A stretch of 64,000 nt of DNA from Anaerolineales bacterium (GCA_050115475.1 JASFQL010000004.1:93263-157262), one strand, 5' to 3'; shown: positions 1-64,000, counted from the stretch's first letter. Notes: generated by a model not told the origin, from the letters alone. Numbers and translations are program-made.

Positions 1-316
1 TCCGATACGGATCGATTCCAGGGGGAAGTGTCGCATCTTTCCGGCGCGCTTCCCGACGGCGCTTGAAACGGATTCGCCTGTCATCCAGCTTTTCCACCAG
101 TTCCCATCCTGCCAGGGCTTCCTCAGCCAACAGGGATTGGAAAACATCAGCTTTGCGGAACGCCGGGTAATACGCTCTCACAATCTTGAATTCCCAGTTT
201 TGCTCTAAATCTTCGCCTGTATATTTGGTCATTTCTTCCTCTTCTTGCTCTTGTCTTATGCGTGCTTGGCGGGCTGCATGTGCAGCAGCGATTCCGCCGT
301 GAGAAAAGTGAGGCAT
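1..316 (-). CDS. Hypothetical protein (DUF4177-like), 3'-truncated by the window edge; paralog of 1724..2119
   Basis: Not in the ORF track. Manual translation from ATG 316 (AGGAG RBS upstream) gives MPHFSHGGIAAAHAARQARIRQEQEEEEMTKYTGEDLEQNWEFKIVRA...AGWELVEKLDDRRIRFKR...LPPGIDPYR, colinear with the 1724..2119 product. Confidence 0.85.
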   Translation of the reverse strand, partial: MPHFSHGGIAAAHAARQARIRQEQEEEEMTKYTGEDLEQNWEFKIVRAYYPAFRKADVFQSLLAEEALAGWELVEKLDDRRIRFKRRREARRKDATLPPGIDPYR

Positions 317-326
317 CTAGCATCTC

Positions 327-1436
327 CTATTCATTTCCAACTGCTTCAATCAACAAATCATCCAACCAAACGTGATCTGCCATGATGCGGTTTTTCCAAC
401 CCGGTATCAGCCTGTCTAGCAAGAAAGCCTGCGCCATACCTGTATAGTAAAAACGAACATCGCCTTTGTGAGCAGCCTGATTCTTCATGGTCGCGATTTC
501 CTGTTGCCAGCGCTTCTCAAAAGTCTCGTAACCCTTGAAATCCGGGTCCTGTGTTATATCAGGGATAGCATTGTATTGAGAAGATGAAAACGCCTGTTTC
601 CAGATAGCAATTTCAACGTACTTCGCCAGTCCCTCTTCCCATTCGAGTAAACGCTCGAATTCGATTAAATCCCCTTTCATACCGTGGGTCTCTCGTCGCG
701 TTTGTCGCTGTTCGAGGAATTGTGCCGTTAATTCTGTCAATTCATCATCCGTTTCCGCATCCAAAGCTTTAATTAAAAGAGCTATCTCCTCTCTCCAATC
801 ATCGCCCATATATTCATCTGCTTCCCAATATTCCTCTTCGGTACCATATCGCTCTTCCGCTTTTTCGAGCTTATCCGGCGCGGATATTGCCTGGTAAACG
901 TGGAAAGTCTCGTGCAGTACGCCGGTCATCTGCACCTCGCTGGGTTGGATGAAAATCCTGTATGGGATGATTTTATCAATAGGAGAAGGGAGCATTTCCT
1001 GGAACTGTGATACCAAGAAATGATCTGTCTCCCATTTTGTCCCCATGCTGGCGGTCCATCGGTCATCGACGAGTATTGCGAAGTTATTATGGTCTTCCGT
1101 CTCCAGCTTATAGTAGGCTTGCTCATTGAAAGTATCGCCCGTCACTGTCTCCCAACCTGTTGGTTGGACCGGGAACCCAAATAGAAAGGAAGTTTCTTCG
1201 GTCCATAACATAACGGGAATCTCCATTTGCCCCCAACCCGGCCAAACCTCCTCACCCAAAGCCTCTTTCAGGTGAAGGGTTTCGGCCAATCGGGCCTTAT
1301 CAATGAACGAGAAAGTGTCCCTGCTTTCTGGCTTTTCGGGCAGCCCCAGGTTGCTGAGTGCTGATATCCCTGCTGCCAGGATGCAGAGTGAGAGGATCCC
1401 GATGACCGAAAACAGAACCACTTTGCGCTTCGTCAT
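327..1436 (-). CDS. Membrane-anchored/secreted HExxH zinc metallopeptidase-like protein
   Basis: N-terminal hydrophobic segment; LHETFH motif and downstream EEGLAKY (gluzincin-like third ligand). Confidence 0.6.
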   Translation of the reverse strand: MTKRKVVLFSVIGILSLCILAAGISALSNLGLPEKPESRDTFSFIDKARLAETLHLKEALGEEVWPGWGQMEIPVMLWTEETSFLFGFPVQPTGWETVTGDTFNEQAYYKLETEDHNNFAILVDDRWTASMGTKWETDHFLVSQFQEMLPSPIDKIIPYRIFIQPSEVQMTGVLHETFHVYQAISAPDKLEKAEERYGTEEEYWEADEYMGDDWREEIALLIKALDAETDDELTELTAQFLEQRQTRRETHGMKGDLIEFERLLEWEEGLAKYVEIAIWKQAFSSSQYNAIPDITQDPDFKGYETFEKRWQQEIATMKNQAAHKGDVRFYYTGMAQAFLLDRLIPGWKNRIMADHVWLDDLLIEAVGNE

Positions 1437-1457
1437 AACAGATTTCCAGGGTTCGTA

Positions 1458-1491
1458 ATTACCTGATTACCTAATTACCTGATTCCTGATC
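1458..1491. repeat. Short 8-bp tandem repeat (ATTACCTR) in an intergenic gap
   Basis: ATTACCTG ATTACCTA ATTACCTG ATTCCTG read directly. Confidence 0.7.
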
Positions 1492-1492
1492 A

Positions 1493-1708
1493 CTAATTAA
1501 CTTTCCTGTTTTCTAATATCCTGAGATTATAGATTTCGGTATAGCCGCACGCCAGGCAGGATGCAAACACATATTCGTGGTGCTGGATATCCATAATTCT
1601 GGTGATACCCGTTCCTGCCATAGCTAAACGTTCAACGTGTGCGCCTGCACTTTTACATTTCGGGCAGGTGAATTCTTGCTTCAGAATCTGATCGATATTT
1701 TTACGCAT
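1493..1708 (-). CDS. Zinc-ribbon domain protein (DUF2082-like)
   Basis: CPKC...CLACGYTEIY, 71 aa. Confidence 0.75.
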   Translation of the reverse strand: MRKNIDQILKQEFTCPKCKSAGAHVERLAMAGTGITRIMDIQHHEYVFASCLACGYTEIYNLRILENRKVN

Positions 1709-1723
1709 GTCGAATTCCTCAGG

Positions 1724-2119
1724 TCACGAGAATAGATAGGCCAACAACGCTATCAACCCGCCGATACCAAGCATGACCCCCACAATCGTCAATCCCAACA
1801 CGCCTTCGGACATACCAAAGGTTGTCCGGTAAGGATCGATTCCAGGGGGCAGGTTGAAGTCGTTTCGTTGTGCGCTGAATGGTCGTTTGAAACGGATGCG
1901 GCTGTCATCGAATTTCTCGACCATCACCCATCCCGCCATGGACTCCTCAGCCCGTACCTGATCTACGACCTCGCGCTTGCTGAACTTCCCTAAGGCCGAT
2001 TTGACGATCTTGAATTCCCAATCGTTATCGAGTTCATCTTTTGTATACTTGGTCATTTCTTCTTCCTCTTGTCTTCTCTTCTTGGCAGCTTCTTGGGCTG
2101 CTATGTGTGCGCCGTTCAT
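1724..2119 (-). CDS. Hypothetical membrane-anchored protein (DUF4177-like)
   Basis: WEFKIV...GWVMV...FKRP pattern, C-terminal TM helix; paralog at 1..316. Confidence 0.65.
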   Translation of the reverse strand: MNGAHIAAQEAAKKRRQEEEEMTKYTKDELDNDWEFKIVKSALGKFSKREVVDQVRAEESMAGWVMVEKFDDSRIRFKRPFSAQRNDFNLPPGIDPYRTTFGMSEGVLGLTIVGVMLGIGGLIALLAYLFS

Positions 2120-2197
2120 ATATTTGCTCCAAAAAATATGCCATCTGTTCCCACCTGTGTTGGTCTTACGGCAGGAACAGATGGCAGGGGATTCCTT

Positions 2198-3154
2198 TTA
2201 TTTCTTCGCCTTCTTTGCCTCCGCGTTCTGCGCCAGCGACACCATCCCACTCAAACCCCCAAGATTCATCGTATCCACTGCGCTGCTGGGGACGATGACC
2301 ATGGCGCCATTTTCTTTGAGACCTTCGAAAAGCATATTCATCGCCCGCAGGTGAAGGGCTGTTGGGTTTTCAATATAAGCTTCGGATGCCTCTGAGAATG
2401 AAGCCGCAATCTGTTTTTCCGATTCACCCAGGATGACGCGCGCCTGTCTTTCACGTTCCGCCTGGGCCTGGCGGGACATGGTGTCCTCCAGGTCTTGGGG
2501 GATGACGATATCCCGGATTTCAACCGATTGGACGCTGACCCCCCAGGGAGTGGTTCGCTGGTCGATGATATTCTGCAATTCTTCATCCATCTTCGCCCGC
2601 CCCACGAGGATATCTGCCAGGTCTAGCGAGCCGATGACTTCACGCAGTGCGGTCTGCGATGCCCAGGTGATAGCGTTGCGGTAATCTTCGACCTCCAAAG
2701 CGGCTTTTTCCGCATCCCATACAACCCAGAACAAAACTGCGTCGACATCCACGGGAACGGTATCTTTTGTGAGGGTCTTCTCCGCGCTGAAAGGGGAGAC
2801 CATCACACGATGGTCGATCCATTCAGTTACAGTATCGATGATTGGGACGAGCCAGAATACCCCTGGTCCCTTCAAGCCGCGGAACTTCCCAAAACGGAGA
2901 ACAACGGCTTTTTCCCATTGCTTGGCGACCTTGAGTGCGAACATGAAATACAAAGAAAGTAAAAATACGGCGGTTACCCATACGCCGATCCATACGCCGC
3001 TTACGCCGGCGTTTATTAATGGAATAACGCCGAGCATACCAACGACGAGCAGGAAGAAAAAGATTGTCAGCGCGATACCGTTGATCCGCGGCTGGTCTTG
3101 CTTCCTCGTCATCATCGCTCGGTTCTGCATGAGTGAAAAACTTGTGTTGGTCAT
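2198..3154 (-). CDS. SPFH/stomatin (slipin) family protein
   Basis: Two N-terminal TM helices; WEKAVVLRFG, TKDTVPVDVDAV, QAQAERERQAR stomatin motifs. Confidence 0.9.
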   Translation of the reverse strand: MTNTSFSLMQNRAMMTRKQDQPRINGIALTIFFFLLVVGMLGVIPLINAGVSGVWIGVWVTAVFLLSLYFMFALKVAKQWEKAVVLRFGKFRGLKGPGVFWLVPIIDTVTEWIDHRVMVSPFSAEKTLTKDTVPVDVDAVLFWVVWDAEKAALEVEDYRNAITWASQTALREVIGSLDLADILVGRAKMDEELQNIIDQRTTPWGVSVQSVEIRDIVIPQDLEDTMSRQAQAERERQARVILGESEKQIAASFSEASEAYIENPTALHLRAMNMLFEGLKENGAMVIVPSSAVDTMNLGGLSGMVSLAQNAEAKKAKK

Positions 3155-3202
3155 TTTAATTTAATCCTCCAATTCTTAGATAAATACTTCCTATCAATGT
3201 AA

Positions 3203-3613
3203 TTATTCTTCCGGCACGGGGGGTGTGCCGTTTTCGATCCACATATCCAGTTTTCTCTTGAATGTGGCCCTGACCTCTTTCGGGCTGAATCCCATCCGGT
3301 AAGCAGAGTAAAGGTATTGGCTGGTCATACGCTTGAGGTCCTTCTCGCGCAGCTCTGCAGCTTCTTTCTCTGAAAGCGGGTCCAAGATAAAAGTACCGCG
3401 CCCATGCTGGGTCGAGATAACAGCGTCTTCGTCCAGGAGCCTGTAGGCGCGCGCCACCGTGTTGAAGTTCACCCGCAGGTCTGCCGCCAACTGTCGTACC
3501 GTGGGGAGTTGGTCTCCAGGTTTAAGCTTACCGGTGGCAATCTGGTGTTTGATTTGTTCCATAAGCTGAACGTAGATCGGGACGTGATCCCTAAAATTTA
3601 TTTCGATATTCAT
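3203..3613 (-). CDS. GntR family transcriptional regulator (YtrA subfamily)
   Basis: PIYVQL...GDQLPTVRQLAADLRVNFNTVARAY...GRGTF; short C-terminal domain. Confidence 0.92.
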   Translation of the reverse strand: MNIEINFRDHVPIYVQLMEQIKHQIATGKLKPGDQLPTVRQLAADLRVNFNTVARAYRLLDEDAVISTQHGRGTFILDPLSEKEAAELREKDLKRMTSQYLYSAYRMGFSPKEVRATFKRKLDMWIENGTPPVPEE

Positions 3614-3636
3614 ATACCCGATCCTCTCCTTTCATT

Positions 3637-3705
3637 TTGTATGATTGTCTCATTGTATAATTGTATCATTGATTGAATTGTATACCGAATCTGCTCGTTT
3701 GTCAA
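3637..3705 (-). promoter_or_regulatory. Sigma70 promoter (TTGACA-17-TACAAT) followed by four 8-bp direct repeats (candidate operator)
   Basis: Minus strand -35 at 3705-3700, -10 at 3682-3677; plus-strand TTGTATGA/TTGTCTCA/TTGTATAA/TTGTATCA at 3637-3668. Confidence 0.7.
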
Positions 3706-3830
3706 GTATTTGGCAAAATGTTAATCAACCACTAATCTAAGCTCGGTCGGTTGGCGAATTTCCCTTCAAACCCCGCACAACGCACAACCTTTCTTTCTCA
3801 AATTCGTAGTATCTGGTAAACAGATCGAGT

Positions 3831-5234
3831 ATGGAGGAAACGATGCACAATAGCAAGCAAACCCGTAATACCCGGAAGTACACTGTGGGATGTATTTCCA
3901 TCGCGCTTCTCCTTTTTGTTATTGCTACCACAGTAATATGGCTTGGAGAAAGAGTGAACCCTGATGCAAAGGCACAACTGAAAATTGGGGATTCCCTCTA
4001 TCAAGAAGGGAGATCCGACGAGGCTGAGGTGGCTTATCTGAACGCGTTAGCGCTTGCGCCAGGGAACCCGGCAGCTTTGGAAAAACTAGGTTTGATATCG
4101 CTTTGGCGGAATGACACACAGGAAGCCGAAAGTTATTTCATCGATGCATTGAACCACACACCCTGGTACAGGAACTTCTGGCCCCTGAACACAAATCTTA
4201 AATACCACCTGGGGATGACTTACCTGCGCCAGGATCGCTTCAGCGACCTGACACAACTCTTTTACGAAGCGAGGGGACCGATTGCGATTGGGCCATTCCG
4301 TGATTTGGATTCTTTTGGTAAACAAATGGAACTTTTTGGAAATGAAGCTCCTTACACCATTGAAGGTCCGGATGAGACGCGCATCGATTTCGTTATCACC
4401 GATCCCCTGCCGGTTATCGAGGTATCCGTCAACGGCAGCGCCCCCCAAAACTTTGTCCTCGATACCGGCGGCATGGAGGTCATCCTGGACGATGACCTGG
4501 CTGAACAGGTTGGCGCGCAGATCGCTGGCTCAATAACAGGCAGCTACGGTGGAGGGAAGAAGGCCGAGACCGGGCTGGGGAGGCTCGATTCCATTGCGTT
4601 GGGTGAGTTTGTCGTTCACAACCTCCCCATCCACATCCTTGATACGGATTCGATCTCATCAGAGTTTGGCGGGATGAAGATCAAGGGGATCATCGGCACT
4701 CGCCTTCTGATGCACTTCCTGACCACCATCGACTATCCCAACGGAGCCTTGATCCTGCAGCGCCCAACTCCGGCGAACTTGCAGAGTCTGGACTCCCAGA
4801 TATCTGCCGTGGGAGCGAAGGTCATCCCTTTCTGGCTCATTGAGACACACTACATCGTGGCTTGGGGGACAATCAATAATCTGGATCCGATGCTTTTCTT
4901 CGTGGACACCGGACTGGCGGGTGCGGGATTCATTGCCTCGGAACCCCGCTTGCAGGAAGAAGCCGGGATTTCGGTGGATTGGACAAAAGCTGAAGAAGGT
5001 ATTGGCGGCGGCGGTGCATACCAATCTGTAGATGTCATCATCGACCGCCTGACTCTGGGCACGGGTGAAAATGAGGTCGTGAAAAACCAGGTACTCGGAA
5101 AAGTGTCAGAGTCCCCCCCTTCCGTGTTAGGAGACACGCTTGGTTTTTACATCGGCGGTCTTATCTCTCATCAGTTCTTCCGCGATCACGCTTTAACCCT
5201 GGATTTCACAGATATGAATCTCATATTGCAATAA
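3831..5234 (+). CDS. TPR-containing retropepsin-like aspartyl protease with two aspartyl protease domains
   Basis: N-terminal TM, TPR-like helices, FVLDTGG and FFVDTGL catalytic motifs, GIIG and GGLIS psi-loop motifs. Confidence 0.8.
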   Translation: MEETMHNSKQTRNTRKYTVGCISIALLLFVIATTVIWLGERVNPDAKAQLKIGDSLYQEGRSDEAEVAYLNALALAPGNPAALEKLGLISLWRNDTQEAESYFIDALNHTPWYRNFWPLNTNLKYHLGMTYLRQDRFSDLTQLFYEARGPIAIGPFRDLDSFGKQMELFGNEAPYTIEGPDETRIDFVITDPLPVIEVSVNGSAPQNFVLDTGGMEVILDDDLAEQVGAQIAGSITGSYGGGKKAETGLGRLDSIALGEFVVHNLPIHILDTDSISSEFGGMKIKGIIGTRLLMHFLTTIDYPNGALILQRPTPANLQSLDSQISAVGAKVIPFWLIETHYIVAWGTINNLDPMLFFVDTGLAGAGFIASEPRLQEEAGISVDWTKAEEGIGGGGAYQSVDVIIDRLTLGTGENEVVKNQVLGKVSESPPSVLGDTLGFYIGGLISHQFFRDHALTLDFTDMNLILQ

Positions 5235-5440
5235 CAAGACAGTGTGACATTTTAAAGTGTACATTGCGGGGTCTGGCAAAACGACAATCACTCTCTTTTA
5301 TAAGCCCGAAAGGATTCTCAATAAAGCGATAAATATCCTATCGGGCATCCTAAATAACTTGTGGTATTATGCAGATACCCCTGATAAATCAATAGCTATA
5401 CGGCCAACATCAAATCAACGGGTTGATATTAGGATAATTG

Positions 5441-6328
5441 ATGTCAGATCAAAACGCTCTCTTGACAAAGGAAGAACTAAAGTCACCTGCGGTGTTCTTG
5501 TTTGGCGCAGTATATATCTTTGCGGTCGTATTGTCGGTGTCGTCGAGTCCCTCACAAGGTCTCGTCTACCTTGGCATGAGTGCCGCCATCTCCCTGTTAG
5601 CCTGGCTTATTCTCGACCTCACGAAAGGGATGCGAATACCGGATATTCAGGCCAGGGCGCCGTGGTTGGAGATCGCATTTGGCCTCCTTACATATTTGGT
5701 CTTCGAGTTCACGCCTTACCTGGATTTTGGTGACGAATGGAATCTTGGCGAAGTGCTGAAGAAAGGATTGCTGCTCTTTATTCTGCCATACGTTTTCCTC
5801 AGGTTGCGCAAGCATCCCCCCTCGTCCATGGGATTATCGTCGTCCAATTGGAAGCAGAACCTCAAGGTGGCAGGCATCGTCCTGGCCTGTATGGCTGTTC
5901 CGTCCATCTTTTTCATCAGCGACACGGCAAACTTGATTTTAGAAGGTCAGATAACACTGGCAAAAGCCCTACCGGCTTTCTTCATCTATTTCACCCACAA
6001 TGCCCTCCGGTCTGGATTGCCTGAGGAATTCTTCTATCGAGTATTTTTACAAACCCGCCTTTCCCAGGCGCTGAAGTCAAGATTGGGGGGAATCCTGATC
6101 ACATCTCTGTTGTTTGGCCTCGTGCACATTCCCTACGTGATGAGGTGGTACCCCGAGATGACACTAGCTGAAGCCTTTTGTAGCGCTTTCTTCATACAAG
6201 GCTTCACGGGACTTGTTTACGGAGTTCTCTGGGAAAGGTCTCACAGCTTGCTTCCGGGGACGATTGTGCATTCTGGCTTGAACGCCCTCAACAACGTCGG
6301 TGCTGCAGTCGCCCTCATTTTCCCGTGA
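5441..6328 (+). CDS. CPBP (CAAX/Abi) family intramembrane metalloprotease
   Basis: EEFFYR, FGLVH and HSGLN motifs; multiple TM helices. Confidence 0.9.
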   Translation: MSDQNALLTKEELKSPAVFLFGAVYIFAVVLSVSSSPSQGLVYLGMSAAISLLAWLILDLTKGMRIPDIQARAPWLEIAFGLLTYLVFEFTPYLDFGDEWNLGEVLKKGLLLFILPYVFLRLRKHPPSSMGLSSSNWKQNLKVAGIVLACMAVPSIFFISDTANLILEGQITLAKALPAFFIYFTHNALRSGLPEEFFYRVFLQTRLSQALKSRLGGILITSLLFGLVHIPYVMRWYPEMTLAEAFCSAFFIQGFTGLVYGVLWERSHSLLPGTIVHSGLNALNNVGAAVALIFP

Positions 6329-6409
6329 GTCGATGTGGAGTACACACCATAATATAAATCGCTGTGTCAATAGAACTCTTGAAAACACAATAGCTATATC
6401 GAAAAGTAG

Positions 6410-7075
6410 ATGAACAAAGTGGAAGAATTAAATCGACAAAAAAAGGAAAGGGCTATCTGGGACAAACAGGCATCAGGATACGACAATCGTGTCCTCAAGA
6501 TGTACAAGGATACATACGATCTCTCCATTCAAAAGGTCCTTTCCATCCTTTCACCCGACCGTCAGCTATTGGACATCGGCTGCGGCACCGGGATCATTTC
6601 CCTTGGCATTGCCCCCTATGTGGATAAAGTGGTCGCCACAGATATATCCCCCCAGATGGTTTCTATGGCCAAAAACAAGGCGGAAAGTTCATCGATCACC
6701 AACGTAGATTTTCAGGTATACGATGGCTATGCGGTCCCATACGACGATGAGTCATTCGATGTCGTTTTGCTGTTCAACACCTTGCACGTTGTCAAAGAAC
6801 CGGATGCTCTTCTCCGTGAAGCACATAGATTACTCAAACCTGGCGGACATTTGGTCACTGCCACGGATTGTTATGCCGAGCCTGTCCCCTTCTTGGTCCG
6901 GCTGGGTTTGAGTGTCCAGAAGCTGTTGAAGCTGCTTGGGGTCATATCCTTCATGTGGTATTACCGCAAGGAAGACCTGCACCAGTTGTTTGAACAGACC
7001 TCCTTCCTTATCGCAGATTCTGATGTCCTCCATCCGGCGCCGGTGAACTATTATCTCCTCGCAAGCAAGAAATGA
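6410..7075 (+). CDS. Class I SAM-dependent methyltransferase
   Basis: LLDIGCGTG, DISPQM and LKPGG motifs. Confidence 0.9.
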   Translation: MNKVEELNRQKKERAIWDKQASGYDNRVLKMYKDTYDLSIQKVLSILSPDRQLLDIGCGTGIISLGIAPYVDKVVATDISPQMVSMAKNKAESSSITNVDFQVYDGYAVPYDDESFDVVLLFNTLHVVKEPDALLREAHRLLKPGGHLVTATDCYAEPVPFLVRLGLSVQKLLKLLGVISFMWYYRKEDLHQLFEQTSFLIADSDVLHPAPVNYYLLASKK

Positions 7076-7147
7076 CGTAGATTAAGAAACTCACCTGACC
7101 AGCACGTGAAATAGCCATATCTAATAGTTGAATCTGGAAGATAAATC

Positions 7148-7681
7148 ATGAAAGACATCCGTGATATTCTTACCGCTCATACTGCCCGATATCCCTTATG
7201 GTGTGTAGAAGATCTCTACAAGCTCATTCACCAGTCAGCAAAGGGCAGTGAACACGCAGTAAAAGACGAGACAGTGGTGGAGGATTGGCTCGTCCGTGAA
7301 CTTGCAGAAATGGGACCAGGGCCTGAAGAACCCCTCCTTGATCCCATAGCTCCGGACGGCGCCATCTTCAGGATTCATCTTCGCCCATTCTCCAAACACG
7401 GTTTTGATCCTATGTTACTGGTCGATGCCTTTATCCGTACAGCCAGGGAATTTCAGGGGTCACAGAAACTCATTGAAGATTACAAAAAGAGTGCGGTAGA
7501 ACTTGCACGCGACGATAAATTACAAATCGACCGTGAAGAGATTATGGGTTTCTTTGGAGAAATGAAGGCGGCAAACTATCCTGCCGTTCATCACTCTTCC
7601 GCCTTTCGAAAACATTACCGGCCCGCTTACCGTGTGGTTGCCGGCGCCTGCCTTCCCCCCGAGATATTGACAGCAGCCTGA
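7148..7681 (+). CDS. Conserved hypothetical protein
   Basis: DLYKLIHQ...G.EH and HHS..FRKHYRPAYRVV motifs; function not recognised. Confidence 0.65.
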   Translation: MKDIRDILTAHTARYPLWCVEDLYKLIHQSAKGSEHAVKDETVVEDWLVRELAEMGPGPEEPLLDPIAPDGAIFRIHLRPFSKHGFDPMLLVDAFIRTAREFQGSQKLIEDYKKSAVELARDDKLQIDREEIMGFFGEMKAANYPAVHHSSAFRKHYRPAYRVVAGACLPPEILTAA

Positions 7682-7853
7682 TCCTGCGCCAACTTGGATT
7701 TTGCTTTACCAGGAGAGCTAACCGCGCGCCTCGATAAAACCTACAGAATCTCTCTACGTCAGTTGCCATCGAGTCATTCCTTACACATATGCGCTAAAGT
7801 TGCGTATAATTATTCCTCGAGGCTTGAAACCAATACCTCAGGAGAGAACAAAG

Positions 7854-9023
7854 ATGCAATATCGAAAATTCGGGAACTTGGATTGGCCCGTCTCCGCCTT
7901 GGGATTTGGATGTATGCGCTTCCCGCTCAAAGGGCCAGAAGCATCCCAGATCGACGAAGACCAGGCCGTGAAAATGCTTGCTTACGCCGTCGACCACGGA
8001 GTCAACTACCTGGATACAGCTTACCCCTATCACGGCGGGCAGAGTGAGATCTTCGTGGGTAAATTTCTCAAGAACGGCTACCGGGATAAAGTCAGGCTGG
8101 CCACAAAACTGCCCTGTTGGGAAGTCAAACAAAAGGATGGTTTCGACCGCCTGCTGAATGAACAGCGCAAGAAACTTCAGGTAGAGCACATCGATTTCTA
8201 CCTGCTGCACGCCCTCAACAAGAATTCATGGAAGAATATGTACGAGTTGGATGTACTCCCCTGGGCAGAGAAAGCCATCGCCGATGGCCGCATCGGTCAT
8301 CTGGGATTTTCCTTCCACGATGATTACGACGCCTTCAAATCCATTATCGATGCCAACGACAAGTGGACCTTCTGCCAGATTCAATACAATTATATGGATA
8401 TCGAGAACCAGGCCGGAACCCTGGGTCTGCGCTACGCAGCCTCGAAAGGGCTTGCTGTTGTTATTATGGAACCCATCCTGGGGGGGCGGATTGTCGATCC
8501 CCCCAATCCCGTTCAGGCTGTTTGGGATGCGGCTGAAACCAAACGCAAACCTGCCGATTGGGCTTTGCAGTGGCTTTGGGACCAACCCGAAGTGTCTGTG
8601 GTTTTGAGTGGGATGAGCAATATACAGCAGGTGCAAGAAAACGTCGCCAGCGCAGCCAATTCCGGGATCGGCACCTTATCCATGGATGATTTGAAAGTCA
8701 TCGACCAGGTCCGGGACGAATACGACACACTTTCCCCCATCCCCTGCACCAAGTGCGAATACTGCTTGCCCTGCCCCAATGGGGTCAATATTCCCCGGGT
8801 GTTCGAGCATTACAACCATGCCATCATGTATGAGAAACTCGAAGACTCTCGCACGAGGTATAACACCTTTTTCGACGAATCCCAGCGTGCCCACAACTGC
8901 CTTGATTGTAAAGAATGCGATGAAAAATGTCCCCAGAAAATCCCCATTTCACAATGGATGCCCCACATCCACGCCGTGTTAGGAGAGGGGAAAGCTATCG
9001 AGGATGTCCCCCGTCCCCAATAA
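7854..9023 (+). CDS. Aldo/keto reductase with C-terminal 4Fe-4S dicluster
   Basis: LGFGCMRFP, NYLDTAYPY, CTKCEYCLPCP and CLDCKECDEKCP; ATG 7854 after AGGAGAG. Confidence 0.9.
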   Translation: MQYRKFGNLDWPVSALGFGCMRFPLKGPEASQIDEDQAVKMLAYAVDHGVNYLDTAYPYHGGQSEIFVGKFLKNGYRDKVRLATKLPCWEVKQKDGFDRLLNEQRKKLQVEHIDFYLLHALNKNSWKNMYELDVLPWAEKAIADGRIGHLGFSFHDDYDAFKSIIDANDKWTFCQIQYNYMDIENQAGTLGLRYAASKGLAVVIMEPILGGRIVDPPNPVQAVWDAAETKRKPADWALQWLWDQPEVSVVLSGMSNIQQVQENVASAANSGIGTLSMDDLKVIDQVRDEYDTLSPIPCTKCEYCLPCPNGVNIPRVFEHYNHAIMYEKLEDSRTRYNTFFDESQRAHNCLDCKECDEKCPQKIPISQWMPHIHAVLGEGKAIEDVPRPQ

Positions 9024-9075
9024 CGGCTCGCTCGACCAACGCAGGGAACGCGCAATCCCAACGCCGTTTTTTCCA

Positions 9076-10167
9076 ATGCCCATGAAAGACACTTGCTATC
9101 AGTGGACCTTATCCGGTTCGAAACCTATCTCTGAGTTCGAAAAAATACGAAACGATTACCGCGCCGCTGGCCAAAAAATCGTCACCGCCAACGGGTGTTT
9201 CGACATCCTTCACAATGGCCATTTATCCACCTTGGCCAAAGCAAAAGCCTTGGGTGATATTCTTATTGTCGGTGTGAGCAGCGACCGCGTGGTAAAAAAG
9301 GTCAAGGGTGCCGGCCGCCCGGTTTTTCCCGAGCGAGATCGGGCATCCCTCTTGCTCTCCCTGGCATGTGTCGACCACGTTGTCGTTTTCGACGACATCC
9401 TCCCGAACGAATTCTTGGAGAGGATCCGCCCGGATTTCCATTGCATCTCCGGTGAATACGCGCAGAAAAACTTGCCGGAAAAAGAAATCGTTGAAAAAAA
9501 TGGTGGCATCATCGAAGTGCTTCCCTTCATCCCCGGATATTCAACCACGGACATCATTCAAAAAATCAATCACCATAAAACTGACTCCGGCACTCACGCG
9601 CCACCCATCCCGGTCAAAGATACCGTCACAGATTACTTATTCGAAAGCAGCACCTCGGTCCGTTGTCTGGCTTACCAGCACGGTGAAACGCTGGGGCGTA
9701 TTGCCGGGCAAATCGCGGATGCCATCGAGTCGAACGCCAAGATATTTCTACTCGGTGATTCCAGAAGTAGCCTGGACGTTCAACAAATCGCTGCCGAACT
9801 GAACCGCCGCTTCAGCGCTGACAGCAAACCTTTTCCCGCCATAGCCTTATCCGCTGATCGTGCCGATATTGTTAAAGAGGATGCTTACGCTCGACAATTG
9901 GAGTCCGAAGGAAAACCGGGAGATCTTCTGATAATCCTTTCAGCGAATGCGGACGCAAAGGAGATGCTCGCGGCCTTGGAGGCGGCCGGGGAGATCGGCA
10001 TGCCCACCATCGCTTTTATCGGAAATGCCGCCTCTCCCCTCCACGGACTTTGCGGCGAGGTTCTTCCCATCGACTCACATAAAATACCAATCATTCAGCA
10101 AGCTTTTACAGCAGCATTCAATGGTATATTTACTTTTCTAGACCGGCAATCCAAAAGAGACCAATAA
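9076..10167 (+). CDS. HldC/RfaE-II-like cytidylyltransferase fused to a degenerate GmhA-like SIS domain (start uncertain)
   Basis: NGCFDILHNGH, KGAGRP and YSTTDII motifs; C-terminal half follows the GmhA pattern but catalytic motifs are altered. Confidence 0.75.
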   Translation: MPMKDTCYQWTLSGSKPISEFEKIRNDYRAAGQKIVTANGCFDILHNGHLSTLAKAKALGDILIVGVSSDRVVKKVKGAGRPVFPERDRASLLLSLACVDHVVVFDDILPNEFLERIRPDFHCISGEYAQKNLPEKEIVEKNGGIIEVLPFIPGYSTTDIIQKINHHKTDSGTHAPPIPVKDTVTDYLFESSTSVRCLAYQHGETLGRIAGQIADAIESNAKIFLLGDSRSSLDVQQIAAELNRRFSADSKPFPAIALSADRADIVKEDAYARQLESEGKPGDLLIILSANADAKEMLAALEAAGEIGMPTIAFIGNAASPLHGLCGEVLPIDSHKIPIIQQAFTAAFNGIFTFLDRQSKRDQ

Positions 10168-10180
10168 GACCAGCCTGCCC

Positions 10181-11458
10181 ATGACAGATACCCTCGCCGA
10201 CACCCCCACCGTCCAGCAGCAGATCGAACAGAATTACCGCTGGAATTTCACCGTCAATGCCCTCGATGGCGCCAGTTGGTGGTTCGGGATGAGTTTCATC
10301 TCGTCCACCGTCATCCTCCCCTTGTACGTCAGCCACTTTACCGATAATCCCCTGCTGATTGGCCTGATACCATTTTTCTCCACGGCCGGTTATCTCCTCC
10401 CGCAGTTGTTCACTTCCAATGCGGTCGAACGCGCCCCCAGGAAAAAGTATTACCCGGCGACCATCGGCTTCTTTCTCGAGCGTGTGCCCATCTTCCTGCT
10501 GGCCCCCACGACCTATTTCCTCGCCGTCAACCGGCCGGATGCAGCCTTGCTTGTCTTCTTTCTCCTATACGCCTGGCATACCCTCGGCGCTGGTTTGATC
10601 GTCGTGGGTTGGCAGGACATGATTGCGAAACTCATCCCGGTCGATAAACGCGGGCGCTTCTTCGGCATCACCAATTTCCTCGGCAACGGCACCGGGATCC
10701 TTGGCGCTTTGGCCGTCCCCTTCGTGCTCGACAAATTCACCTTCCCAAATGGCTACGTGATTTCCTTCACGCTTGCCTCCATCCTGATTTTCATCTCCTG
10801 GGTGTTTATCTCCCTCACCCGCGAACCGGCCGCCCCCAGCAGCAAGCCGCGCCTGTCTCAATTGGAGTACTTCCGTTCGCTGCCGGATATCTTGCGCACA
10901 GACCGCAACTTCCGCATGTATCTGCTGGCCCAAATCATTTTCTCGTTAAGCGGCATGGCTGTCGGTTTCCTGGTGGTCTACACCGCCAGGACCTGGAGCA
11001 TGCCTGACGCTGAAGCCAGCGGGTTCACCATCGCCTTGCAGATTGGCCTCACCCTGGCGAACCTGTTATTCGGCTTTCTCTCCGACCGTAAAGGCCACAA
11101 ATTGAACCTGGAGATTTGCATGGCCCTGAGCGTCGTTTCTCTCGTCTTGGCGATATTGGCCCCCGGTCCGCTGTGGTTCTTCCCCATCTTTTTCCTGCGC
11201 GGCGCCGTCAACTCTGGGACCTATATCTCCGGGATTTCCATTGTATACGAATTTACCGAGGCAGAGGACCGCCCCACCTACATCGGCCTCTCCAACACCA
11301 TCCCCGGGGTGGCCGGGGGGATCGCACCGATGATCGGCGGCTGGCTCGTTGGCGCCCTGAGTTATCGAACCATGTTCGTGATTGCCGCGCTGATTGGCTT
11401 GGGTAGCTGGTTCTTGATCCGCTTTACGGTGCAGGAGCCGCGGTTGAAATCCTCCTAG
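10181..11458 (+). CDS. MFS transporter
   Basis: About 12 TM helices; GFLSDRKGHK motif A variant. Confidence 0.85.
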   Translation: MTDTLADTPTVQQQIEQNYRWNFTVNALDGASWWFGMSFISSTVILPLYVSHFTDNPLLIGLIPFFSTAGYLLPQLFTSNAVERAPRKKYYPATIGFFLERVPIFLLAPTTYFLAVNRPDAALLVFFLLYAWHTLGAGLIVVGWQDMIAKLIPVDKRGRFFGITNFLGNGTGILGALAVPFVLDKFTFPNGYVISFTLASILIFISWVFISLTREPAAPSSKPRLSQLEYFRSLPDILRTDRNFRMYLLAQIIFSLSGMAVGFLVVYTARTWSMPDAEASGFTIALQIGLTLANLLFGFLSDRKGHKLNLEICMALSVVSLVLAILAPGPLWFFPIFFLRGAVNSGTYISGISIVYEFTEAEDRPTYIGLSNTIPGVAGGIAPMIGGWLVGALSYRTMFVIAALIGLGSWFLIRFTVQEPRLKSS

Positions 11459-11481
11459 GTGAAACAAATGGTGTGTGAAAA

Positions 11482-12114
11482 ATGAAAACCCTGGTGATTT
11501 GCGATGATTATTGGCATCCCGCCCGGATTCCTCGGGAAGGGCTGGGCGCTTTGGAAGGGGGCAAATTCACCTTCGACTGGATCGAAAACGCCCGCGATTG
11601 GTCGCCAGAACTCATGATGGCGTACCCGCTGGTGATCCTCACCAAATCCAACAACGTCTCTGCCGCCGATCGAACCGGCTGGATGACGGATGAGATCCAG
11701 GCGGCTTTTGCCGCTTATGTGCATAAAGGCAATGGGCTTTTCGCCATCCACTCGGGTACCGCCGAGTACGACCACATGCCGGTCCTGCGCGGTCTGTTGG
11801 GAGGGGTATTCACTCACCATCCCGAACAGTGCCCGGTCACCGTGGAGCCGCTCGTCGGACATCCTCTTTGTGTTGGCTGTGAACCTTTCACGCTGGAGGA
11901 CGAACATTATTTCATGGCGCTGGATGATCCCAAGGCCGACGTGTTTGTGACCACCAGATCAGACCACGGTGAACAGCCCGGCGCCTGGCGGCGGACAGAA
12001 GGTACCGGACGTGTGGCGGTGCTGACCCCCGGGCACACCGCGGAGGTTTGGCTGCACCCCTCTTTCCAGGCCCTGCTGCTCAACACCCTGCGCTGGTGCA
12101 GCAAGATAGGTTGA
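11482..12114 (+). CDS. ThuA (trehalose utilisation) domain protein
   Basis: DDYWHP, GLFAIHSG, DEHYF and GRVAVLTPGH motifs. Confidence 0.8.
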   Translation: MKTLVICDDYWHPARIPREGLGALEGGKFTFDWIENARDWSPELMMAYPLVILTKSNNVSAADRTGWMTDEIQAAFAAYVHKGNGLFAIHSGTAEYDHMPVLRGLLGGVFTHHPEQCPVTVEPLVGHPLCVGCEPFTLEDEHYFMALDDPKADVFVTTRSDHGEQPGAWRRTEGTGRVAVLTPGHTAEVWLHPSFQALLLNTLRWCSKIG

Positions 12115-12325
12115 TTTCTAGGGAAGGAACATTCTAACGAAAAGATTGCGTATTTCGTATTGCGTAAAGGGGGGCAAAGAATAGGTGAGTTTTGAACCAC
12201 CAAGGTACAAAGTCACAGAAAAAAATGAGGGCCTTGCCCACGCTTGGGTTTTAGAGTATAGTGGGGATTTTTATGTTAACAAAACATTCTCAAGAATGAT
12301 GTAGAATAAATAGAAAATTAGACTA

Positions 12326-12967
12326 ATGGATAGACAAAAAATTTCAAGATTTAATATTAGATTGGGGATCTGGTATAGAAAAAATAAACGAGATTTCCCT
12401 TGGAGAAGATCAAAACAATCATATAACCTATTAATTGCCGAGATATTATTACAGAAAACAAATGCAGATAAAGTTGTTCCTGCATACAATGAAATCATAA
12501 GAAGATACCCCAATCCGAATTCCTTAAAAAAAGCAAGAATTGGAACTCTAGAAAAAATTATTCAACCTTTAGGACTAATAAATAAAGCATATATTTTAAG
12601 AGATATAGGTAAAAAGCTATCTAAAATAAATGAAAATGAATTAACCCTGAATAAGCTGTTAGAAATAAAAGGGATTGGTAATTACATAGCTCGATCTGTT
12701 TTAATTCACTCTAAGGGTTTAAAATTTTCTTTACTTGACCCCAATTTTATTAGAATATATTCCAGAGTATTTGATCTTCAAAGCGATAGATCTAGACCTC
12801 GAAATGATGTAAGCCTATGGTTACAAGCGGAAGAATTACTCCCATCGAAAAATATTTCAAAATATTGTTACTCAATTCTAGATTTTGGGGCTATCGTTTG
12901 TACGGCTAGAAAAACAATTTGTTGTGAATGCCCTATGTTTTCAGTAGTTTGTTCTGGTGTCAATTAA
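12326..12967 (+). CDS. HhH-GPD DNA glycosylase (MutY/Mig-like, probable T:G mismatch glycosylase)
   Basis: RDFPWR, AEILLQKT, IKGIGNY HhH, LDPNFIR catalytic Asp, C-x6-C-x2-C-x6-C cluster; no MutY C-terminal domain; low GC. Confidence 0.8.
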   Translation: MDRQKISRFNIRLGIWYRKNKRDFPWRRSKQSYNLLIAEILLQKTNADKVVPAYNEIIRRYPNPNSLKKARIGTLEKIIQPLGLINKAYILRDIGKKLSKINENELTLNKLLEIKGIGNYIARSVLIHSKGLKFSLLDPNFIRIYSRVFDLQSDRSRPRNDVSLWLQAEELLPSKNISKYCYSILDFGAIVCTARKTICCECPMFSVVCSGVN

Positions 12968-14133
12968 TTTGCGTCAAGTAACATTTGTCTCCCATTTTCC
13001 GAATCAATTTTCGCAATATTTAACCTTTCCTTTATTGAAATTAATCTCAATTTACGACTTAAATCATATAAGTCAATTTCGTTATATTCACCAGTAAATA
13101 ATGGGGCAATAGCATCCACAAGTGGAACAATTCCTATAGGCGGGACAGCATTACCAATCTGCCGTCTAATTTCACCAAAAGAACCATAAAATATAAAATC
13201 ATCTGGAAATGACTGTAACCTTGCCCTTTCTCGATTTGTAAGAGACCTTGGTTCTGGAAAATGGTACCCCCAAGTTCCTCCCCCTCCCCCAGCGATTAAT
13301 GTAGTTGAGGGTTTATTAGGGTCTATCCTACGATAAACATGACTAATCATTCCCTTAACATATAATGGGTTATCTTTAGGCACGTCATTAAAATTACCGC
13401 CTGCAGGTATCAATTTAAGCCTTTCAACCGTTTTCTTTAAAATCTTTTGATGTTCGTTATTATGTTTGACTGTTTCAACATCTTCCAAGGCTTCTCCAGA
13501 AGTAACATGAGGATATTTTCTACCTGGTCCGTATTCTGGTTTTGGGTGTACAAAACTAAAACCAGTATCCATTCGAATCCCTACAATCAGAACACGTTCC
13601 CTAAATTGAGGAACACCGTAGTCTGCAAAATTATAAAGTTTTGGGAATACTAAATAACTCGGATCAATGTTTTCAAAATCGTTAATAATTTGTTTTATTG
13701 CTCTACCATTATTCGCGCTTAGAAGGCCTTTTACATTCTCTGCAATAAAAGCTTTTGGTTTAGTTTTATTTACAACTTCAACAAAATATGTATATAAATT
13801 CCCCTTATAACCAAACAATCCAGGTCTTTTCCAAATTACTGAAAAATCTTGGCATGGAAAACCACCTGTTACTAGATCAACTTCTGGTAACTTATCAATA
13901 TCAACATCTTCAATGCTAGTGCAGTTAATTTTATTTGATATCATTTTGCTGTAAGTTTGACAAGCATCTTCATCAATATCATTCGCCCACACAACTTGAA
14001 ACCCCGCACGATGAAAAGGATAATCCATCCCTCCACAACCTGAAAACAAAGAGATCATTTTAGGTTTTTTCAGCCAATAAAGCCTATCAATATTTTTATA
14101 TATTTCTTCAGAAGGAAACATCCAGATCTCCAC
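12964..14133 (-). CDS. DNA (cytosine-5) methyltransferase, TRD resembling M.CglI/M.NgoFVII (GCSGC type)
   Basis: SLFSGCGG, GGFPCQDFS, ENVKG, QFRERV and IGNAVPP motifs; TRD LYVKGMISHVYRR...GGGGGTWGYH recalled as CglI-like. Confidence 0.93.
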   Translation of the reverse strand: MEIWMFPSEEIYKNIDRLYWLKKPKMISLFSGCGGMDYPFHRAGFQVVWANDIDEDACQTYSKMISNKINCTSIEDVDIDKLPEVDLVTGGFPCQDFSVIWKRPGLFGYKGNLYTYFVEVVNKTKPKAFIAENVKGLLSANNGRAIKQIINDFENIDPSYLVFPKLYNFADYGVPQFRERVLIVGIRMDTGFSFVHPKPEYGPGRKYPHVTSGEALEDVETVKHNNEHQKILKKTVERLKLIPAGGNFNDVPKDNPLYVKGMISHVYRRIDPNKPSTTLIAGGGGGTWGYHFPEPRSLTNRERARLQSFPDDFIFYGSFGEIRRQIGNAVPPIGIVPLVDAIAPLFTGEYNEIDLYDLSRKLRLISIKERLNIAKIDSENGRQMLLDAN

Positions 14134-14257
14134 TTGAGTGTTGGATGTTACTATTATAAAACAGATTTTCTAATTATTGAGAAAAATTTAATGTATAAAT
14201 TCCTAACATCCTTCATTGAGTCCGAGTAGAATAAAGTTGTAAAATTCGGAGGTATAA

Positions 14258-14776
14258 ATGAGTAGTGAAAAGAAACCTAGCGGGGGCAGAGAAGCTGCGG
14301 TTCATGGGGCATCTCACGAACATATAGTTGCTGGTATCTTAATGAAAAAATATGGGAATGTTTCTTTAGTTGATTTACCACTTTCATCTTATGACATCAT
14401 ATTGCAGCGTGGTGGGGGTGATGCACCAGATTTTATTCGAATTCAAGTAAAGACAGCCCAAAAGTCTGTTCCATTCACAGGAGGGTCTCGAGGGGGAATA
14501 GACAGAAGTTATGATCCTGCCCAACATGAATCAAAAATATATAGATATTCAACCCATACATCTGATGTGATAATTGGTGTTCACCCAAAAGAAGACGAGT
14601 CATACGATTTATATTTTGTTCCAACTCATTTTGTAGAGATTATAGAACAAAGTAGCATTTCATTGAATAAAATCCAACTAATGAAGAATAACTATGAGTT
14701 TTTAGACAAATGCAAAGATAAGAAGTGGGTACTTGAGAAAATGGTTGAAATGGGATTGATAGAAATACATGATTAG
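14258..14776 (+). CDS. Small PD-(D/E)XK nuclease (PDDEXK_5-like), candidate restriction endonuclease
   Basis: G.SHE...SSYDII...IRIQVKT catalytic pattern; divergent from the MTase; low GC. Confidence 0.65.
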   Translation: MSSEKKPSGGREAAVHGASHEHIVAGILMKKYGNVSLVDLPLSSYDIILQRGGGDAPDFIRIQVKTAQKSVPFTGGSRGGIDRSYDPAQHESKIYRYSTHTSDVIIGVHPKEDESYDLYFVPTHFVEIIEQSSISLNKIQLMKNNYEFLDKCKDKKWVLEKMVEMGLIEIHD

Positions 14777-15020
14777 ATTTTCGCTGTTCCTCTCATGTGT
14801 AGTATGAATAAAGATAACAACTAATTATATTTTTTTCATTATGTTGAGGGATCTGTTTCCAAATCTGTTCTACTATTTTCCCTTCCGCACTCACCTATAG
14901 AAATCCAACCATCTCCCCGTAGGCTAAACCACAAATCCCTCTCCCTTGGGGGGAGAGGAAGCTGACCTTCTGGTCAGCAGGTGAGGGGGAAAAGCCTGAA
15001 AAACTAGCCACTTTTCTTCT

Positions 15021-15161
15021 CCCCAACCAATACCCAACCGTAGAGAATGGGCAAAAACCTCTCTTCCCTCAAGAATCAAGCCGTCATTACGCTTTCTATC
15101 CCCAACCTCCATGCCCCCATTCTCCCAACGCCCGCCGAAGGCACGCACGTAAACACCTGTA
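15021..15161. repeat. 140-bp direct repeat, copy 1
   Basis: Aligns ungapped with 15311..15451, 10 mismatches in 140 nt counted by eye. Confidence 0.95.
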
Positions 15162-15197
15162 GCGCACCCCCTACAACGCCGCAATTCCCATCCCACG

Positions 15198-15227
15198 TGT
15201 CATTCCGAGCGAAGTCGAGGAATCCCC
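15198..15227 (+). repeat. REP-like element TGTCATTCCGAGCGAAGTCGAGGAATCCCC
   Basis: Related reverse-oriented copies at 18215-18242, 18488-18516 and 18525-18550. Confidence 0.7.
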
Positions 15228-15310
15228 TAAAAGTACATTAATAATCAGTCCGTGCCCATAAACCATTCACCCCTAGTAAAGTTCCCCCATTATAAAATAC
15301 GTAACCGCCA

Positions 15311-15451
15311 CCCCAACCAATACCAAACCGTGGAGGATGGGCAAAAACCTCTCTTCCCTCAAGAAACAAACCGTCATTACGCTTTCTATCCCCACCCTCC
15401 ATGCCCCCATTCTCCCAACGCGTGCCGAAGGCACGCACGTAACAACCTGTA
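15311..15451. repeat. 140-bp direct repeat, copy 2
   Basis: 290 bp downstream of copy 1; runs straight into the ACCTGT array. Confidence 0.95.
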
Positions 15452-15600
15452 AAGACCTGTAAGCACCTGTAAAAGTTATCTCACTTTCCCGTACCCTACC
15501 TGTAGACACCTGTAAGCACCTGTAATAACCTGTAACGACCTGTAAGACCTGTAAGACCTGTAAAACACCCCCCATCCTAAAACACTTACAGGTTACAGGT
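15445..15600. repeat. Iteron-like array: 10 forward ACCTGT (9-10 bp period) plus 2 inverted ACAGGT
   Basis: Forward copies start at 15445, 15455, 15465, 15498, 15508, 15518, 15528, 15538, 15547 and 15556; inverted copies at 15588 and 15595. Confidence 0.9.
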
Positions 15601-15633
15601 CTACCAATTTGTACAGCCTGCTCCCCAGATTCT

Positions 15634-16920
15634 TCACTTCCTGGCCGCCTGAATAGTGACGGGTTTGTCCGCCGATCTGCGGAGAAAGAAGAGCCAATAC
15701 AATAGGATGGCAGCAGCATACAATGAGATGGCGATGGCGAAAGGCGGGCCAAAACCGTAAGCCACCTGCAGCGAACCGCTGATGGATGGGCTGAAGGCCC
15801 GACCAAAAGACCATATCATGCTGTGAAGGCTGGCGACGGTAGCCCTCGAAGATGGGTCGACCTGCTCCAAGACAAAGCTCTGGTAAATGGGGTTGCTCAT
15901 ATTCATCAGGGCCATACGAACGTAATAGGCCATGGTGCTGATGGCAAAGACGGGCACAAAGCCAAGCATTATCATGAAGGGAATGGATAAGCCCTGGGTG
16001 ACAACTACCAGGCGGAGCTTCCCGATCCTGTCGGCGATGGGCGGGGCGATGAGCAATCCAATCCCCATGGCCAGGGACCCCCAGGCCATAAGCGAACCAA
16101 TGACGGTATCGGGCTGGTGGTGAACCACGCGGAAAAAGACGTTCATAAAGGGGACAAACAAACCCGCCCCAACCGAGATCAACAAGAGGGGGACAAAGAG
16201 TTTCCCCAGCAGTTTGGGGTTCTCCCTGGCGAAAGTGATGGGGGCGAAGACATTATCGCGAACATCACCCGATTTAGCCGCGCGGATAAACAACAAGGGC
16301 ACCAGGCTGAATACGCCGACCAACCCCACGATGAGGAGCGCACCGGCGTACGCCGTGCTGCTCTCCGGATCGACCATACGATAGGCGCCGATCCAGGTGG
16401 GGAGATATCCCCCGACCCAATTTCCGGCAAACATGGAGGCCATCTGCAAACCGGATGAAAAACTAAACAAATAAGTGCGTTCCGTCTCACCGCTGTTCTC
16501 CATCAAGAAAGGCCCGGAAGCGACAGAACCGACACTCATCGCCAGACCGGTGACCGCATTCATCAAATAAAAAACGGTAACGTCAGGCCAGAGGGACATG
16601 ACGACGATAGCGCCAACCAGAAGAGTGGATTGAACGATCAAGGCTTGTTTACGCCCCCACAAATCCACCAGATAGCCCATGGGAAGCGCCACAAGCAGGG
16701 CAGTCATGTTGCTGGTGGTGATCAAATTCCCCAACAAGGCCTCATCGTAGCCCAAGCTGAGGACGTAGAAATTAAACAGCAGGCGAAAGACGCCTATGGT
16801 GATTCCCGATAAGGTCACGCTGAGGAGATAATAACGGGCATTGGGTTTAAAAGCCCGCACCCGCGAGAGATATACGCGTAGAACGGAAGAGTCCTTATCC
16901 GTGGTTTCCTGGTACTTCAA
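15634..16920 (-). CDS. MFS transporter
   Basis: GYLVDLWGRK and PIADRIGK motifs; about 12 TM helices. Confidence 0.88.
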   Translation of the reverse strand: MKYQETTDKDSSVLRVYLSRVRAFKPNARYYLLSVTLSGITIGVFRLLFNFYVLSLGYDEALLGNLITTSNMTALLVALPMGYLVDLWGRKQALIVQSTLLVGAIVVMSLWPDVTVFYLMNAVTGLAMSVGSVASGPFLMENSGETERTYLFSFSSGLQMASMFAGNWVGGYLPTWIGAYRMVDPESSTAYAGALLIVGLVGVFSLVPLLFIRAAKSGDVRDNVFAPITFARENPKLLGKLFVPLLLISVGAGLFVPFMNVFFRVVHHQPDTVIGSLMAWGSLAMGIGLLIAPPIADRIGKLRLVVVTQGLSIPFMIMLGFVPVFAISTMAYYVRMALMNMSNPIYQSFVLEQVDPSSRATVASLHSMIWSFGRAFSPSISGSLQVAYGFGPPFAIAISLYAAAILLYWLFFLRRSADKPVTIQAARK

Positions 16921-16954
16921 TGATTATTTTCCTTTCCGGTAAATGGGAACGAAG

Positions 16955-18076
16955 TTAATAGACGCGGTCGCGATCCAAGAAATCCACCCCCTCTACTTCA
17001 ACCACATCCTGTTCGAGAAACTCTTTAAGTATCACGTAGATCGACTTAATTGACTCCATGCGCGCAAAGTATAGATGTTCAGATTTACCCCGCATAGCAA
17101 AGCGCACCAATCCTGCCAGCCTGAGGATATGGAGGTGGTGGGTGAGGGTAGGGGCGCGCAGGCGCAAACGCCGGGATAATTCTGCGGGGGTAAGCTGCTC
17201 CTGCATAAGATAACGCAAGATGCGCAGGCGGGTGGGGTCTGCCAAGGCTTTTAGAATCTGGAGGAGGTCTTCGGGCACAATCTCACCGGGGACAAGGGAT
17301 TCGCCGGGAGGACGGCCTGCGAAGAGCATCATCAAGCTCCCCTTGCTGGTGATTGTCGTTGTAACCAAGGGCGACAACCAATAAGTGGGAATCAATATCA
17401 TCTCTTTAACTCCGGGGAACTCATCGTATTTCAAGCCACGAGAAAGCTCTTCCAGCAAATCTAAAAAGGGAAGTTCCCCAGCAAGTTTTTGGGCATTTTC
17501 TAAGGCAGCTTCTAATTTAGGCGCAATCCTTTTCTCTTCTTCTGCAAAGAAGACTTCATAATAGGATTGGCATGCCCCCAAATAAGTCTCTCCGAATTCC
17601 TCTGCGTGGGCGTACAAGTCGAGAAGTTTTTCAACTTTCTTGGGCGTATATCCGCTTTTCCCCTCAATTTTTACAACCAATGAGTGGAGAAAATCCCGGT
17701 CTTCCTCACGCCAACTTCCACGCTCCTGGACTTCACGTAAGCGTCCGGTAAGGTCTTTCTCATAGATGGGCGTAAGTATCAATTCAGACAGGCGTTGAGC
17801 AGGAGGGATCTGTTTGAGTGAATAGAGGACGGTGGCCACGTCTTTGGGTTCCGGCAAGGAGTACACCCACTCATAGGGTTCGAAGAACAAACCGAGAAGA
17901 TTCTCGAAGAACTCACGATCTTCTGGAGAAAGGCGAGAACGAACCCCGGCAGCCCAGGCGCCGCGCAAACCGAACTTTGCGGGGTAGTGAAGGACACTAA
18001 GGCTGGCGAAAAAATCATAGCCTGTGCCTTTATCCCAATTTATTTTTATGGGCACATCCCCGACGTTTGCTTCCAT
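16955..18076 (-). CDS. ArsR/SmtB family regulator with long N-terminal domain (DUF5937-like)
   Basis: C-terminal LKALADPTRLRIL...THHLHILRLAGLV; start taken at MEANV. Confidence 0.85.
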   Translation of the reverse strand: MEANVGDVPIKINWDKGTGYDFFASLSVLHYPAKFGLRGAWAAGVRSRLSPEDREFFENLLGLFFEPYEWVYSLPEPKDVATVLYSLKQIPPAQRLSELILTPIYEKDLTGRLREVQERGSWREEDRDFLHSLVVKIEGKSGYTPKKVEKLLDLYAHAEEFGETYLGACQSYYEVFFAEEEKRIAPKLEAALENAQKLAGELPFLDLLEELSRGLKYDEFPGVKEMILIPTYWLSPLVTTTITSKGSLMMLFAGRPPGESLVPGEIVPEDLLQILKALADPTRLRILRYLMQEQLTPAELSRRLRLRAPTLTHHLHILRLAGLVRFAMRGKSEHLYFARMESIKSIYVILKEFLEQDVVEVEGVDFLDRDRVY

Positions 18077-18214
18077 GAAAAGCTCTCCACTGTAAAGGCG
18101 CAGCATCTGCACCTTTATTATTATTGACAATTTTCTTGTTTATGTATTTTACTCTATTCTGATTCCTGTCACTTTGCTATTGAATAGATCAGGCTAATTA
18201 CTAATCAACGTTAT

Positions 18215-18700
18215 GGGGATTCCTCACTTCTTTCGTGATGACGATTCAGATTTCTGGTTTGAATTTAGCGAAGGTAAAACCTTCACCAGGCGGGTGGTGC
18301 CTGATGGGACGCGTTGTCGGGCGACCATAAATGTCGCCCCTATTCCATTCTCCACCAACGGGCGCAGCATGCTGCGCCCCTACGAAGTATTTGGGATGAG
18401 GAAAGTGGGCAATGATAAGCCCTGCCCCCAATAAGGTGGGGGAGAAAAAGTTGTGGATGGATGAGAAGGAATAATAATTGTCTCATAGGGGATTCCTCAC
18501 TTTGATCGGAATGACAGAATCAAAAGATTCTTCGCTGCGATCATGGTGACGATCAAACGAAGACTTTTCTCCGTTTTATTCGGCAAATGCGCGAAACTTC
18601 GTTTCGGCGAGACTCTGTTTCGGCGAAAATTCTTTTCGTTTGCATTCGCGACTCGGCTGCCAGGATGAACTAGGCGGGCGGGGACAAGCCCCGCCCCTAC
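18215..18700. repeat. Cluster of REP-like palindromes (GTAG/CTAC type and GAGGAATCCCC type)
   Basis: GGGCGAC-N7-GTCGCCCCTA, GGGCGCAGCATGCTGCGCCCCTAC (18360-18383), GGGCGGGGACAAGCCCCGCCCCTAC (near 18676-18700), and three GAGGAATCCCC-family copies. Confidence 0.75.
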
Positions 18701-18765
18701 ACTTCTCTTGAAATGGCGTGGTGTACGATTCCTACTTGTGTGTATTTTGACACAACAAATGGCGA

Positions 18766-19968
18766 TCAGCCGAGGCCCTGGGCAGCGAACAGATTATCCT
18801 GGATCTGGGTGATATGATCTTTGTAATGTTTCGGAACCATCATGAAAAAGGTATTGACCAAACGCACATAGGCGCTTTTACGGGAGACAAACTCGGCGGG
18901 AAGCTCTGCAACCAAAACGACACCCTCTTGCTGTGCATTTCCCAGTTCCCGACGCAAATCGAGGAGGCGGGGATAAACGACCTGAAAACTCTTCATGCGA
19001 GCGGGAAGGTTATCCGTCCACGCATAGGATTCCCAACCCTGAACGAGGGAAGCCGCCCAGGCATACATACTCCGTTCAGTTGAAATCAAATGGGCAAAAA
19101 CCTCTTTCGAATGCCACTCACCGGGCTTCGTGCGATATTCGGCCTGCTGCTCCGTGACCCCTTCGATCACTTCATCTATCTTGGCGTTGGCGCACTCGTA
19201 TGTTTCAGAAACTTTCTCAGAGAAATCATGCGCCGTGGGAGGTATCTCCGGCATGGGCCGGTACGTCAATTCGACCTCGGCTGTATATTTTTCTTCTCCG
19301 CGTAAATAATGCATTTCGACAATATCACCCGCTTTGCGCGGTGAAATGACGGCATCAATTGAATGATAGTCTTCTATCTTTATCCCGGAAATTTCGTAAA
19401 TTAAATCTCCTCCAGCCAAACCGGAGGCTTCAGCTCCCATTCCAGGAAGGGTTTCACCCAACAACATGCCATGGTCGATGGGAAGATTCTTCTCTTTGGC
19501 ATATTCGGGTGTGACCATATCTTCAATCAAGACACCAAACATGGGCCGGGCAGAGATACGTAAATCGACCCCTTCCTCAAAAACAGATTTAAGATTATCC
19601 AGGCCATCTTCCCAAATCTTGGTCATCTGTTCGACCTGAGCAGCGGCCACAGCGCGGTGCTCAACAACTACCTCGGTGACTCCTCCCTTCTCCGTGAAAT
19701 TCACAGTCACCTCGCTGGGACGTTCATCTTGCGATCCATACCAGGTAAAGACGAGCTGTTTATTCTCTTTAAATTTTGTGAAATGGAGCCCTGCCGATTC
19801 GCCAATTTTCCAGGTGAGGAAAATCTGCTTGAATTTTTGGGCATCTCCCTCGACGCCTTCGCAAAACCAGTCACTCCAACCCGAGCGTTTGGTAAAGGCG
19901 TAATAAAGATTCTCCGCAGGCGCTTTTATGCTACGGGAGAATTTAAGCTTGTTTGGATCATTGGCCAT
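18766..19968 (-). CDS. SRPBCC(AHSA1)-PDZ-DinB three-domain protein, paralog 2
   Basis: IKAPAENLYYAFT; PDZ GAEASGLAGGDLI; DinB WHSKEVFAHL...HYKDH. Confidence 0.8.
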   Translation of the reverse strand: MANDPNKLKFSRSIKAPAENLYYAFTKRSGWSDWFCEGVEGDAQKFKQIFLTWKIGESAGLHFTKFKENKQLVFTWYGSQDERPSEVTVNFTEKGGVTEVVVEHRAVAAAQVEQMTKIWEDGLDNLKSVFEEGVDLRISARPMFGVLIEDMVTPEYAKEKNLPIDHGMLLGETLPGMGAEASGLAGGDLIYEISGIKIEDYHSIDAVISPRKAGDIVEMHYLRGEEKYTAEVELTYRPMPEIPPTAHDFSEKVSETYECANAKIDEVIEGVTEQQAEYRTKPGEWHSKEVFAHLISTERSMYAWAASLVQGWESYAWTDNLPARMKSFQVVYPRLLDLRRELGNAQQEGVVLVAELPAEFVSRKSAYVRLVNTFFMMVPKHYKDHITQIQDNLFAAQGLG

Positions 19969-19974
19969 ATTATC

Positions 19975-21192
19975 CTATTCCTCCCTAGCAATTCTAATCG
20001 CTTCTTTCATCTGCGTATAGTGGCTGCGGGTGTGCCGGGGCAAACCAAGCATCGGCATGAAGGTGTAAGCCAGGTTATGGTAGGAAATCTTGCGAGCGAC
20101 GAACTCATCGGGCAGGTTCTCGAGGGTCTCCACGGTGAGTTGTTCGTTACGCTTGATCTCTGCGATCAAATCTGCCACGGTAGGATAGGCTTTGGCCAGA
20201 GCGGTGATTTGGGCGAGGTCGTTGAAAAATCCGGGGGCACGCTGACCACCGACACTCGTAGAGATGTCCAGGAAAACCCATCGCTCTGTATAAAGCAAAT
20301 GAGCAAGAGTCTCTTTAGCGCTCCATTCTTCAGGAGCGGGGCGCCTGGTCGCTTCTTCTTCCGATACCCCTTTGAAGATTTCCTCGATCTCCTTGTCGAG
20401 TTCTTTATAGATTTTCTCAACCTCTTTGGCCAATCCTTTTGCGGTGGGAGGAATGTCAGGGAAGGGACGACGCGACAACTTCACTGGGAGGCTTTTCTTT
20501 TCGCTCCCACGATAAAAGACCATCTCTACTTCATCATCGGCTTTATAAGGTCTCACAGCAATCCCAAATGAGGGAAACCCCTCAATGGCGGTACCGGCAA
20601 TCTCAACAATGACATCATCGGTCTGCAAGCCGGCTGCCTCGGCACCGGAATCGGGCACTGTGCCCGTAATCCAAACGCCTTTATCAACGGGTACACCGAG
20701 ACGTTCGATCTGGTCTTCATTCAAGGGCCCGGCCGGGAAGATCCCCAAGAGAGGGAGATCATATAAGCGCTTATCGATACCTCTCTCCATCACCCACTGT
20801 AAATTCAAGAGGGTCTTGGGCCATTCATCGTTGAAAGCTTTTGCCGTGTCTTCCCACGCCTTTCCTGTGCCAATACCGCTGTGTTTTACGATCACCTGCG
20901 TGCCGCCGTCTTTCGCTTTCAACGACACTTCCACTTCGGTAGAGGCAGGCTCATCACGACCACGCCAAGTGAAAGCGACCATTTTGTTTTCATTTACCTT
21001 AGTGACCGTACCGCTGGCGTAATAGCCCTGGTTCCACCAGAAGTAACAGCGGCCGTTTTCATTGGCATCGATCTCTGCGACATTGCAGAGCCAGGTTTGA
21101 AGCGCCGGCTGGTTGGTCAGCGCGAAGTAAAGCTGCTCGACGGGTGCATCGATCTGCTGGGTAAAAGTTAGGGTTTGGGTCTTTTCAGCCAT
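19975..21192 (-). CDS. SRPBCC(AHSA1)-PDZ-DinB three-domain protein, paralog 1
   Basis: IDAPVEQLYFALT; PDZ GAEAAGLQTDDVI; DinB WSAKETLAHL...HTRSH; ATG 21192 after AAGGAG. Confidence 0.8.
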   Translation of the reverse strand: MAEKTQTLTFTQQIDAPVEQLYFALTNQPALQTWLCNVAEIDANENGRCYFWWNQGYYASGTVTKVNENKMVAFTWRGRDEPASTEVEVSLKAKDGGTQVIVKHSGIGTGKAWEDTAKAFNDEWPKTLLNLQWVMERGIDKRLYDLPLLGIFPAGPLNEDQIERLGVPVDKGVWITGTVPDSGAEAAGLQTDDVIVEIAGTAIEGFPSFGIAVRPYKADDEVEMVFYRGSEKKSLPVKLSRRPFPDIPPTAKGLAKEVEKIYKELDKEIEEIFKGVSEEEATRRPAPEEWSAKETLAHLLYTERWVFLDISTSVGGQRAPGFFNDLAQITALAKAYPTVADLIAEIKRNEQLTVETLENLPDEFVARKISYHNLAYTFMPMLGLPRHTRSHYTQMKEAIRIAREE

Positions 21193-21306
21193 TATCTTTT
21201 CTCCTTTTCCTGAAACAATGGATTTGATTATTCTTCCTTCATGGGGTGGGCTCCGCACAGACCCACCCCAAATGAGGAGGAGCTACTCACAGCTCCCCGG
21301 CAGGCA

Positions 21307-21699
21307 TTATCTATACAACATTTCTGAAAACTGGTTTTCCTCAGAACCCCAGACGTTGGTCTCCCCTGCGGGGTAAAACGCCATCACAAGGAATGGATCG
21401 TCGCCAAAGGACTTGTCACAATGGGGTGTGCGGGCAGGGACAACGTAGAAATCACCTGGCCTAACGATCCTCTTGGTATCGCCAATTCTCAACACAGCCT
21501 TGCCTGAAACGACTATGCTAATCTGTTCGTGCTCGTGCGTATGAAGAGGGGTATCGTATCCAGGAAAGGTCGTATATAAGACCATTAGCATATTGTCTTC
21601 ATACAGGCAGGCGAGGATGGTTGGCTTGACTGCCTCCCGTTGAGAAAGGTCAGTCAGGTCTGTCGTATCAGATTCATACAGTGAGTGTGTGCGCAACAT
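21307..21699 (-). CDS. Cupin domain protein
   Basis: PLHTHEHEQ and VPARTPH cupin motifs. Confidence 0.85.
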   Translation of the reverse strand: MLRTHSLYESDTTDLTDLSQREAVKPTILACLYEDNMLMVLYTTFPGYDTPLHTHEHEQISIVVSGKAVLRIGDTKRIVRPGDFYVVPARTPHCDKSFGDDPFLVMAFYPAGETNVWGSEENQFSEMLYR

Positions 21700-21727
21700 C
21701 CGATCACCTCTTATAAACTCGTGGTAC

Positions 21728-21838
21728 CAGGTAACTAACCGTTTGCTTTTAGAATTGAAACTGGTGCCCTATACGGCTAGTTAACGGTGAATGTGCAAAG
21801 GGCTTGAAATAGGAATAAAAATACTTTCGCACATTCAC
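21728..21838. repeat. Dispersed ~112-bp double-hairpin repeat, copy 1
   Basis: Similar to 33160..33272; inverted repeats TAACTAACCG/CGGCTAGTTA and GTGAATGTGC/GCACATTCAC. Confidence 0.85.
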
Positions 21839-22834
21839 TTAACCGGCTTGCTCCCTTTCGAGCAAGCGCTCAATTTCTTTCATCTGGTCCTCCTTGAGGG
21901 GACCAAATTCCATCGCTTTCACATTTTCTTCCACCTGTTTTACCGTCTTGAAACCAGGGATGGGAACGGTGCGTTCATGGCGAGCCCAGTTCCAACCCAG
22001 GGCGGCCTGCGCCAAGGTACGTCCATCGCTGGTGAGGACATCGTGCACGGCCTCCAACTGTTTGAGCCTGCGCCCGCCGCGATCATATTCTTTCAGATTC
22101 CAGGCCTGGCGGATATCGTCTTCCGCGAAAGTCGAATCAGCGTTGAATTTTCCAGTGAGTAGGCCCATGAAGAGGGGGCTTTTATTGATGCTCCCAAGAT
22201 CGAATTCATCGACGACATCAAGCATGGTGGGTATCTCGATGAAGACATTGAGGATATGCTGGATGGTGGTGCAGTGTTCCCCAGGGCCAAAAGCACGGGC
22301 ACCCTCGGGGTTGTCGGTGCTCCAGCCATACCAGCGAATCTTGCCCTCCGCGACCAATTCTTCTAAGATCTCCATCACAGCGGGGGCCTTTTCAGGGGGG
22401 TAATCTCCGACGTGGAGCTGGAAGAGGTCGATGTAATCCATGTTTAGGCGGCGCAGGCTGTTCTCGCAATCTTTCCGGATGTTGCCAGGCACTGCCTCGT
22501 GGTCGTTACGAATAAACTTCTTTTTCTCATCCACCAGATAACCAAATTTGGTGGCAACGACCACCCGATCGCGTTTCCCGGCCAGGGCTTTTCCCAAGAC
22601 CCCTTCGCTGTGCCCGGCCCCGTAATTGGCGGCGGTATCGAAGAAAGTGACCCCCAGATCGAGACCAGCGTGGATGGCACGGATTGATTCTTTATCGTCG
22701 ATCTTTCCCCAGCCGGCTGGATAGGGATCGACTTCCCCATTATCATAGGTCCACGGACCGCCGATCGCCCAACAGCCCATACCCATGGCACTGACTTCTA
22801 ACCCGGATTTCCCGAGTGTACGTTTCATATTCAT
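21839..22834 (-). CDS. Aldo/keto reductase
   Basis: SAMGMGCWAIGG, FFDTAANYG, ATKFG, DLFQLH and IPG motifs. Confidence 0.92.
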   Translation of the reverse strand: MNMKRTLGKSGLEVSAMGMGCWAIGGPWTYDNGEVDPYPAGWGKIDDKESIRAIHAGLDLGVTFFDTAANYGAGHSEGVLGKALAGKRDRVVVATKFGYLVDEKKKFIRNDHEAVPGNIRKDCENSLRRLNMDYIDLFQLHVGDYPPEKAPAVMEILEELVAEGKIRWYGWSTDNPEGARAFGPGEHCTTIQHILNVFIEIPTMLDVVDEFDLGSINKSPLFMGLLTGKFNADSTFAEDDIRQAWNLKEYDRGGRRLKQLEAVHDVLTSDGRTLAQAALGWNWARHERTVPIPGFKTVKQVEENVKAMEFGPLKEDQMKEIERLLEREQAG

Positions 22835-22844
22835 CTCCTTTGTA

Positions 22845-24083
22845 CTAATCCGTTGAATCGAAGGCTAATTCTTCTGTTTTCTCCGGAACCTTGAACTTCA
22901 ACCAAATGGGGATAAGCGTGATCAGCGCTGCACCTGCAGTAATCGTAAAGGGCAGGCGGGGGCTGAAACGCTCCCACAACTGGGCGCCAATCCAAGGCGC
23001 AGGAAGAGAAATCAATCCGATGCTGCTGCGGAACAAGCCCATGAAAATCCCCAACATTTTTTGCGGGACGACTTTGGTCATCAATGAGTTATAGGCCGGA
23101 CTGAGGAGACCGACGCCGGTGCCGAAGATCACCCAGGTGACGGCAAAACCCATGAAATTGGATGCTTGTAAAAAATACACGAAGGCGGCAAAGACCATGG
23201 CAAAGCCGAGGGTGATGGGCACTCTTTCTTCATATCTATCCACCAATTTACCGGACAGCATAGGCGTGAACATCATGGCAATGGAGAAAATAGCGCCGAG
23301 GATCCCAATCTGTTCTACAGAGATACCAGCGATTTGCTCGAGGTAGAGGGGCTGCAACTCACTGGACAAACGAAAGGCGGTATCCCGGATGCCGTCGGTG
23401 ATGAATATCCAGGTAATCACACCTCCCCCGACCAGCATGCCAAACATTGTCTTGACGCTAGACTTGAAGGACGCAGCGGTAAGTTCCTGGGTGCTTTGCT
23501 CTCGCGGTGACTTCATGGTAGTTGCCATCCAGATACGTAATCCCGCCGCAAGGGTATAAAGAATGCCAGAGGTCAAAATCATGGCCTTGAACCCATAGGC
23601 CCCCACCAGCAAACCGCCAAGCGGAGGTCCTACGACGCCAGTAATCTGGTAGATGGTATCGGTGATGCCGAAGACCCGGCCGCGATTTTCTTCTTTGGAG
23701 TTCTCGGCGATGAAAGCCCCAAAGCTGGGGCCGACCAGGGCATAGGGGATCTGGTTGACCGAAAGGGCGACCAACATCCACTGCCAGGAAGGGGCAAGAA
23801 TCATAAAGGTCCAACCGAGGATGCCACCGATACTGCCGATGGCAATAGCCCGCAAGCGCCCGATGGAATCGGACAGCCATCCGCCAAAGACCAGAAGGAA
23901 GAGAATAACGATCGAAGAGAGGGTAAAGACCATGCCGACCTGCTCAACGCTGGCGCCCAACTCTGTCAGATAGAGGGGGACGAACATGAGAGTCATGGAC
24001 CCGGCGATATTCGCAAGGACCATGGCAAACATAAACCAGCGCAAGATAGGTGGGATCAGGGGTTGTTTTTCAGAACTATTCAT
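22845..24083 (-). CDS. MFS transporter
   Basis: GGWLSDSIGR motif A; about 12 TM helices. Confidence 0.88.
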   Translation of the reverse strand: MNSSEKQPLIPPILRWFMFAMVLANIAGSMTLMFVPLYLTELGASVEQVGMVFTLSSIVILFLLVFGGWLSDSIGRLRAIAIGSIGGILGWTFMILAPSWQWMLVALSVNQIPYALVGPSFGAFIAENSKEENRGRVFGITDTIYQITGVVGPPLGGLLVGAYGFKAMILTSGILYTLAAGLRIWMATTMKSPREQSTQELTAASFKSSVKTMFGMLVGGGVITWIFITDGIRDTAFRLSSELQPLYLEQIAGISVEQIGILGAIFSIAMMFTPMLSGKLVDRYEERVPITLGFAMVFAAFVYFLQASNFMGFAVTWVIFGTGVGLLSPAYNSLMTKVVPQKMLGIFMGLFRSSIGLISLPAPWIGAQLWERFSPRLPFTITAGAALITLIPIWLKFKVPEKTEELAFDSTD

Positions 24084-24107
24084 GACTTCGATTTACTTGC
24101 ACTATGT

Positions 24108-24326
24108 TTAGAATATTTCCACGTGGAAATATGTATTATCCGGTTCCTCTTTGCCCCCATCTTCATCCGGGTCGCCATCGGGTGTTATGAGGCTACAGGA
24201 ATCCACGAAGGTGCAGCTTTTTAATTCTTCCTTACATTTACAACAGGCATACCAGAGGTATTTGGGGCTGTATTCTTTTTTGTCTTTATTGCTGAAACAA
24301 GTCACTTCTGTTATCTCCTTGTGCAT
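24108..24326 (-). CDS. Small hypothetical Cys-containing protein (possibly a pseudogene)
   Basis: 72-aa ORF with CCKC, downstream of a consensus promoter; no recognised family. Confidence 0.3.
   Translation of the reverse strand: MHKEITEVTCFSNKDKKEYSPKYLWYACCKCKEELKSCTFVDSCSLITPDGDPDEDGGKEEPDNTYFHVEIF
24113..24132. other. parS-like perfect 20-bp palindrome ATATTTCCACGTGGAAATAT
   Basis: Core TTCCACGTGGAA matches parS (TGTTNCACGTGAAACA); outer positions differ; 1.2 kb from the oriC candidate. Confidence 0.5.
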
Positions 24327-24352
24327 GAATGTTTCATTCGATAGCTTTCAGA

Positions 24353-24568
24353 TCATTCCAACATACCCTCTTTCTCTTTCTTGATTTTCTCAGCTACGGT
24401 TTCTTCAAGGCTTTCAGGCAGTTTCACGATAATTTCCAAGATATCATCTGAGCGGTCCACTTCCTTATGGGATATCGACTTCCGCACGACCTCAAGCTCG
24501 TCCCTGTCTTCGTGCTGAACGTTCTCTTGGTTTCCAACAATCAGGTTGATATGAACGCCACTCATCAC
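24353..24568 (-). CDS. Small hypothetical protein
   Basis: 71-aa ORF with GAGAAGGGA RBS, first ORF after a consensus promoter. Confidence 0.4.
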   Translation of the reverse strand: MMSGVHINLIVGNQENVQHEDRDELEVVRKSISHKEVDRSDDILEIIVKLPESLEETVAEKIKKEKEGMLE

Positions 24569-24623
24569 TGAATCCCTTCTCTGAATACAATTAGATAGTC
24601 ACCGAAATTAGGTTCTTGTCTTA

Positions 24624-24673
24624 GTTAGATTATTATCTAACAACATTATAGCGAGTTTTATCAACTGTGTCAA
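24624..24673 (-). promoter_or_regulatory. Perfect sigma70 promoter TTGACA-17-TATAAT with operator palindrome GTTAGAT-N4-ATCTAAC
   Basis: -35 at 24673-24668, -10 at 24650-24645, palindrome at 24624-24641 over the expected start site. Confidence 0.8.
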
Positions 24674-25005
24674 GTAATTTTCCACCTGATTCGGTTTTGA
24701 ATTTGGTTTTCATTTCTAAGGATCAGATCGAGAGTATGGTTTCATGCCATTCATCACTGCAACCCTATCAATACGGAATGGATGTGAAAGTTGAACTGAT
24801 ATAGGAAACGACTGACAGGGAAGATCGAGTTTTACAAGTGGCTGTGATAACGCATTTTTCAGCCGGGTTTATGAGAATTATTATTGCCTTTTATCCAACT
24901 TGGTGAATCAAGGCAGCGCTTACATGTTACGTACGTATGGCAAGTGGAAACCCCAACCCCCTGACCCCCTTCCCCAGCCACGAACGTCGTTGGTGATCGG
25001 GTTAG

Positions 25006-25112
25006 TGGACTTCCCCCGATTTAGTTGACAAGAAAATGTCTCGAATGCTACTGTACCTACCCAAAGAAATTCAAATTGTAAGCTCTGGAACTGCCGAAAT
25101 CAAGCAGGAATA
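25006..25112 (+). mobile_element. Degenerate IS3-family left end and orfA fragment
   Basis: TGGACTTCCCCCGATTTAGTTGACA resembles an IS3-family IRL; followed by YPKKFKL*ALELPKSS, like the orfA start with an in-frame stop. Confidence 0.5.
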
Positions 25113-25282
25113 GCACATTTAAAATCGAAGTTGAACAGCACGGCAGGTGAGGAACACATACACAATATGGTAAACCATAAAGGGATCATAAATCCGTCTA
25201 TACTAGTCAATATTTGAGGGATATTTCTATAAAAATCTTCTCTACCCTCCAAGGAGCTAACTCTAGTGAATCAGTTGGAATA

Positions 25283-25640
25283 TGTGGATAACTCGCGATA
25301 AACTGTGGATAACTCGCAAAAACTGGGGAGAACTATGGAAAAACCTATCGGTTATGTTTATAGTTAACCCCCATATATGGGGGTAGTACAATTGTATTAG
25401 ACCATATCTTGAATGCTGAAAATACTCAAAGAAGAACTCATCAGGAAAGAAAAGTTATCCAGATTTAATCCGATTAAAGCTGTGGATAGCTTTCTATAAA
25501 ATAACCCCTATAAATACGCCAGCGACAGCAGAGATACCCCATATATCAGGCTCGATTGGGCAAGTATTTAAGTTTTCCACATATCCCCATCCCCTACTAC
25601 TATTACGATTAACTAATTATTTTAATTTGTTGATAGGATA
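25283..25640. other. oriC: Chromosomal replication origin (oriC) candidate
   Basis: Perfect DnaA boxes TGTGGATAA at 25283 and 25304; near-matches at 25324, 25334, 25455 and 25481; TTTTCCACA-TATCCCCAT-CCCC-TACTACTATTACGAT then an AT-rich tract (25573-25640); gene-strand and skew switch. Confidence 0.85.
25367..25551. promoter_or_regulatory. NrdR-box-like motifs, two pairs each 31 bp apart
   Basis: CCCCCATATATGGGGG (25368) + AGACCATATCTTGAAT (25399); weaker CCCCTATAAATACGCC (25505) + ACCCCATATATCAGGC (25536), compared with consensus acaCwAtATaTwGtgt. Confidence 0.5.
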
Positions 25641-25776
25641 ATTATTTCATTCCACTTTTTCTACAAATCCTGGATTCATTACTCTTACTTTATTATCATC
25701 GGCAATGAAAATTATCATGCAGAATCTATGATACTATTTTAACGCAGTGATTATCGGTCTTTTGCGGGAGGAAGAC

Positions 25777-26460
25777 ATGGGATTGACCTACACATTCTAT
25801 GGGCACGGTACCCACATGATCGAAACGGATGGGACAAAATTAATCGTGGATCCTTTCTTCACAGATAATCCTGCCACGCCGATCAGCGCAGACGAAGTTG
25901 AAGCAGACTACATCTTCATCAGCCACGGGCATGGCGACCATATCGGTGATACCGTAGACATCAGCAAACGCACCGGTGCGCTGGTCATCAGCAATTTCGA
26001 GATCGCCGGATGGCTGGAGATGCAAGGCGTGAAAACCCATGCCCAACACATCGGCGGTGGATATACTCACCCCTTTGGTTATCTAAAACTCACACTGGCG
26101 CTGCACGGCTCGGCCTTACCGGACGGCTCGAACGGCGGGAATCCAACCGGGATGCTGCTGACAACCCACCAGGGAGAAAAGGTCTACATGGCATGCGATA
26201 CGGGTTTCTTTGGGGACATGAAGTATATCGGTGAAGAAGGATTGGACCTGGCTGTCCTGCCTATCGGGGATAATTTCACGATGGGTCCAGAGGATGCGCT
26301 CAAGGCCGTGAAGCTGCTCAAGCCGAAGCACGTCGTCCCCTGCCACTACAACACCTGGCCAGTAATCGAACAAGATGCAGGTGCGTGGGTAAAACGGGTC
26401 AAAGAAGAAACAGAGACCGAGGCGCACCTACTCGAACCGGGAGAAAATCTATCGTTGTAG
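25777..26460 (+). CDS. Metal-dependent hydrolase, beta-lactamase fold (UPF0173-like)
   Basis: SHGHGDH, LPIGDNFTMG and PCHYNTW motifs. Confidence 0.9.
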   Translation: MGLTYTFYGHGTHMIETDGTKLIVDPFFTDNPATPISADEVEADYIFISHGHGDHIGDTVDISKRTGALVISNFEIAGWLEMQGVKTHAQHIGGGYTHPFGYLKLTLALHGSALPDGSNGGNPTGMLLTTHQGEKVYMACDTGFFGDMKYIGEEGLDLAVLPIGDNFTMGPEDALKAVKLLKPKHVVPCHYNTWPVIEQDAGAWVKRVKEETETEAHLLEPGENLSL

Positions 26461-26484
26461 GAGGGCGCAGCATGCTGCGCCTAC
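26457..26484. repeat. GTAG-type REP-like palindrome
   Basis: GTAG-GA-GGGCGCAGCATGCTGCGCCTAC, same core as 18360. Confidence 0.75.
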
Positions 26485-26509
26485 ATCCATTATTCGTAGG
26501 AGAACATTA

Positions 26510-27151
26510 ATGTTTAAGGATATGCGTGATCGTAGAGAACAAGAAGAAAATATGCAAGCAGAGGGGCGGCTACCACCGGGCCAATCGCTGACGCAACGGT
26601 TCCCCGTCTTACATTACGGCCCCGTGCCGAAATTCAATCCAAGCACGTGGAACCTGCACGTATGGGGTGAGGTCGAGGAAGAGGTGCGGTGGAATTGGGA
26701 TGAGTTCAACAAACTCCCGCGCAAGAAGGTGACGATGGATATCCACTGTGTGACCCGGTGGAGCAAGTTCGACACAGAATGGGAAGGGGTTTCACTGAAG
26801 ACGTTGGTGGATGAAGGCTTCATCAAGCTGAAGCCTACGGCGAAATTCCTCATCCAACACGCTGAGTACGGCTACACGTCCAATTTACCGCTGGAGGTGG
26901 GTTTGGCCGATAATTTCCTCCTGGCGACCCATTTCAACGGCGAACCACTGGAACCGGACCACGGCTATCCTCTGCGGGGGATCGTCGGCGTGCTCCCAGG
27001 TGAAAAAGACCTGATGACCCCTTATTTTTGGAAAGGCGCTAAATGGCTGCGGGGGCTGGAATTTACAAGCGGCGATAAACCCGGATTCTGGGAACAAGCG
27101 GGCTATCACAATGAAGCCGATATCTGGAAAGAACAACGTTTCGGACGTTGA
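26510..27151 (+). CDS. Sulfite oxidase-like molybdopterin-binding oxidoreductase
   Basis: RLPPGQ, DIHCVTRWS, HGYPLR, YFWKGAKW and GFWEQAGYH motifs. Confidence 0.9.
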   Translation: MFKDMRDRREQEENMQAEGRLPPGQSLTQRFPVLHYGPVPKFNPSTWNLHVWGEVEEEVRWNWDEFNKLPRKKVTMDIHCVTRWSKFDTEWEGVSLKTLVDEGFIKLKPTAKFLIQHAEYGYTSNLPLEVGLADNFLLATHFNGEPLEPDHGYPLRGIVGVLPGEKDLMTPYFWKGAKWLRGLEFTSGDKPGFWEQAGYHNEADIWKEQRFGR

Positions 27152-28134
27152 AGAATACGATAGGAGGAAGGAAAGCTGACAGGGGAAAACGAATAGATTA
27201 TCCAGCATCCAGTGTACCTGCGTCGATTGTGAACATTGTGTTGAAACGTTCGCTTTTGTATTTGTATCTTTGCCTGGCCTTAGGTTTGGGTGCATGCGGC
27301 GCGGTCACCGGCGTTGAGGAGACTTTGAGCGTTGAAACAAAAACGCCATTTGTAACAATGCCTGCCCCGACTGCAACGGTCCCTAGCAACACAGCGACGA
27401 GCAGCCCGACCCCAACGACGTTATCCTGCTGGGGGGAAGGCGGCAGTATCGTCCAGGGAGAGATCGAGAGCGAGCTGGTGGTCAACCCTTTTGCATTCCT
27501 GGTCTATCTCCCACCGTGCTACGAGCAGGAGCAAGATCGGTATTATCCGGTGCTGTACCTCATTCACGGGCAGAGCTTCAACCAGGACCAATGGGACAGG
27601 CTGGGAGCAGATGAGGTCAGCGATGCCTTGATCGCCGACGGAGAGGTTCCCCCATTCATCATCGTTATGCCGCAGGTGGTCGATTGGGCCGAGCCACCAG
27701 AGGTGAAGTTTGGGCAGGCAGTGGTCGAAGAACTGGTACCCTACATCGACGCGACCTACCGCACGATCCCGGAGCGGGAATACCGGGCGGTGGGGGGGCT
27801 ATCACGCGGGGCGGGATGGGCACTGCATTTAGGCTTACGCTATTGGGAGATGTTCAGCGCTTTTGGGGGACACAGCCTGCCGATATTTTGGAGCGATTCG
27901 AAGAAGGTGCGCGGCTGGCTGGCGGATATCCCAGAAGAGTCATTCCCGCGCATCTACGTCGACATAGCCACTCAAGACCTGGACGGAGTCAGAAGCTCGA
28001 CGAACTGGTTCATCGGTGTGCTCGAGGGCGAGGGATATCCACACGAATTCTACGTGTTCCCGGGGATACACGATGAGGAATACTGGGGCGATCACGTGGA
28101 GGAATACATCCGATTCTACACGGAAGAATGGTGA
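27148..28134 (+). CDS. Alpha/beta-hydrolase esterase, probable lipoprotein (true start probably downstream)
   Basis: LGAC lipobox, Thr/Pro linker, YPVLYLIHG, GLSRG nucleophile, GIHD. Confidence 0.85.
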   Translation: MKNTIGGRKADRGKRIDYPASSVPASIVNIVLKRSLLYLYLCLALGLGACGAVTGVEETLSVETKTPFVTMPAPTATVPSNTATSSPTPTTLSCWGEGGSIVQGEIESELVVNPFAFLVYLPPCYEQEQDRYYPVLYLIHGQSFNQDQWDRLGADEVSDALIADGEVPPFIIVMPQVVDWAEPPEVKFGQAVVEELVPYIDATYRTIPEREYRAVGGLSRGAGWALHLGLRYWEMFSAFGGHSLPIFWSDSKKVRGWLADIPEESFPRIYVDIATQDLDGVRSSTNWFIGVLEGEGYPHEFYVFPGIHDEEYWGDHVEEYIRFYTEEW

Positions 28135-28205
28135 CGGCTCCAATGATTATGTCTATCGATAAAACCGATTTGATAGAATATTCTCGATGATGGAGGATCA
28201 ATGCA

Positions 28206-29906
28206 ATGAAATCACCCCCTAACAACGCTTTAGATGCTTTGGATTGGCCCTGGGAAAAGTACGAGCCTTACTTTGAAGAGTTAGCTGAAAGGAAACTGGA
28301 TTCTGACAAGCTGAAGGACTGGATGCTGGATTGGAGCCACATGGAGAAGCTGCTCAACGAGGTAGAGCACAGACTGTGGGTGGCGACAACGGTGAACACG
28401 ACCGATAAAAAAGCGGCGGAGATGTACCACACTTTTCTCGATAAGGTCTATCCACCCGCCAAAACCGCAGGACAGAAGCTGAAAGAGAAATTGCTGGACA
28501 GCGGTCTGGAACCGGAGAATTTCGCCGTGCAACTGCGGGAGATGCGCACACAAGCCGACCTGTACCGGGAGGAGAATTTGCCCCTACTCTCGGAAGATAA
28601 AAAAATGGATACGGTGTACGACAAGATCGTGGGAGACCAGACGGTCGAGTGGGAGGGGAAAGACATCACCCTGATAAAGCTGCATCTCGTCCAGCAGGAC
28701 CAGGACAGGGAGAAGCGTGAAAAATCCTGGCGTTTGGCGATGGAACGGTGGCAGCAAGACCGCCAGGCTATCGACGAGCTGTGGGTCAAATTCATGAACG
28801 TGCGCGGGCAGATCGCCCGCAACGCGGGCTACGACAGCTACCGGGACTACCGGTGGCGGGAGATGCTGCGGCTAGACTTTACGCCGGAGGACTGCCTCAG
28901 GTTCGATGAGTCTATCGAAAAAGCGGCCGTGCCGGCAGCGTTGCGCGCCTACGAGAGACGAAAGGAGCGCCTCGGGTTGGACAGGCTGCGACCCTGGGAC
29001 CTGTACGTGGATCCCCTCAAACGAGAACCGCTGCGCCCCTACAAGGAACTCACGGAGTTGATCGATAAATGTTCGACCATCCTTCACAAAGTCGACCCGG
29101 AATTGGGTGGGTATTTCGATATCATGCGAGAAGAGGGTTTATTGGACCTGGAGAACCGAAAGGGGAAAGGGCCAAGCGCTTACTGCATCGAATACCAATT
29201 AGCCAAACGCCCCTTCATTTTCATGAACGCCGTGGGCCTGCACGAAGACGTGCAAACACTCTTGCACGAATCCGGGCATGCGTTCCACGTATTCGAGGCC
29301 AGCCACCTGCCCTACTTCCACCAATTAATCTACGGCTTCGAGATCGCCGAAGTGGCTTCTACATCCATGGAGCTGCTGACCGCGCCTTATCTGTTAGAAG
29401 ATGAAGGGGGATTCTACTCAATGAAAGAAGCCGCCCGGGCGCGCATCGAGCACCTAGAAGAGTATCTCTTGTTCTGGCCTTACATGGCGGTGGTGGATTC
29501 TTTCCAGCATTGGGTATACGAGAACCACGAAGCGGCCAGCGACCCGGCCAACTGCGATGCGCATTGGACCACGCTGTGGGACCGCTATATGAAAGGGGTG
29601 GACTGGAGCGGCCTTGAAGTGGAAAAGGCCAGCGGTTGGCACCGCAAGCTGCACATCTTCGAGGACCCCTTCTACTACGTTGACTACGGCCTGGCACAGT
29701 TGGGGGCCGTGCAGGTGTGGGCCAATTCATTGAGGGACCAGGCGGAAGCAGTCAGGAAATACCGGAGCGGGCTGGCACTTGGGGCCACCAGACCCTTGCC
29801 GGAGTTGTTCGAAGCGTGCGGCGCGAAGCTGGCTTTCGACGCCGAGACGCTTGGGGAAGTGGTCGGCTTGATCGAGCAGACGATCCAGGAATTGGAGATG
29901 ATCTAA
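28206..29906 (+). CDS. M3 family oligoendopeptidase (PepF-like)
   Basis: LLHESGHAFH, EIAEVAS and PFYYVDY motifs. Confidence 0.93.
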   Translation: MKSPPNNALDALDWPWEKYEPYFEELAERKLDSDKLKDWMLDWSHMEKLLNEVEHRLWVATTVNTTDKKAAEMYHTFLDKVYPPAKTAGQKLKEKLLDSGLEPENFAVQLREMRTQADLYREENLPLLSEDKKMDTVYDKIVGDQTVEWEGKDITLIKLHLVQQDQDREKREKSWRLAMERWQQDRQAIDELWVKFMNVRGQIARNAGYDSYRDYRWREMLRLDFTPEDCLRFDESIEKAAVPAALRAYERRKERLGLDRLRPWDLYVDPLKREPLRPYKELTELIDKCSTILHKVDPELGGYFDIMREEGLLDLENRKGKGPSAYCIEYQLAKRPFIFMNAVGLHEDVQTLLHESGHAFHVFEASHLPYFHQLIYGFEIAEVASTSMELLTAPYLLEDEGGFYSMKEAARARIEHLEEYLLFWPYMAVVDSFQHWVYENHEAASDPANCDAHWTTLWDRYMKGVDWSGLEVEKASGWHRKLHIFEDPFYYVDYGLAQLGAVQVWANSLRDQAEAVRKYRSGLALGATRPLPELFEACGAKLAFDAETLGEVVGLIEQTIQELEMI

Positions 29907-29981
29907 ATCTGAGGGGAAATATCAAGGCTGCTTGTTCACATCCTGGTAAAATAGTGTTCCCGGAAAGGTACGGGCACAAAT

Positions 29982-30572
29982 ATGTTCCATGAAATCCCCC
30001 AACCTGTATTAAATCAAATGAAAGCCCTGGAAGAGATAGATGCCAAGGACAGGCAGGACGGCACCCCGCACCTGGAGCAGTTGAGACAGATCCCGCCGGA
30101 GACCGGCAAATTCCTGGCCATCCTGGCAGCGAACACGCCCAAGGGCGCCTGGCTGGAAATCGGCACCAGCGGGGGATATTCGGCTTTGTGGATCGCGCAG
30201 GCCGCTAATTTATGCGGGACGAAACTAATCACTTACGAGCTGCTGCCGGATAAGGCGTCGCTTGCCAAAAAGACTTTCAAGAAAGCCAAGGTCGACGAGT
30301 TGGTGGAGTTCGTCCATGGGGATGCACGCGGACACGTGAAAGATTACGGCGAAGTGGCTTTTTGCTTCCTCGATGCGGAAAGAGAAATGTTTCTCGAATT
30401 CTACGAACTCATTGTCCCAAACCTCGTGTCAGGCGGGATTCTGGCAGCAGATAACGTCGTCAGCCACAGAGAGGAACTTGCGGAATTCATCACCATGGCT
30501 GAAGAAGACGCCACGGTAGATTCGGTGATTGTCCCGATCGGCAAAGGGCTTTTGGTGTGCAGGAAATTGTGA
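29982..30572 (+). CDS. O-methyltransferase
   Basis: LEIGTSGGYS, FLDAE and ADNV motifs. Confidence 0.88.
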   Translation: MFHEIPQPVLNQMKALEEIDAKDRQDGTPHLEQLRQIPPETGKFLAILAANTPKGAWLEIGTSGGYSALWIAQAANLCGTKLITYELLPDKASLAKKTFKKAKVDELVEFVHGDARGHVKDYGEVAFCFLDAEREMFLEFYELIVPNLVSGGILAADNVVSHREELAEFITMAEEDATVDSVIVPIGKGLLVCRKL

Positions 30573-30647
30573 TCATTTAAGTTTATGTGCCGTTTCGAAG
30601 ACATCCCTGATTAAGCTGGTTCAGGACGGCACACTCTGGAGAAGGCG

Positions 30648-31667
30648 TTGGCGAGAGAGACCCTAAAAATCATCATCCCCATGGCGGGATTCGGCACACG
30701 TTTACGACCCCTCACCTGGAGCAAACCAAAACCATTGATCAATGTGGCCGGGAAGACAGTACTCAGCCACGTGTTGAACGTCCTGTCTACAGCAACCGAC
30801 ATGGAGGACAGCGAGATTGTGTTCATCGTCGGCTACCTGGGCGACCAGGTGAGAGAGTATATGGCGGAGGAATATCCCCGGGTAAAGACTTCTTATTACA
30901 TCCAGGAGGAGATGCTGGGGCAATCCCATGCTATCTCGCTGGCACGTGAACACCTCCAAGGCCAAACCTTGATCCTCTTCGTGGATACGATTGTCGATGA
31001 GGATATGTCTTTCTTGAAGGACGGGAAGGAAGATGCCGTGATCTGGGTGAAGCGCGTGGAAGACCCACGACGTTTCGGTGTGGTGGAGGTAGGAAAAGAC
31101 GGCTACGTAAAGAGTCTGATCGAAAAACCCGAAACGATGGAGAACGATCTGGCTGTTGTGGGTATCTACTACTTTGCAGAGGGGGAAGATCTGCTGGCGG
31201 CCATCGATAAACAAATAAGCGAAGGCATCATTAAGAAGGGGGAATATTTCATCGCCGATGCTATCAGCATCATGCTGGGTGATGGGTTGAAGCTTTACCC
31301 CAAAGTGGTCGACGTTTGGCTGGATGCAGGCCTCCCTGAAACGGTTTTATCTACCAACAAATACCTGCTTGAAAACGGGCGGGACAACACAGAAGAGGTA
31401 AGCGGGTGGGAAGGCGTGCACATACACCCTCCCGTGTATATCCACGCCAGCGCCGAGATCGCCGATTCGGAAATCGGCCCACACGTTTCGATCGGGCCGG
31501 AATGTATCGTAGCGGGCAGCAGGATCGTCGATTCGGTCCTGGATATCGGCGCGCACGTAATCGATTCCGACCTGCGTGAATCGTTGATCGGCGCGTGCGC
31601 GAAAATTAGAGGTGTAAAGGGTATAATTAACGTTGGCGATGATTCCGAGGTTAGAGGAAGTGCCTGA
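30648..31667 (+). CDS. Sugar-phosphate nucleotidyltransferase with left-handed beta-helix tail
   Basis: PMAGFGTRLRP..KPKPL, EKP, WLDAG; hexapeptide C-terminus. Confidence 0.9.
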   Translation: MARETLKIIIPMAGFGTRLRPLTWSKPKPLINVAGKTVLSHVLNVLSTATDMEDSEIVFIVGYLGDQVREYMAEEYPRVKTSYYIQEEMLGQSHAISLAREHLQGQTLILFVDTIVDEDMSFLKDGKEDAVIWVKRVEDPRRFGVVEVGKDGYVKSLIEKPETMENDLAVVGIYYFAEGEDLLAAIDKQISEGIIKKGEYFIADAISIMLGDGLKLYPKVVDVWLDAGLPETVLSTNKYLLENGRDNTEEVSGWEGVHIHPPVYIHASAEIADSEIGPHVSIGPECIVAGSRIVDSVLDIGAHVIDSDLRESLIGACAKIRGVKGIINVGDDSEVRGSA

Positions 31668-31884
31668 CGAAGCTGCGGCTGGGGTAGTGTGTTACTCCGG
31701 GCACAGGTATGCCCAGCGGCCGCTTGCTATCATATGGGGGGAAGAACGCCTCGAAGTTACAGCAGTCGAGGCTGAGTGGCACACAGTTGAAGGAAAAAGA
31801 TTTTTGGTGAGAACCGCAGATGGGCGCAGATTCGCGCTGTCTTATTCCGCGGAGAAAGATGAATGGGGGGTAGAGACTCGCTAA
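31660..31884 (+). CDS. Small conserved hypothetical protein
   Basis: GTG overlapping the upstream gene; CYSG..YAQRP...W...F.V...DG..F.L.Y....DEW pattern. Confidence 0.6.
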   Translation: MPDEAAAGVVCYSGHRYAQRPLAIIWGEERLEVTAVEAEWHTVEGKRFLVRTADGRRFALSYSAEKDEWGVETR

Positions 31885-31913
31885 TTGACAAACCACGATA
31901 AGGAGAAACGTGA

Positions 31914-33026
31914 ATGAAGGTTGGCGTACCCAAAGAGATCAAAGATAATGAATATCGAGTAGCTTTACCACCGGGCGCTGTGAATGCGCTGTCCATCCGG
32001 GGGCACCAGGTGTACGTGCAGGCCGGTGCGGGCATGGGGAGCGGGTTCCCAGACGAGGAATATAAAAGCTGCGGCGGGAAAATCCTGAGAACAGCCGCAG
32101 ACGTGTGGGGTGAATCAGACATGATTGTAAAGGTAAAGGAGCCGCGGCCGAAGGAATATGAATTCCTGCGGGAAGACCAGATGCTTTTCACTTATCTGCA
32201 CCTGGCTGCCGAGCCGGAGCTGACCCAAGAGTTGATCAAGCGTAAAGTCCCTTCGGTGGCGTACGAGACGGTGGAGCTGGCAGACGGCTCTTTACCTTTG
32301 CTGACTCCCATGAGTGAAGTCGCCGGCCGGATGTCCATCCAGGTGGGGGCGCATTATCTGGAACGAGCCAACGGGGGTGTGGGGAAGCTGCTCGGCGGCG
32401 TCCCTGGAGTCAGGCCAGCGCACGTCGTCATCGTCGGCGGGGGCGTGGTGGGCACGAACGCGGCCAAGATCGCCCTCGGGATGGGCGCGCAAGTGACGGT
32501 GTTGGACATCAACATCGAACGACTACGCTATCTGGACGACGTTCTGCACGGCCTGTTTTTCACCGTGGCATCCAACCCGGTGAATATCGCGGATGCGACC
32601 CGCGTGGCCGACGTCCTCATCGGTGCGGTCTTGATCCCCGGGGCGCGGGCCCCAAGACTGGTCGTACGGGAAATGATCAGCAACATGAAACCGGGCAGCG
32701 TGGTTGTGGACGTCGCCGTCGACCAGGGCGGTTGTGTCGAGACGATCAAGCCCACCTCACACAGCGACCCTATCTACATCGTGGACGACGTGGTCCATTA
32801 TGGGGTGACGAATATGCCCGGAGCGGTGCCGCGCACGTCGACCTATGCATTATCCAACGCCACGCTACCCTACGCCATCCAGCTTGCCGATAAGGGGCTG
32901 GTCGAGGCTGCCAGAGGCGACCCAGCCCTGGCGCTGGGCGTCAACACCTATCAAGGCCACGTCACCTATCATGCCGTGGCCGAGGCGTTCGACCTCGATT
33001 GTTCAGATTTGAACTCGCTTCTTTAG
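31914..33026 (+). CDS. ald: Alanine dehydrogenase
   Basis: [39 protein letters not shown] and NMPGAVP motifs. Confidence 0.97.
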
Positions 33027-33051
33027 CGTTTGAAAAGAAAGGTAAGAATTC

Positions 33052-33076
33052 TCAGGCTGGTCACCGACCAGCCTGA
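33052..33076 (+). terminator. Hairpin after ald (possible terminator)
   Basis: TCAGGCTGGTC-ACC-GACCAGCCTGA; weak U-tract. Confidence 0.5.
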
Positions 33077-33159
33077 AACTTTCTGAACTGCAAGGAGAAA
33101 CTCTTCTCTCCTTTTGATAGAATCAGATTGACCGACATGATGGTCGATGTCTTGAGAAT

Positions 33160-33272
33160 CAGGTAACTAACCGTTTGTTTATAGAATTGAAATTAGCGCT
33201 ATATTCGGTTAGTTAATCAGTGAATGTGCGAAGGGCGTGAAATGAAAAGTCAAAATATTTTCGCACATTCAC
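33160..33272. repeat. Dispersed ~112-bp double-hairpin repeat, copy 2
   Basis: Perfect inverted repeats TAACTAACCG/CGGTTAGTTA and GTGAATGTGCGAA/TTCGCACATTCAC. Confidence 0.85.
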
Positions 33273-33335
33273 ATAGGATAATATCGGTGAAAATTTCATG
33301 GCCCGCGGTTGACCGGGAAGTGATTTTGGAGGTAC

Positions 33336-34889
33336 ATGATGAAAGAGTGGTCGAATACACGTAAATGGTTGACCTGTGGGGCCTTGGTGTTGGTATCAGG
33401 ATGTATTGGCGCCGTGGTGGCGCTGGGCGGGGTGACGGCGCTGCTTGCCTATTTGGGGCTAACGATGGAGGAGACAGCCACCCCTGATACGGCTTATAAC
33501 CCCCTCATCACCGACGCACCGGCTGTATCCATGGAACTGCCTGAGCCGCCCAGCGAGCAACCACTGTACCGAGCTGTGGTGCAGATCGTGACTTTTTATA
33601 CTGAGAACAACGACCTGGAAATTGGATGGACAGGCTCCGGATCGATCATCACGCCAGATGGGTTTATCCTTACCAACGCCCACGTGGTCCTGCCAGATAA
33701 ATATTTCCCCGTCGACGCGCTGGGCGTATCCATCACCGAAAGGGAAGACCAAGCCCCGGTACTAACGTATTATGCGGAAGTGGTTCAGGCGGAAGAGTCT
33801 TTGGATATCGCCGTCATCCGGATCACGAGAGACATCGACGGCAATCCGGTCGATCCCGCCAACCTCGATCTCCCTTACGTTGCCATGGGCGATGCGGATG
33901 AACTCCATCTGGGGGACTCCATTACCATCCTGGGATACCCGGGGATCGGAGGCGAAACGGTCACGCTGACACGGGGGGAGGTGAGCGGGTTCACCTCCGA
34001 GCAAGGACGGGGCGACAGGGCTTTCATCAAAACCTCGGCAACCATCGCAGGCGGGAACAGCGGCGGCTTAGCGGCGGATGGAGAGGGGAAACTCATCGGT
34101 ATCCCCACCCAGTTGGGCTACGGCGGGGAAGACCAGTTCGTCGACTGCCGAACATTGGCCGACACCAACCGGGACGGTGTGGTGGACGACCGGGACAGCT
34201 GTGTCCCGACGGGCGGGTTCATCAACGCCCTGCGGCCGATCAACCTGGCCCTCCCCATGATCGAAGCAGCGAGACAAGGGCATGTATCTGTGGCGGAGAA
34301 CCCGCCCGCGCTGCCGGACGAGGATATCCCCGACCAGGGATCGGTTCTGTATCAAGACGATTTCTCCAACCCGAACTCAGGCTGGCCAGAGGGTGAGGAT
34401 GACGAAGTATCGCACGGATACGTTAGCGGAGAATATCATATCGAAGTAGATGTGAATGATACCTTTACCTGGGCTACTTCGTATGATTCTTACGGTGATG
34501 TCATCATAGACGTAGATACGCGCGTGGTCACATCCTCGGGAGATGGCGATTATGGGATCGTCTGCCGCTACCAAGACCGGGATAATTTCTATGGGCTGGA
34601 GGTTTCGGAAGACGATTACATCACCATCTGGAAGTTCGTGGAGGGCGAGTATTTCTCTTTGATAGATTGGGTGTATTCGGACTACATCGCCAAGATCGGA
34701 GAAGACCTGCACATCACGGCAGGCTGTGTCGGGGATAAACTTACCCTGGCAGTCAACGGCGCTCTCCTAGCGGAGGCGCGTGATTCCGATCTGTCAACCG
34801 GTGACGTTGGGATCGTGGTGGGGACTTATGAAAATCCCGGCGTTGTGGTTGGGTTCGACAACTTCAAGGTCAGCTCTCCCAGTCCTTAG
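33336..34889 (+). CDS. Membrane-anchored trypsin-like (S1) serine protease with C-terminal beta-sandwich domain
   Basis: TNAHV, DIAV and GGNSGG triad; C-terminal YQDDFSNPNSGW...FDNF ConA-like domain. Confidence 0.88.
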   Translation: MMKEWSNTRKWLTCGALVLVSGCIGAVVALGGVTALLAYLGLTMEETATPDTAYNPLITDAPAVSMELPEPPSEQPLYRAVVQIVTFYTENNDLEIGWTGSGSIITPDGFILTNAHVVLPDKYFPVDALGVSITEREDQAPVLTYYAEVVQAEESLDIAVIRITRDIDGNPVDPANLDLPYVAMGDADELHLGDSITILGYPGIGGETVTLTRGEVSGFTSEQGRGDRAFIKTSATIAGGNSGGLAADGEGKLIGIPTQLGYGGEDQFVDCRTLADTNRDGVVDDRDSCVPTGGFINALRPINLALPMIEAARQGHVSVAENPPALPDEDIPDQGSVLYQDDFSNPNSGWPEGEDDEVSHGYVSGEYHIEVDVNDTFTWATSYDSYGDVIIDVDTRVVTSSGDGDYGIVCRYQDRDNFYGLEVSEDDYITIWKFVEGEYFSLIDWVYSDYIAKIGEDLHITAGCVGDKLTLAVNGALLAEARDSDLSTGDVGIVVGTYENPGVVVGFDNFKVSSPSP

Positions 34890-35037
34890 CAGAAAGGGAC
34901 ATTTGACATGTGTTCAATGACACTTGACGGATGGTCTCATTTTGGTTATCGTATGGGATAGAATATAATAAACGAGACGGATATTATGAATGGGATGAAA
35001 TGTCCCCAGTGTCAGGATATTTATTTGTCTTTACTAA

Positions 35038-35072
35038 GCGGGCACCGAACCGAGGTGCCCGTCTATTTTTTT
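35038..35072 (+). terminator. Intrinsic terminator upstream of gdhA
   Basis: GCGGGCACC-GAACCGA-GGTGCCCGT followed by CTA and T7. Confidence 0.7.
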
Positions 35073-35146
35073 AGGAAATCTAGTGGAGAAGGAAGCTTCT
35101 CCATTTTGATTTAAGAGAGAATAAAAAATCTCAAGAAATTTTAGTC

Positions 35147-36412
35147 ATGGAGGATAAAATGACAAAAGATGTTTTAAATCCATTTGAGATGGCACAAGCC
35201 CAACTCGATGAAGCGGCCAAGCATCTCGAATTGGAACCGGCGGTACACCAGCTACTCAGGCTGCCACTGCGCGAGCTGCACGTCACCCTACCCGTGAAGA
35301 TGGATGACGGAAGCACAAAAGTATTCCAGGGCTTCCGGGTGCAGTACAACGACGCCCGCGGGCCCACGAAAGGCGGTATCCGTTTCCACCCGGATGAGAC
35401 CATCGATACCGTAAGAGCTTTAGCTGCCTGGATGACCTGGAAATGCGCCGTCGTCGACATCCCCTTGGGCGGCGGGAAAGGCGGCATCATTTGCGACCCG
35501 CGCAAGCTATCTCAAGGTGAGCTCGAACGCTTAAGCCGGGCCTACATCCGGCAGGTGGGACGAATTATCGGCCTTGAAAAAGACGTCCCTGCGCCGGATG
35601 TGTATACGACCCCACAGATCATGGCCTGGATGGCGGACGAGTTCGCTTTCATGAAGGGCTATAATGAGTTCGGTGTCATCACCGGGAAACCGCTGCCTCT
35701 GGGCGGCTCTGCAGGACGCGGCGACGCAACCGCACGCGGCGGGATGTATACCCTGCGCGAATGGGCTAAAGTGGCAAAGTTCGACCTCAAAGGCGCCACC
35801 GTAGCCATCCAGGGCTACGGCAACGCCGGAACCTTCGCCCACAAGTTATCGGAAGAGATGTTCGGGGTGAAGGTGGTAGCAGTCTCCGACTCGCGCGGCG
35901 GTATCTACAGTGAAAAAGGGATGAAGTTCGACGAGGTCTATAAACACAAGGTGGATACCGGCAAGGTGGGCGGCTTCAAAGGCACGAAGGAGATCAGCAA
36001 CGAAGAACTGCTCGAGCTGGATGTGGACGTGCTGGTCCCTGCTGCACTAGAGGGTGTGATCAATAAAAACAACGCCGGGGACATCAAGGCCAAGGTCAGC
36101 GTGGAACTGGCGAACGGCCCAACGACCCCGGAGGCCGACCTCATCCTGCACAAGAAGGGATGTTACGTGATTCCAGACTTTTTGTGCAACGCCGGCGGCG
36201 TGACCGTCTCCTACTTCGAGATGGTGCAGAACGCCTACGATTATTATTGGGACGAGGATCTCGTCCACGAACGACTCGACAAGAAGATGACGGCCGCTTT
36301 CCACGCCGTACACGAGACCGCAGAGAAATACAAAGTCCACAACCGATTGGCAGCCTATCTGGTGTCTGTTGCCAGAGTGGCGGAGGCCGTCAAGCTGCGC
36401 GGCTGGGTATAA
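35147..36412 (+). CDS. gdhA: Glutamate dehydrogenase (Glu/Leu/Phe/Val dehydrogenase family)
   Basis: [34 protein letters not shown] and [11 protein letters not shown] motifs. Confidence 0.93.
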
Positions 36413-36432
36413 ACAGAAAAAACGTAGATATG

Positions 36433-36469
36433 AAAACAGGTCTCGGGACTACGGGGCCTGTTTTTATTT
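36433..36469 (+). terminator. Intrinsic terminator after gdhA
   Basis: AAAACAGGTCTCG...CGGGGCCTGTTTTT. Confidence 0.75.
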
Positions 36470-36619
36470 GAGAGGGATTTCTGATATGACTGTCCTGCCT
36501 TGTATCCTAACGGCGGGGGGATTTATAATGGGTTACAGCATGCATAGAAATCTTGATTGAAAACCAACGGGAGTACTGGCCTAAAAATATTTGGATCTAA
36601 TGCGTCAAATGGAGGGAAG

Positions 36620-37162
36620 ATGAAACAAAACAAAGAGATTTACCAATGGTCGAAAAAGGACAAGGGGATGCATTTGCTGCCCGCAATTCCGCTAGCCATT
36701 TTCAATCTAGGGACCATTTACTTGTTGGGAATCCATTCGATCAGTCTCATGGGTATTTATTTGTTGTTGTGGGTTGGGACCAATATTGCGATCGTCGGTA
36801 TTTGTGCCGGTTGTCCGTATCGGGGAGGCTACTGCCCGGGCGTCAGCCAGCTGTTCTTTGCGCCGTTTTTGGCGGCGTGGATCTATAAGGACAAAGATAG
36901 AAATCCTGGTGAAAGGTCGTTCAAAATCAATGTGGCGTTACTCGGCGTGTTTGGAGTAGGCAGCTATGTGTATGCTTTCTATTGGTTATATGTCTTGTAT
37001 TGGAATGAGATTGCCTGGGTTATCGCGATTTTGTTGGTTTGTTTGCTGATCCACATGCCGCTCTCATTTTTCATTCTGTGCCCCAAGTGCGGTTACAATG
37101 ACATTTGTCCGATGTCGAAAGTACAAAAGACATTCAAACCGGACGACGAAAAGGTTTTGTGA
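36620..37162 (+). CDS. Four-TM membrane protein with two Cys clusters
   Basis: CAGCPYRGGYC and CPKCGYNDICP, each after a TM pair; ATG after GGAGGG. Confidence 0.7.
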   Translation: MKQNKEIYQWSKKDKGMHLLPAIPLAIFNLGTIYLLGIHSISLMGIYLLLWVGTNIAIVGICAGCPYRGGYCPGVSQLFFAPFLAAWIYKDKDRNPGERSFKINVALLGVFGVGSYVYAFYWLYVLYWNEIAWVIAILLVCLLIHMPLSFFILCPKCGYNDICPMSKVQKTFKPDDEKVL

Positions 37163-37283
37163 GGATAACAATATATTTGAGTCATTCCTGATGGCAAGAA
37201 CCCTGTTTCATGGGTAACTGATTACCTGCGTATTTCCTATCGTATAATTGAGCCAGTTTCATAATTCTCAGGAGGATATGTGG

Positions 37284-37769
37284 ATGAAGCGAGATCGATT
37301 CTTAATTGGCATCCTGGTGGGGATCGCCATATTGGTGGTGATCTCATTGGTGGTTTTCTTCAACCGACAGGATTCCCAAGGATATATCGCAGAGACGACA
37401 CCTGACGGGGTCGTGCATAATTTCTTTTATGCTTACCAGCTAGGTGATTTCGAGCGCGCTTATAGCTATTTGGCAGTAGATAAGGAAGGTTATCCTAGTT
37501 TTTCACAATTCATGTCGTGGCGTTCTGAAGGGGTGGCACCAGGAGTAGGCGTACAGATCATGAGCTACGATATCGTTGAAAATGAAGATGGCGGTCGAGA
37601 CGCAGTTGTTGACCTCGAAATCGTTTATCCAAACAGGGGACTTTTTGACACTGGCTATCGTTCATATGAAACTGCCACCTTATTGGAGCAAAACGAAGAT
37701 TGGAAAATCCAAACGATGTCTTTTTGGTATTTCCGTAATTTGTATTCGCCAAAGGGGCCAGAAGGATAG
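37284..37769 (+). CDS. Hypothetical membrane-anchored protein (NTF2-like fold possible)
   Basis: N-terminal TM; TPDGVVHNF...GDFERAYSYL...WKI. Confidence 0.7.
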   Translation: MKRDRFLIGILVGIAILVVISLVVFFNRQDSQGYIAETTPDGVVHNFFYAYQLGDFERAYSYLAVDKEGYPSFSQFMSWRSEGVAPGVGVQIMSYDIVENEDGGRDAVVDLEIVYPNRGLFDTGYRSYETATLLEQNEDWKIQTMSFWYFRNLYSPKGPEG

Positions 37770-37798
37770 ATAATGGCTGAGAGGATCGGAGGCGTTCG

Positions 37799-39724
37799 AT
37801 GAAGGCAGTACGAAGAATATACATCTATTTGGTCGCTTTTGTGAGCCTGGAGGTTGTGGCCTGGTCGGTCATCGGGTTGGGGCGTTCTGCTTTTGATCGA
37901 CAAATCATCGGAGGCGGTGCAGACCAGCTTGCCGGCGCGCTGGCCTTTATTCTGGTCGGTCTGCCGGTTTTCCTGATTCACTGGTTATTAGCCCAACGAG
38001 ATGCAGGTAAAGAATCTGAAGAGCGTTTCTCTGGGATGCGGGTCTTGTTCCTCTATGGGACCTGGCTGGTGCTGTTTATACCTGTCGTGCAGAACGTCAC
38101 TGCCATGCTTAATCGCGCCCTGGCTTTGTGGTTGGCGAGCAACCCGAAAATGATTGCCATCGGTTCCGACCAGACCTGGAGTGATAATCTCGTAGGGATC
38201 GCCGTCAATGGGGTGTTGGCAGCCTACTTCTACACAGTCATCCGCGACAACTGGATGGATATGCCCAAAGGGAACTGGTTCCCTCTTATCCAGCGGATCG
38301 CCCGTTATCTACTCATGCTGTACGGGTTCGCGATGGCCTTTGCCGGAGTGCAGCAAGTCTTGTATTATTTATTCGAATTGGGCGATGCGATTGGGAGCGG
38401 GATTGTGGGAATCCTGGTAAACGGCCTGACTTTTCTCTTGATCGGCGTCCCGCTCTGGACCGTCTTATGGCGGTTGATCCAGCGTTCTCTTGAAGATAAG
38501 GAAGAAAGGGAATCCCTATTGCGGATGGGTGTACTCTACGGCCTGACCTTCCTGGCCGTGGTCATCACAATCGTCTCCGGGGGATCCGTCCTGAATGAGT
38601 TCTTTCGGGCGGCTTTTAGAGCAACCTCTTCCACCGGTAGTTTTATCGGCAGAGTAAGTGGAGAATTATCTGTGCTGATCCCTGCCCTGGTCTCCTGGGT
38701 ATTCTACAACCAGGCTTTGAAGCGAGGGATGGAAGCGACCTCAGACATACAGCAGCGAGCCGGGATGCACCGGCTGTACGCCTACGTGTTGTCTTTGATG
38801 GGATTGGTGGCATCCTTCGTGGGCACGTATTTGTTAATCGAATTCACACTGGATTTACTAGAAAGCCCTCAGATAATCAGAGGAGAAACATGGCATTTAC
38901 GAAACCTGGCCGAGGCTCTCTCCACGTTGCTGGTGGGGCTGCCGGTATGGGTATTGGCCTGGCGGCAGATGACAGCAGAAGCTTCCCAGAAGGGGGAGGC
39001 AGGTGACCACGCCAGGCGGTCGGTAATCCGTAAAGGATACCTGTATATCATTCTCTTTGCCGGCGTGATGGGGATCATGGGGACGACAGGTACACTCCTG
39101 TACAACATCCTCAAGTTGGTTCTGGGTGACGATGTACCAGATTTCACGCGGATGGTTTGGGACCTGTCAAGCTTATTAGTCCTTTTCGTCGTCCTGGCGG
39201 TCTACCATTGGCGGAGTTTACGCAGGGATAACCAGATAGCGGCAGATGCGTTGTCTGCCTTACATGCAAAGTTTTCTGTGTGTGTCTTCGACCAGGGGGA
39301 TGATGAGTTTGCCAAGTCTGTCGTGACGGCTTTGGCGAATGAATGCCCTAATATGCCCGTTACCGTCCATCAGGTGGGAGAGGCCTTCGACAAAAGCCTA
39401 ATGAACGCCGGGGCGGCCATCCTCCCGGCTAGTCTAGCGATCGACCAGCCGGAGCCCTTCCGTGAGTGGCTGGAGGAGTTCCCAGGCCATCGGCTGTTCG
39501 TCCCCACCGAAACCGAGGGGTGGAATTGGGTCGGGTTTTCGGGTACCTCACAGGAAGACCTGGCGCGGGAGGTTGCGAATACAGCCTGCCGGCTGGCTGA
39601 AGGGCAGAGGGGTACCGGATGGCGGGGAGTGTCTGGATGGAAGATTGCCGGGTACGTTTTCGCTTTTATCGTCGGCTTTTTCTTCCTGTTTTCGTTGATA
39701 CTTGCCTTAATCGATCTGTTCTAA
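37799..39724 (+). CDS. DUF5671-repeat membrane protein
   Basis: Repeated RRIYIYLV...LVGLPV..W units. Confidence 0.75.
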   Translation: MKAVRRIYIYLVAFVSLEVVAWSVIGLGRSAFDRQIIGGGADQLAGALAFILVGLPVFLIHWLLAQRDAGKESEERFSGMRVLFLYGTWLVLFIPVVQNVTAMLNRALALWLASNPKMIAIGSDQTWSDNLVGIAVNGVLAAYFYTVIRDNWMDMPKGNWFPLIQRIARYLLMLYGFAMAFAGVQQVLYYLFELGDAIGSGIVGILVNGLTFLLIGVPLWTVLWRLIQRSLEDKEERESLLRMGVLYGLTFLAVVITIVSGGSVLNEFFRAAFRATSSTGSFIGRVSGELSVLIPALVSWVFYNQALKRGMEATSDIQQRAGMHRLYAYVLSLMGLVASFVGTYLLIEFTLDLLESPQIIRGETWHLRNLAEALSTLLVGLPVWVLAWRQMTAEASQKGEAGDHARRSVIRKGYLYIILFAGVMGIMGTTGTLLYNILKLVLGDDVPDFTRMVWDLSSLLVLFVVLAVYHWRSLRRDNQIAADALSALHAKFSVCVFDQGDDEFAKSVVTALANECPNMPVTVHQVGEAFDKSLMNAGAAILPASLAIDQPEPFREWLEEFPGHRLFVPTETEGWNWVGFSGTSQEDLAREVANTACRLAEGQRGTGWRGVSGWKIAGYVFAFIVGFFFLFSLILALIDLF

Positions 39725-39807
39725 ATTACGACTTTTGAATAAGCCTCTGGAAATTTAAGGCCGAACGTTGTATACTTTTACCATCAGATGAAAAAGGGAA
39801 TGCAACC

Positions 39808-40941
39808 ATGAAAGTATCCGTATTGCAAGAAAACCTGGCTTATGGCCTAAGTGTGGTATCACGTGCGGTCTCCCCGCGCAGTACGCTCCCGGTATTGGCG
39901 AACGTCTTAGTGGCAACCGACGAGGGACGATTGCGCCTATCGGCAACCAACCTGGAAATGGGCATCACCTGCTGGATTGGGGCCAAGATCGCCGAAGAAG
40001 GCTCTACGACGGTGCCAGCGCGCACCTTTGCAGACTTGGTCAACACGCTGCCTGAGGGTCAGGTAGACATGGAGCTGGAGGTGCGGACACAGACATTAAA
40101 CGTCCACAGCGGTACGTCGAATACGGATATCAAGTGTATTGATTCCCAGGAGTTCCCCCCGATCGCCGTCCCTGATTTAGACGGTGGTGTGACCTTCGAA
40201 GTGGCGGACTTTAAAGAAATGATCCGACAGGTGGTTTTTGCTGCTTCGACGGACGAAGCCCGACCAGTGCTGACGGGTGTGTTGATGACGGTGGAAGAAA
40301 AATCGGTGACTTTGGCGGCGGCAGATGGTTTCCGGCTGTCTGTACGTACTATTGCGCTCCCCGAACCTGCCGGGCAGTCAATCAACGTTATCATCCCTGC
40401 ACGCGCCTTGAACGAACTTGCCCGCATCATGGGTGATGGCGGTAAAGAGGTCACCATGGTCTTACCGCCGGGGCGCGGCCAGGTGGTCTTCAGCATGAAG
40501 GACGTAGAGCTGACCACACAGTTGATCGAAGGGGCCTTCCCCGAATTCCAACAGATTGTCCCGACAGGCTACAACACCAGAACGGTCATATCGAGGGATG
40601 CGTTCTTGAAGGCCTGCAAACAGGCTGAGATCTTTGCACGCGATGGGTCCCACATCGCTCGAATCAACATCTCCCCTAGCGACGGCAGTGAACCCGGCTC
40701 GGTGGAGATTTCTGCCCAATCGGAAGAGACAGGCTCGAGTGAGGCAGTCGTCGACGCCACCATCGAGGGCCAACCCATCCTTATCGCTTTCAATGTGCGT
40801 TTCTTGCGGGAGGTCTTGGACGTCGTCGATACGCCCAACGTAGCCCTAGAAACGACAGCAGCAGCGGCGCCGGGGATGATCCATTCCCTTGGCGACGATA
40901 ATTTCCTGCACGTCATTATGCCGATGCATTTAGGGAATTGA
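39808..40941 (+). CDS. dnaN: DNA polymerase III beta sliding clamp
   Basis: STLPVL.N, ATNLE, RPVLTGV, ADGFRL, IAFN..FL and VIMPM motifs. Confidence 0.97.
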   Translation: MKVSVLQENLAYGLSVVSRAVSPRSTLPVLANVLVATDEGRLRLSATNLEMGITCWIGAKIAEEGSTTVPARTFADLVNTLPEGQVDMELEVRTQTLNVHSGTSNTDIKCIDSQEFPPIAVPDLDGGVTFEVADFKEMIRQVVFAASTDEARPVLTGVLMTVEEKSVTLAAADGFRLSVRTIALPEPAGQSINVIIPARALNELARIMGDGGKEVTMVLPPGRGQVVFSMKDVELTTQLIEGAFPEFQQIVPTGYNTRTVISRDAFLKACKQAEIFARDGSHIARINISPSDGSEPGSVEISAQSEETGSSEAVVDATIEGQPILIAFNVRFLREVLDVVDTPNVALETTAAAAPGMIHSLGDDNFLHVIMPMHLGN

Positions 40942-41060
40942 ACCAGTTCTGCTTCAATTCCCCAGCATTCTCGTAGTTATTAATTCTTACCGGTAAGTTT
41001 AGCTGTATTCTTTAGGTTTGGCCTGGAAAAGGACAAACTATTGATTGAATCTTTATTGAT

Positions 41061-43397
41061 ATGACACTGCCTTCCTCCTTTATCGATCCCCCTTACCGAA
41101 TTTACATCGCCCTGGCGCAATACCCGATTTTGCAGGACCGCATCCGCGATCGAATGCGTGAGGAGATGTTTGGGCGGGGAGTCATCAGCGTGGAGGAGTT
41201 CAACAACCAAGTACGGGCCCAGTCGACCGAATCACAGGCCCGTGAGGCTATCGCTTTTCCTATCGGTGAAGAGCCGCCGGATGTGTGGCTCAAGCGCAAG
41301 GATCAGGTCAGGCAGTATCTCACCGACTTACATTTTGCCAACAACCTCTCTTTTGAATTGTTCGAAGAGATCGTCCACGAAGTGCTGGATGAAAGGGGGG
41401 CGGATAAGGAAGACTGGCTGACGACCTGGAACGCCGAGCTGGCGCCGATAGAACTACTCCTCGAACAGGCCCTCCGCATCGAGCGAATGAGGCCAGAGAC
41501 GCGCAAGAAATACGAACCCCATTTAAAAGAGATCAAGGTCGTACTCATCCGGAATATGATAAGCGACCAACTGGCTTACATCCATATCGCCAGACAGTGG
41601 CTCACCATCGAGGATTTGTTGGATATCCGCCAAAGGAAGATTGGACGGGGGAAGATCGGCGGTAAGGCCGCCGGGATGCTTCTGGCCCAGCGGATCATCA
41701 AAGAGACAGGAGACGAGGATATCAGAGCACACGTCAAGATCCCGGAATCTTATTTCCTGGCTGCCGACGTTTTGTATTCTTTCATGGCGCACAACAACCT
41801 GCTCCATTGGAACGACCAGAAATATAAAACCGAAGAAGAGATTCGCTCGGAATATCCCAAACTTTGCCAGGAGTATTTAGAAGGAGAGTTCCCACCGGAT
41901 ATCGTGGAGGAATTGAGAAAAATCTTAGCGCGAACGAAAAACCGACCTTTGATCGTGCGATCGTCCAGTTTACTCGAAGACAGCTTTGGAACTTTATTTG
42001 CAGGAAAATATGCCAGCTTTTTCTGCCCTAACCAGTCCAGCCCGGAAGAGAACCTCAAAAGCCTGGTTGAGTCGATTACCAGGGTGTACGCCAGCGCCCT
42101 GCACGCCGACCCGCTTCTCTACCGGCGCAGCAAAGGGCTATTAGACTACGATGAGCGGATTGCCGTGCTGATCCAGACGGTGCAGGGCGAGCAGATGGGC
42201 GACTACTTCCTCCCCCATGCGGCCGGAGTGGCCTTCAGCCGCAACCTATACCGCTGGTCGCCGGAGATCGAACGAGATGCTGGGTTCCTCCGCCTGGTTT
42301 GGGGTTTGGGCACACGGGCCGTCGATCGCGTTTCGAGTGATTTCCCCCGGCTGGTGGCGCTGAGCCACCCCCAGCTACACACTCATTCAGATGTCAATAT
42401 GATTCGCAAGTATTCCCAAAGCAAGGTCGACCTGATCGATCTGACGTTGAATGAATTCCGTACGCTGCCCGTTCGTGAAGCCCTAAGCCAGGATTATCCT
42501 GTCCTGCGGTATATTGCCCAGCTTTTCAAGGACGGATATTTCACATCGCTGCAGAGTCGTTTAATTGAAGACGGTGTGGAAGACCTGGTCATCACAATGG
42601 ATGAACTCCTTCGCAGAACGCCGCTAGCTGGCCGGATGAAACGCATTTTACAGACTCTGGCGGAAAATTACCGTTCACCTGTCGATATGGAATTCACCGT
42701 GCAGATCGTAGATGTGGGTACGTCTTCTCCCGATGCGGTCATTTCTATATTGCAGTGCCGCCCCCAGAGTCATTTACGGGACGCAGATGTGCATATTCCC
42801 AAGGATGTACCCACAAAGGATATCATCTTCACCACGGATAAAATCTTACCCCATGGTCAGGTTTCTGATATCCGGTATGTACTCTTTGTCCCACACGAAG
42901 AATTTTTCAGCCTGCCGACCTCGGTCGAGCGGGTCGAGTTAGCCCGGGCTATTGGGCGGTTGAATGCTCAATTGGATGGAGAGAATTTCATCTGTGTTGG
43001 GCCAGGACGATGGGGGTCGAACAATCCAGACCTCGGTGTGAAAGTGGCCTACTCGGATATTTACCACACTCGCGCTCTGGTGGAGTATTCCGGTGAGGGG
43101 GTGGGCGGCGCCCCTGAACCTTCTCTAGGGACGCATTTCTTCCAGGACCTGATCGAGGCCGAGATCTATCCCCTGGCGATCTATCTGGATGAGGAGAACG
43201 TGATTTTCAACCGGGCTTTCTTTTACAAGACTCCCAACCATTTGGATGATTACCTGCCGAATGACAAGAACTTCTCGAAGGTACTACGGTTAATCATGGT
43301 GGAAGATTACCGCCGGGGCCACTCGATGAACCTGGTGATGGACAGCGACACAGGCCAGGCCATCGCTTATATGGTTAAAGACTTTGTTAAAAATTAG
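41061..43397 (+). CDS. PEP/pyruvate-binding (PPDK_N ATP-grasp) domain protein
   Basis: IGGKAAG, VRSSSLLEDS..FAGKY, WGLGTRAV, ILQCRP, GPGRWGS and GTHFFQ motifs. Confidence 0.85.
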   Translation: MTLPSSFIDPPYRIYIALAQYPILQDRIRDRMREEMFGRGVISVEEFNNQVRAQSTESQAREAIAFPIGEEPPDVWLKRKDQVRQYLTDLHFANNLSFELFEEIVHEVLDERGADKEDWLTTWNAELAPIELLLEQALRIERMRPETRKKYEPHLKEIKVVLIRNMISDQLAYIHIARQWLTIEDLLDIRQRKIGRGKIGGKAAGMLLAQRIIKETGDEDIRAHVKIPESYFLAADVLYSFMAHNNLLHWNDQKYKTEEEIRSEYPKLCQEYLEGEFPPDIVEELRKILARTKNRPLIVRSSSLLEDSFGTLFAGKYASFFCPNQSSPEENLKSLVESITRVYASALHADPLLYRRSKGLLDYDERIAVLIQTVQGEQMGDYFLPHAAGVAFSRNLYRWSPEIERDAGFLRLVWGLGTRAVDRVSSDFPRLVALSHPQLHTHSDVNMIRKYSQSKVDLIDLTLNEFRTLPVREALSQDYPVLRYIAQLFKDGYFTSLQSRLIEDGVEDLVITMDELLRRTPLAGRMKRILQTLAENYRSPVDMEFTVQIVDVGTSSPDAVISILQCRPQSHLRDADVHIPKDVPTKDIIFTTDKILPHGQVSDIRYVLFVPHEEFFSLPTSVERVELARAIGRLNAQLDGENFICVGPGRWGSNNPDLGVKVAYSDIYHTRALVEYSGEGVGGAPEPSLGTHFFQDLIEAEIYPLAIYLDEENVIFNRAFFYKTPNHLDDYLPNDKNFSKVLRLIMVEDYRRGHSMNLVMDSDTGQAIAYMVKDFVKN

Positions 43398-43405
43398 GAG
43401 TTGAT

Positions 43406-44068
43406 ATGAAAAAATACGTGGCTGTTGCTGGCAATATCGGCGTGGGAAAATCTACGCTGGTGAAAAAGCTGTGTGAGAAACTGGGGTGGGAACCGTATTA
43501 TGAACCTGTGGCAGAGAACCCCTATTTGGAAGATTTCTACGAGGAAATGAATACCTGGGCTTTCCACTCTCAGGTCTACTTCCTCACTCACCGCCTACAC
43601 TCGCACCGCGAACTGATGGAGTATCCTACATCAGTAGTGCAGGACCGGTCGGTGTATGAAGATGCTGAGATCTTTGCCAAGAACCTCTACCTACACGGCC
43701 ACATCAACGAACGCGATTATGCCACGTACCGGAAACTGTTCGACCTGTTCATTACATTACTCCCGCATCCAGACCTCGTCGTCTACCTGCGGGCTTCGGT
43801 AGAGACCCTGCGGGCGCGCATCGACATGCGCGGCCGCCAAATCGAAAGCAATATCACCGGAGGTTACCTGGTCCAATTGAATGAGTTGTATGAGGAATGG
43901 ATCGCGGATTTTTCACTCAGTCCCATCCTCATTGTCCCCGCTGATGAGATCGATTTCGTGGCGTATTCCGGGCATCTCGATTTGATCGTTGAAAAAGTGG
44001 AGGAAAAATTGAGGGGGAAGGAGGAGGTGATTTTTGCCCCCGAGGATATCGAACAGTTCTTATTTTGA
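43406..44068 (+). CDS. Deoxynucleoside kinase
   Basis: GNIGVGKST, EPV..NPYL..FY, DRSVYED and RGR..E motifs. Confidence 0.93.
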   Translation: MKKYVAVAGNIGVGKSTLVKKLCEKLGWEPYYEPVAENPYLEDFYEEMNTWAFHSQVYFLTHRLHSHRELMEYPTSVVQDRSVYEDAEIFAKNLYLHGHINERDYATYRKLFDLFITLLPHPDLVVYLRASVETLRARIDMRGRQIESNITGGYLVQLNELYEEWIADFSLSPILIVPADEIDFVAYSGHLDLIVEKVEEKLRGKEEVIFAPEDIEQFLF

Positions 44069-44107
44069 TGAAGGTAACTGCCTAATAGGATTGGCCCTCA
44101 CTTCAGT

Positions 44108-44153
44108 AAAAAAAAATGAAGCTCTTGGGGAACAGGAGACACCAAGAGCTTTT
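44108..44153. terminator. Terminator between convergent dNK and spoVS
   Basis: AAGCTCTTGG...CCAAGAGCTT with an A-run upstream and a T-run downstream. Confidence 0.65.
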
Positions 44154-44176
44154 ATCTATTAAGTTGAAAGACTGAC

Positions 44177-44464
44177 TTATACTTCTTCTTCAACCGGCAC
44201 AGGGTGACGGAGTTCTACGGTTATTTTAATCGCCGTGCGAATTTTATCTTCGATTTCAACGTCGGTGAACTCAGGTGAAAAAACCACATCGTAACCATCT
44301 TCAGCCAGGTAACCTTTGGCTAAAACGATGGCTTTCACAGCCTGATTGACTGCCCCGGCACCAATCGCTTGGATTTCAGCACGTTTGTTTTCTCTGAAAA
44401 CCCCTGCAATGGCCCCGGCTACTGCGGATGTACGGGAAGTCCCAGAAACCTTAATCACATCCAT
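44177..44464 (-). CDS. spoVS: SpoVS family nucleic-acid-binding protein
   Basis: IKVS...AVAGAIAG...QAIGAGAVNQAVKAI. Confidence 0.93.
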   Translation of the reverse strand: MDVIKVSGTSRTSAVAGAIAGVFRENKRAEIQAIGAGAVNQAVKAIVLAKGYLAEDGYDVVFSPEFTDVEIEDKIRTAIKITVELRHPVPVEEEV

Positions 44465-44773
44465 TATGACGCTCCTCGCAAAGATGGTGTGTTTTTCATT
44501 GTATGCGGAATAGGAAATTTAATCCCACCGCTTCTTATAATTCATTTTACAAGATTTTATATGTGGAATCAAGCGAGTTTTGGAATATTTCTGCCTGATT
44601 AGTGTAAATTTAGCGACCAAATTCTGCTTTTTAGGGTGGAAATACGGGAAAAAGGCAGAAGACATGCTGAGATTATCATCGAAAAGCTGTCGAATCTCAT
44701 CCGCCGGGTGATCCACTTTTTTATTTTGGGGAGCGAATCCATCTGAAATTTTATATGGTACACTTCTCCGGCG

Positions 44774-47158
44774 ATGGACGAAAAAACACTCAGGACCCTC
44801 GAATACGACCGCATCCTCGAACGGCTGGCGGACTATGCCGCCTTCGCCGTTTCGAAGGAAAAAGCTCTGGCACTCAAGCCGATAACAGATTTAGACACGG
44901 CCAGGCAGCTTCTGGCAGAGACCGGCGAAGCGCGCCTGCTGCTTGAGACAGAACCCTCGACCACGATTGGCGGGGCGCGGGATATCCGGACTCAGGTCGA
45001 AGGGGCCAACCGCGGTGTTGTTTTGGTACCGGGGGACCTGCTGGACGTCAAGTCTACGTTGATCTCATCGCGCAGATTAAAAAGACAGCTTGAGCGTTCC
45101 GCCTCCACCTACCCCTACTTGGCGGAGATTGCCTTGAACTTCCCCGGGCCATTGGGGCTGGTGGATGCCATCACCCGCACGGTCTCAGACCGGGGCGAGA
45201 TATTGGACAGCGCCTCGCCTGAGTTGAAAAAAATCCGTGCCGAACTACAGGTGACCCACGAGCGCCTGCTGACACGCATGCAGCGTTTACTCAATAATAA
45301 AGAAATCGCTCCTTACCTGCAGGAAGCCCTGGTGACCCAGCGAGAGGGGCGCTATGTGATCCCCGTCCGGGCGGATGCCAAAGGGCGCGTCAAATCGGTC
45401 GTGCACGACGTCTCGGCTTCCGGCGCGACCCTGTTCGTCGAACCTCTGCAGGTCGTAGACATGAACAACACCTGGCGTGAACTCCAAGTGGCAGAAGAGG
45501 ATGAGGAGCGGCGCATCCTCACAGAAATTTCAGATCAGATCGGCGAACATGCAGATGAGATCATCGGGGCGGTGGAAACCCTGGCGGAACTGGACTTACT
45601 CTTCTCCAAAGCGAAATACGCCGAGACTTTAAAAGCCAGCGAGCCAGCATTGAAGGCTTTCTCTCCGACGAAGAAAGACCTCAATCCAGGTATAACCATG
45701 CACCTATTGCAGGCCAGACACCCGCTCTTGGATCCTGAGACGGTCGTGCCGGTGGACGTCGACGTGGATGCGGATACTTACGTACTGCTCATCACCGGAC
45801 CTAACACCGGGGGGAAGACGGTCACACTCAAGATGGTTGGCTTACTGGCCTGTATGGCCCAATCAGGGCTGCACATCCCTGCCCAGGCGGATTCCGAGAT
45901 GAGTCTTTTCCAGGAAATATACGCCGACATCGGCGACGAACAATCCATCGAGCAGTCCCTATCCACTTTTTCAGGGCACATCACCAACATCGTCCACATC
46001 CTCGACAAGGCAGACAAACGCTCCCTGGTTATTTTGGACGAACTTGGTGCGGGCACAGACCCGGGAGAAGGGGCAGCCCTGGCCCAGGCCATCCTAACTT
46101 TTTTGATCGAAAACAGCATCCCTACCCTTGTGGCGACCCACTACCCGGAATTAAAGGCTTATGCGCACACCACAGCGGGTGTGGTCAACGCGAGCATGGA
46201 GTTCGACCTCGAGACCCTCCGCCCGACCTACCACCTCACCGTCGGTTTGCCAGGGCGCTCGAACGCCCTGGCCATCGCCCAACGTCTAGGGTTGAAGAAG
46301 GACATCGTGGAAGCGGCACGCAGCCGCATCGACCCTGCCGAACTGAAAGCCGAGGACTTGCTGGACGAAATTCACCGGCAACGAGACTTATCCCGCAGGG
46401 CACGTGAAGCCGCAGAAAATGCCCAGAAGGAAGCTGAAGGGCTACGGGCGGAACTCATCGAGCGGTTGGAGGGGATCGAAGACGAACGCCTGGAAGTGAT
46501 TGCCGAAGCATATAAAGATGCGAAGATGGAAATCGAATCGCTGAAAGAGGAGATGCGCGATGCCCAAAAACAACTGGCGCAGGCACGCCAACCCCTGGAA
46601 GCCCTCCAGCAGGTCGAGGAGAAAATCAAGGCGGTCGAAAAGGAAGTCCAGGCGCCGGTAGAGCGGAAGCGGATTGTCGAAGAGCTGCCTCAGGTGCTCC
46701 GGCGCGCTGTACGGTTGGGCGACCGCGTGCGGCTGCGCACGTTGGGGAAGGAGGGTATCGTCACCTCGTTGGGGAAAGAAGACGCCGAGATCCAAATCGG
46801 CAACCTAAGGGTGCGTGTGGATCTATACGACCTGGATGTCGTGGGGGGGAAGGTGGAGGAAAAAGCCACCGAAACGGTGCGGGATACGATCAATTTCCAG
46901 GTGAAGTCGCCTGGACCGGAACTGTCTTTGCGGGGGATGGCCGTAGATGAGGCTTTGGAAGCCCTGGGCCACTACCTCGACCGGGCATACGTGGCCGGGC
47001 TGCCTTACGCGCGGATCGTACACGGTAAGGGGACGGGGAAATTAAGGAGCGCAGTGCGGAAGGAATTGGATAGGAATCCACAAGTCGAACGGCATGAAAT
47101 GGGAGGCCCCACAGAAGGGGGCGACGGCGTCACGATTGCCTTTTTTAAACAGGATTAG
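44774..47158 (+). CDS. mutS2: Endonuclease MutS2
   Basis: TGPNTGGKT, DIGDEQSIEQSLSTFS, DELGAGTDP; Smr domain IVHGKGTG. Confidence 0.97.
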   Translation: MDEKTLRTLEYDRILERLADYAAFAVSKEKALALKPITDLDTARQLLAETGEARLLLETEPSTTIGGARDIRTQVEGANRGVVLVPGDLLDVKSTLISSRRLKRQLERSASTYPYLAEIALNFPGPLGLVDAITRTVSDRGEILDSASPELKKIRAELQVTHERLLTRMQRLLNNKEIAPYLQEALVTQREGRYVIPVRADAKGRVKSVVHDVSASGATLFVEPLQVVDMNNTWRELQVAEEDEERRILTEISDQIGEHADEIIGAVETLAELDLLFSKAKYAETLKASEPALKAFSPTKKDLNPGITMHLLQARHPLLDPETVVPVDVDVDADTYVLLITGPNTGGKTVTLKMVGLLACMAQSGLHIPAQADSEMSLFQEIYADIGDEQSIEQSLSTFSGHITNIVHILDKADKRSLVILDELGAGTDPGEGAALAQAILTFLIENSIPTLVATHYPELKAYAHTTAGVVNASMEFDLETLRPTYHLTVGLPGRSNALAIAQRLGLKKDIVEAARSRIDPAELKAEDLLDEIHRQRDLSRRAREAAENAQKEAEGLRAELIERLEGIEDERLEVIAEAYKDAKMEIESLKEEMRDAQKQLAQARQPLEALQQVEEKIKAVEKEVQAPVERKRIVEELPQVLRRAVRLGDRVRLRTLGKEGIVTSLGKEDAEIQIGNLRVRVDLYDLDVVGGKVEEKATETVRDTINFQVKSPGPELSLRGMAVDEALEALGHYLDRAYVAGLPYARIVHGKGTGKLRSAVRKELDRNPQVERHEMGGPTEGGDGVTIAFFKQD

Positions 47159-47181
47159 TTACCCCACTTACTGGTGTGATT

Positions 47182-48093
47182 TTATATTACCTTCGATGCG
47201 GTGATTTGATCCCCACGCTGGTTGATGAGGGCGATCCCAATTACGATGAGGGCCATCCCACCGGCCATCCCCAACGTGATGGTTTCGTGTAAGATAAAGT
47301 AGCCACCGATGCTGGCAACGACGGGGATGACGTAAGCGGTCATAGCGGAGGCAGTGGCGCCGAAACGTTTGACGATATAGAAAGACACCATCATGGCAAG
47401 GAATGTCCCAGCTAGAGCTGCCCACGCCAGGGCCAAGACTCCCTGCTGGTTTACCTGGCTGAGATCGAAGCCGACAAACAAGACAGACAAGGGCAAGGCG
47501 ATCAGGGCGGCAACCGTGAGGCGGGCGGTGGTGACCTGGACGGCATCCAGGTCGGCCATGTACTTACGGGCGTAAACGACAGATATACTGGAAGAGGTCA
47601 TGGCGATGAAGACCAGCAGATATCCGGTGGGGCTGGTCTCGCTGACATCGGGCAAGCCGGTTTCCCCCAGCAGCACAAGCAGCAGCGCCCCACTCAATGC
47701 GATAACGATGCCAACGATTTTACGCTTATTGAGTGATTCTTCCTGGAGGAAGAAATGCGCCATGCTGACGGTGATGGCAGGGCCGAGTGTAATCAAGATC
47801 GAGGTCATGCCGCTGGATTGGTAATTCAAGGAGGCGACGATGCAGTTCATAGGGACGGCTGTGCCTAATATCCCCATAACTGATGCGTGCCGCCATAGGC
47901 TGCGACCCGCAGGCCATTTACTCCGCTGAGAGGGCAGTCTCGTCAGGATGAGATAGCCCAGGCTGGCGAGACTCAGCCGGAGGGCGATATACGTGCTGGG
48001 TTCAAACTGGTCAACGCTGAAGCGGGAGGCTATCAGGGTGGTGCCAAAGAATGTGCCCAAAAGTAAGATGTAGGGGATGGCTTGAATGGGCAT
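47182..48093 (-). CDS. DMT/EamA family transporter
   Basis: Two EamA repeats, about 10 TM helices. Confidence 0.9.
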   Translation of the reverse strand: MPIQAIPYILLLGTFFGTTLIASRFSVDQFEPSTYIALRLSLASLGYLILTRLPSQRSKWPAGRSLWRHASVMGILGTAVPMNCIVASLNYQSSGMTSILITLGPAITVSMAHFFLQEESLNKRKIVGIVIALSGALLLVLLGETGLPDVSETSPTGYLLVFIAMTSSSISVVYARKYMADLDAVQVTTARLTVAALIALPLSVLFVGFDLSQVNQQGVLALAWAALAGTFLAMMVSFYIVKRFGATASAMTAYVIPVVASIGGYFILHETITLGMAGGMALIVIGIALINQRGDQITASKVI

Positions 48094-48441
48094 CGGATTG
48101 TCCTTCGTGATTATATGCAGCTAATTTCCAATGATACTCGATAAAGTTTACTTGTGGTAGGGATAGGGAAAACTCAGCCAGTATATCGTATCCACACTTT
48201 AGGTCCCCTCGATTCCACGATTGGGCTATAATAATCGTACGTATCAGCATATCGCAACCTGCGTAAATCCAAAGCCATCGATGTGATAATTGAATAGTTC
48301 GTGAGGGAGCCGTTGAAAAGATTGAAGGGTGATTATCGGCGAGTTCACGAATTGAGAATTTAGCTTCCAGGGTAACGCTCTTGTTGGGTAATGTAAATCT
48401 CTCCTGAACGGTCTTGCCTTGGTAGGGAAGGAAATATAAAA

Positions 48442-49269
48442 ATGAAAACATCAATATCCATCTTCAAAGAAAGGCAGCTCGTCGATGCTTATGAAGTAAC
48501 TTACAGTGACGTTCAATGGCTTCGATTAGCATGCCCTGAATGTCTCGAACCTGTGATCCTGGTTGATAGAATTGACACTCGTTATTTCAGGCATTATGCC
48601 AAGACAGAGCACTCACCATTTTGTTCGTTGAGGGTATCGTCCAGTGGGAGATCTTCTTATTCAGAATACCAAAGAAGTGTTAATGACATATTCAAAGAGG
48701 AGGTTTTCCAAAAAGCAATCTCAAAAATATGTGTGGATTCATCACCGATTTCATTGGAAAAACCCTATCTACATATCGTTGAGAGCCTGATCAAATTGAT
48801 GCACGAAATCATACAAAACGAGGACCGATTAATCCTGATCGAAGATTTGCCGGAGGTATCAGTTGAGTATAAAGGTGCCTGGACGACAACGGAGAAGTTA
48901 GTCAGAGAGAATTTTATTTTTCTTTCAACCTATTATCCTGAATGGATCTCAACTTATGAATCTCTGAGAACAGAAGGACATATTTTCACCGTTTTACTGC
49001 TCTGGAAACACCTTCATCTCGAACGCGTGGAAGATGATTTGCGATTTCTGCTACAAAAGGCGCTTGAAAGTTGTCTGCCGAAACCAAAATTCAATCTGCC
49101 AAACACTTACAGGGAAAACATAGTAGATGAAGCCAGGTCAGCGGTTATTTTTCATGCCTTGTCTATTCTCGCTACTGTGCCTTGGCGTGAACTGCCGGCT
49201 TTCTTGAAGTCGCTGATTGGGATGGAAGGGATACGTCCCCCAAAAACACCTGTACCCTTAAAGATTTGA
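48442..49269 (+). CDS. Hypothetical protein with N-terminal CoiA-like zinc finger
   Basis: LACPECLEPV...YFRHY...C; lower GC than neighbours. Confidence 0.55.
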   Translation: MKTSISIFKERQLVDAYEVTYSDVQWLRLACPECLEPVILVDRIDTRYFRHYAKTEHSPFCSLRVSSSGRSSYSEYQRSVNDIFKEEVFQKAISKICVDSSPISLEKPYLHIVESLIKLMHEIIQNEDRLILIEDLPEVSVEYKGAWTTTEKLVRENFIFLSTYYPEWISTYESLRTEGHIFTVLLLWKHLHLERVEDDLRFLLQKALESCLPKPKFNLPNTYRENIVDEARSAVIFHALSILATVPWRELPAFLKSLIGMEGIRPPKTPVPLKI

Positions 49270-49304
49270 GCCGATTGTATAGGGTCATGAGGACATTTTA
49301 GGGG

Positions 49305-49874
49305 CTAAGGGGCGCCGCGGCTCTCGCCATCAACGAGGGCACCGGCAATGAGGTGGGACACACGGATAGGTTCGGGGATGTGTCCGTGGACGGCAAAGCG
49401 CTCGATGACAGACTCCGCTTCTTCGAGGGAGATTCCCACCCGCTGCACGTATGCATTCCTCACAGCTTCCATGGGGCCGAGACGATCGATGACGGACCAT
49501 TTCTTTTTCCCATCGGGGATCTGGGTGGTGAGTGCGTTCCGGATGGCTTCCATATCCGGCGAGCGGCGTGAGACCACCAGCACGGGGAGCTTCAGCGCTT
49601 CATGGAGTTGGAACACATCGACGACGTTGAAGCCCCCGAAGGCGATCCCCTGGAGCATGATGAGCTGGACGTGTTCGGCGAACTTGGATTCGGACACCAG
49701 TTTACGGAGGACTTCAGCCGAGTCGTACCCATCCTTTTCAATCTCCCCAACCAAAACCCCATCGAAGCGCAGACTGGCAAAGACCGCCCCTATGATGGCG
49801 ACTACCCCTCGATGGTCGGGGGCGAAGGGGGAATCGTCGAAGCCGATGATATTCGAATAACGCTTGATGGACAT
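49305..49874 (-). CDS. DUF99 family (endonuclease dU / EndoV-like) protein
   Basis: IGFDDSPF, GIAFGGFNVVD and G.IPEPIR..HLIA motifs. Confidence 0.88.
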   Translation of the reverse strand: MSIKRYSNIIGFDDSPFAPDHRGVVAIIGAVFASLRFDGVLVGEIEKDGYDSAEVLRKLVSESKFAEHVQLIMLQGIAFGGFNVVDVFQLHEALKLPVLVVSRRSPDMEAIRNALTTQIPDGKKKWSVIDRLGPMEAVRNAYVQRVGISLEEAESVIERFAVHGHIPEPIRVSHLIAGALVDGESRGAP

Positions 49875-49904
49875 GATTCAGTGTGGATTATATCTTAGAG
49901 TGAT

Positions 49905-50807
49905 TTACTCCCCCACCACGCCATACATCTGGTCAGGCGTGAGAACCTCCGGGAAGCGTTCCCGCAGGGCAAGACGCATCTCATAGCATAAGTGGCAGGC
50001 ATCGGCGTAGGCCTCTTCATGCGGTAGGTCGTAGCGCTTCACCAGCCCCACCGGCCCCTCATCAAGCAGCGGCCCCACGAGGGGGTGCGCTTCGGGATCA
50101 TACTGCGTCGTAATGTCCCGTAAGGGGGTCTCGAACAGGTTGCCGATAGAAATCCCCTGGCAGATGTGCAGGTAACCCAATGGGTCGAGATGGATGCGGC
50201 CCGGCTCCACCAAATCTTCATAGGGGCATTCGGTGAACTGCTTCCAGGGGTGCTTATCCGCTTTTCTGGCCAGGGTGACCGCCGCCCGTCCGCGGTACAT
50301 GATGCCAGATTCCCCTGGCGGGAGTGTGCCTACAACACTGGCGGCGTTGACGTCTTCGGGTTGGGCAATGCTGATGACCCCGATGGGGATATCCAATTCA
50401 TCCGCCACCTTTTCGATGTGCTTGACGTTCTCGCCGAGTTCTTCGAACCAGTGATAGGTGTCACTGCTGATGGATAGATCCTGGACCAAACCCCTGAACG
50501 GTTCGAGGTAAGCCAGGGCGTCCTCCTCGCTTACAGCCCAATAGCCGTTGGTGACGATCCCCACGTCGAAACCCTTGGCGGCGGCTTCCTGGACGCCTTT
50601 CAACATGGCGGCATAATACAGCGTCGGTTCGCCCCCTTCGAAGTAAACCATGCCCACCGTGCCCAGGTCTTTGGCCTGCTGCAGGACGTTCCGGAGCTGC
50701 GGCAGGGTCATCGTGCCCGTTTGCCATTGGCTGCCCCACACGAAGCAGTGGTCGCACTCCAGGTTGCACTGGTAAGTGAGCAGTATATGGATGCCGGTGA
50801 GTTTCAT
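49905..50807 (-). CDS. Radical SAM protein
   Basis: CNLECDHC, GGEP and TNG motifs; C-terminal Cys (CHLC). Confidence 0.92.
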   Translation of the reverse strand: MKLTGIHILLTYQCNLECDHCFVWGSQWQTGTMTLPQLRNVLQQAKDLGTVGMVYFEGGEPTLYYAAMLKGVQEAAAKGFDVGIVTNGYWAVSEEDALAYLEPFRGLVQDLSISSDTYHWFEELGENVKHIEKVADELDIPIGVISIAQPEDVNAASVVGTLPPGESGIMYRGRAAVTLARKADKHPWKQFTECPYEDLVEPGRIHLDPLGYLHICQGISIGNLFETPLRDITTQYDPEAHPLVGPLLDEGPVGLVKRYDLPHEEAYADACHLCYEMRLALRERFPEVLTPDQMYGVVGE

Positions 50808-50817
50808 GTTTGTCTCC

Positions 50818-51807
50818 TTAGGGGTAAACGCGCTTCAGGATCCTCAAGGCGAGGAAGGTGATCCAGGGGGAAGGCTCGCGTTTTTGCCCGAAGCTCCAGT
50901 CCCTCCACGCCTTCCATACAGACCCGGCTTTGAAACGGCCATCCTCGTCCTGGGAGGCGATGAGGATTTTCGTCATTTCTATCAGACGGGGGTCGCTGTG
51001 GACGGTGGGCAGGCGGCTGAGGACATCTAAAACGTGAAGGATATCGTACCAGATAAAGGGGTATTTGAGTCTACGGTAGGTCGTACCGATCCCGAACATG
51101 TAAATTTTCCGGTCGCGCTGGTTTTTCCAATGTTTCAGGAGCATCTCCGCGCCGATGTTTACCGCTTCGTTGTTTTCCTTTTCTTTATCTGCAAGCAATA
51201 CTTTGGCAGCGATGAGGTTGGCGTAGGGGCAGGGATCATCTTTCCGTCCTGGCCCACGAAATTTGCCCAATGTAGAATCAGCCGCGCAAGGCCAGCCGTT
51301 CTCCCGGATGAGCCCAACGAGATGGATTTGCGCTTTTTGTACTGCGGGATTCTCCCCATATCCAAATTGGATGAGGGCATGCAGGATGGTAGGGGTATCG
51401 CATAACATCCAGCTTAAGCTGTCTTCATCGGTCCCCCCGAATACCTTGGGGATACGCACGAGCGTTTGGAAAGCGCCCTCTTCTGATTGGTGGGCTAAGA
51501 GTTTGTTGGCGATATCGGCGATACCGGGATCATCCTTGTTCAAGCCAAAATCTGCCAGGACGGTCAGTTTGTGGATGGGATGGTTGGCGTCGTTGTGGCG
51601 CGTGAGGGCATAGCCCGGCCACTCGTCCGCCCCCTCGATGAGTTCCACTACCTTTGGATGGGTGAGGAGTTCCTTCCGGGCTTTCGATACTTCCGGGTCA
51701 TTTTCATCCCTATCTAGCAGGTCGACCAGGGTCCGGTATCTCACCCAGGGAGTCTCTTGCTCCAGTAGCCAGGGAATTGGATCGGTGTTGAGGTATTTCT
51801 TCCAGAT
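50818..51807 (-). CDS. Prenyltransferase/squalene-cyclase-like alpha-toroid protein (start anomalous)
   Basis: WLLE, QSEEG, QDEDG and PSPWIT motifs; no in-frame ATG near the expected start. Confidence 0.65.
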   Translation of the reverse strand: MWKKYLNTDPIPWLLEQETPWVRYRTLVDLLDRDENDPEVSKARKELLTHPKVVELIEGADEWPGYALTRHNDANHPIHKLTVLADFGLNKDDPGIADIANKLLAHQSEEGAFQTLVRIPKVFGGTDEDSLSWMLCDTPTILHALIQFGYGENPAVQKAQIHLVGLIRENGWPCAADSTLGKFRGPGRKDDPCPYANLIAAKVLLADKEKENNEAVNIGAEMLLKHWKNQRDRKIYMFGIGTTYRRLKYPFIWYDILHVLDVLSRLPTVHSDPRLIEMTKILIASQDEDGRFKAGSVWKAWRDWSFGQKREPSPWITFLALRILKRVYP

Positions 51808-51821
51808 GTCATCTTCACCTT

Positions 51822-52778
51822 TTATTTTTTCGGGGCGTGTTCTTTCAGGAATTTCAAGGCTGCGGGTTCGGTCTCTTCGATGTGGGTGAGGTAGCACAAA
51901 TGGCTTCCGCCGGGGATTGGGAGGAAATCTGCATTGGGGATTCTATCGGCGCTGCGCTGGCCATGGCTGAAGGGGACCAGCCTGTCGGCATCCCCGTGGA
52001 TGACCAATGTGGGCGCTTTGATCTTATTGAGGCGGAAGTCCTCTAAATTCTGGAGCTGTTTGGCGTCGTTCAATATCCCTTCTGTGCGCAGACTCACCGG
52101 GAAGATCGTATGGGCGGTGACGCGCAATCGTTCCAGGGCTTCGGGGGACATCTTCCGCTGTTCTTTAATCTTCGGACCGCCGAGGAGTGGGAGGAAGGGC
52201 GCTTTCAGAAACATCCACAAGGGGTAGTCTGCATGCGAGACGCCTTCGTAGGCGAGCTGTTCGTGTAAGGGTATGTAGGTGTAGGGGTGGTTAGCATTCA
52301 CCGCTGAAATCAGGATCAGCCCCCAACAGCGCTTGGGGTAATCGAGGGCAAACTGGATGCTTGGCGGCCCACCGGCGGAAATCCCGGCGACAGCAACCGA
52401 TTGGATGCCGAGTTCGTCCAACAGTGCCGCACAGGCATCTGCCTGCTCTTTGGGGGTCTCACCGGTCTCCAGGGGAGTACGTAAGTAGCCCGGACGGGAG
52501 ATGGAAATGACCTGGAAGCCCTCATCGGCCAGTGGATCGGTGGCAATGAGACCCTGGTCGTAGCCTCCACCTGCGCCGTGGAGCACGAGCAGGGCCGGTC
52601 CTTCCCCCTGGATGGCGGCTTCCACCGGACCCCGGGCGGTGTCGATCAAGACACTGCCCTCCCCCAGATATTCGGCGATCTCACGTTTTTCACGCAGGTA
52701 TTTGCTCACCGCCCAGGCGGATAGCCCTGCACCCAGGGCAGCCGCGGCAGTATAAATCCAGTTATTCTTTTTGGTCAT
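51822..52778 (-). CDS. Alpha/beta hydrolase
   Basis: LHGAGGG, GISAGG, HGDAD and GSH motifs. Confidence 0.9.
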   Translation of the reverse strand: MTKKNNWIYTAAAALGAGLSAWAVSKYLREKREIAEYLGEGSVLIDTARGPVEAAIQGEGPALLVLHGAGGGYDQGLIATDPLADEGFQVISISRPGYLRTPLETGETPKEQADACAALLDELGIQSVAVAGISAGGPPSIQFALDYPKRCWGLILISAVNANHPYTYIPLHEQLAYEGVSHADYPLWMFLKAPFLPLLGGPKIKEQRKMSPEALERLRVTAHTIFPVSLRTEGILNDAKQLQNLEDFRLNKIKAPTLVIHGDADRLVPFSHGQRSADRIPNADFLPIPGGSHLCYLTHIEETEPAALKFLKEHAPKK

Positions 52779-52780
52779 GG

Positions 52781-53101
52781 TCAGCGGTAATCCTCTCTGA
52801 CGGGGTAAAAGACATCGATGACCTTGCAAGCGGTCAGCGCCTTGCCGTTGTGGGGAACGTTGGAGGGGATGACGAAGACTTTCCCCGGTGTGAGTTTGTG
52901 CGCTTCGCCATCCACGACCAGTTCCAGCGTCCCTTCAAGCACGTTGGCGACCTGCTCGTGGGGATGGCTGTGGGCTGGCAGTGCAGCACCTTCTTCGATA
53001 TCCCAGTAAGCGAGGGTCATGTTGTCGGTGTGCACCATGCGGGCGTGGAAGCCCGGAACGAGTTCTTTACTTTCTATGGATTCAAGGTCGATGAATGGCA
53101 T
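52781..53101 (-). CDS. Cupin domain protein
   Basis: HSHPHEQ, PSNVPH and [10 protein letters not shown] motifs. Confidence 0.9.
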
Positions 53102-53116
53102 GGGGTACTCCTTATC

Positions 53117-53665
53117 CTAATCCTTTATCAGTTCGATTTCTTCTGCTTTAATAATGACTTCTATCTTATTCCCATAACCGATATCGGGAACATATTGAGA
53201 GATGATTTCGAGAATGTGGTCATTTTGAAAATGATTTTTCTTCGTTTCCGGATGGGGATAGTAAATCCAGCCGTCGTAGGTTTTGTTGTCATAGGTGATT
53301 CTACATCTCGAAAAGGAAAAATGCTCCGGGGGATGCAGGTGTGTCCATTCGACATTCCGGAATGTGTATTCAGGATTTGTAACTGTAAAACGGAACGGGG
53401 TGATTGAAATATTGAGCGTTGCCGGATAATATTCTGTCAGGTCGAGTCCCAGCTCCTTGAAAAAAGGGATTTGCATGCGGATTGAACCATCCGGGTAAGG
53501 GCTGTCGTCCGCCTGCCCGGATGCCACGCCGTGGCCGCGTATGACGACGCCCATGACCTTTAACCATTTTTCTTTTGGTGTCACTTTTAATAACGCCTTA
53601 TTATTGAGGTTGGCTTTTTGTGATATTTGATAATACCGTATCCTTTCCCTATATGATGCAATCAT
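53117..53665 (-). CDS. CTP-dependent riboflavin-kinase-like protein (start uncertain)
   Basis: G.VIRGHGVAS, YPATLN, P..TK..H and ILEII motifs, as in archaeal-type RFK. Confidence 0.5.
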   Translation of the reverse strand: MIASYRERIRYYQISQKANLNNKALLKVTPKEKWLKVMGVVIRGHGVASGQADDSPYPDGSIRMQIPFFKELGLDLTEYYPATLNISITPFRFTVTNPEYTFRNVEWTHLHPPEHFSFSRCRITYDNKTYDGWIYYPHPETKKNHFQNDHILEIISQYVPDIGYGNKIEVIIKAEEIELIKD

Positions 53666-53839
53666 CCGGTTATGAGCTTTCCTTAATCTACTATTTTATG
53701 GTATTTTATTATAGATTCGCTAGGAATGAAATAATAGTTACAGTAATAAGAAATGAAGCAGGTTGGATTGAGGTCAAAGACTTGCAGCGAATAAATTTAA
53801 TATGCAGAAAATGTGAAAAATAAAATATAATTAGAACGC

Positions 53840-54445
53840 ATGTTCAGGTGCATTGTGGAACATAGTGAATTAAAAGAATTGCACTATATCACTTATATTA
53901 ATAATGTCCCATCAATTTTAAAGCTTGGAATACTCAATTTTGAAAATGCGAAAAAAATTGAATCAAAGTCATTTGCAATGAATGTGATTCAGGAGAAACG
54001 CGAAAAGATTGTAGTGCCAAATGGATTGCCTCTTCATAAATATGCTAACTTATATATTCATGCAAGAAATGTAACACTTTATTCTAGAAGAGGTGAACAT
54101 AAATCCCTTTGTGTTCTACAAGTAAGTACAGAGGTCTTAGACATATCAAGTGTTGTAATTGCAGATGGCAACGCTTCGAGTGATTATACAGCTTTCTACC
54201 CCTCGCCGTCGGGAATAAAAATGTTAGACCGTGAACTAGTTTTTGCAGAATTTTGGACTGATGATGATCCAATTGAAAAATGGAGGAAAAGACGTGCCCG
54301 ATGTGCTGAAGTACTTGTTCCTGAACGGATTCCTCCCAAATATATTGTTGGTGCTTATGTATCGAATAAAGAAACTTCGGAGACCTTCAAAAACTTAGGG
54401 ATATCTCTTCCCATAGTTGAGGATCCACATCTATTTTTCTTATAG
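53840..54445 (+). CDS. darT: DarT ssDNA ADP-ribosyltransferase toxin (DUF4433)
   Basis: LHYITYINNVPSILKLGI, LHKYANLY, DGNASS and RCAEVLV with catalytic Glu. Confidence 0.9.
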   Translation: MFRCIVEHSELKELHYITYINNVPSILKLGILNFENAKKIESKSFAMNVIQEKREKIVVPNGLPLHKYANLYIHARNVTLYSRRGEHKSLCVLQVSTEVLDISSVVIADGNASSDYTAFYPSPSGIKMLDRELVFAEFWTDDDPIEKWRKRRARCAEVLVPERIPPKYIVGAYVSNKETSETFKNLGISLPIVEDPHLFFL

Positions 54446-54461
54446 TGATGAGGTAGTTGAT

Positions 54462-55565
54462 ATGAGTGTCAAAGTTTTAGTTGGCGACATTTTTGAGTCA
54501 GATGTTCAGACCCTTGTAAATACTGTAAATTGTGTTGGAGTAATGGGCAAAGGCATTGCGCTTGGGTTTAAAGAACGTTATCCTCAAATGTATAAAGATT
54601 ATGTCGGTAAGTGTGATCGTGGAGAGGTAAAACTAGGCTACCCATATCTTTATAAATCTGTCGTTCCTCCTTGGATAATTAACTTCCCAACAAAGGATCA
54701 TTGGAGGTCTTTGGCTAAAGTAGATGATATTATCAAAGGTTTAGAATATTTACTTGATTATTATAAAGATTGGGGAATTACTTCTCTTGCAGTTCCTCCC
54801 CTTGGAGCGGGATTAGGACAGCTTGAGTGGAGAATAATTGGACCGATTCTGTATGAATACCTCAACAAAATGGATATTCCTGTCGAATTATTCGCTCCAT
54901 ATGACACTCCTACCAATGAACTAGAGTTAAGTTTCCTGTCTTCAAAAAAACAGCTAACTTTGAGAGCACCATCTTCTGAATGGGTTAGTCCCGGGTGGGT
55001 TGCTTTGGTGGAAATAGTAAACCAGGTTCAAAAACAACCTTATCATTGGTCAATTGGTCGTACCAGTTTCCAAAAAATGGTGTATGTGTCCCAAACTGAA
55101 GGATTGCCTTTAGGTATTGAGTTTCAAAGGGGGAGTTATGGTCCATTTTCGCCTGAACTGAAAAAGAAAATGAGTCACCTAATTAACAATGGTCTTATCA
55201 GAGAAGAGCGTGAAGGGAGAATGTTTAAAATTCAACTGGGCCCTACTTATGAGACAGCATATCAATCATATCTAACAGATTTGAACCAATGGGATGAAAT
55301 TATAAAGAAGGTATCAGATTTATTTATGAGAGTAAATACAAAACAGTCTGAAATTATCGCCACAGTGATTTATGTTACTGAAGAACTCCAAGAAAAAATG
55401 ACCGATAAGCCATCTGAGATGGATGTTTTTAAGGAAGTAATAAATTGGAAACAAAGGCGAGAGATTAGTAAAAAAGAATTCGCTTCTACGATTCGAAATT
55501 TGGCAGCATTAGGATGGCTTGATGTAAAGGGGAGTAAGGAGTTACCAGTTAAAGAGACTCTCTAG
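54462..55565 (+). CDS. darG: DarG macrodomain antitoxin
   Basis: GDIF, VNTVNCVGVMGKGIA, NFPTK.HW and PPLGAGLG; C-terminal QK..Y...YGPFS domain. Confidence 0.92.
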   Translation: MSVKVLVGDIFESDVQTLVNTVNCVGVMGKGIALGFKERYPQMYKDYVGKCDRGEVKLGYPYLYKSVVPPWIINFPTKDHWRSLAKVDDIIKGLEYLLDYYKDWGITSLAVPPLGAGLGQLEWRIIGPILYEYLNKMDIPVELFAPYDTPTNELELSFLSSKKQLTLRAPSSEWVSPGWVALVEIVNQVQKQPYHWSIGRTSFQKMVYVSQTEGLPLGIEFQRGSYGPFSPELKKKMSHLINNGLIREEREGRMFKIQLGPTYETAYQSYLTDLNQWDEIIKKVSDLFMRVNTKQSEIIATVIYVTEELQEKMTDKPSEMDVFKEVINWKQRREISKKEFASTIRNLAALGWLDVKGSKELPVKETL

Positions 55566-55573
55566 AAGAAAAG

Positions 55574-55617
55574 CCACCCAGGCACCCAATCCCTGAGTGC
55601 CTGGGTGACTGGGTGAC
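55574..55617. terminator. Hairpin made of 8-bp units between convergent genes
   Basis: CACCCAGGCAC...GTGCCTGGGTG. Confidence 0.5.
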
Positions 55618-55623
55618 CGATTC

Positions 55624-56172
55624 CTATTCTTTCGGTACGAAATACACGTCGGTGGGTTTCAGTTTGCTGTTCCGCAGGAATTGGGGAACAACCTCCATCC
55701 CGATCCAATCCAGGCTGGCTTCCATCGGATCCAACCCCAGCACGCGTGTGAGTAACAAAGTGTTTATCCCCTCAAACTCAATTTGGGCGAGAACGAAGGG
55801 AGTCTCAGGCAGGAATTCCTCCGACCCGAAGTGGCACACCGTGAAAGCGTGGATCTTCGCCTTTCGCTCGGTGATGTCGATCCACACGGTCTCGTCCCCG
55901 GAATACATGTCGTGGCCGCGTGGGGTGGCGTAGGCGTAGTTCCCGCTCGGGTCCTGGTTTGCCAGGAGCCGTTTTTGGGTCAGGCCCGCGAACCAGGGGC
56001 TGTCTTGGGCGTAGGAGTGCAGGTAGGTGATGCTGTAGGGCTGCTCGATCTGGATGGGCGCCATCTTCTTCAAGAAGGCTAACGCTTCCGGATCGGTTTC
56101 TAACGGGAAGGGGATCCCGTGGACGATGTAGCCGCCCAGGGTTTCCTCTCGTTTGGTGGGTTGTTTAGCCAT
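55624..56172 (-). CDS. DUF35/OB-fold thiolase accessory protein
   Basis: HSY..DSPWF.GL, A.IHAFTVC, PFVLA.IE and IGMEV motifs; the Zn-ribbon cysteines are absent. Confidence 0.8.
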   Translation of the reverse strand: MAKQPTKREETLGGYIVHGIPFPLETDPEALAFLKKMAPIQIEQPYSITYLHSYAQDSPWFAGLTQKRLLANQDPSGNYAYATPRGHDMYSGDETVWIDITERKAKIHAFTVCHFGSEEFLPETPFVLAQIEFEGINTLLLTRVLGLDPMEASLDWIGMEVVPQFLRNSKLKPTDVYFVPKE

Positions 56173-56175
56173 GTC

Positions 56176-57543
56176 TCACTCCTTCTCCAAAACGCTGACC
56201 GTCACGTAGGTGCCTGTACCGGCGTGCGAGTGTATCGCCCCGCGTTGGGCATCTTTGAGCTGCAAGGTGTCGTCTTTGAAGTGTTTTCCGATGCTGTTTT
56301 GCAGCTGCCAGATGGCGAACACAGCCTGCATCAGTCCGGTGGCGCCGACGGGGTGCCCGCAGGCGATCAAACCGCCGGAGGGATTGACCGCACACGCGGG
56401 TTTGTCTGTGAGCTTCAACCCGTAGTCGACGCCTGGCACGAACGCCTTCCCGGAGGCGGCGAAAGGGCCGCCTTCCCCGTAGCGGCACAGCCCCAGGTCT
56501 TCGTAGGTCTGGATTTCGCTGGAGGTGTAGGCATCGTGCAGTTCCACGAAGTCGAGGTCGTTGAGGGGATCTTCGATCCCGGCGTGCTTCCAGGCCATAT
56601 TGCCTGCCGTTCGTCCAGCCCGGAAGGAGTGAACCCCCGGGTAGCGTGTGCCGTGATCCCACAGTTTCTTGTAATACTTGCGGGTCTCGTCCGAACCTTT
56701 TTCCTGCTCGGTGGCGTAGTCTTCCATGAAAGTATCGTAGTCCACGTGGGGGCGGTCGGCCATGCGCATGGCGTCGGTACCGCGCCCGATCCCGGTGACT
56801 TTCACCAGGGGGCGTGGGATTTTCGCTCCGGCATCTTCAAGTTCCTTCAACCCGTCCTCAGAGACGAGGATGGCTGCCGCAGCCCCATCCGACATCACGC
56901 AGATGTCCAGGCGGGTGAGCGGCCAGGCCACCATGGGTGAGCTGCGTACGTCCTCGATGGTGTAGCGGCTGCGCTTTTGTGCGTAGGCGTTGTAGTAGGC
57001 GTTGATGTGGTTCTTTACGCTCACGTGCGCCATCTGCTCTACCGTGGTGCCGAATTCCTTCATGTGGCGGGTGACCATCATGGCGTAGTACCCGGAATAA
57101 AAACCTCCGACGGGGTAATCGAACGATACGTCGGAGGCCAGGGCGATGAACTCGTTGCCTTTCCAGGTTTCCACGTGGCTCATCGTCTCGAAACCATAGG
57201 CCGCGCATATATCCATGTGGCCGCTGGCTATCGACTTCCAGGCTTCCTGGAAGCACAATCCGCCAGTGGCGCCGCCGCCCTCCACCCGGTGGCTGGGCTT
57301 GGGGCACAGACCCAGATAGTCCTGGGCCATAATGGCGGCCATCAGCTGGCGGGTGAAGTGGTCGGAGAAATAAGACGCAACCGAGCCATCGACGAGTTTG
57401 GTAAAGGTGGGGAAGTCCAGGCCGATGTCTGCGATGGCGTAATCGTAGGCCTCCTTGACGAGGGCCTGGTAGTTCTTATCGGGTCGTGATTTGGCAAATT
57501 TGGATACGCCGCCCGATATGGCGTAAACGGGTCTCATAGGCAT
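56176..57543 (-). CDS. Thiolase-superfamily (SCP2/archaeal-type) protein lacking the nucleophilic Cys
   Basis: VEGGGATGG, SDGAAA, ELHDAY and NPSGGL...GHPVGATG motifs. Confidence 0.88.
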   Translation of the reverse strand: MPMRPVYAISGGVSKFAKSRPDKNYQALVKEAYDYAIADIGLDFPTFTKLVDGSVASYFSDHFTRQLMAAIMAQDYLGLCPKPSHRVEGGGATGGLCFQEAWKSIASGHMDICAAYGFETMSHVETWKGNEFIALASDVSFDYPVGGFYSGYYAMMVTRHMKEFGTTVEQMAHVSVKNHINAYYNAYAQKRSRYTIEDVRSSPMVAWPLTRLDICVMSDGAAAAILVSEDGLKELEDAGAKIPRPLVKVTGIGRGTDAMRMADRPHVDYDTFMEDYATEQEKGSDETRKYYKKLWDHGTRYPGVHSFRAGRTAGNMAWKHAGIEDPLNDLDFVELHDAYTSSEIQTYEDLGLCRYGEGGPFAASGKAFVPGVDYGLKLTDKPACAVNPSGGLIACGHPVGATGLMQAVFAIWQLQNSIGKHFKDDTLQLKDAQRGAIHSHAGTGTYVTVSVLEKE

Positions 57544-57762
57544 TCCTCCTTTATTGAGAATGCCGAAGGCATTCTTCTTTACAATGAGCAGCACACTGCT
57601 CATTGCCATAGGGTGAGACATTTGGGTTAGGATAAAAATGGTTCTGCATCATTATAAAGGATAACGACGACGAGTTACAAGATAGGGGGATTTAGGTGGG
57701 GATGAGACAAGGGTATAATGAGAGTGGGAATCTACGAAATTATTTGGTTTGGGAGGGAAGAA

Positions 57763-58431
57763 ATGGATAAGAACAGGTTAGAGAGAATTCGTCAAAAACA
57801 TCCGCGAGCTTATGAAAAATGGACAGAAGAAGAAGAGAATCAGCTTGTACAAAATTACAATGAGGGGCTTGATGTTGAACAATTGGCAAATTTGTTGCAA
57901 CGTCAACCTGGTGCAATTCAGTCTAAGCTGAAAAGTTTAGTAGGGTGGGAGAAGCCACCATCTGCTGGTTTCCATAAGGCTTATTTTATGCGGGTTTTAC
58001 TACGATTTGATTGGCTCCCTGTTATGAGAATAGAGGATGAACCGTATTATTTCCCCGCATCCATTTCGGGTTTTATGAATCAAACCTATAGTGGAGCAAC
58101 TGTTTATCGTTGGAATATATATCAAGAAGTCCCTGCCGATGTAAAGACGTTGTACATTGGGGAAGCTTTAAGTTTGTGCCCAAATAGACTGAATGGATAT
58201 TTGAAACCAGATTCTACACAGATGACCAATCAAAGACTAAATTCAATGTTTTTAGATTATTTAAAAGAGGGCAAAAAAATATTATTAGAAGTATTGAGAT
58301 TTGATAAACTCAATATAAATGGGATGGTTATTACTCCTGAAAAATTGAAAGATAAAAACTTTCGCATTATGATCGAAGCTATGTTAGTAACATATTACTC
58401 ACAGAAAAATTATCATTTATTGAATCTGTAA
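57763..58431 (+). CDS. Hypothetical protein: Myb-like HTH N-terminus plus GIY-YIG-like domain
   Basis: RAYEKWTEEEE...RQPGAIQS; TVYRW...LYIGEA...R..GY...IEA...LN; low GC. Confidence 0.55.
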   Translation: MDKNRLERIRQKHPRAYEKWTEEEENQLVQNYNEGLDVEQLANLLQRQPGAIQSKLKSLVGWEKPPSAGFHKAYFMRVLLRFDWLPVMRIEDEPYYFPASISGFMNQTYSGATVYRWNIYQEVPADVKTLYIGEALSLCPNRLNGYLKPDSTQMTNQRLNSMFLDYLKEGKKILLEVLRFDKLNINGMVITPEKLKDKNFRIMIEAMLVTYYSQKNYHLLNL

Positions 58432-58506
58432 GATGATATGGTTCAATGTCGGGGGGATTTCCTGCATAAAGAATGGGGAGGAAGCAATAAGGAAATTAGG
58501 TAGAAT

Positions 58507-58553
58507 CGTAGGGACGGGTTTATCGATCTGAAGGATCGCAACCCGTCCCTACG
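58507..58553. repeat. GTAG-type REP-like hairpin
   Basis: CGTAGGGACGGGTT...AACCCGTCCCTACG, perfect 14-bp arms. Confidence 0.8.
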
Positions 58554-58569
58554 TGGTTTTCTTTGAACG

Positions 58570-59496
58570 TTACTCTTTGATGGATTTCTTATCTTTCGGT
58601 TTTCGGACCTTACGGACTACCCACCAGCCGATCAAGAAGGGGGCAGCGATGAGGGCCAGAATGGGTATGAATACAACGACAACGTAGATGAGAAAGTTCA
58701 CGAAGCCCTGGAAGAAATTCACCAGCGTTTGGGCGGCGTCCCGCAAGACAGCCAGGGGTTTCCAACCTTCCACCGTGACCGGTTCGATAGGTTCTTCTTC
58801 CTCGAACTGGGTCAGGGTCACGCTGATGGCAGAATAGGCGGCTGATTCTTCGTAGTAGTTGATCTGGCCGCGGATGACTTCTGCTTCTTCGTTCACTCTG
58901 GTAAGCTCATTGTAGACCCGCAGCACGTCTTCGGTCTTCCTGGCTTCATCCATGATCAGGCGGAGCTGTTCGGCTGCATCCTCCAGGTTGCGCAGTCGGG
59001 AATTCAAATCGGTGTATTCCTTGGTCACATCCTGCCCACTCTGGTTTTTGGACAGCACCTCCACCGCCAGCAGTTCGATCTCGTTCAGAGCTTGCTTCAG
59101 GCGGTCCGCAGGGACCCTGATAGTGATGGTGGCATAAGGGATATCGGTGCCTTTTTTCCCCATGACCTGGCGTAGGTTGGATGAAACCACAAAGCCCCTG
59201 TAGGTCTCTGCCATCGAGGCAATGGTGTCCATCGCTTCTGCCGGGTCCATGGCGACGATGGAGATGTCGGCGTTCATGATGACGAGGCGCTCTCCCGTTT
59301 GCGGGGGGCTAGCCTCATGATTTGCGGCGCTGTCGGTAAAATCTTCAGCCTCATCCCAAATTTCACCACCCGTGTCGCCAGGGGCTATAGATGCCTCGTA
59401 ATTGAAGGCTTCATCTGCCGCGCTTGCACAGGCTGCCAGGCTGACCGAAAAAATTATCAAAACAATGCACAGGCAAGTAGATCTTAGTCTCTTCAT
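58570..59496 (-). CDS. DUF4349 lipoprotein
   Basis: LAAC lipobox; TIRVP and DVT.EY.DL..RL motifs; C-terminal TM. Confidence 0.85.
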   Translation of the reverse strand: MKRLRSTCLCIVLIIFSVSLAACASAADEAFNYEASIAPGDTGGEIWDEAEDFTDSAANHEASPPQTGERLVIMNADISIVAMDPAEAMDTIASMAETYRGFVVSSNLRQVMGKKGTDIPYATITIRVPADRLKQALNEIELLAVEVLSKNQSGQDVTKEYTDLNSRLRNLEDAAEQLRLIMDEARKTEDVLRVYNELTRVNEEAEVIRGQINYYEESAAYSAISVTLTQFEEEEPIEPVTVEGWKPLAVLRDAAQTLVNFFQGFVNFLIYVVVVFIPILALIAAPFLIGWWVVRKVRKPKDKKSIKE

Positions 59497-59590
59497 GTCG
59501 TCTTCTTCTCCTCTTATGTATATATACCTTGAAGACGTTGGATTTTCTTTTTAAGTTCCCAGTCGTCGACAGAAAAGCAGGGGAAATTTC

Positions 59591-60319
59591 TTACCAACCA
59601 CTCTCTAACCGGATGATGTGGCGTTCCGGCAGTTCATACTTACGCATGTCTTGTTGGACTTTGTCTATGTCATATTCCACCCGACGATATTCCCAGGTAT
59701 TCGCCTCCGTCTCGAAGATGGCGAAGGCTGCGCGCGGGTCGCGATCGCGCGGCTGCCCGACTGACCCAGGGTTGACGATAACGCGCGGTTTCAATTCGGT
59801 GACTTTATTTACCGGCGGGATTGACAGCCGGGACATGTACTGGTTATTCTCGATATAAAACATCACCGGCAGGTGCGTGTGCCCGATAAAACAAAAATCT
59901 GTGTCGAAGTGCGTGAAATTCTCGGTAGCTGCCCGGGTATCTAAAATATACTCGAATACGGGGTGGCGGGGGCTGCCGTGGGCGAGGGTCACGTTCCCCT
60001 GGATAGAAACTTTTGGGCGTTCCTGTAAAAAGGCTGTACTTTCCTGGGTAAGGCGGTTGTGAGTCCATTCCACCGATTTACGCGCTTCCAGGTTAAACGT
60101 GCTGATATCCAGCATGTTGATGGCTGCGGCGTCGTGGTTTCCCAACAGGCAGATAATTTTAGGTTGTTCACTCAACAGGGTGATGCATTCGTTAGGGTAC
60201 GGTCCGTATCCTACCACATCTCCCAAACACCACACGGCGTCTACATTCCCCGCGTCCTCAAGTACGGTTTCGAGGGCTGTGAGGTTTGAATGGATGTCGG
60301 TAAGCACAAGAACGCGCAT
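59591..60319 (-). CDS. Metallophosphoesterase
   Basis: DIHSN, LGDVVG, GNHD, GHTH and NPGSVGQPRD motifs. Confidence 0.93.
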   Translation of the reverse strand: MRVLVLTDIHSNLTALETVLEDAGNVDAVWCLGDVVGYGPYPNECITLLSEQPKIICLLGNHDAAAINMLDISTFNLEARKSVEWTHNRLTQESTAFLQERPKVSIQGNVTLAHGSPRHPVFEYILDTRAATENFTHFDTDFCFIGHTHLPVMFYIENNQYMSRLSIPPVNKVTELKPRVIVNPGSVGQPRDRDPRAAFAIFETEANTWEYRRVEYDIDKVQQDMRKYELPERHIIRLESGW

Positions 60320-60392
60320 AACTTATTTGTAGCAGAATTTTATTGAAAAGGGTTGTTTCTGCTACCCCGAAAAGATTCTACCATGTATGTGA

Positions 60393-61646
60393 TTATTCCG
60401 CTTCCGATGGAGGGGCTTCGTCCGGCGGGTTGAGTTTTGCCCGTACTTTATGGACGCGCCGCTCATTCAATTCTTCTACGGTGAGTTGGACGTTAGCATT
60501 GGTGAGGGTTTCTCCCTTTGCAGGAACACGACCTATCAGGTTGAAGATTAATCCCCCCAGGGTATCGGCATTTGCCGTGGGTAATTCACTCCCTAGGATT
60601 TCGTTGATCTCATCCAAAAGCACCCGGCCGTTGAAGATATATTCGCCGGGCCCTACCAGTTCGTAAGGCTCTTCTTCCTCTTCATCATATTCATCCTGGA
60701 TTTCGCCGAAGATTTCCTCAATGATATCCTCGAGGGTCACCAATCCGGCGATCCCCCCGAATTCATCGACGACGATAGCGATGTGGATGTGGGCAGCTTG
60801 CATCTCGTCCAGCAGTTCGTCCACTTTTTTCGTCTCAGGTACGAATTTGGCAGGTCGTAGCAACTCGCGTAAAGACCCTACTCCGTTACCGGCGCGCCAG
60901 GCTTTGAGCATGTCTTTGGTGTAGATTAAACCGATGACGTTGTCTTTCTGTCCGTCGTATACAGGGACCCGTGAAAAGCCCGACTCTAGGAGGATATCTG
61001 CCGCCTCTATTACGGGCGTTTTTACGTTCAGGCTGAGCATGTCTACCCTGGGGACCATGATGTCTCTGGCGATGGTATCGCCGAGTTGGAACACGGAGTG
61101 GATCATCTCGCTTTCGTCTTTTTCGATCTCCCCGGCCATCTGGCTGGCATCAACCAGGGTGATGAGTTCATCTTCCGTGATGGTCACGAAATAATGGCTT
61201 TCGAGACCGCGAGAGAAATGAAGCGGCAGCGCCAGAATCGGAGACAGCAGGTGGATGAGGAAATTGGCGATAGAGGTCAGCCGGACAGCCCATACTTCTG
61301 GATCCCGCATGATGCGGCGCTCGACGATGAATTCAGAAAGCCAGATGACGATGGCTATGGAGGCGAGAATGAGGAGCAGCCGGCCACCTGAAATGCCCGA
61401 AATAAAACCAGACAGCGCTAACCCGGCGATTAAAAAGCGGAGAATCGTTTGGGTCACTCTAAAAGTCGATCGTGATTTTGTGCGGTTGGTGAACAGCTCG
61501 ACAGTCTTATCGACGCTTTTGTTCTCGCTTTCTCCCAACGAGATGAGGCGGGGATAACGGGCGTTCAACAGCCCTGCCCGGATGGCTGTCACCAGGAGGT
61601 TGAGCAGGATCAGCCCTATGAGGAGGGCTATTTGTATATCAGTCAC
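60393..61646 (-). CDS. Hemolysin-family CNNM/CBS/CorC protein
   Basis: IMVPR, SRVPVY, VVDEFGG..GLVTLEDI and TLGG motifs; GTG start overlapping glmU. Confidence 0.9.
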   Translation of the reverse strand: MTDIQIALLIGLILLNLLVTAIRAGLLNARYPRLISLGESENKSVDKTVELFTNRTKSRSTFRVTQTILRFLIAGLALSGFISGISGGRLLLILASIAIVIWLSEFIVERRIMRDPEVWAVRLTSIANFLIHLLSPILALPLHFSRGLESHYFVTITEDELITLVDASQMAGEIEKDESEMIHSVFQLGDTIARDIMVPRVDMLSLNVKTPVIEAADILLESGFSRVPVYDGQKDNVIGLIYTKDMLKAWRAGNGVGSLRELLRPAKFVPETKKVDELLDEMQAAHIHIAIVVDEFGGIAGLVTLEDIIEEIFGEIQDEYDEEEEEPYELVGPGEYIFNGRVLLDEINEILGSELPTANADTLGGLIFNLIGRVPAKGETLTNANVQLTVEELNERRVHKVRAKLNPPDEAPPSEAE

Positions 61647-62991
61647 TTCTCTTCTTCTTTCGGATCGCCCTGGCAGGGATGCCAACGACGACCATGTTTT
61701 CTTCTACGTCTTTATTCACCACCGATCCGGCGCCTGTGCTGGCGCCTTTCCCGATTTTCAAAGGAGCGATCAACATCGTATCGCTGCCGATGAAGACATT
61801 ATCTTCGATGGTGGTATGGTGTTTTTGTTTTCCGTCGTAATTTGCCGTGATCGTCCCGGCGCCGATGTTCACATTTTTCCCGATGGTGGCGTCTCCAATG
61901 TAGGAGAAATGCCCCATTTTAACCCCCGGCCCGAGAGTCGCGTTCTTGACTTCACCGAAGTTGCCCATGTGGACGCCTTCTGCCAGATGCGCCCCTTTGC
62001 GGAGATGACCGAAGGGCCCGATGTCCACGTGATCTTCGATCTTGGCGGATTCAATCATCGAGGCGGTGATTTCACAATGGTTCCCCACCTGCGAATCCCG
62101 CAGGATGGCGTTGGGGCCAATGCGACAGTCTTCGCCGATATGGGTGTCGCCTTCGAGGAAAGTGTTCGGGTACAGGATAGTATCTTCCCCGATGCTTGCG
62201 TTCATACTGATGTACGTGGTATGGGGGTCGATGATCGTCACCCCGGCGAGCATCCACTTACTGTTGATACGCTCCCGTAGGATAGCTTCCGCTTCTGCCA
62301 GGTGGACGCGAGTATTGATACCCATGGCCTCGGCAGGGTCCTCCAGGACGTGCGCTTTGACAGGCTGCCCGGCAGAACTGGCCAGCCCGATAGTATCCGT
62401 GAGGAAGTACTCTTTATTTGAGGAAAGCGGGAGTTTTGGCAGATTTTCCCACAGCCAATCTGCCTGGAAGCAGTAGACGCCTACGTTGAGTTCTTTAATG
62501 GAAGCTTGTTCGGGCGTGCAATCCACTTCTTCCACGATCGCCGTCACATGTCCCGAATCATTTCGCAGGATACGGCCGAAGCCGCGTGGGTTATCGTTCA
62601 TCACCGTCAGGAGGGTCAATGGGCCGGGGTTGTCTTTCTGGATGTCAAGGAGCCGCTGTAAGGTGTCCTTGGAAATCATGGGGAGATCGGCGTTCACCAC
62701 GATGACGTAGTCCGATTTTCCCTCCAGCAATTCTTTAGCCTGCAAAACAGCGTGGCCTGTGCCGAGCTGTTCGACTTGGACGACGAATTGGGCTGCATCC
62801 CCCACGGTTTCTTTCACGGCTTCTGCGCCTTCTCCAACCACCACGACAGGGAGAGTGTCGGAAAATTCTTTAATCGCGCTGAGTGCGTGCCAGATGAGCG
62901 GCCTGCCTGCCAGAGGATGCAGTACCTTGGGCACTTTGGATCGCATCCGGGTGCCCTTACCGGCGGCTAATAAAACAACGGTTGTCTTCAT
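61639..62991 (-). CDS. glmU: Bifunctional UDP-GlcNAc pyrophosphorylase / glucosamine-1-P acetyltransferase
   Basis: LAAGKGTRMRS..PKVLH, GNFGEVKN, HFSYIGD and NYDG motifs. Confidence 0.97.
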   Translation of the reverse strand: MKTTVVLLAAGKGTRMRSKVPKVLHPLAGRPLIWHALSAIKEFSDTLPVVVVGEGAEAVKETVGDAAQFVVQVEQLGTGHAVLQAKELLEGKSDYVIVVNADLPMISKDTLQRLLDIQKDNPGPLTLLTVMNDNPRGFGRILRNDSGHVTAIVEEVDCTPEQASIKELNVGVYCFQADWLWENLPKLPLSSNKEYFLTDTIGLASSAGQPVKAHVLEDPAEAMGINTRVHLAEAEAILRERINSKWMLAGVTIIDPHTTYISMNASIGEDTILYPNTFLEGDTHIGEDCRIGPNAILRDSQVGNHCEITASMIESAKIEDHVDIGPFGHLRKGAHLAEGVHMGNFGEVKNATLGPGVKMGHFSYIGDATIGKNVNIGAGTITANYDGKQKHHTTIEDNVFIGSDTMLIAPLKIGKGASTGAGSVVNKDVEENMVVVGIPARAIRKKKRSD

Positions 62992-63144
62992 TTTCCCACA
63001 TCCTTACTGGGAATTAAAAACAACAGCCGCCGCGCCAGTTTGTTCACTGTGCGAGGCCTGTCGCTGCTTTGAGCGATATTTGGTTTATACTGATCAGACT
63101 CTTCTTCTGTCAAATCGATCCGTTCTTTTAGGGAAGAATTTTAG

Positions 63145-63215
63145 CCGGGGCGCCTGGATTCGAACCAGGATCAACGGATTCAAAGTCCGGTGTGCTGCCA
63201 TTGCACCACGCCCCA
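63145..63215 (-). tRNA. tRNA-Gln (anticodon TTG), CCA not encoded
   Basis: TGGGGCG...CCGGA-CTTTGAA-TCCG...CCTGG-TTCGAAT-CCAGG-CGCCCCG-G cloverleaf. Confidence 0.95.
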
Positions 63216-63519
63216 AAAAAAGTACCCGGCTTTGCCGAGCAAATGATTAAAAAAATTGTATCACATGCGAAGGTGAATGTGGGGAAGAATTTTTAATAAA
63301 GTGTGAATATTTTTATCAATTATATTTGACATTTCAGTTGGGGCGGCAGCAAAGAATGGCAATCTAGAATGTGACAGAATTAATGCATTGCGATCTGTAA
63401 ATTTTAGGTGTGCAGATCCCCCATTTAATATTGACAGCGATTAAAAGATCGCTAAAGGGTAAGGTCTGCTCCATACGACGTTAGACCTCAATAGGTTGAT
63501 CTAGCTGTGTGGGTTTTGG

Positions 63520-64000
63520 TTAACTGCTTGCAGTCTTTTGTTCACTATGAGTGTCTATGTAATCTAGGAATTCCTGTAGTGTGCTTTCATTAGCGAAAGC
63601 CTTCTTGGGAATGACAAAAGCATTTATTGAGCTAACGTATAAGAAAACATATTGATCGTTTTGCAACACTTTGGTGATCGCTGACCAGCTAGTTTTCGAT
63701 TCACTAGTTTGGGTTCTGACGAATATGCCCTCTGGTGACAATGATAATTCATGGTGACCAAGTACAGCCTTATTGTCCCCCTCTTTCAGTAATTTCCTTG
63801 CCTGGCGGGTATTAATCCATCGATAGAAAGGGAGATAAAAAACAAATATGATTAGTCCCCCAATGACGCTAGTAACAATCATACATAAATTTAGTTTGTT
63901 TGTGTCAATATAAAACATGAATAAGAACAAGATGAAACTGAGCACGCTGCCCCAGAATCGCGAAATCGATAACTGCCGTTGATAGTAAGGAGATTTGGAC
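63520..64000 (-). CDS. YcxB family membrane protein, 5'-truncated by the window edge
   Basis: Frame open to the window end; two TM helices then W..I.KV...Y.FLY....A.VIPK.AF. Confidence 0.8.
   Translation of the reverse strand, partial: SKSPYYQRQLSISRFWGSVLSFILFLFMFYIDTNKLNLCMIVTSVIGGLIIFVFYLPFYRWINTRQARKLLKEGDNKAVLGHHELSLSPEGIFVRTQTSESKTSWSAITKVLQNDQYVFLYVSSINAFVIPKKAFANESTLQEFLDYIDTHSEQKTASS

Follow-up and report, generated by a model that had tools for sequence, protein, structure and literature searches.

The chromosomal replication origin (oriC) of an Anaerolineae bacterium, which lies at 25283-25735 of the window described here (the whole stretch of 64,000 nucleotides that was analysed), contains, set between its DnaA boxes, elements that resemble operators of NrdR, the repressor of ribonucleotide reductase (RNR) genes that reads dATP and ATP. 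The identity of these sites and their origin context are, as judged from sequence, well supported. By their arrangement the origin would hold two tandem NrdR operators, one strong/weak (A/A') and one weak/moderate (B'/B), through whose occupancy NrdR would couple initiation to the dNTP pool, a reading that we regard as reasonably probable. How bacteria match initiation to precursor supply has long been asked, and in the known links either DnaA acts on nrd promoters or the pools exert indirect effects; a dATP/ATP sensor with sites in the origin would, if true, constitute a direct, testable link in the opposite direction and the first direct sensor of the dNTP pool at a chromosomal origin. Predicted NrdR sites placed with precision in the origins of this bacterium and of at least 80 related species suggest a replication start wired directly to the precursor pool.

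Identity and layout of the origin

The initial annotation had taken the region for oriC, and several features bear this out. GC skew flips sign there within the 64-kb window, and along the 160.8-kb contig cumulative GC skew bottoms out at kb 119, the origin module occupying 118.5-118.95 kb. In a whole-genome cluster scan the density of DnaA boxes at the origin is the highest in the 4.3-Mb assembly, with two perfect and three one-mismatch boxes inside 400 bp, and a run of DnaA-trios is present. The flanking genes diverge away from the module, and the bin 24001-26000 has a GC fraction of 0.41, the second lowest of the window. A search of 20000-30000 against Rfam returned no RNA family. The features of the origin, including the candidate NrdR boxes treated in the following section, are listed in order of position.

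25283..25291, plus strand: DnaA box R1, TGTGGATAA, perfect; first of a conserved same-direction array
25304..25312, plus strand: DnaA box R2, TGTGGATAA, perfect; 21 bp past R1
25324..25332, plus strand: degenerate third DnaA box R3, TGGGGAGAA; TGTGGAnAA or TGGGGAnAA kept at the same place in relatives
25368..25383, no strand assigned: candidate NrdR box A, CCCCCATATATGGGGG; inside the perfect 18-bp palindrome ACCCCCATATATGGGGGT, 25367-25384
25399..25414, no strand assigned: candidate NrdR box A', weak partner, AGACCATATCTTGAAT; centre 31 bp from that of A; -1.3 bits
25455..25463, minus strand: inner DnaA box, TTATCCAGA, one mismatch
25481..25489, plus strand: inner DnaA box, TGTGGATAG, one mismatch
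25505..25520, no strand assigned: candidate NrdR box B', weak, CCCCTATAAATACGCC; 4.1 bits
25536..25551, no strand assigned: candidate NrdR box B, ACCCCATATATCAGGC; 12.1 bits
25573..25589, minus strand: tandem DnaA boxes of the unwinding module, TTTTCCACA (25573-25581) then ATATCCCCA; consensus tTTaTCCACATATCCACAGgCCCTAC kept in relatives
25595..25612, no strand assigned: DnaA-trio run, TAC TAC TAT TAC GAT TAA, with the middle A in all six; conserved in relatives
25613..25735, no strand assigned: AT-rich tract, likely the unwinding element; read from the sequence, with approximate boundaries

The basal unwinding system (BUS) is described, in the accessible text of the source, as tandem DnaA boxes, a short GC-rich spacer, at least three DnaA-trios and AT-rich DNA, with (.A.){3,} as the search pattern (PMC8287927). 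The run 25573-25612, in which a short C-rich spacer separates ATATCCCCA from the trios, fits that definition and is conserved in relatives, where the inner DnaA boxes are also present, albeit variable. The R1-N12-R2 pair occurs in at least 119 species records, as retrieved by a pattern that also required half of box A.

The dnaA gene of the window's genome sits on a different contig from the origin. Elsewhere in the order the module adjoins dnaA in three genomes, following it immediately in G029 and G027, which belong to other families, and lying near it in G036, where ~400 bp separate the dnaA match and the DNA match of the module; in other families of the order it is far off or on another contig (0.17-1 Mb away in G016, G002 and G038). 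This variable distance within the order indicates that the origin, or else dnaA, has relocated. The dnaA-adjacent region of the window's genome was considered as an alternative origin and rejected, no cluster of DnaA boxes being seen there by eye.

To the left of the origin, a non-coding C-rich stretch of ~60 bp (24948-25007) is a dispersed repeat, with ten more matches in the same genome and others in relatives such as G016 and G022. Further left, a perfect (12/12) sigma-70-type promoter (TTGACA-17-TATAAT; 24645-24673, minus strand) points leftward, toward two short ORFs, 24353-24568 and 24108-24326, neither of them annotated or matched in Pfam.

Candidate NrdR boxes and the NrdR operator of the clade

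A palindrome with a second motif 31 bp on, and a weaker second pair with the same 31-bp separation ahead of the unwinding module, were the basis of the initial annotation, and both pairs are found as described, at 25367-25384 with 25399-25414 and at 25505-25520 with 25536-25551, the 31 bp being measured between centres. Its further statement that the sites lie between clusters of DnaA boxes is likewise accurate, with DnaA boxes on both sides, and no candidate NrdR box overlaps any of them. Box B ends 21 bp ahead of the DnaA box TTTTCCACA and starts 41 bp ahead of the CCACATATCC anchor of the unwinding module, as it does in relatives.

The genome of the window encodes a single NrdR of 150 aa, with a Zn-ribbon (PF22811) and an ATP-cone (PF03477), directly upstream of the class II reductase gene nrdJ, so that absence of nrdR, named at the outset as an outcome that would speak against the proposal, does not apply. 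The sole match to an RNR large subunit in the genome is on contig C10 and adjoins nrdR, and a class III reductase was looked for without success in the assembly, which is 91.5% complete. As had been noted from the window itself, there is no RNR gene within ~5 kb of the origin boxes; this, together with the lack of a conserved promoter, marks the origin sites as NrdR-operator-like rather than as an RNR operator.

Among related genomes nrdR is present in 40 of 41, and the 30 nrdR promoters that were fetched have a strong proximal box ~30-40 bp ahead of the start codon and directly following a clear -10 element, with a weaker second box that in relatives is mostly 31 bp upstream of the proximal one. 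The proximal box is exactly CCCCCATATATGGGGG, as in box A, in nine relatives, and the same sequence is the proximal consensus; by sequence, box A is thus a perfect match to the NrdR operator consensus of the clade. The own nrdR promoter of the window's genome has boxes of 15.8 and 11.3 bits, 31 bp apart.

A symmetric matrix was built from 56 boxes in the nrdR promoters of 28 relatives, excluding the window's own genome as well as L052, whose anchor box had six mismatches. Scored in this way, box A attains 24.9 bits, the maximum of the matrix, and is the sole site of at least 22 bits among 4,316,252 genome positions. The other sites score lower, box B, at 12.1 bits, belonging to a class with 109 members of at least 12 bits genome-wide, box B' reaching 4.1 bits, and box A', at -1.3 bits, being at background, yet retaining the NrdR core C4 A6 A8 T9 T11. 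The A/A' combination fits the regular expression for NrdR pairs given in the accessible text of PMC12051234, and is the only pair in the 64-kb window to do so, an expression that is nonetheless permissive (95 pairs genome-wide vs ~68 expected); B'/B, despite a spacing of 31 bp, fails the core expression of the same source. Since A' is at background by the matrix, only comparative data and this permissive expression warrant calling A/A' a pair, and the argument for A' as a real site would come from its conservation and not from its score. That A' scores at background and that B and B' fail the published expression count against the main reading.

Matrix matches elsewhere in the genome inform on how the matrix performs. 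The only other strong tandem pair besides that of the nrdR promoter (L208:135-182, G000:C9:38934-38981; 16.2 and 14.5 bits, 32 bp apart) lies just past a TTGACA-type promoter and 42 bp ahead of a gene for Ham1/RdgB, a non-canonical NTP pyrophosphatase of nucleotide cleansing that is likely, on this evidence, to be a new member of the NrdR regulon; its presence among the matches implies that the matrix picks plausible regulon members. On the other hand, tRNA terminator hairpins account for two of the five top matches in the genome (C31:15888 and C33:4644), and the matrix alone is therefore not specific. These false NrdR boxes stem from two occurrences, one of them partial, of a single tRNA 3' end plus terminator hairpin (L206:940-1020 and L207:920-1020; G000:C31 and C33), a duplication that resembles that of the attachment site of an integrated element. 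A single NrdR-like box of 20.7 bits (G000:C10:57878-57893), ~2 kb upstream of nrdR, is situated between divergent genes for mraZ (109 bp off) and a class V aminotransferase (77 bp off). Many relatives also share a TTTAAGG-like word tens of bases upstream of the nrdR promoter (L037-L065), and a similar word precedes by ~50 bp the NrdR box upstream of dnaA (L220-L249).

Conservation in related origins

Within the order, a DNA search of 40 relatives gave origin-like matches in 16. One origin-like locus was examined from each of 14 relatives, and a site of at least 16 bits is present in eight of these 14. Twelve loci with the exact DnaA-box pair were aligned, leaving out L008, L014 and L021, which have no exact pair and show weaker boxes at the places expected for B' and B. 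Ten of the 12 share one order of elements: R1-R2-R3, A, a weak A', inner DnaA boxes, B', B, the unwinding module and AT-rich DNA. In L022 (G038), DnaA boxes replace box A and an A'-like site is kept. L016 and L017, possible counter-examples, were set aside as other clusters of DnaA boxes, since they share the DnaA pair and have neither the unwinding module nor an NrdR box. A strong NrdR box is absent from some origins in the sets assembled without bias, namely L022/G038, L185, L191 and L192.

A broader scan, with one genome per species and the pattern R1-N12-R2-N{50,80}-CCCCCANATAT, yielded at least 119 records, of which 80 were fetched and analysed. All 80 listed records are from Chloroflexota or Anaerolineae and include Bellilinea caldifistulae GOMI-1 and metagenome-assembled genomes labelled Anaerolinea thermophila and Longilinea. 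These loci were chosen by half of box A, so the frequency of box A among them is no estimate and only features outside the search pattern constitute a test. In 49 of the 80 the unsearched half of box A is GGGGG, and, across all listed variants of this half, G13 is kept while the outer bases decay outward. For the A' core, 55 of the 80 loci have it at +30 (50 loci) or +31 (five loci), and no other offset from 10 to 69 has it in more than two. The unwinding module was identified in 51 of the 80 loci. In 25 of these 51, box B is represented at -43..-39 from the module's anchor by a site scoring 6 bits or more, against 0/51 at five control offsets, and in 16/51 a B' site scoring 4 bits or more precedes B by 30-32 bp; such detection rates are low enough to count against the main reading. 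The boxes and their spacing, whose conservation in Anaerolineae origins had been put forward as the thing to check, do prove to be conserved there. Cultured Bellilinea caldifistulae GOMI-1 has a perfect box A and a box B of 22 bits.

An additional single box, the fifth, appears 54-55 or 44-46 bp ahead of R1 in these loci (L066-L145): a site of at least 8 bits falls within -75..-36 of R1 in 56 of 80, compared with none of 79-80 in five control windows. This box is absent from the origin of the window itself.

At the level of the class, the exact pattern of the unwinding module was matched in 11 of 301 genomes (ten, plus that of the window), a pattern too strict for frequency to be judged from it. 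Seven of ten module-anchored origins from other orders hold sites of at least 7 bits at similar places (510 bp examined in each; ~0.17 sites per locus expected). Boxes in nrdR promoters are clear in five of the ten genomes from other orders (G282, G239, G311, G202 and G038), and in G282 the nrdR-promoter box is of a CAC...GTG type and the origin box is its reverse complement; with clear promoter boxes in only five, the case for covariation rests mainly on this one genome. The species are related, and the counts overstate their independence. The initial observation is real and strongly beyond chance.

Helical phasing with the DnaA boxes

The distances that separate the boxes from the DnaA arrays are not evenly distributed. 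From R2 to A the spacer measures 54-56 bp (50 loci) or 65-67 bp (30 loci) in all 80 fetched origins, in an allowed range of 50-80 bp; distances from A to the unwinding module cluster at 177, 189, 197-200, 207-212 and 221 bp; and the two positions of the upstream single box are 10 bp apart. Spacings to the DnaA boxes thus step by ~11 bp, and in the window the centres of A', B' and B, at 31, 137 and 168 bp from that of A, are near whole turns of 10.5 bp. Steps of one turn suggest that a set orientation of the NrdR sites relative to the DnaA sites is required, although clades may account for part of the spacing classes.

NrdR boxes upstream of dnaA and the genes next to the origin

NrdR boxes recur upstream of dnaA. 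In the window's genome a box of 15.1 bits lies ~330 bp upstream of that gene (L003:2629-2644; G000:C17:10145-10160); among the 26 dnaA loci for which 600 bp upstream were available, 22 have a box of at least 10 bits at -314..-420, and this box directly adjoins a perfect DnaA box in four genomes belonging to a single genus.

The genes beside the origin module show no such constancy. Across ten origins they include an MBL-fold hydrolase, YchF, a GAF histidine kinase, a SpoU methylase (on the opposite strand), an LTD protein, a molybdopterin oxidoreductase, muramidases and a GNAT acetyltransferase, and this variation between relatives argues that the boxes are not operators of the adjoining gene. 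The hydrolase is the neighbour in just two of the ten, the window's genome and G005, which speaks against the possibility, raised with the original proposal, that NrdR merely represses the promoter of the downstream hydrolase. Contigs of four metatranscriptomic runs matching 24600-26500 cover the hydrolase gene only, start at 25757-25781 in all four and are silent on transcripts of the origin; at best they hint weakly at a start of the hydrolase mRNA past the AT-rich tract.

A proposed link between the dNTP pool and initiation, and its rivals

As set out in PMC12051234, a tetramer of NrdR carrying dATP together with ATP occupies two boxes and kinks DNA at each of them, whereas NrdR with ATP only cannot bind; two good boxes are required, with an integer number of turns needed between them. 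The spacer between the boxes of an NrdR operator is 14-17 or 24-27 bp. In the origin described here, plentiful dATP would place NrdR on A/A' and B'/B, flanking the inner DnaA boxes and abutting the unwinding module with no DnaA box covered, and the bound protein would alter the shape of the origin complex, making initiation respond directly to the dNTP pool. Because NrdR boxes of the clade are also found upstream of dnaA and of nrdR-nrdJ, we prefer a version with a common brake, in which NrdR would be expected to repress nrdJ and, by position, dnaA: high dATP would hold back dNTP synthesis, DnaA synthesis and origin firing alike, and a fall in dATP would release precursor synthesis, initiator synthesis and the origin together.

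What the sequence shows is the identity of the origin, the agreement of the sites with the NrdR operator of the clade, their conserved positions and their helical phasing. We infer that NrdR binds, that binding influences initiation and in which direction it does so, the last being a property that cannot be derived from sequence. Within the main reading, an inhibitory effect at the origin can be advanced tentatively, and a stimulatory or architectural one seems somewhat doubtful, even though a role as an architectural helper like IHF is possible and would, by analogy, fit well with the phased, non-overlapping placement. Close to being probable, in our estimate, is that NrdR forms a structural part of the Anaerolineae origin complex, with up to five boxes phased with the DnaA arrays and tetramers loaded with dATP and ATP kinking or looping the origin, which, with the boxes at dnaA and nrdJ, would turn one small nucleotide sensor into the shared switch of precursor synthesis, initiator synthesis and origin firing. 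Structure prediction for DnaA with NrdR, using two alignments, scored 0.00 and gave no answer, speaking neither for nor against a contact.

The same boxes could instead be ordinary NrdR operators of a promoter within the origin, serving a neighbouring gene, a small RNA or a read-through transcript, with any effect on initiation exerted indirectly via transcription. Weak promoter-like sequences (9/12) are indeed at hand, TGGAAA-17-TATAGT at 25336-25364 touching box A and TTAACC-17-TACAAT at 25364-25392 having it in the spacer, and the boxes of nrdR promoters do come right after a clear -10. Yet promoter-like sites are not enriched (7 vs 4.5 +/- 2.1 in shuffles), the flanks of box A in relatives, unlike nrdR promoters, are without conserved -35 and -10 hexamers, the downstream genes vary, one of them on the opposite strand, and the hydrolase has a promoter-like site of its own at 25705-25732; we consider this explanation improbable. 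No better are the prospects of NrdR binding the origin for the control of NrdR and RNR, for instance as a reservoir altered at firing that would tie expression of nrdJ and dnaA to replication status. It draws on the same conservation of sites as the main reading, origins double in copy number before any other DNA, and DnaA titration sites provide an established precedent, but a reservoir of two to five sites is very small and titration makes strict helical phasing with the DnaA arrays unnecessary, leaving it a distinctly unlikely account.

Finally, the palindromes might be no NrdR sites at all, their resemblance coincidental, and form a hairpin, cruciform or terminator or serve another protein. 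GC-rich arms around an ATAT centre are shared by the terminator hairpins of tRNA genes, which score 19.5-21.5 bits, and a weak T-rich tract is discernible past box A in the consensus of the 80 loci; no terminator-like site was found in 24500-25900, however, and it is the sequence that is kept and not the pairing, G13 being retained as the outer arm decays (GGACT, GGATA). Moreover, A', B' and B preserve the NrdR core at turn-spaced offsets, box A is identical to the operator at nrdR promoters, and the type of box shifts together with that of the nrdR promoter in G282, all of which makes coincidence very hard to credit.

Relation to known systems

The nearest relatives of the origin boxes are the NrdR operators of RNR promoters (E. 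coli nrdAB, nrdHIEF and nrdDG; S. coelicolor nrdRJ), which, in the accounts available, likewise consist of paired 16-bp palindromic boxes with centres about three turns apart; the origin boxes differ in having no RNR gene or conserved promoter, in being interleaved with DnaA boxes and in that one box of each pair is very weak. Single NrdR boxes have been predicted upstream of dnaA in Shewanella and of topA in Pseudomonas, as attributed to Rodionov and Gelfand 2005 in the accessible text of bioRxiv 10.1101/2025.03.28.645925. The dnaA-upstream boxes found here resemble the predicted Shewanella type, from which the origin pairs, with their conserved phasing, differ. The same text reports no NrdR-dependent expression of topA and, for E. 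coli and P. aeruginosa, a coincidence of NrdR boxes with expression changes at RNR operons only (bioRxiv 10.1101/2025.03.28.645925), which counts against NrdR acting at the origin. A literature search found no publication that places NrdR boxes in an origin, although Rodionov and Gelfand 2005 and RegPrecise, which were outside that search, may list related sites, and the word NrdR does not occur in the accessible text of a review of origin-binding proteins (PMC4285127).

Regulators that bind within origins are nonetheless well represented in the accessible text of that review. Sites for MtrA in oriC of Mycobacterium tuberculosis are located, as here, between DnaA boxes and not on top of them, and are thought to aid or impede DnaA oligomerisation (PMC4285127); MtrA, however, is a response regulator controlled by phosphorylation, whereas NrdR reads dATP and ATP directly. 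CtrA in Caulobacter, Spo0A in B. subtilis, AdpA in Streptomyces and HP1021 in H. pylori are master regulators that also bind oriC and control initiation, and the sites of the first three overlap DnaA boxes and compete with DnaA (PMC4285127), in contrast to the absence of overlap in the origin studied here; their signal is the state of development or of the cell cycle and not the nucleotide pools. IHF and Fis bend DNA at fixed, phased places between the DnaA sites of E. coli oriC (PMC4285127), much as NrdR kinks DNA (PMC12051234), but they are nucleoid proteins without a sensor for small molecules, and no kinship of sequence or fold to NrdR is implied.

Bellilinea caldifistulae GOMI-1, being cultured, offers a testable system, and in vitro assays exist for NrdR binding and for unwinding by DnaA. 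If true, the proposed link would broaden the role of NrdR beyond the RNR genes to which current work confines it. By its boxes in oriC, NrdR would fit among the transcription factors that double as origin-binding regulators, with dATP/ATP as an unusual signal.
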